Shown here in pieces: positions 1 through 25,097 of a stretch of DNA of 25,097 nt (within the stretch, counting starts at the first letter, position 1; each line of letters begins with the position of its first letter). The notes beneath the pieces are model-generated. The model ran no database searches. It saw only the letters and a list, made by a program, of their open reading frames with translations, and was not told where the DNA came from. The DNA lies in IMG/VR virus record IMGVR_UViG_3300020045_005401, positions 1-25,097 of that record; one strand, written 5' to 3'. The translations under genes were made by a program, and so were the position numbers. The stretch comes from a virus. Its lineage: Duplodnaviria > Caudoviricetes.

Positions 1-66
1 CTTTGACGCATTGCCGCGCAGCATATGCACGTTCCCCGGGAGCGGCTTCGGTCCTCGAGCTCCCAT
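1..66 (-). CDS. terS: N-terminal fragment of P27-family terminase small subunit, inverted relative to the rest of the gene; runs off the window edge
   Basis: Minus strand from ATG at 66 reads MGARGPKPLPGNVHMLRGNASK, the typical GPKP..LRGN N-terminus of P27-family TerS; preceded by GGAG RBS (TATGGAGATTGCCATG). Not in the ORF track. Confidence 0.85.
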   Translation of the reverse strand, partial: MGARGPKPLPGNVHMLRGNASK

Positions 67-78
67 GGCAATCTCCAT

Positions 79-100
79 AAAAAAACCGCCCGGCGGCGGT
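79..100 (-). terminator. Intrinsic terminator-like hairpin immediately upstream of the terS RBS
   Basis: Minus strand ACCGCC-GCCG-GGCGGT followed by a T run then ATGGAG; near-identical to the element before the capsid gene (4647-4675). Confidence 0.7.
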
Positions 101-109
101 TCATTGATT

Positions 110-345
110 CTTCCCGGTTACAGCGTCCGGAGGCCAGGGCCGCAGAGCCTGCGCTGGCTGAGTGCTGGGCACCTAAACGGCCCTGGATTGTCGTGTTTGT
201 CGTATGGCAAATTGACCCGGTTAAGCGATCGCCACTCGCAAGCTACTTGCTGTCTGCTAGCGGCCCGGGATCTCCGTTCCGCCGTCATCGACCTCATCCG
301 CAATAAGCCCAGCCTTCAGATGCTGCGGAGATCCGATGCGCGGGG
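110..345 (-). ncRNA. Candidate structured RNA / leader upstream of terS
   Basis: Nested inverted repeats: 134-142/178-186 (9 bp, enclosing hairpins 146-159 and 162-172), 268-276/326-334 (9 bp), 238-242/246-250, 114-117/127-130. No convincing ORF; ends at a terminator. Confidence 0.3.
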
Positions 346-824
346 TCTGCTGCCCGTCGCTCGATGAGTTTCAGCCCGAAGTCGAGATCCCGAGTTTTCC
401 ATCGTGGATCTGGCCAGAAGCCAAGAAGGAGTGGAAGCGGATCTCGGTCGAGCTCGAGCGATACGGCCTGGTGTCCAAGCTCGATCGCGCCGCCTTGGTG
501 TTGTACTGCCAGGCCTGGGCGAAGATGGTCTGGGCAGAAAACCAGTTGTCGCGCGCAATGAAGTTGGCCGAGGAAGCGCGTTCGACGGCTGAGGCTAAGG
601 GCGAGGAATACTCCGGTGGCGATGGCCTGATGGTCAAGACCGCCGGCGGGAATTTCACCTATTCGCACCATTGGGTTGTCGGCAAACAGGCGGCGTCAGA
701 AGTCAGGCGATATCTCGATCTGTTCGGCCTGTCGCCATCAGCGCGCGGGCGAGTCCGCACCAGCGACAACCGCCAGGGATCGCTTTTTGAAGGAGGAACG
801 CAGGACGCATGGAACGGGCTTTGA
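336..824 (+). CDS. terS: Terminase small subunit (P27 family), body of the gene, lacking its native N-terminus
   Basis: P.W...A..EW.R...L......D...L..YC.AW and FGLSPSAR motifs; directly upstream of and overlapping terL. First residues (MRGVCCPS) look contributed by the inverted segment. Confidence 0.85.
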   Translation: MRGVCCPSLDEFQPEVEIPSFPSWIWPEAKKEWKRISVELERYGLVSKLDRAALVLYCQAWAKMVWAENQLSRAMKLAEEARSTAEAKGEEYSGGDGLMVKTAGGNFTYSHHWVVGKQAASEVRRYLDLFGLSPSARGRVRTSDNRQGSLFEGGTQDAWNGL

Positions 825-2524
825 CTTTCGGCGAGATCGCCACGGCGTATGCCCGTGATGTCGTCGAGGGGAAGGTCGTATCGTGCAAGTGGCATCGCCT
901 GGCGTGCAAGCGGCACCTGTCCGATCTCGCAAAGGCCGATGCCGGCGAATTTCCGTATGTCTTCAATCCGGAACTGACTGACCACAAAGGGAAGACCTAC
1001 TTCCCGGCCGAGCGGATCTGCCGCTTTGCCGAACTGATGCCGCATATCAAGGGCGACTGGGCCGCGCAGCGCCAGCTCATCAAGCTGGAACGCTGGCAGA
1101 TCTTCATCCTGGTGAGCATCTTCGGGTGGGTCAATCGCACGACCTTCAAGCGTCGTTTTCGCATCGCCGACATCATCGTGCCGCGCAAGAACGCCAAGAG
1201 CACCCTGGCGGCGATCATCGGCAACTACATGCTGGCTGTCGATGGCGAGTTCGGCGCCGAGGTCTATTCCGGCGCCACGTCGCAGGATCAGGCGCTGGAG
1301 GTCTTCCGCCCGGCCCTGCTGATGGCGAAATCGACGCCACGCTTTACGCAGACCTACGGCATCACGGTCAACGTCAGCAACCTGTCGATCGCGGAGAACA
1401 ACAGCAAGTTCGAACCGGTGATCGGCAACCCGGGGGATGGCGCGTCGCCCTCCTGCGCAATCATCGACGAGTACCACGAGCACAAGACCAGCGCCCTATT
1501 CGACACCATGCAGACCGGCATGGGCGCGCGCTCGCAGCCGCTGATTCTGGTCATCACCACCGCTGGGTCGGATATCTCCGGCCCGTGTTACCTGCACCAG
1601 GTCGAGCTGCAGAAGATCCTGGAAGGTGTGCTCGAGAACGATCAGCGCTTCGGCATCATCTTCACGATGGATGATGATGACGACTGGACCAGCGAAGACG
1701 CACTGGTCAAAGCCAACCCGAACTTCGGCGTCAGCGTCGATGGCGAATACCTTCGTCTACAGCAGCGCGACGCCGTATCGGACCCGCGCAAGCAGAACGT
1801 ATTCCGCACCAAGCACCTTGATCAATGGGTCGCCAGTGCGTCTCCCTGGCTCAATCTGTACAGTCTGCAGAAGTCCGGCGACAGCGCACTGACGCTTGAA
1901 AGCCATGCCTGGGACGGCTGCATTGCCGGCCTCGACCTGGCCAGTAAGCAGGACATCGCCAGCGCGGTCATGTTGTGCTGGCTGGGCGATCGCGAAGATC
2001 GGCACTACTACGCTTTCTCGCGCAATTACGTGCCTGAAGCCGCCGTTGAAAAGCCGGAAAATGCCCACTACCAGGGCTGGGTGAACAGCGGCCATCTGAT
2101 TTCCACGCCGGGCAACATGATCGACCTTTCGCAGATCGAGTCCGACCTGATCGAATCGGCAAGCACCGTTCACATCGTCGAAGTCGCCAAGGACCCATGG
2201 GGCGGCCACCAGATGGGAGCCAACCTCGCCGCCGAGGGATTCGCCGTCGTCGATATCCCGCAGCAGGTGCGCTACCTGTCGGACCCGATGAAGGAGATCG
2301 CCGCCATCGTCGATGCGGACCGCTTCCATCATGACGGCAACCCGGCCTATGTCTGGATGCTGTCGAACGTCGAGGTCAAGGAAGACCGGAACGAAAACAT
2401 CTTCCCGCGCAAGTCGCGGGCGATCAACAAGATCGACGCCGCGGTGGCGACTATCGTCGCGATGAACCGCGCACTAGCTGCTGAGCCAGAACCAGAACCT
2501 CAACCCGAGATCATCATTCTATGA
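809..2524 (+). CDS. terL: Terminase large subunit
   Basis: 571 aa; Walker A region VPRKNAKST, Walker B IIDEYHEH, coupling motif ITTAG, nuclease motifs GLDLASKQD and KIDAAVA; GAAGGAGG RBS. Confidence 0.96.
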   Translation: MERALTFGEIATAYARDVVEGKVVSCKWHRLACKRHLSDLAKADAGEFPYVFNPELTDHKGKTYFPAERICRFAELMPHIKGDWAAQRQLIKLERWQIFILVSIFGWVNRTTFKRRFRIADIIVPRKNAKSTLAAIIGNYMLAVDGEFGAEVYSGATSQDQALEVFRPALLMAKSTPRFTQTYGITVNVSNLSIAENNSKFEPVIGNPGDGASPSCAIIDEYHEHKTSALFDTMQTGMGARSQPLILVITTAGSDISGPCYLHQVELQKILEGVLENDQRFGIIFTMDDDDDWTSEDALVKANPNFGVSVDGEYLRLQQRDAVSDPRKQNVFRTKHLDQWVASASPWLNLYSLQKSGDSALTLESHAWDGCIAGLDLASKQDIASAVMLCWLGDREDRHYYAFSRNYVPEAAVEKPENAHYQGWVNSGHLISTPGNMIDLSQIESDLIESASTVHIVEVAKDPWGGHQMGANLAAEGFAVVDIPQQVRYLSDPMKEIAAIVDADRFHHDGNPAYVWMLSNVEVKEDRNENIFPRKSRAINKIDAAVATIVAMNRALAAEPEPEPQPEIIIL

Positions 2525-3912
2525 ACGCACCCGCGCCCCGGTACACCGCCGACCGCGTCAACCAGTCCGGCAGCGTCATCCTGCAGGCCTGGAAGGCCGA
2601 GCGGGAAGCCGAACGGGAGGCCGCTCGGAACACGCCGCAAGCAGCGGTTCCGATCTCGACCGTCACGCCCGGTACCGACATGTACGACATCCTGACGGGC
2701 GGCTTTGCGGGTAGCGGCGCCGGCGTTCCGGTGACCGAGCAGTCGATCATGGCGGTCGGCGCGGCATACGCCTGTGTTGGTCTGATCGGCGGCGCGCTGG
2801 CCGCACTGCCGTTCCATCTCTACAAACGCAGCGTTGACGGTCGCGAGCGCTACGAAAACGACATCTGGTGGCTGTTCAACGAGTCGCCGTGTCCGGCCCA
2901 CACGGCCAGCAGCGCCTGGCAATACGCCGCGCAATCGATCGGTCTGAAGGGCGACGGATTTTGGCGAATCAAGCGCGTCACGCCCTGGACCAATACGATC
3001 GAGGCGTTCATCCCGCACCATCCCGACCGGGTGCATGTGGTGCAGGAGGATGGCCGAAACTACTACCAGGTACAGAACGACAAGGGCACGATCGAAATCG
3101 TCGACCAGGACGACATGCTGCACTTCACAGGCATCGGCTTTGACGGAAAGCGCAGCATCTCACCGATCCGCGCCGCCTTGCGTCCGGCCGGGGGGATCGC
3201 CCTGGCTGCCGACGAGTACGCCAGTGCCTTCTTCAAGAACGGTGCTCGGCCAGATTTTGCGCTGACGACGCCGGGGAAGCTTGACCCTGAAGCCGCCAAC
3301 CTACTGCGGACGACCTGGGCGAGCCGTCATGGCGGCCCGAGCAACGCCCATTTGCCGGCGATCCTCGCCGGTGGCCTTGACGTCAAGCAGCTGACGATGA
3401 GCGCCGAGGATGCGCAGCTGCTCACCACACGCAAGTTCCAGGTTGAGGATATCGCCCGCATCTTCGGTGTGCCGCCGCACATGATTGGCTACACGGAAAA
3501 GGCCAGCAGCTGGGGGAGCGGCGTCGAACAAATGTCGATCGGTTTCGTCCGATACACCCTGCGCCGCTACCTCGATTCGATCAAGCAGGAGATCAACCGT
3601 AAGGTCTGGCCTCGGTCCCGGCTCTACTTCGGAGAGCATGATACCGACAGCCTGCTCGAGGGCGACGCCAAGGCTCAGGCCGAATACTTTGCCAAGGCGC
3701 TCGGTGGTCCTGGCTCGCAAGGGTGGCAGGCATTGAACGAAGTACGCATCCGGAAGAACCTGAAGCCAATCAAGGAAGCATGGGCGGACACTGTCCAGCG
3801 CTCCGGGTCGGCCGTTACGGTCCCCGACACGGCGTCAGAACCCGATACCACTGATCCAGAACAACCCACGGAGAACGCTGATGCACCCGATGCTCAAACT
3901 GCTGGCCAGTAA
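2521..3912 (+). CDS. Phage portal protein (HK97 family)
   Basis: 463 aa; AYACV..I...A.LP, FFKNGARP, DAQLL..RKF..EDIARIFGVPP and NEVR motifs; ATGA overlap with terL. Confidence 0.95.
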   Translation: MNAPAPRYTADRVNQSGSVILQAWKAEREAEREAARNTPQAAVPISTVTPGTDMYDILTGGFAGSGAGVPVTEQSIMAVGAAYACVGLIGGALAALPFHLYKRSVDGRERYENDIWWLFNESPCPAHTASSAWQYAAQSIGLKGDGFWRIKRVTPWTNTIEAFIPHHPDRVHVVQEDGRNYYQVQNDKGTIEIVDQDDMLHFTGIGFDGKRSISPIRAALRPAGGIALAADEYASAFFKNGARPDFALTTPGKLDPEAANLLRTTWASRHGGPSNAHLPAILAGGLDVKQLTMSAEDAQLLTTRKFQVEDIARIFGVPPHMIGYTEKASSWGSGVEQMSIGFVRYTLRRYLDSIKQEINRKVWPRSRLYFGEHDTDSLLEGDAKAQAEYFAKALGGPGSQGWQALNEVRIRKNLKPIKEAWADTVQRSGSAVTVPDTASEPDTTDPEQPTENADAPDAQTAGQ

Positions 3913-4621
3913 CCGAAAGCGCGGGCATTTCAGCGCCGAGACGACGCCGTCCGGAGACGAATCAACGATCTACCTGTACGACATGATTGTCGACAGTCAG
4001 GAAGAAGCCGACTGGTGGGGCGGCGTCGCCCCGGAGACCTTCGTCAAGACGCTCAATGCCATGAGCGCGCCGGTCATTCATCTGCGCGTCAAGAGCCCGG
4101 GCGGATCAGTCTTCGCCGCGCGTGCCATGGAACAGGCGATCCGCGAACACAGCAGCCGCATCGTGACGCACGTCGACGGCCTGGCTGCGAGCGCCGCCTC
4201 GTTTCTGATCTTGCCATCCGATGAAATCATCATCGCCCCGGGCAGTTTCCTGATGATTCACAAAGCCTGGACGATGGCGTTCGGCAACGGCGACGATTTC
4301 CGCAAGGCGGCCGGACTGCTCGACCAGATCGACGGCAGCCTGGTCAAGAGCTATGCCGACAAGACTGGTCAGAGCCCGGACGACATCGTCGCCTGGATGG
4401 CGGCGGAAACGTGGATCGAAGCCGCTCGCGCCGTCGAGCTGGGATTTGCGGACAGCGTTGCCGACGACACCAAGGCCAAGGCCATGGGCAACAGCTGGGA
4501 CCTGAGCGCCTACCAGCATGCCCCGAAAACACAGTCTCGCAGCACGCCACCGCCGAAAGCGGCCGGCCCCGATCGCGACGCGCTCAAGCGCTGCGTCGAT
4601 GTTCTTACCTTACCCGCCTGA
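3881..4621 (+). CDS. Head maturation protease, ClpP-like (S14)
   Basis: SPGGSVF, VDGLAASAAS (catalytic Ser), MIH, ETW..A..AVELGFAD motifs; lies between portal and capsid. Confidence 0.93.
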   Translation: MHPMLKLLASNRKRGHFSAETTPSGDESTIYLYDMIVDSQEEADWWGGVAPETFVKTLNAMSAPVIHLRVKSPGGSVFAARAMEQAIREHSSRIVTHVDGLAASAASFLILPSDEIIIAPGSFLMIHKAWTMAFGNGDDFRKAAGLLDQIDGSLVKSYADKTGQSPDDIVAWMAAETWIEAARAVELGFADSVADDTKAKAMGNSWDLSAYQHAPKTQSRSTPPPKAAGPDRDALKRCVDVLTLPA

Positions 4622-4646
4622 CGCTCACGCGCCAAGCACACACCAG

Positions 4647-4669
4647 GCCGCCTCCGGGCGGCTTTTTTT
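4647..4669 (+). terminator. Terminator-like hairpin directly before capsid RBS
   Basis: GCCGCC-TCCG-GGCGGC-TTTTTTT then ATGGAG RBS. Confidence 0.7.
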
Positions 4670-4683
4670 ATGGAGAAGTCCGC

Positions 4684-5961
4684 ATGAATTCGATTCAAGC
4701 CCTGCGTGAGCGCCGCGACCAACTGGCGCAAGCCCTGCACACCCTCGTCGATAAAGACAAGACGCCGGAGTGGAAGCCCGAGCACGAGACACAATACCAA
4801 CAGGCGATGGCCCAGATCGGCGCCATTGATGGCGATATCAAACGCCACAACGATGCGATGAACATCATCGCGGCCGGCGCGCTCAATGGCGTTGTACCGG
4901 ACTCCATGCGCGATCAATTCACGCGTACGCCCGGCGCACACGGCGCCGAATCGGGCGCGCTGCGTGCATACCTCTCGGGCGGCATGGCCAACCTGCAGCC
5001 CGAGCAGCTCAACGCCATGCGTCAGCGCCAGTCCGGCGACATCGCCAACGCCATGCGCCTGCCGCAGGCCGCCATGAGCACCAGCACGCCGGCCGAAGGC
5101 GGTTATACCGTGGCCACCGAGTATTACCGCCAGCTGGCCGAAGCGCAGAAGTCTTTCGGCGGAATCCGCAACGTGGCGACGATTATTCAGACCGGCACCG
5201 GCGCGCAGATGAATTTCCCGACTGCCGACGCAACGTCGGAAATCGGCGAAATCGTTGGGCAAAATGGTCCAGTGACATCGGGGGATACGACCGTCGGCAA
5301 TATTTCGCTCGACGTCTACAAGTACTCGTCGAAAAAGATCGCTGTTCCGTTCGAGCTGATCCAGGATTCGATGTTTGACATCGAGGGCTACATCAACGCC
5401 ATCCTGGCACTGCGCCTCGGTCGGATCACGTCCCAGCATTTCACGATCGGCACGGGCTCCAGCCAGCCGCGCGGGATCGTAACCGCATCGTCTGCGGGGA
5501 AAATCGGAACGACCGGCCAGACGCTGTCCGTTATCTACGATGACTTCATCGACCTGGAACACAGTGTGGACCCGATCTATCGCGTCGGCCCGAAGGTCGG
5601 CTATCTGATGCACGACAGCTCGCTCAAGGTCGTTCGCAAGATCAAGGACACCCAGGGCCGCCCGATCTTCGTCCCAGGTTACGAAGCAGGCAATCCCGGC
5701 GGCGCTCCGGATCGCCTGCTCAATCGCCCGATCTATATCTCGCAGGAGATGCCGATCATGGCCGCCAACGCCAAGTCGATTCTCTTCGGCGACTACAGCC
5801 GTTACCTGATCCGCGAGGTGATGGACCTGACGCTCTTCCGTATGGCCGACAGTGCCTTCATCCTCAACGGCCAGATCGGCTTCGTCGCCTTCAATCGCCA
5901 GGGCGGCAACATGATCGACGTCGGCGGCGCGGTCAAGTACTACGCCAACAGCGCAACCTGA
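4684..5961 (+). CDS. Major capsid protein, HK97 fold, with N-terminal scaffold (delta) region
   Basis: Start reassigned to ATG 4684 (GGAG RBS); 425 aa; GGYTV, ELIQDS.FDI, GTGS.QPRGI, IKD.QGRPIF, LFGDYSRY motifs. Confidence 0.95.
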   Translation: MNSIQALRERRDQLAQALHTLVDKDKTPEWKPEHETQYQQAMAQIGAIDGDIKRHNDAMNIIAAGALNGVVPDSMRDQFTRTPGAHGAESGALRAYLSGGMANLQPEQLNAMRQRQSGDIANAMRLPQAAMSTSTPAEGGYTVATEYYRQLAEAQKSFGGIRNVATIIQTGTGAQMNFPTADATSEIGEIVGQNGPVTSGDTTVGNISLDVYKYSSKKIAVPFELIQDSMFDIEGYINAILALRLGRITSQHFTIGTGSSQPRGIVTASSAGKIGTTGQTLSVIYDDFIDLEHSVDPIYRVGPKVGYLMHDSSLKVVRKIKDTQGRPIFVPGYEAGNPGGAPDRLLNRPIYISQEMPIMAANAKSILFGDYSRYLIREVMDLTLFRMADSAFILNGQIGFVAFNRQGGNMIDVGGAVKYYANSAT

Positions 5962-5967
5962 TCATCT

Positions 5968-5990
5968 GCGGGGCGGTTGGCACGCCCCGC
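5968..5990 (+). terminator. GC-rich hairpin after capsid gene (attenuator or stability element)
   Basis: GCGGGGCG (5968-5975) / CGCCCCGC (5983-5990); no clear U tract. Confidence 0.4.
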
Positions 5991-6014
5991 TAAATTTCAC
6001 CTGAGGAGTTATCA

Positions 6015-6344
6015 ATGGCAAAGAAAAAATGCCGTGTTCTCGTAACCACGACGATCGGCTCGGTGGTTTACCAGCCGGACCAGGTTATCAATATCGAAGC
6101 CGCACTCGCCAAGCCACATGTCGTCGGCGGGGCGCTCGATGATTGCAAGGAAGCCGTGGCGTACGCCCTCGAGCAGGGTGCAGTTGTTGTCGAGCATTCC
6201 GCAGCTGCTGCCGAGGTCCTGGACCCCGAGCAATCGGAGGAAGCCGCGGCCGTAGCGCTTGCCGCTGAGTTGGCGGCGGAAGAAGCCGCTGCCGCTGCCG
6301 CAGCAGTAGCCCCGATCGACGAAGCATCTTCCACGCAACAGTAA
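6015..6344 (+). CDS. Hypothetical head-region protein with acidic Ala/Glu-rich C-terminus
   Basis: GAGGAG RBS; position right after capsid gene; low-complexity tail. Confidence 0.75.
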   Translation: MAKKKCRVLVTTTIGSVVYQPDQVINIEAALAKPHVVGGALDDCKEAVAYALEQGAVVVEHSAAAAEVLDPEQSEEAAAVALAAELAAEEAAAAAAAVAPIDEASSTQQ

Positions 6345-6353
6345 GGACCAGTC

Positions 6354-6647
6354 ATGACCATCCGCTTGCTCGCTGCCTACGGCAAATATCCATGCAATGC
6401 CATCGTGACGCTCGACTCCGCTACAGAGGCGGGCCTCATCGCTGCGAAGCAAGCGCTGGCCGATTTGACTGGGGGCAGCGCTTACGTTGCGCCAGCTCCC
6501 CAGAAGCAGTCGTTCCCGGTTATGGGTGAAGTTGATCTCACCGGGGGGATTAGAACTTTGGCCGTCTTGACTCAGGCTCAGTACGACGCGCTCGTCGCTG
6601 GCTCGGGCGTTGATGAGTTCACCAATTACAAAATCGTTGCGGCGTAG
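6354..6647 (+). CDS. Small putative virion adaptor / decoration protein
   Basis: AAGGA RBS; 97 aa; C-terminal LTQAQYDAL....D..T.Y.I motif reminiscent of phage fibre-attachment modules; left inverted repeat lies inside it at GGIR. Confidence 0.7.
   Translation: MTIRLLAAYGKYPCNAIVTLDSATEAGLIAAKQALADLTGGSAYVAPAPQKQSFPVMGEVDLTGGIRTLAVLTQAQYDALVAGSGVDEFTNYKIVAA
6545..6555 (+). repeat. Left arm of 11-bp inverted repeat (putative recombinase site)
   Basis: GGGGATTAGAA, exact reverse complement of 7969-7979. Confidence 0.65.
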
Positions 6648-6649
6648 TC

Positions 6650-7966
6650 ATGGCTGAGTACATTGGGTCGCGCCCGGTTATCCGGGAGTACATTGGCACA
6701 AGGACTGTGATTGCGGATTATTTTAACGGGGTGAATCTGCTGAGTGCTGTATCAGACGTGCCATCATTTCTACGCATGGTTACTGTAACAAACGCAACGG
6801 AGTCAGGATCCGGGCCGTACACCTACACAGCGACCGCTGTGGGAGGCTGGTCAGGCGGGGTCAATGCGATGCTTTCCAATGGAGCGGACGGCTATATCAC
6901 ATCAAGGCTGGTTGCATCACCGTCCGCGTACTGCGGATTGGGGTTCCGGTCGGTACAGGACGGTGGGGCGTACACGACCTTCCGATACTCGATTATGGCG
7001 GACACAGGGCTGACGTCGTACAAAATAGGAATCGACGCCGCTGCCGGAATTGCGCTCAATATCTCCCCAGCAACGCTTCCCGCGCTGAACGACAGGCTGA
7101 AAGTCGAGCGCGTAGGTACGAACATAAACTTCTATGTTGCCCGAAACGCCACGCCGACGACTTGGATTCTGGTGCATACGAAAACCTCCGCAGTGACGGT
7201 TCCGCTGTTCCCCGGTTGGTTCGCCAACGCCTCCGGGTCGGCAATGGAGATTGGAGAGTTTAGTGGTCTGACCCAGTATGTTCAGTGGGTTAGCACGGCT
7301 GTGGCCCTGACGATGGACGGCAACTCGTTGGTGTATGGCTATCGGAACCCCGGCCCCGGCGTGACCGTTGCTCAGAACCTCATCAGCGATGTCGCAAGCC
7401 CTCTCTACGGTTCTGGAATGACCGTGACTAACAGTGGGACAAGTGGCAATACTTGGGTGATGATGACGGGCGGCGTGCCGAACTATACAGCGAACCGGAT
7501 CAACGTATGTGTCGCATGGGAGGGTACGAATTCCATTTGTGCGGGACGAACCGGGCTAGAAGCTGCCACGGATGCAGTGACTTACATTGCTACGCTGAAA
7601 GCCGCAAACCCGTTGTGGCGCGTGGTGCTTATGACTTGCCTGCCGCGACAGGGCGGGTTCGCAGCATGGGGGTCAATCGCAGGACTCAACGCACAGATCG
7701 ACGCCTACAACGCCCATCTCCGCGCGAACTACAAAGCAATGGGCGCGTGCGCTCTGTGTGATGTGCGACCCGCTGGAGGGGTATTCGACATGGGAGGCGA
7801 CTACTCAATTGCGAGTTTTGATGCCTGTGATACTCGCGCTGGCGGAACGGTTTGGCTGGAGGCGTCAGGAGGTAGCGGGCGTATCCACATGACCGACTTT
7901 GGCGACACGAAGATCGCGGCGCTGCTTGAGCCGGTCTTGGCTTTCGTCACGTTGCGCGATAGCTGA
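6650..7966 (+). CDS. SGNH/GDSL-hydrolase domain protein with beta-rich N-terminal domain (putative virion-associated esterase / receptor-binding protein)
   Basis: 438 aa; block I DGNSL, block II NSGTSG, block III EGTNS, block V variant GRIH; N-terminal EYIG.R.VI tandem repeat; codon usage visibly less GC3-rich than neighbours. Confidence 0.8.
   Translation: MAEYIGSRPVIREYIGTRTVIADYFNGVNLLSAVSDVPSFLRMVTVTNATESGSGPYTYTATAVGGWSGGVNAMLSNGADGYITSRLVASPSAYCGLGFRSVQDGGAYTTFRYSIMADTGLTSYKIGIDAAAGIALNISPATLPALNDRLKVERVGTNINFYVARNATPTTWILVHTKTSAVTVPLFPGWFANASGSAMEIGEFSGLTQYVQWVSTAVALTMDGNSLVYGYRNPGPGVTVAQNLISDVASPLYGSGMTVTNSGTSGNTWVMMTGGVPNYTANRINVCVAWEGTNSICAGRTGLEAATDAVTYIATLKAANPLWRVVLMTCLPRQGGFAAWGSIAGLNAQIDAYNAHLRANYKAMGACALCDVRPAGGVFDMGGDYSIASFDACDTRAGGTVWLEASGGSGRIHMTDFGDTKIAALLEPVLAFVTLRDS
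6656..6715 (+). repeat. 30-nt period tandem repeat at the start of the SGNH gene
   Basis: GAGTACATTGG at 6656-6666 and 6686-6696; protein EYIGSRPVIR / EYIGTRTVIA. Confidence 0.7.
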
Positions 7967-7968
7967 TT

Positions 7969-7979
7969 TTCTAATCCCC
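7969..7979 (-). repeat. Right arm of 11-bp inverted repeat (putative recombinase site)
   Basis: TTCTAATCCCC, starting 2 nt after the SGNH stop codon and ending 44 nt before the recombinase ATG; partial second copy ATCCCCT at 7985-7991. Confidence 0.65.
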
Positions 7980-8023
7980 TTACCATCCCCTCTGCACCGT
8001 CGTCTTTTCCATGAAAGAGTCAG

Positions 8024-8923
8024 ATGGCCGGATTTTTGGCAGCGACCATCGGTCGGGTTGTTCCAAAATACCGGACACTCAGCCAGTGGGCCGAAACCTA
8101 CAGGCTGATAATCAACAGCAAGCCGATCTCGTACAAAACTAAGATTAATAGAGCGAGCAGTCTAAAGCACATCCTCGCCGGCCTCGGCGAACGCAGCGTC
8201 GGGGCCATCCGGCCGCACGAAGTGTCGGCGATGGTACTGGCGATCTACGCGAAAAGCCCGCAGACCGCAAAGAGGGTACTGATCGAGGTTCGCGACTGTT
8301 TCGGCGAGGCGATGAATTACGGCTGGATCGATCGCAACCCGGCACTTGGCGTCAAGATCCCCGCCGTTCATGTGCAGCGCCATAGGCTTACTTTGGACCA
8401 GTGGTGGTTGATCCTGGGCTATGCGCTTGAACACATGCCCGCCTGGGTGCAGCGCATGCTGGCCCTGGCGTTGATTACTGGGCAGCGGCGCTCAGACCTG
8501 GTCAAGATGAAGTTCAGCGACGTTTGGGCCGATCATCTCCATGTCGAGCAGATGAAAACCGGTACGAGGATCGCGCTGCCATTGGCGCTAAGGCTCGATG
8601 TCGTCGGACTATCCCTCGGTGAATTGATCGAGGATTGCCGGGGATACGCTGTTGGCACCGAGTACTTGCTCAGGAAGCATAACGGCTGCCGGCTCGGTGA
8701 TGCGTCGCTCTCGGCGCGATTCGAGACCGCGCGAGAGGGCGTGCTTGACCCAGTTGCGCACCCGCCGTCGCTGCATGAATGCCGCTCTTTGTCCGAACGG
8801 CTCTATCGAAAGCAGGGGCTCAATACCATGACGCTCCTGGGGCACAAGCATCAAGCCATGACCGACATGTACAACGACGACCGAGGCCTATCGAAAGGAG
8901 AGTGGAAGACGCTCTCCATTTAG
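8024..8923 (+). CDS. Tyrosine recombinase, lambda-Int-like, lacking the N-terminal arm-binding domain
   Basis: 299 aa; LALITGQRRSD (R), MKTG (K), HECRSLSERLY (HxxR), LLGHK (H), MTDMYNDDRG (Y), resembling lambda Int catalytic motifs; begins at the core-binding region. Confidence 0.93.
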   Translation: MAGFLAATIGRVVPKYRTLSQWAETYRLIINSKPISYKTKINRASSLKHILAGLGERSVGAIRPHEVSAMVLAIYAKSPQTAKRVLIEVRDCFGEAMNYGWIDRNPALGVKIPAVHVQRHRLTLDQWWLILGYALEHMPAWVQRMLALALITGQRRSDLVKMKFSDVWADHLHVEQMKTGTRIALPLALRLDVVGLSLGELIEDCRGYAVGTEYLLRKHNGCRLGDASLSARFETAREGVLDPVAHPPSLHECRSLSERLYRKQGLNTMTLLGHKHQAMTDMYNDDRGLSKGEWKTLSI

Positions 8924-8956
8924 GTATTTGATGAATCAAACGTCTTAGAGGAAATC

Positions 8957-9529
8957 ATGCCGTTGATCCAGATCACCGCGCCGGCTACCGAACCGGTCAG
9001 TATCGCCGAGGTCCTCGATGCGTCACGCTGCGACGATGCGGCTTTCACGGCGCAGGCCACCATCGTCATCAAGGCCCTGCGTCGGCATGTCGAGGGGCGC
9101 CTGGGGCGCGCACTGGTTTCTCAGACCATGGCGCTGGTGATCGATGCATTCCCCCGCGGAGAAATTGATCTGTGGCTGCCGAGCGTGCAGCGCATCGTTG
9201 CAATCAAGTACGTCGATATCGACGGCGTTCAAAGAACCCTCACCGAATCGGCCTATGTGCTCGATCCATCAAGCACGCCCAGCCGGGTATTCCCGGCATG
9301 GCAAACGAGCTGGCCGCAGACGCGCGGGTCGCCGAACGCCGTGCGCATCGAGTTCGTGGTGGGGTATGGCGATGCCGCGGATGATGTCGAAGAGGATATC
9401 CGCTTGTGGATCATCACGCACGCCACTCAGATGCTCGGTAGCCCTGACGGACTGATCGACCAGCAATTCAAGCCGCTGCCGTTTGTCGACCAGCTGCTCG
9501 ATCCGTACATCGTCTATCGGGCGTATTGA
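8957..9529 (+). CDS. Head-tail connector protein (phiE125 gp8-like)
   Basis: P..EPVS..E, GRALVSQT, WP.T...PNAV.I.F..GYG motifs; GAGGA RBS. Confidence 0.88.
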   Translation: MPLIQITAPATEPVSIAEVLDASRCDDAAFTAQATIVIKALRRHVEGRLGRALVSQTMALVIDAFPRGEIDLWLPSVQRIVAIKYVDIDGVQRTLTESAYVLDPSSTPSRVFPAWQTSWPQTRGSPNAVRIEFVVGYGDAADDVEEDIRLWIITHATQMLGSPDGLIDQQFKPLPFVDQLLDPYIVYRAY

Positions 9530-9531
9530 CC

Positions 9532-9885
9532 ATGGCAGCTACTGAACCGCGCCCTGGCGAACTGAACGAACGAATCACTCTGCGCCTGTGGTCCGACGTG
9601 CCGAATGCCGCGTTTGGCATCGACCCGGTCTTCGATGTCGGAATCAGCCGCTGGGCCAAGCATGAAGCCATTCACGGGCTGGCTCTGCGCGCTGGGGTAC
9701 AGACCGGTGAGGCGCCGACCGATCTGTTCTTCATTCGCGCCGGCAGCGGCACGACGCCGCAGGACATCACCGGCGCGCACGTGGTCGAGTGGTGTGCCCG
9801 TCGTTATCGCGTCATGGACACCATCAGTATCGGCGCGGCACGCCGTTTTACGCGGATCACCGCCAAAGACTTGGGGGCTATCTGA
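9532..9885 (+). CDS. Head-tail adaptor / head closure protein
   Basis: GELNERITL N-terminal motif typical of SPP1 gp16-like proteins; synteny. ATG 9532 preferred over TTG 9526. Confidence 0.82.
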   Translation: MAATEPRPGELNERITLRLWSDVPNAAFGIDPVFDVGISRWAKHEAIHGLALRAGVQTGEAPTDLFFIRAGSGTTPQDITGAHVVEWCARRYRVMDTISIGAARRFTRITAKDLGAI

Positions 9886-10433
9886 TGGAGCAGGAATTCA
9901 TTAAAGGAGGGTACGGCGGAACAGAGATCCACGTAGGTCTCTCCTTTCACAAAATTATCGACTATGACCGCAAGGCGCTTCGGCGTGCAATGGTCAAGGG
10001 GGCCGCGGTAATCCGCAAGGAGGCGCGACGCATGGTCTCGCGCCGGGCGATTTCGGCAGCTGGTGATTTTCCAGGAGTGCAGACGGGTGCACTGCGGCGA
10101 TCGATCGGGGTTGTTTCGAAAGGCAGCCGAGGAGGCTGGATCAAGATCGGTGTTAGAAAGACTGCTGGCATGGATGAGTTCTATCCGGCATTCCTGTTTT
10201 ATGGAACAAAGGGACTCGGTAAGATCGAGCGCGCTGCGCCTGGTCAAGGCGTCGGTAAGTCAAACCGACGCCGACGCGGCGGCCGAGCGGCGATCGTCGC
10301 CGATCGCAAGGCGTCGACCGGCTTCATTGTCGCGCCGCGTAACAACTACATGACAGCCGCGCTCGAGGCGAAAGGTGATCTCATTAGAGACACAATTCGC
10401 GAGTCGTTAAGAAACGCCCTGGTCCCGAGGTAA
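9885..10433 (+). CDS. HK97 gp10-like neck / tail-completion protein
   Basis: Start at ATG 9885 (TGATG overlap); TGALRRSI and FYPAFLFYG motifs; basic protein; synteny. Confidence 0.8.
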   Translation: MEQEFIKGGYGGTEIHVGLSFHKIIDYDRKALRRAMVKGAAVIRKEARRMVSRRAISAAGDFPGVQTGALRRSIGVVSKGSRGGWIKIGVRKTAGMDEFYPAFLFYGTKGLGKIERAAPGQGVGKSNRRRRGGRAAIVADRKASTGFIVAPRNNYMTAALEAKGDLIRDTIRESLRNALVPR

Positions 10434-10436
10434 AGC

Positions 10437-11027
10437 ATGCAAATCGAACTCATCATCGCTGCGTTGCGGGAGCGCTGTCCAAGGTTTGGAGGTCGCGTCG
10501 CAGGTGCTGCGCAATTCAAGTTACTGCCCGAGACGGCATCGTTATCGGTTCCGTGTGCCTTTGTAATTTCAATGGATGACAATCCGGGCGAATCCAGAGC
10601 ACAGAACAGTGTGCGAATTCCTCTTCAAGAGAACTTCGCAGTTGTCGTTGCAGCATCAAATGTTGCCGACGAGCGCGGCCAGGCCGGCGCACATACGATC
10701 CATGCGTTGCGCGGCGAATTGTGGGGAGCATTGCTTGGCTGGCAACCGACCGATGAGCACGATGGAATCATGTATGACGGTGCTTCAGTAGTCGCTATGG
10801 ACCGCGCGCGGCTATGGTACCAATTTGACTTCTCGGCAGGTATGGAGATCGGCCCGAGCGACGGCTGGCAAGACACGGCGCTGGCCGGCCTGCCGCACTT
10901 CGACGGCGTCAATTTCCGCGCCGACTATATCGAACCGGCCGACCCCAACGTCGCCAACCCCGGCCCTGATGGCCGCATCGAAGTGGCCTTCACGTCGCCG
11001 CAGGATAAAGACAGCAACCTGTCCTGA
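10437..11027 (+). CDS. Tail terminator protein
   Basis: RCP.F.GRVAGAA, LW.ALLGW.P and RLWYQF motifs typical of SfV/Mu-tail hybrids; synteny. Confidence 0.8.
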   Translation: MQIELIIAALRERCPRFGGRVAGAAQFKLLPETASLSVPCAFVISMDDNPGESRAQNSVRIPLQENFAVVVAASNVADERGQAGAHTIHALRGELWGALLGWQPTDEHDGIMYDGASVVAMDRARLWYQFDFSAGMEIGPSDGWQDTALAGLPHFDGVNFRADYIEPADPNVANPGPDGRIEVAFTSPQDKDSNLS

Positions 11028-11050
11028 CGGCCTGAAAACGTTTCACCCCG

Positions 11051-11071
11051 ACCCGCTCCGGCGGGTTTTTT
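11051..11071 (+). terminator. Intrinsic terminator-like hairpin before the tail genes
   Basis: ACCCGC-TCCG-GCGGGT-TTTTT. Confidence 0.7.
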
Positions 11072-11090
11072 CGTTAACCAGGAGCAAACC

Positions 11091-11255
11091 ATGTTCGTCA
11101 AACCCACCGCAGGCCGGACCGTACCGGACCCGAATCGCGGCGACGACTTGCCGCCGGAAGGCCGCGAAGTCGAGCCCACCCAGTACTGGCAGCGCCGCGT
11201 CAACGATGGCGACGTGACCGAAGGTACTCCCGCAACTAAGAAGAAGGAGGCCTAA
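11091..11255 (+). CDS. Small Mu-like pre-sheath protein (DUF2635-like), 54 aa
   Basis: Not in ORF track; MFVKPTAGRTVPDPNRGDDLPPEGREVEPTQYWQRRVNDGDV...; AGGAG RBS; classic position before the sheath gene. Confidence 0.88.
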   Translation: MFVKPTAGRTVPDPNRGDDLPPEGREVEPTQYWQRRVNDGDVTEGTPATKKKEA

Positions 11256-11257
11256 CC

Positions 11258-12895
11258 ATGTTGCAAACCTTCAGCACTTTTGTCCGGCGCCATGGTTTGA
11301 CGCTGATGGCGGTCGCCGGCGCACTGCTCTGCGCCCTGGTCGGCGACGCCGTTCATCCGACGCTAGGCCTCGGCCTGATGGCCGTCGGCGCAATTTCATT
11401 CAACTACATCCCGACCAATGTCCGCGTCCCGCTGTTCTATGCGGAAATGGACAACACCCAGGCGGGCTATTTCGCGCAAGACAAGCGCAGCCTGCTCATC
11501 GGCCAGAAGCTGGCCGGCGGATCGGCGGTCGTCAATACGCCGTACCTGGTCAGCACCACCGACATGGCCAAGACGCTATTCGGCGTCGGCTCGATGCTGG
11601 CGCGCATGCACTATATCTACCGGCAGCAGGATGCCTTTGGTGAGGTCTGGTGTATCGCGGTGGCCGATGCCGGCGCCGGCGTCGCCGCGACGGGCACCAT
11701 CACCGTCACAGGGCCGGCCACTGCGGCGGGAACGATCTGCCTTTACATCGCCGGCCAGCGCGTCACCGTCGGCGTCGGGGCGACCGATGCCGCGACCGTC
11801 GTTGCTGCAGCCATCAACGCCGCGATCAACGCCGCGACCGATCTGCCGGTCACCAGCGCCGTTGCCGCCGGCGTCGTAACGATCACTTGCCGATGGAAGG
11901 GCGCGACCGGAAACGATATCTCGATCTGTGACAGTTTTTTGGGCTACTCCGGAGGAGAAATGCTGCCGACAGGGATCGTCCTGACGTACACCGGCAGCGG
12001 CTTCCTGGCCGCCGGCGCGACCAATCCGACGCTCACCGGTGCGGCGATCACGGCGATGGGCGACGACGAGTACGATTACGTCGTTCATCCCTACACCGAC
12101 GCCACCAGCCTCGATGCCTTCGCCACCGAGTACAACGACTCGGTCGGCCGCTGGTCGTGGAGCCGGCAGGTCTATGGCCATTGCTACAGCGCCCTACGCG
12201 GCGCACTCGGCGCACTGGTGACCGCCGGCGGGTTGCGCAATGACCCGCATCACACCATCGCCGGCATCGATCTGGATTGCCCGAATCCGGTGTGGGAGTA
12301 CGCCGCGGCCTACGGTGGCGCCAATGCCCTCGGCCTCAATGTCGACGTCGCTCGCCCGACGCAGACCTTGCCGCTCACCGGCCTGCTCACGCCGCGCGCC
12401 GGCAAGCGCTTCCTGCTCACCGAGCGCCAGTCGCTGCTCAATTATGGCGTGGCAACGAGTTATGTGTCGGGTGGCCTGTTGCGCGTCGAACGGGCGATCA
12501 CCACGTACCGCAAGAACGCCTGGAACCAGACGGACCCGAGTTATCTCGACAGCGAGACGCTGCACACGCTGACCGAGATCACGCGGCGCCTGCGCAATCG
12601 CATCACGCAAAAATATCCGCGCCACAAGCTGGCCGACGACGGAACGCGCTTCGGTGCGGGCCAGGCGATCGTCACGCCGAGCGTGATCCGCGGCGAGCTG
12701 CTCGCCGAGTACAGCACGATGGAAGAGCTCGGTCTGGTCGAGAACGCCAAGCTCTTCGCCAAGTACCTGATCGTCGAGCGCGATACGACCAATCCGAACC
12801 GCGTCAATGTGCTGCTGCCGCCGGATCTCGTCAATCAGCTGCGCATCTTCGCGCTGCTCAACCAGTTCCGCCTGCAGTACGGCGCCAACGCTTAA
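11258..12895 (+). CDS. Contractile tail sheath protein (Mu gpL-like), with hydrophobic N-terminal extension
   Basis: ISFN.IP...RVPLFYAEMDN, FG.GSMLARM, KYPRHKLADDGTRFG.GQAIVTP, PPDLVNQLRIFA motifs; AAGGAGG RBS before 11258. Confidence 0.95.
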   Translation: MLQTFSTFVRRHGLTLMAVAGALLCALVGDAVHPTLGLGLMAVGAISFNYIPTNVRVPLFYAEMDNTQAGYFAQDKRSLLIGQKLAGGSAVVNTPYLVSTTDMAKTLFGVGSMLARMHYIYRQQDAFGEVWCIAVADAGAGVAATGTITVTGPATAAGTICLYIAGQRVTVGVGATDAATVVAAAINAAINAATDLPVTSAVAAGVVTITCRWKGATGNDISICDSFLGYSGGEMLPTGIVLTYTGSGFLAAGATNPTLTGAAITAMGDDEYDYVVHPYTDATSLDAFATEYNDSVGRWSWSRQVYGHCYSALRGALGALVTAGGLRNDPHHTIAGIDLDCPNPVWEYAAAYGGANALGLNVDVARPTQTLPLTGLLTPRAGKRFLLTERQSLLNYGVATSYVSGGLLRVERAITTYRKNAWNQTDPSYLDSETLHTLTEITRRLRNRITQKYPRHKLADDGTRFGAGQAIVTPSVIRGELLAEYSTMEELGLVENAKLFAKYLIVERDTTNPNRVNVLLPPDLVNQLRIFALLNQFRLQYGANA

Positions 12896-12900
12896 CCACC

Positions 12901-12933
12901 ATTGAAGCGTACGAAACGACCGTACGCTTCAAT
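12901..12933. other. Perfect 13-bp stem-loop between sheath and tube genes
   Basis: ATTGAAGCGTACG-AAACGAC-CGTACGCTTCAAT; no U tract. Confidence 0.7.
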
Positions 12934-12950
12934 CTGAAAGGATAAAAATC

Positions 12951-13310
12951 ATGGCACAACGTGTTGCAGGAACGATGTACGTCAAGGTCGACGGCGAGCA
13001 GCTGGAGATCTCCGGGGGGTTCGAATGCCCCGGCATGGACGTCAAGCGCGAGGCCGTCATGAGCGCGACGGGCGTCGCCGGCTACAAGGAAACGGCGATC
13101 AAGCCGTACATCAAGATGACCGCGGTCTTCGTCGCCGAGTTTCCGCTCGAGACGCTGCAGACCAACACCGAGATGACGATTACTTGCGAGCTGGCCAATG
13201 GCCGCGTCTATACGCTTTCTGGCGCCTTTGTCGAAAACGAGATGCCGGCCAAGGCCGATGACGGCACGATCGATATCGAATTCGCCGGGACCAAGGGGCA
13301 ATGGCAATGA
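12951..13310 (+). CDS. Tail tube protein (Mu gpM-like)
   Basis: 119 aa; AGT.YVKVDG and ELANG.VY.L..A motifs; follows sheath. Confidence 0.92.
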   Translation: MAQRVAGTMYVKVDGEQLEISGGFECPGMDVKREAVMSATGVAGYKETAIKPYIKMTAVFVAEFPLETLQTNTEMTITCELANGRVYTLSGAFVENEMPAKADDGTIDIEFAGTKGQWQ

Positions 13311-13651
13311 TCACCATCCCGCTCAAGAAATCGATCCAGGCACACGGCAAGGAGATCGACGAAATCACCCTGCGCCCGCCGGAGCCGAGCGACGTCATGG
13401 AAGAGGGCATTCCCCAACTGCTCATCCCCAGTGCCGACGGCAAGAGCGTTGGCGTCGAGGTGCGCGCCAAGGTCGTCGGCCGCTATATCAGCCGTCTCGG
13501 CTCAATCCCGATGTCGAGCGTCAAGGCCATGAGCTTCGGCGACTTCCAGCGCTGCATGAACGCGGTGATGGGTTTTTTCGGGGATGGCGATGGGGAGGAA
13601 TCGAGCAATTCACCGACCGAGTCTTCGACGTCGCCCAGTTCTGGCGACTAG
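13307..13651 (+). CDS. Tail assembly chaperone (Mu gp41 / P2 gpE-like)
   Basis: ATGA overlap with tube gene; L.K.I.AHG.E...ITLR.P motif; ends near GFF slippery site. Confidence 0.85.
   Translation: MITIPLKKSIQAHGKEIDEITLRPPEPSDVMEEGIPQLLIPSADGKSVGVEVRAKVVGRYISRLGSIPMSSVKAMSFGDFQRCMNAVMGFFGDGDGEESSNSPTESSTSPSSGD
13570..13579 (+). promoter_or_regulatory. Putative programmed -1 ribosomal frameshift site
   Basis: G GGT TTT TTC (X XXY YYZ type); the -1 frame is open to 13746. Confidence 0.7.
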
Positions 13652-13746
13652 ATCCCGCCGTCGTCATGGCCCTGCCGCTTGAGCGTTTCGCGCTCTACGA
13701 GCGGCAGGCCGAACGGCTTCACAAACAGAGTTCTCCCGAGGGGTAG
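13570..13746 (+). CDS. Frameshifted C-terminal extension of tail chaperone (gpE'/gpT-like)
   Basis: -1 frame encodes ...DVAQFWRLDPAVVMALPLERFALYERQAERL..., ends 2 nt before tape-measure ATG and has no obvious start of its own. Confidence 0.65.
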   Translation, partial: GFFRGWRWGGIEQFTDRVFDVAQFWRLDPAVVMALPLERFALYERQAERLHKQSSPEG

Positions 13747-13748
13747 GC

Positions 13749-15440
13749 ATGGCCGATAACTGGCAACTGAAGGCCGTATTGTCGGCCAACGCCGAGAGCA
13801 TGTTGCGGACGTTGAAATTCGTCAATCAGGCGACCAAAACGACGCGCAAATACCTGATGGACGTCGCCTCCAGCGCGACCAACCTAGCTGGCCGTGTCGG
13901 CCTGCCTTTGGGACTGATCAGCGGCGCCCTGGGAGCGCTATCGGTCGCAGGAATCAAGGGGGCTGTCACGTCGTTCGCCGAGCTCGGCGACCAGGTCGTA
14001 AAGTCGGCCCAGCGTATCGGCGTGACGACGGATGAATACCAGAAACTTAAGTATGCCGCCGGCCAGAGCGGCGTCTCGGTCGAGGGGCTGGGCTCATCCG
14101 TGGGGAGGCTAAACAAGGGTATTGCCCTGGCGGCGTCGGGCGGCAACAAGGATCTGGCGGCGCTTTTCAAGCGTACCGGGATCTCGATGCGCGACGCCAA
14201 CGGCCATCTTCGATCGGGTGCCGATCTGCTGCCCGAAGTCGCCGAGATGTTCAAGAAGAATACCAATGCCGCGACTCAGGCGCGCATGGGAACCGCCATT
14301 TTCGGCAAAGGCTGGCAGGAGCTCGCGCCGCTGTTGAAGGATGGCGCAGAGGGAATCGACAAACTGAACAAACGCTATGCGGAACTTGGGCTCGCAGTGG
14401 GCGGCGATGCGCTCCTGGAAGGCGAGGCTTTTGGCGACAAGCTGGAAGACCTGGAGATGGTCGTCAAGTCGTATGGCAACACGATCGCAGCGGAGCTTGT
14501 TCCGGAGTTTAATAAATCTTTGGAAAGCACGATCAAGTGGGCCGTCGCCAACCGCGACCTAATTGTGGTGCCCGTTGCCAAGTTCATCGCCGATATGGCT
14601 GACCAATTGAAGAATGTCGATTGGTCCAGCGTCATCAAGGGCGTCGGCGATTTCGTGACCGGCATCAAGGACTTCATTGGCTGGATCGGCGGCGCCAAGA
14701 ATGCGCTGATCGGCCTGGCCATTATCATGAACGCGCAGACGATCGCGGCGCTCATCGGCCTGGTCGCCTCGCTTGGGCGCGCCGCCTTCGCCTTCCTGGC
14801 CATGGGCGTGCAGGCCTACATTGCGGGGAATGCGTCGCTGCTCTCGATGGTGCGTGTCGCCGCGGTAGCGCTCTTCACGGCCGGGCCTCTTGGCATATTG
14901 GGCGCGGCTTTCGCGTGGATGGGCAGTATGGCGGCCGGTGCCGGCGGCTTGCTGAGCGGCGCCATGGGCTTGGCAGCCGTCGCCGTTCGAGGCCTGGGCG
15001 CCGCGCTGATGGCCAATCCGCTCGGCATCATCATCGGCATCGCGACGGCAGCGTACCTGATCTATAAGAACTGGGACACGCTCAAGGCCTGGTTCTCCAG
15101 CTTCTTCGACTGGATCGGCGAGAAGTTCCAGAAGTTCCTGGGCTGGGCCAAGAGTCTGGCCGGCATCGTCGGCGTGATGTTCGGCGGCGATGGCGGGGCA
15201 GGGGCTCCGGCGGCAATGCCGGCGAGTGGAACGGATCAGCAGACCCTTGCCGACCGTTCGGCGCCGATGGGCAACGGCGAGCGTCCATCGCTCGTTCGCA
15301 ACGCCCAGCAGGACGTCGGCGGCAAGTTCACCTTCGATTTCCAGAATGCGCCGCCCGGCATGCGTCTCGCCGGCATGGAAACCAAGGGACAAACAGACGT
15401 CGACATGAACGTCGGCACCCGCAGTTACGCGATGGATTGA
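13749..15440 (+). CDS. Tail tape measure protein
   Basis: 563 aa, Ala/Gly-rich helical with hydrophobic segments, ANPLG..I and YKNWD..K.WF motifs; follows chaperone. Confidence 0.92.
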   Translation: MADNWQLKAVLSANAESMLRTLKFVNQATKTTRKYLMDVASSATNLAGRVGLPLGLISGALGALSVAGIKGAVTSFAELGDQVVKSAQRIGVTTDEYQKLKYAAGQSGVSVEGLGSSVGRLNKGIALAASGGNKDLAALFKRTGISMRDANGHLRSGADLLPEVAEMFKKNTNAATQARMGTAIFGKGWQELAPLLKDGAEGIDKLNKRYAELGLAVGGDALLEGEAFGDKLEDLEMVVKSYGNTIAAELVPEFNKSLESTIKWAVANRDLIVVPVAKFIADMADQLKNVDWSSVIKGVGDFVTGIKDFIGWIGGAKNALIGLAIIMNAQTIAALIGLVASLGRAAFAFLAMGVQAYIAGNASLLSMVRVAAVALFTAGPLGILGAAFAWMGSMAAGAGGLLSGAMGLAAVAVRGLGAALMANPLGIIIGIATAAYLIYKNWDTLKAWFSSFFDWIGEKFQKFLGWAKSLAGIVGVMFGGDGGAGAPAAMPASGTDQQTLADRSAPMGNGERPSLVRNAQQDVGGKFTFDFQNAPPGMRLAGMETKGQTDVDMNVGTRSYAMD

Positions 15441-15442
15441 TC

Positions 15443-16663
15443 ATGGCCGAAAAGAAGAAACTCGCCGAGGCGCTGCGGCCGGCATCGTTCCGCGGCGTTC
15501 CGTTCAAGGTCGATGCGTCGGATATCGGCGCTGGCCGGCGCACTCAGAAGAACGAATACCCGCAGCGCGACAAGCCCTACGTCGAGGATCTCGGCCGCGC
15601 CACGCGCGAAATCTCGGTGACCGCCTTCGTCGTCGGCGAAGACTACATCGACCAGGCCAATGCAGTGCTCGGCGCGATCGAAGAGCCCGGCCCCGGCACC
15701 CTGATCCATCCGTGGTTCGGCGAACTGACCGTCAGTCTCGACGGCCTGGCGCGGGTCAGCTTCGATTCCGCGCTCGGCCAGGCGCGGATCTCGATGTCGT
15801 TCATTGAATCGGGCGAGCTGACCTTCCCGTCGTCGGAAACCTCGACGCAGTCGGCCAGCCGGATTGCCGCCGGGAAGCTCGAAACGGCGTCGGTCGAATC
15901 GTTCGCCGAGAAGTTCGGCGTCAAGGGGTTTCAGGACTTCGTCGCCGCGGCGGCAAGCGGCAACCTCGGCAAGATGCTGGGCATCGTCAGCTTGTCCGAA
16001 GTCGGCAAGGTACTCGGCTTTGCCAACAGCCTGGCCAGAAGCGTGTCGACGGCGATCGCGCTGATCTCCAACCCGAAAACACTGGGCTGGAAGCTGATGG
16101 GCGCGTTCGGTCTGTCCGGTCTAGCCACCACCGTTGCCGCCTGGTCGAACGTTGCCCGTCAGTTGTCGCGCTTCGGCTCGAGCAGTTCGCTCAAGTCGCC
16201 GGCCGCGTCGTCGATTTCGACGCCGTCGCGCCGGCAGGCCAATACCAATGCCGCCGCCGTCTATGCGCTCGGCCGCCAGGCGATGATCGCGCAAGCCGTT
16301 GGCGCGAGCAGCCTTGTCGGATCGCGTGTCGATTCAACGGCGCGGCCCGTGGTCAGCCATAACGACATGATCGCCGTTCGCGACGAGCTGATCGCTGCGA
16401 TCGACCAGGAGTCGCTGACCGCGGACGACAGCGTTTATGAAGCGCTGCAGGTTGCGCGCAGCGCCGTCTGGAGCGATCTGACGACCCGCGCAAAGGACAG
16501 CGCCCGATTGACGACATTGAAGCCGCTGGAGACCGCCCCGGCGCTGGTGCTGGCCTATGACTATTACGACGACGCAACGCGCGATGCCGACATCGTGTCG
16601 CGCAACGCCGTACGTCACCCCGGTTTTGTTCCGCCGGTTCCCTTGAGAGTGCTGACACGATGA
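15443..16663 (+). CDS. DNA circularization protein (Mu gpN-like)
   Basis: LRPASFRGVPF, EYPQRD.PYVEDLGR, GTLIHPWFG, RN.VRHPGFVP motifs. Confidence 0.92.
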   Translation: MAEKKKLAEALRPASFRGVPFKVDASDIGAGRRTQKNEYPQRDKPYVEDLGRATREISVTAFVVGEDYIDQANAVLGAIEEPGPGTLIHPWFGELTVSLDGLARVSFDSALGQARISMSFIESGELTFPSSETSTQSASRIAAGKLETASVESFAEKFGVKGFQDFVAAAASGNLGKMLGIVSLSEVGKVLGFANSLARSVSTAIALISNPKTLGWKLMGAFGLSGLATTVAAWSNVARQLSRFGSSSSLKSPAASSISTPSRRQANTNAAAVYALGRQAMIAQAVGASSLVGSRVDSTARPVVSHNDMIAVRDELIAAIDQESLTADDSVYEALQVARSAVWSDLTTRAKDSARLTTLKPLETAPALVLAYDYYDDATRDADIVSRNAVRHPGFVPPVPLRVLTR

Positions 16664-17913
16664 CCGATCTTCCAATAGCACTGCGCCCCGAGAACCGGGT
16701 TCGCCTGCTGGTCAATGGCGTCGAGTACGGCGGCTGGAAGTCGGTGCGCATCTCGGCCGGCATCGAACGCCAGGCGCGCGACTTCGACCTCGAAGTCACC
16801 GACCGCTGGCCAGGGCAGACCGATATCCCGCGCCGCATCCGCCCGGGCGATCCGTGCCAGGTGTTTATCGGCGACGATCTAGTGATGACCGGCTACGTCG
16901 ACTCGACGCCGATCCGCTACGACGGCCGGAGTGTCGCCGTCGGCGTCAAGGGGCGCAGCAAGACCGCCGACCTGGTCGATTGCTGCCCACCGAATTCGGG
17001 TGAGGATACCGCCGGCAAGGCCCGCAGCTGGAGCGATGTGAAGGACAAGAACGGCAAGACCGGAACGCTGATCGCGCCGCCGTCCAAGACGGCCAACCAG
17101 TGGCGCCACCAGAAGATGGAAGTGATCGCCGCCGCGCTGGCGGCGCCGTACGACGTGCGCGTGATCGCCGAAGTCGATACCGGCAAGGTCATCGCCGAGC
17201 ACCAGGTGCAGGTCGGAGAAACGGTTTTCGAGTCGATCGACCGCATGATGCGTCTGCGTCACGTGTTGTCGACCGACAACGAATACGGCGACCTGGTCTT
17301 CATCCTGGTCGGCAGCGGCGGCAACGCCGGCACCGCGCTCGAGCTCGGGCAGAACATCCTCTCCGGCGATGCGCCCCTCGATTACAAGGGCGTGTTCTCC
17401 GAATACATCGTCAAGGGCCAGCGCGCAGGGGACGACGAGCAGTACGGCGCATCGGTCGCCGAGGAGGAGGGTGAGTCGGAAGAACCGGTCACGACCACCA
17501 CCACGGCGACTGGCGAGACGGCGCGCAGCAGCGACGGACGCGCGACGCGCCGTCGCGTGCTGGTGATCAAGCAGTCCGGACATGCCGACGAAGGCACCTG
17601 TCAGGACCGCGCCGACTACGAGCGCGCCCACCGCGCCGCCAAGGCGCTGCAGACGGGCTACAAGGTCATCGGCTGGCGTCAGGCCAACGGCGCGCTGTGG
17701 CTGCCCAATACGATGGTACAGGTGCGCGACCCGCTGATCGGCTTCGATACCGAGATGGTCATTGCCGAGTGCTCGTGGATCATGAGCAACGAAGGTCTGC
17801 TCACCGAGATCAAGGTCGGGCCGCCCGATGGATATAAGACCAAGGCCGGCATCCTCAAGGCCAGCAAGTCGCAAAAGGGCGGCGGGCCGGAATGGAGCGA
17901 CGTGAAGCGATGA
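16660..17913 (+). CDS. Baseplate hub protein (Mu gpP/gp44-like)
   Basis: YGGW.SV.I..GIE, TGYVD, GRSKTADLVDC, GWRQ..G.LW.PN motifs. Confidence 0.92.
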   Translation: MTDLPIALRPENRVRLLVNGVEYGGWKSVRISAGIERQARDFDLEVTDRWPGQTDIPRRIRPGDPCQVFIGDDLVMTGYVDSTPIRYDGRSVAVGVKGRSKTADLVDCCPPNSGEDTAGKARSWSDVKDKNGKTGTLIAPPSKTANQWRHQKMEVIAAALAAPYDVRVIAEVDTGKVIAEHQVQVGETVFESIDRMMRLRHVLSTDNEYGDLVFILVGSGGNAGTALELGQNILSGDAPLDYKGVFSEYIVKGQRAGDDEQYGASVAEEEGESEEPVTTTTTATGETARSSDGRATRRRVLVIKQSGHADEGTCQDRADYERAHRAAKALQTGYKVIGWRQANGALWLPNTMVQVRDPLIGFDTEMVIAECSWIMSNEGLLTEIKVGPPDGYKTKAGILKASKSQKGGGPEWSDVKR

Positions 17914-18458
17914 GCGATTTCAATCGAATGATCGCGCCGTTTGTGCGCCGAATCGGAAATCTGTTTTCCCGGGGCACCGTTTCGGGCAGCAACGGCGCGG
18001 GGAAGATGCGCACCCTGCAGATCCGGCTGCTGGCCGGCGAGGTCAAGGACAACGTCGAGCATTTCGAGCCGTACGGTTTCACTTCTGAACCGCTCGCCGG
18101 CGCCGAGCATGTCTCGGCGTTCTTCGACGGCGATCGCTCGCACGGCGTGACTCTGGTCGTTGCCGATCGCCGCTATCGTATCACCGGTCTTAAGACCGGC
18201 GAGATGGCGATCCATGACGACCAGGGGCAGAAAGTGCATCTGACCCGCGACGGCATCGTGATCCATACGGCAAAGAAATGCCGCATCGAAGCCGCCGATA
18301 TCGAGCTGCATGCCAGCAAGAGCTACAGCTGGGACGTCGCCGGCTACGGCGAACGCTGGACCTGGGTGGCTGGCACGACCTGGGAGCATAAGACCTGGCA
18401 GAGCGGTGCGACGATCGTCGCCGCGCCGCAATCGATCCATCCGCCCGAAGGCCCTTAA
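17910..18458 (+). CDS. Baseplate spike protein (Mu gp45-like)
   Basis: Start ATG 17910 (ATGA overlap); EHFEPYGFTS, GDRSHG...VVADRRYR, GE.AIHDDQGQ motifs. Confidence 0.9.
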   Translation: MSDFNRMIAPFVRRIGNLFSRGTVSGSNGAGKMRTLQIRLLAGEVKDNVEHFEPYGFTSEPLAGAEHVSAFFDGDRSHGVTLVVADRRYRITGLKTGEMAIHDDQGQKVHLTRDGIVIHTAKKCRIEAADIELHASKSYSWDVAGYGERWTWVAGTTWEHKTWQSGATIVAAPQSIHPPEGP

Positions 18459-18461
18459 GTC

Positions 18462-18902
18462 ATGATCAATGACCAAGCACTGACCGTCGTCATCGATGGC
18501 CGGACGATCCCGCTCGGCCTCGATTCCGACGAGCCGCTGGTGCGCGCGGTGATCATCAGCCTCTTCACCTGGCGCCGCGCCAACGCCGATGACGACCTGC
18601 CCGGCGACGAGCGCATGGGCTGGTGGGGCGACAGCTTCCCGACCGTGACCAACGACCGGATCGGTTCGCGTCTGTGGCTGCTCTCGCGCGCCAAGCTGAT
18701 CCCGGAAACGCTGCGGCGTGCCAAGGCGTACGCCGACGAGGCGCTCAAGTGGCTGGTCGACGACGGCGTTGCCGCACGCGTCGACGTCGAGGTCGAGCGC
18801 CACGGCTTGTCGACGCTGGCGCTGGCCTGCCGGATCTACCGATCGGACGGGAAGACGCCGCTCGATATCCGATTTACCGATGCCTGGAGCTTCCTGCAAT
18901 GA
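18462..18902 (+). CDS. Baseplate protein (Mu gp46-like)
   Basis: AVIISLFTWRRA, GWWGD, GSRLWLL.R.K, YA.EAL.WL..DG motifs. Confidence 0.93.
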   Translation: MINDQALTVVIDGRTIPLGLDSDEPLVRAVIISLFTWRRANADDDLPGDERMGWWGDSFPTVTNDRIGSRLWLLSRAKLIPETLRRAKAYADEALKWLVDDGVAARVDVEVERHGLSTLALACRIYRSDGKTPLDIRFTDAWSFLQ

Positions 18903-19945
18903 GTTTTAGCCGACCCGCACTCGCCGATCTGATTCAGCGCGTCCGCAACGACATGATTTCCCGGCTGGGCACCGATGACGTTCTGCGCCGTTCCGATTCC
19001 GAGGTGCTGACTCGCGTGATGGCCGGCGTCACGCACGGGTTATATGGCTTCATCGACTGGCTATCGCGCCAGGTGATCTACGATACGGCCGAAGCCGAAT
19101 TCCTCGAGCGCTGGAGCTCGATTTGGAAGGTATCGCGCAAGGAGGCTGAAGCGGCAACCGGTACCTGTACCTTCACGGTGCAGGCCGGTGCGGTGATCCC
19201 CGCCGGCACGCTGCTGCAGGCGCTCGACGGCGTCCAGTACCAGCTTACCGCCGATGCCACGATCAGCGCGCCTACGGCGACGGCACCGATCGAAGCGGTG
19301 ATCGCCGCCGCCGCCGGCAACCGAACGGCGGGTGAGCGCTTGTCGCTGGTTTCTCCCGTCGTCGGCGTACAGAGCGCTGCAACGGCCGGCGAGCTCTCCG
19401 GCGGCGCCGACATCGAGCTCGACGATGCGTTGCGCGCCCGTCTTCTGGCGCGCATCCAGCAGCCGCCCCAGGGCGGCGCCGACTTCGACTACGAGACCTG
19501 GGCGCTTGAGGTCGCCGGCGTCACCCGCGCCTGGGTCTATCCCGCCGCGCTGGGCCTGGGTACCGTCGTCGTTCGCTTCGTGCGCGACAACGACACGACC
19601 TTGATTCCCGACGTGGCCGAAGTCGCGACCGTGCAGGCTTACCTCGATGCGCGCCGGCCGGTCACGGCGCAGCTCACCGTTGTCGCACCGGTCGCCGCTG
19701 CGCTCAACTTCAGCATCCAGGGTCTGGTACCGGCGACGACCACGGTGCAGGCCGCGGTGCAGGCAGAACTTACCGACCTTCTTCTGCGTGAGGCGATCCC
19801 GGGCGGCACGATCCTGCTCTCGCACATCCGCGCCGCGATCTCGGCGGCGACTGGCGAGACCGACTATGCGCTGTTGGCTCCGGCGGCCAACGTGACCAAC
19901 ACCGTCGGCAACATCAGCACCATGGGCGCTATCACATGGCTCTGA
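18899..19945 (+). CDS. Baseplate J / Mu gp47-like wedge protein
   Basis: Start ATG 18899; F.RP.L..L, GGAD.E.D..LR.R, PPQGG...DY..WA motifs. Confidence 0.93.
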   Translation: MSFSRPALADLIQRVRNDMISRLGTDDVLRRSDSEVLTRVMAGVTHGLYGFIDWLSRQVIYDTAEAEFLERWSSIWKVSRKEAEAATGTCTFTVQAGAVIPAGTLLQALDGVQYQLTADATISAPTATAPIEAVIAAAAGNRTAGERLSLVSPVVGVQSAATAGELSGGADIELDDALRARLLARIQQPPQGGADFDYETWALEVAGVTRAWVYPAALGLGTVVVRFVRDNDTTLIPDVAEVATVQAYLDARRPVTAQLTVVAPVAAALNFSIQGLVPATTTVQAAVQAELTDLLLREAIPGGTILLSHIRAAISAATGETDYALLAPAANVTNTVGNISTMGAITWL

Positions 19946-20526
19946 CCGATACCGATTACCTGCGCCAGCTGCAGGCGCTGCTGCCGCCCGGGCCGGCCTG
20001 GCCGAAGGACGACGACGCCACGCTCACGCAGCTGTTCGGCGCGCTGGCCAGCGAGCTCGCGCGCGTCGATGGCCGCGCCTGGCGGTTGCTTGAGGAGGCC
20101 GACCCGCGCACCACCGCCGAGCTGTTCCTCGACTGGGAGCGCGTCGCGGGCTTGCCGGATGCCTGCGCCATCGCCTACGGCGGCGAGCAGACCGTCGCCC
20201 AGCGCCGTGCGGCGCTGGTTGGCCGGCTGACGACGCTGGGTGGCCAGTCGCCGAGCTACTTCATCGGCCTGGCGGCGGCGCTGGGCTACGCGATCACGAT
20301 CACCGAGTTTCGTGCGCACACCGTCAGTGATGATGTGAATCACCCGCTCTATGACATCGCGTGGAACTTCGCCTGGCAGGTGAATTCAGCGCTCAACACC
20401 GTCACTGTTTTGACCGTTGTCAGTCCGGTCAGCGACCCGCTGGCGTTTTGGGGTAACACCCTGCTCGAGTGCGTCCTTAAACGCCTCAAGCCGGCGCATA
20501 CCGAAGTTCTCTTCAACTATTCGTAA
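19936..20526 (+). CDS. Baseplate protein, Mu gp48 / YmfQ family
   Basis: LLPPGPAW, E.DPRT..EL..DWER..GLPD.C, LEC......PAHT motifs. Confidence 0.92.
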   Translation: MALTDTDYLRQLQALLPPGPAWPKDDDATLTQLFGALASELARVDGRAWRLLEEADPRTTAELFLDWERVAGLPDACAIAYGGEQTVAQRRAALVGRLTTLGGQSPSYFIGLAAALGYAITITEFRAHTVSDDVNHPLYDIAWNFAWQVNSALNTVTVLTVVSPVSDPLAFWGNTLLECVLKRLKPAHTEVLFNYS

Positions 20527-20535
20527 AGGACCACC

Positions 20536-21060
20536 ATGGATCGCGCACATTTGAGCGGGGCTTCCGGAACTGCACCCACGGCGCCGGCCAGCCCATCAAT
20601 CGGCTACCCGACAGCCGGCAGCCCCGGCATTTCCGCGCCGACAGTTCCAGGCCCTTACCTTTATCACATGCTGATCGAAGAATTATTGGCCATCGTCATC
20701 GCTGGTGGGATCACACCGGCGCAGGGTACGCTTAATCAGGTTCTCCAGGCGCTACCAGCGGCTCTTGCCAGCCGTCCGGAAATGGGGCGATCTTTGGGAG
20801 AAAGTGGCTATCAAAAACTTCCTGGAGGGCTAATTCTTCAGTGGGGCCAGACAGGAGTAATTTCGAATGGAGGCAACGCAACAGTAAGTTTTCCAATTGC
20901 ATTCCCGGCGGCGTGCTATTCGATTCAGGCAATGCTCTCGTTGTCATCAAACTTAGCTTCCGCAGAAGTCTGCGGTGGAATGCCGATATCACTCAGTCAA
21001 GCTAGATTTTACGTTTACAACGTAAGTACATCGGTATATTGGTTCGCGGTCGGGAAATAG
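20536..21060 (+). CDS. Short tail fibre protein with C-terminal gp53-like domain
   Basis: 174 aa; N-terminal EEL...V...G..P....NQV anchor, GYQKLPGGLILQWG and FPIAFP..C motifs, ends WFAVGK. Confidence 0.85.
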   Translation: MDRAHLSGASGTAPTAPASPSIGYPTAGSPGISAPTVPGPYLYHMLIEELLAIVIAGGITPAQGTLNQVLQALPAALASRPEMGRSLGESGYQKLPGGLILQWGQTGVISNGGNATVSFPIAFPAACYSIQAMLSLSSNLASAEVCGGMPISLSQARFYVYNVSTSVYWFAVGK

Positions 21061-21070
21061 GGAGAAAACC

Positions 21071-21403
21071 ATGCTCTACTCAAAATTGACAAGTGGCTTT
21101 TACACCAAAGAAATTCACGGCGGAAATATTCCAGCCGATGCTGTTGAAATCACCCAAGAAGAATATAGGAGCCTGCTTGCCGGCCAGGCCGCTGGTAAGA
21201 GAATTTCTGCTGATGCGGATGGCAAGCCTATTCTGACCGATCCAGACCCACTTACACCTAATCAGATCACAATTAGCCAGATCGTAGCGCTTGAATCCAC
21301 AGTTACAGAACGTCGAATCCGTGAGTCAGTCCTTGGGATCGACGACGGCTGGCTCCAGTCCTTGAATGACAAGATCGTCGCTCTTCGCGTTGACCTGACA
21401 TAG
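21071..21403 (+). CDS. Tail fibre assembly protein-like
   Basis: YS....GFY...IHG..IP.DAVEIT..EY..LL.GQ..GK.I motif; follows fibre gene; GGAG RBS. Confidence 0.8.
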   Translation: MLYSKLTSGFYTKEIHGGNIPADAVEITQEEYRSLLAGQAAGKRISADADGKPILTDPDPLTPNQITISQIVALESTVTERRIRESVLGIDDGWLQSLNDKIVALRVDLT

Positions 21404-21429
21404 CCACTGGCCCATGTAATTGATAAATC

Positions 21430-21450
21430 GCCGCCTCCGGGCGGCTTTTT
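21430..21450 (+). terminator. Intrinsic terminator after tail genes
   Basis: GCCGCC-TCCG-GGCGGC-TTTTT, identical to 4647-4667. Confidence 0.75.
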
Positions 21451-21480
21451 CATTTCGTTCGACCATTCGCGAGGATATCA

Positions 21481-21801
21481 ATGCTTGACCATCGATGGAG
21501 CGACGAGCGCCTAGAGCAGTTTTACGGCGAGTTCCGAGAGCACAAGCTGAATGAGGCGTTGGAGCAAAAGCAGAATCAGGAGATCTATGACGCTGTTTTT
21601 CAGCGCGCCGATCCCGATACCAATACACCGCCCGGCCTGCTGCAGGCCACGGCGCAGATCAGCAAGCAGCTCCACGATATTGCCGTGCGTCAGGACCGAC
21701 AGAAAATCGCCGTGCGAACGGCGATCGCCACCTGTTCTGCGGTCTGGTTTGTGCTGACGGGGGCAGGGCAGAAGTTCCTCATGCTGCTGCAAAGACTATG
21801 A
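21481..21801 (+). CDS. Hypothetical lysis-region protein with C-terminal hydrophobic segment
   Basis: GAGGA RBS; coiled-coil-like body then AIATCSAVWFVLTG; position often occupied by holin/antiholin-like genes. Confidence 0.65.
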   Translation: MLDHRWSDERLEQFYGEFREHKLNEALEQKQNQEIYDAVFQRADPDTNTPPGLLQATAQISKQLHDIAVRQDRQKIAVRTAIATCSAVWFVLTGAGQKFLMLLQRL

Positions 21802-21998
21802 CCATGTTTGCCCCTCGACCAATTGAGCCCGCGCACGAGTGTGCGACGTGCTTTTACTCCAGGCCAAGCACGACCGTACCGGTGTGCGTCCATGGATCAA
21901 TGTCCCGCTGCACCAAGATAAACCGGGGGCGCCGCGGTATGTGTGGTCCTCAGGGAATTATGTGGCAGCCAAAGGAAATTTCAGATGATCACTCGTGA
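21798..21998 (+). CDS. Small Cys-rich hypothetical protein
   Basis: ATGA coupling to previous gene; CxxC...CxH...C...CGPQG..W.PK pattern. Confidence 0.6.
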   Translation: MTMFAPRPIEPAHECATCFYSRPSTTVPVCVHGSMSRCTKINRGRRGMCGPQGIMWQPKEISDDHS

Positions 21999-22521
21999 GC
22001 AGTTGCTAGAAATCATGCCCCTGGCCGGCGCCCGCGCCGAGATGTTTCTTGGGGCCCTGAATGCCGCGATGGCCGAATTCCTCATCACGTCGCCAATGCG
22101 CCAGGCCGCATTTCTGGCACAGATCGCACATGAGTCGGGGCAACTCCGGTACGTGCGTGAGCTGTGGGGTCCGACGCCGGCTCAGTCGCGGTACGAGGGG
22201 CGTGCCGACCTCGGCAACGTGCAAGATGGCGATGGCTATTTGTTCCGTGGGCGTGGGCTGATTCAGGTTACTGGCCGTAGCAATTACCGAGCAACGGGCA
22301 TTGCGCTTGGCATTGATCTCGAAACCAATCCGCAAGCGCTGGAGCGGAAAGATTTGGCATGTCGGTCGGCGGCTTGGTTCTGGCAATCGCATCAGTTGAA
22401 CGAACTGGCTGATCAACGGTTGTTCGGATCGATCACGAGGCGGATAAACGGCGGACTGAACGGTCAGGCCGAACGTCTTGCGCTCTACGAAACAGCGCTT
22501 GAAGTCATGGGGGTAGTGTGA
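21985..22521 (+). CDS. Endolysin, glycoside hydrolase family 19 (chitinase-like)
   Basis: Start ATG 21985 (AAGGA RBS); AAFLAQIAHESG, RGRGLIQVTGR.NY, SAAWFW, TRRINGGLNG motifs. Confidence 0.93.
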   Translation: MITREQLLEIMPLAGARAEMFLGALNAAMAEFLITSPMRQAAFLAQIAHESGQLRYVRELWGPTPAQSRYEGRADLGNVQDGDGYLFRGRGLIQVTGRSNYRATGIALGIDLETNPQALERKDLACRSAAWFWQSHQLNELADQRLFGSITRRINGGLNGQAERLALYETALEVMGVV

Positions 22522-23039
22522 TGGACTGGAAATCGATCATCAGCAGCATCGCGCCGATGCTTGCAACGGCTCTCGGCGGGCCGCTAGCGGGGCTTGCAGT
22601 TGAGTCGCTTGGCAAGGCGCTTGGAATGGATCAGCCGACCGTCGCGAAGGTCAAGGAAGTATTTATACAAGGGTCTCTGACCGGTGATCAGATTGCACAG
22701 ATCAAAGCGGCCGAACTGGCGCTCCAGGTGCGAATTCGTGAACTGGATATCAGCGAGCAGCAGCTTTACGCAGTGGATCGAGACAGCGCGCGGAAAATGC
22801 AGATTGTCACGCAATCAAACTGGCCGGGCGTTCTATCGGCGATCACCACGGCGGCAGTGCTTGGGGTTATCGCGGCGCGCATGTCAGGGATGGCGATTCC
22901 GGAAGATGCAACGACGACGCAGCTGATCGGCTCACTGACGACGGGCTGGGGGCTTTGCTTGAGTTATTGGTTTGGCACGACGCGCGGCTCGAGCGAGAAA
23001 AGCCAGTTGCTGGCGCAGTCGCTGCCGCCGGCCTCTTAA
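22518..23039 (+). CDS. Putative holin (3TM-type)
   Basis: AP.LATALGGP.AG, DRDSAR, two C-terminal hydrophobic helices and YWFG...GS..K; follows endolysin. Confidence 0.7.
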   Translation: MMDWKSIISSIAPMLATALGGPLAGLAVESLGKALGMDQPTVAKVKEVFIQGSLTGDQIAQIKAAELALQVRIRELDISEQQLYAVDRDSARKMQIVTQSNWPGVLSAITTAAVLGVIAARMSGMAIPEDATTTQLIGSLTTGWGLCLSYWFGTTRGSSEKSQLLAQSLPPAS

Positions 23040-24637
23040 TCCCGCTGCGCCACCCAGGCGCCCGTCTTTCGATCGATCCTCAGCTGCCGAATCGCGCCGC
23101 CCATGCCGATCAGCAGCAGGTCGATGTGTTTTCCCTCGTCGGGGTCCATGCCGCGATGATAGATAACGATTCGTTCAAAGGTCTCACCGACCATCTGCCG
23201 AATGCTAATTCTTGAGTCGTAGTCGAGCATCAACGCGCTGGTCTTGAGTGCGCCCCATTGCTCGGCGATCGCCGGAGTATCGCGGCGGCTTGCTCTGGAC
23301 AGCTCGGCATTGGCCAGCGCTTCGTCACGCTTAGCCTCGCCCAGTTGCGACTCAATTTCACGCGCTTTTCGCACAAAGGCGAGTGGGGTCGCTTCATCGT
23401 CGGCCAGCAGCGCCGCCGTGACGCGGGTTAATTGTTTCTCGAGGTCGGCAATCGTAGTCCGTGCCCCGGCCAACGCTGCCCGACTGACTGTCATGTGATC
23501 GCCGTCGGTATCCAGGGAATTCAGGTTCAATTGATCGCTACAAAAGGCGAATAGTGCGCGTTCGACCGGCACAACCGAAACACTCCCCCCCACGCTACAT
23601 CTGACGCCCAGGCTGTTCGAGCTGCACATCAACCGACGATGACCATCCTGCGGCGTTCCGTCCGGCTTTTTATTGTGTGTCATTAGATTCTGCCCGACGA
23701 CGGCAGCACCGCAATAGCCGCAATACAGAATTGACATTCCGGTGATCAGGCCCGGTATTTGCCCTTTGACCTTCTGTTTTTTTCTTGCTTCATTGGCCAC
23801 CTGGAGACGCTGGTAATTCTGTTCGTCGATCAGCGGCGGATAGTACCCGCGCAGTTCGAATACGTCGCCATCGAGCTCGAGCGTCTTTGTGCCGATAATA
23901 TCTTGCCGCTTGAGGATCTTGTAGAACGTCTGTCCTGTAGTCGGGAAGCTCTCAGGTGAAAAACCCCTCTCGATGAGTCCGATCATCACGCGCTTTGCCC
24001 CGTTCCCCTGAAGGAACAATCCAACCGCTGCGCGCATCGCATCGGCACGATCGGAGACAAGATCAAACGTCGTGCCATTCCACTTCACCCATGCGGGATC
24101 TTTACCGTTCCGGATGATTCCGCGATACGTCCCCGCTTGCCATGCCAGACATTGTCGCCGGATCGCAGCCTTGACGCGCTTGCTTTTGGTATCGCTCTCC
24201 TCATGCGCGCGAATCATCACCAACAGCGAATAGACGAGGTCCATGGGCTGCGCCTTGAGCGATGCCCGGTTGTATTCACGGCTGTCGGACGCCGTTACCA
24301 CCGTAATCCCTGCATTGACGATCTGCGCGAGCTGGGCCTGGGCAAGGACGGGCTCGGCCCTTGATAGGCGATCGAGCCCTTCGACGACCAGGACTGAACC
24401 TGGTGCAACGAGACCGGCATCGACGCTGCGCAGGAACGCACCCAGGGCGCCTTGAGTGATGTGCCGTTGGTGGTACGCTGATAGTCCCTCGTCACGAAGC
24501 GACAGCGTGGCGTCCAGGACCATTCCACGATCCTTCGCCCAGCGCTCGGCATAGGCCAATTGCCGATCGGCAGAACTGCCCAATGCCTGTTTTGGATCGG
24601 AAAATCGGAGATAGCTGTATACTTTCGCATTACTCAT
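23036..24637 (-). CDS. Large serine recombinase (phage integrase)
   Basis: 533 aa; catalytic YLRFS, EGLDRLSR, recombinase domain, zinc ribbon CGYCG...C...C and coiled coil. Confidence 0.95.
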   Translation of the reverse strand: MSNAKVYSYLRFSDPKQALGSSADRQLAYAERWAKDRGMVLDATLSLRDEGLSAYHQRHITQGALGAFLRSVDAGLVAPGSVLVVEGLDRLSRAEPVLAQAQLAQIVNAGITVVTASDSREYNRASLKAQPMDLVYSLLVMIRAHEESDTKSKRVKAAIRRQCLAWQAGTYRGIIRNGKDPAWVKWNGTTFDLVSDRADAMRAAVGLFLQGNGAKRVMIGLIERGFSPESFPTTGQTFYKILKRQDIIGTKTLELDGDVFELRGYYPPLIDEQNYQRLQVANEARKKQKVKGQIPGLITGMSILYCGYCGAAVVGQNLMTHNKKPDGTPQDGHRRLMCSSNSLGVRCSVGGSVSVVPVERALFAFCSDQLNLNSLDTDGDHMTVSRAALAGARTTIADLEKQLTRVTAALLADDEATPLAFVRKAREIESQLGEAKRDEALANAELSRASRRDTPAIAEQWGALKTSALMLDYDSRISIRQMVGETFERIVIYHRGMDPDEGKHIDLLLIGMGGAIRQLRIDRKTGAWVAQRD

Positions 24638-24651
24638 TTTGTAAGTGTGTC

Positions 24652-24699
24652 ATGCAAAAACCTAAAAGTATAGGAATGGTATCTCTCGGGTGCCCGTAG
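24652..24699 (+). pseudogene. RimO-like replacement N-terminus carried in the attP arm
   Basis: ATG 24652 reads MQKPKSIGMVSLGCP*, matching the RimO N-terminal motif IG(F/M)VSLGCPK. Confidence 0.7.
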
Positions 24700-24719
24700 T
24701 GTAGGCAATATATACTTTT
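24664..24719. other. Putative intact attP of the serine integrase (target rimO)
   Basis: AAAAGTATA (24664-72) / TATACTTTT (24711-19) and CGGG-TG-CCCG (24687-96) share the same dyad centre at 24691-92; 26 nt from the integrase start. Confidence 0.75.
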
Positions 24720-24739
24720 GAAAATCGACTGTGAAAACG

Positions 24740-24776
24740 AAAAAACCCCCGAAGCACGAGGCTTACGGGGGGTTTT
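24740..24776. terminator. Likely bidirectional terminator
   Basis: AAAAAACCCCCGAAGC-ACGAG-GCTTACGGGGGGTTTT. Confidence 0.7.
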
Positions 24777-24877
24777 GTTGGGCTTGCTGATGGTGGTGGA
24801 AATTAAGCTCAACGCATTAATGTGTGGCAAGAAACGCCCTGCATCGTCATTGGTCGGTGCGTCCTATATATCGTCCA

Positions 24878-25097
24878 TTACCTCATTTCTGGAGATGCAA
24901 AGTTCACTATTGCATGGATGAACTTTTCCCATTCGTCACTAGAAAATCTCATTACTTCTGTTAGCTGCTCATGCCCAACCCAAAGGCTGCAGCTTTGAAG
25001 CTCAATCGGCTTTCCAATGCTAGCTCCCCACCAGGCCCCTCGAATCGACGTTCCCCAGTCAAGTCGGCAGGAGAAGAATGGCATGTTGCACATCAGC
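24878..25097 (-). CDS. 3' end of a hypothetical protein (partial, lower GC)
   Basis: Frame open to the window edge; ...LDWGTSIRGAWW...; points toward the terminator at 24740-24776. Confidence 0.5.
   Translation of the reverse strand, partial: LMCNMPFFSCRLDWGTSIRGAWWGASIGKPIELQSCSLWVGHEQLTEVMRFSSDEWEKFIHAIVNFASPEMR

Follow-up and report, generated by a model that had tools for sequence, protein, structure and literature searches.

What a tyrosine recombinase does among the head genes of a phage is the question raised by this locus. The window, by which we mean the whole 25,097-nt stretch of DNA under analysis, is a virus record. Its domain and PHROG matches indicate a head of HK97 type and a contractile tail, along with a short tail fibre of its own and a serine integrase; integration therefore does not need the tyrosine recombinase of the head block. 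The original prediction was that an inverted repeat around a virion gene delimits a recombinase-driven cassette, acting either as an ON/OFF switch or as a site of cassette exchange between related phages. The features concerned are as follows.

4684..5961, + strand: HK97-type major capsid protein, upstream context (PF05065).
6354..6647, + strand: 97-aa adaptor gene, comprising a constant anchor, the in-frame L site, and then a cassette-borne TQAQYDAL module.
6354..6494, + strand: anchor domain (aa 1-47), predicted L9-N-like fold, also resembling the C-terminal domain of lambda gpFI.
6528..6554, + strand: L site, with a degenerate outer arm (6528-6537), spacer TCACCGG (6538-6544), and inner arm GGGGATTAGA (6545-6554), read in the frame L-T-G-G-I-R.
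6545..7990, + strand: exchangeable cassette of ~1.45 kb; both of its flanks are represented in contigs of relatives, one of which connects 6551 with 7985.
6650..7966, + strand: cargo of 438 aa, with a short beta-rich start, a predicted beta-sandwich (aa 40-205), and an SGNH esterase domain (PF13472, E=4e-9).
7970..7986, + strand: upstream R-like copy (TCTAATCCCC followed by TTACCAT), 3 nt past the cargo stop.
7981..8007, + strand: R site with the standard spacer and the best consensus match, with arm 7981-7990, TCTGCAC at 7991-7997, and a degenerate outer arm.
8024..8923, + strand: tyrosine recombinase of 299 aa (PF22022 and PF00589), equivalent to lambda Int residues 75-350, core-binding and catalytic domains.
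8957..9529, + strand: head-tail adaptor, downstream context (phrog_442, TIGR02215).

The reading frames are as predicted: 97 aa at 6354-6647, an SGNH protein of 438 aa at 6650-7966, and a tyrosine recombinase of 299 aa at 8024-8923. The two arms of the 11-bp inverted repeat match exactly (GGGGATTAGAA at 6545-6555, with its reverse complement at 7969-7979), and inverting 6545-7979 in silico yields the adaptor C-terminus that had been written out for it. The caveat attached to the repeat was also correct: by itself it is at chance level. The window contains 251 exact inverted repeats of at least 11 bp, and when the 2.57-kb region was simulated 200 times, one or more occurred in 80% of the copies. 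It gains meaning because relatives show conserved, longer sites. The enclosed DNA had further been described as deviating in codon usage, and this is true of the SGNH gene (GC3 0.64 vs. 0.80 in core genes, p=2e-12), but GC3 is likewise low outside the repeat, in the anchor (0.67) and in a 109-aa gene (0.63), and codon usage is therefore no marker of the cassette borders. A scan for promoters and terminators returned matches at chance level.

Two Paired Sites with Different Spacers

Comparison with relatives shows the 11-bp repeat to be the inner arms of two 10-7-10 sites, L and R, which have the pattern TCTAATCCCC-N7-GGGGATTAGA in common and differ in their 7-bp spacers. The arms taken as brackets in the original prediction are real, but they are only the inner parts of these longer sites, whose spacers are conserved. 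In sequence logos both sites are 10-7-10 palindromes in which the inner arm is strong and the outer one weaker, and conservation ends within ~27 bp. The outer arms are degenerate in the window. L, with the spacer TCACCGG, is translated in frame as L/V-T-G-G-I, and R, with the spacer TCWGCAC, is located at the cargo stop. The frame is kept through L in 61 of 62 cassettes, and an open reading frame ends at R in 57 of 63. The right arm of the repeat is present (7970-7979), but it belongs to the upstream of two overlapping R copies, and relatives rejoin the window at 7985-7990, in the second copy. The upstream copy is likely the scar of an offset exchange; doubled R sites of a similar kind were found at three further loci (L001, L085, and L150). 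The exact L 17-mer of the window has two matches, one of them by chance (L363).

Loci with too little flank and recombinases more than 95% identical were dropped before counting. R (TCTAATCCCC-TCWGCAC) lies within 220 nt upstream of the recombinase in 47 of 68 nonredundant family loci, compared with 3 of 40 more distant integrases, a count that is not independent in that the R consensus was derived from the same loci. L (TCACCGG-GGGGATTAGA) is found upstream and in sense in 27 of the 36 loci that have R and enough flank, the window included; in controls on the same 36 loci it occurs in antisense in one and downstream in two. Scanning with L alone recovered R 1.2-2.6 kb downstream in 32 of 34 phage loci (antisense control 2/34), the remaining two showing a 12/17 match for R. 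Scanning with R alone recovered L at 14 or more of 17 positions in 28 of 68 loci and in none of the 68 in antisense; many of the other loci found by R alone are probably chance matches of a 15-mer. The cassettes so delimited range from 835 to 3276 nt across the family, with a median of 1.6 kb.

Among motifs defined by the peptide N/D-x-L/V/F-T-G, ACC-GGG is the encoding codon pair in 39 of 59 with R downstream vs. 17 of 84 without; GGG makes up 12% of the Gly codons in the window. This codon choice is tied to the presence of R downstream, and the constraint therefore acts at the level of DNA. Such a constraint would not be expected if L were simply a conserved protein hairpin (D/N-P-x-T-G) accompanied by a chance repeat, a reading that agrees with the chance level of the repeat by itself and with a V-x-A pattern 5' of L conserved at codon positions 1-2 only. 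Besides the fixation of synonymous codons, the conserved R at or after the stop, the L-R pairing, and two noncrossing spacer pairs (see below) argue against it; codon fixation, pairing, and spacer sets rule it out as a full explanation, and we give it practically no weight. The hairpin motif may have a role in the protein beside its role in the DNA.

The orientation of the cassettes bears on the proposed ON/OFF switch, an invertible element like Gin or FimB/E. The inner arms are inverted, an arm-less tyrosine recombinase adjoins, and Rin provides a phage precedent (PMC6109161). The cargo is nevertheless in sense in 63 of 63 cassettes and in 32 of 32 L-found ones (overlapping sets), and among these assembled loci neither an inverted orientation nor extra cassettes on either strand were found. 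A single cassette of the 30 in a second spacer group (L402) has a longer antisense frame, but it aligns in sense to L381. In the inverted alignment the spacers agree at only 0 or 2 of 7 positions, compared with 3-4 of 7 in the direct alignment, and contigs aligned to the window, a kind of data that drops rare forms, contain no strand-change joint. An inversion switch is thus very improbable, and this option of the original prediction is not borne out.

Content Exchange between the Sites

The second option, cassette exchange, is strongly supported by the conserved sites, the change of content at the GGI junction, and borders precise to the base; the replacement is apparent from the alignments in both directions. 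Of the pairs formed by 63 cassettes, 16 reach 70% identity or more in at least one tested segment; 15 of these agree in the outside flanks only and one in everything. Five pairs have both flanks 0.76-1.0 identical and insides at 0.43-0.49. Loci L286 and L298 are 100% identical on both sides and 43-48% identical inside, with no enzyme in the pair; L092 and L272 have outside identities of 99% and 90%; and L372 and L419 combine like flanks with different cargo. L376 and L405 have one cassette in common, 90.7% identical from L-8 to R+8, and nothing else. Two further pairs locate the borders more closely: L087 and L181 are 99% identical before R and 52% after it, with arm and spacer in common but not the flank, whereas L102 and L103 have spacer and flank in common but not the arm, and the crossover therefore falls in the spacer.

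The close relatives of the window, represented by contigs from two public runs, leave it at 6537, 6551, and 6553, one of the diverging contigs carrying its own L site; one contig joins 6551 to 7985 and others rejoin the window at 7990. Missing contig cover inside the cassette was counted as evidence solely in cases of a contig that spans the gap; among public sequencing runs none was identified as the source of the window, the best one sharing 0.25 of its sequence words. Differences also extend over the 7-20 nt directly outside L in L150/L181 and L101/L106, which a clean crossover does not explain, and pairs with two homologous flanks could also stem from general recombination. Crossovers at a single site, for example in L393/L417 and L087/L181, are compatible with a cointegrate.

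Another route to such exchange would be for the recombinase to join L with R despite their mismatched spacers, in the manner of Tn916-type integrases and integrons, releasing the cassette as a circle that is then reinserted at an empty anchor site. Spacers in direct alignment agree in their first 2-3 bases and doubled R sites resemble insertion scars, as this route would have it; against it, the L and R spacers are fixed across unrelated phages rather than varying with the target, no tandem arrays occur among 63 loci, and a narrow search with one empty-site pattern gave 0 matches. We consider excision as a circle decidedly unlikely.

The system is wider than was proposed, being confined neither to the head operon nor to close relatives: the sites occur in many unrelated water phages, in siphophage-, myophage-, Mu-like, and podophage-type gene contexts. 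The MTIRLL N-terminus, which had been expected to be conserved, is not general, many unrelated anchors being found, and no sites were detected at the MTIRLL anchors of L075-L079 and L083. The anchor of the window bears other cargo at three loci (L074, L296, and L479), and the two-gene TQAQYDAL module begins at L behind three unrelated anchors (window, L003, and L144). The anchor of the window was modelled with a pLDDT of 86-97, but its structural matches are weak, the best reaching Z 5.4 and the gpFI domain (2lsm) Z 3.7 with an rmsd of 1.4 across 37 residues, and binding to the capsid would be a guess. An annotation as head protein (capsid cement, decoration, or other head) was obtained for 4 of 75 anchors, and 70 of 75 have no match in either library. 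For the adaptor, aa 68-81 match PF24243 weakly, under the cut-off, fold searches (Atlas and viral) gave weak matches to small domains only, and there was no DNA match among cultured phages.

With respect to the cargo, 33 of 61 cassettes have a Pfam match and 28 have none. The 33 comprise 20 SGNH, three SASA, three polysaccharide deacetylase, and two GH5 cassettes, with one each for a rhamnosidase-type glycosidase, GH43, a polysaccharide lyase, CotH, and Mtd plus reverse transcriptase; a carbohydrate esterase, hydrolase, or lyase domain is present in 31 of the 61. The Ser and His of the SGNH fold are supported in the window cargo by Pfam, model, and residues: the model (pLDDT 84) has carbohydrate esterases as its best structural matches, and Ser226, Asn294, and His413 are present, with Gly410 where an Asp is usual, three residues before the His. 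The cargo is presumably an active enzyme, presumably displayed on the capsid, so that the product would be a virion-displayed, polysaccharide-modifying appendage. Phages with structural deacetylases on their particles are known (PMC8471582, PMC9569702).

The Recombinase and the Two Site Sets

All PDB matches of the recombinase are to lambda Int (PDB 5j0n, 1p7d; E=9e-46), and its sequence identity to the lambda integrase family is 37-40%. The catalytic set R156, K178, H251, R254, H274, and Y283 is present and is invariant in 46 homologs. The arm-binding domain is absent, the alignment beginning at lambda Int residue 75 and a stop codon lying three codons upstream. At least 1182 relatives were found among 8000 candidates scored, the named hosts being mostly Azonexus, Dechloromonas, Denitromonas, Zoogloea, and Comamonadaceae, and two cultured hosts have the system (Dechloromonas agitata DSM 13637 and Denitromonas iodatirespirans IR-12). 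No match in cultured phages exceeds 41% identity over most of the recombinase (best 30 plus 60 spread over 166).

All labelled sites map to a single clade (57 rows, support 99/97) of a phylogenetic tree of 89 proteins. Within this clade there are a TCWGCAC group of 38 rows (100/97), a CTCGCGC group of 11 rows (100/99), and a third, small group; beyond it the tree also contains arm-less relatives that have no sites. The CTCGCGC group holds two long branches. A scan for the CTCGCGC spacer gave 65 loci, and an L site with a different spacer, CGGGTGG, was found in 31 of 42 nonredundant loci (antisense 1/42), three of the 42 having supplied the motif. The two sets of keys do not cross: the first-group L was found in 0 of 42 second-group loci and the second L in 0 of 68 first-group loci. 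This match of clade and spacer pair supports action of the enzyme on the sites, short of proof, because linkage alone could produce it.

Most cassettes have no recombinase gene beside them. It is adjacent in 4 of 29 loci found by L first, in 0 of 120 found by R first (47 of which hold less than 600 nt downstream), and in 7 of 65 second-group loci; 4 of 34 whole records contain a PF00589 gene, none belonging to this recombinase family. One Azonexus MAG has a cassette prophage with the enzyme and a second, of the window's head type, with sites only. Cassettes without the enzyme fit action in trans, yet they are also the main opening for the reading that the sites are true exchange points used by some other activity, a host recombinase or homologous recombination at short sequences of the boundaries, the adjacent enzyme being a passenger or an R-operator binder. 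Three near-complete cassette genomes (G007, G014, and G026) lack any PF00589 gene, and R lies 10-150 nt before the recombinase start in family loci, both in keeping with another activity. Compared by eye with Table 1 of PMC13141974, however, the logos show arms unlike XerC/XerD sites, and the spacer is 7 nt rather than 6. The sites are moreover limited to one enzyme clade, with spacer pairs changing with the subclade, and base-precise moves between unrelated flanks leave ~17 nt of homology. Locus L272 equals L092 minus the recombinase gene, a deletion, and enzyme-less loci can therefore be derived ones. On balance, another activity seems unlikely.

Our favored explanation is that the cassette, held between sites with the same arms and different spacers, is exchanged between phage genomes sharing a cell by the adjacent arm-less recombinase, which we regard as probable. 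Because the L and R spacers differ, L would recombine poorly with R, and the cassette would be neither flipped nor lost. Recombination of the L of one genome with the L of another would form a cointegrate, which R×R recombination would resolve, so that the cargo is swapped without loss of the anchor's frame; if only one crossover took place, whole genome arms would be reassorted as well. The enzyme would serve in trans the many phages with sites but without the gene. In the window, the SGNH esterase would be carried by the adaptor made of anchor and TQAQYDAL module. Action of the recombinase on the sites is what we infer from these sequence comparisons.

Comparison with Known Systems

The overlap used by lambda is 7 bp. 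The recombinase resembles the lambda integrase family in sequence, catalytic residues, and the 7-bp spacer (5j0n, 1p7d; PMC8138268). Unlike lambda Int, it has no arm-binding domain, its gene lies in the structural gene block, and in the window a separate serine integrase is present. Engineered recombinase-mediated cassette exchange employs heterospecific lox or FRT sites that have their arms in common and carry two incompatible spacers, leading to double reciprocal exchange; the system described here differs in being natural and coupled to protein fusion. In integrons, too, a recombinase lies beside the cassette and a stop codon is often located in the site, but here the enzyme is not IntI (no IntI model is among its NCBIfam matches), the sites probably lack a long attC hairpin, and no arrays were seen.

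The dif modules (pdif, XerC/XerD) of Acinetobacter Rep_3 plasmids are flanked by two-armed sites with differing spacers, and replacement of a single module between replicons via a proposed cointegrate needs like spacers on each side (PMC13141974). Replacement of a cassette with like spacers kept on each side is found here as well. The dif modules use a host XerC/D heterodimer, 11-6-11 sites, and whole genes in plasmid arrays, whereas here there is a phage lambda-type enzyme, 10-7-10 sites, and one cassette with an in-gene, in-frame site, and the fixed spacer pair is common to unrelated phages. The Rin shufflon of Bifidobacterium prophages (with Min, Gin, Cin, and Rci) is likewise built from an arm-less tyrosine recombinase adjoining a virion gene that has a constant N-terminus, one site in the gene and one at its 3' end, and a variable C-terminus; according to PMC6109161, Rin inverts among silent C-termini of the same genome at identical sites. 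Unlike Rin, the loci described here have no silent copies, their two sites are unlike, no inversion is seen, and new cargo comes from other genomes. Of the hallmarks of shufflons and invertases, an in-gene site and an adjacent recombinase are found, and matching inverted cores are not. The system works like the replacement of a single dif module and is built like Rin, and lacks defining features of both and of integrons; spacer-keyed cassette exchange here acts inside a gene and across unrelated phages. Among the entries listed in a literature search, with most subscription journals and bioRxiv supplements outside its scope, none described the recombinase family or the site motif.

Where receptor-binding and depolymerase proteins of phages have swapped domains, the usual explanation is illegitimate or homologous recombination. 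The borders described here are set with single-base precision, go with one enzyme clade, and recur in diverse gene contexts, and it therefore becomes testable whether phage modules are joined at dedicated linker sites. If the enzyme works as inferred, it would be a small, accessory-free recombinase with natural pairs of incompatible sites. In the broadest form of this view, to which we incline with more reserve, unrelated tailed phages would have a plug standard in common through natural cassette exchange. A lambda integrase minus its arm domain would act at two spacer-keyed sites to swap in-frame enzyme or receptor modules between genomes resident in the same cell, one such module being an entire diversity-generating retroelement, serving enzyme-less phages in trans and with at least two noncrossing key sets. 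If the swaps are real, viruses would gain a common plug standard for changing which bacterial coats to attack.

Spacer variants and cargo of the cassette

The sites L and R, each of 10-7-10 architecture, bound the exchangeable cassette, and their spacers have so far been sorted into two pairs, or key sets (R spacers of the TCWGCAC type and CTCGCGC, respectively). Five further loci (L109, L111, L180, L190, and L191) probably represent a third key set: They carry R spacers such as GTTGCGC, and their L sites read S-D-G-G or S-D-S-G.

The cargo of a 3.1-kb L-to-R cassette in L149 (L149:3878-6582), an Mtd-like protein plus a reverse transcriptase, appears to be a complete diversity-generating retroelement. 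A CotH kinase domain is found in the cargo of L297:3339-5513 (minus strand). Beyond the cassette, R is followed by a 109-aa ORF and then the recombinase in L114/L373 and L178; small ORFs related to this one adjoin R downstream in L284 and L301, both of which are devoid of the recombinase.

Arm-less recombinase relatives and other window modules

Four arm-less recombinase relatives falling outside the clade that holds all labelled sites have another motif in common on their upstream side:

20-60 nt upstream of the recombinase in L105, L108, L147, and L188: CCCGGCGG(T/G)TTCCGGG

One MAG labelled Alistipes carries four arm-less relatives (L152, L154, L160, and L162), and cassette sites were absent from the two of these loci that were examined. 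Elsewhere in the window are found:

23036-24637, minus strand: gene for a large serine integrase, immediately following those for lysis
20536-21403: genes of low GC3 (0.5) for a chaperone and a tail fibre that is very short, at 174 aa

The tail fibre and chaperone region is a second variable module, without L or R sites.

Possible origin of sites and cassette ends

The anchor gene contains another D-L-T-G-G (window 6465-6476), written in ordinary codons and kept in MTIRLL proteins that lack sites; a sequence of this sort may have been what originally captured the site. L389 has 188 nt between L and R, a mini-cassette that represents a near-empty state. R sites are doubled at window 7970-7997 and upstream of the recombinase in three other loci (L001, L085, and L150), among which the stretch between the copies is similar; these doubled sites may preserve traces of the way in which new cassette ends form.
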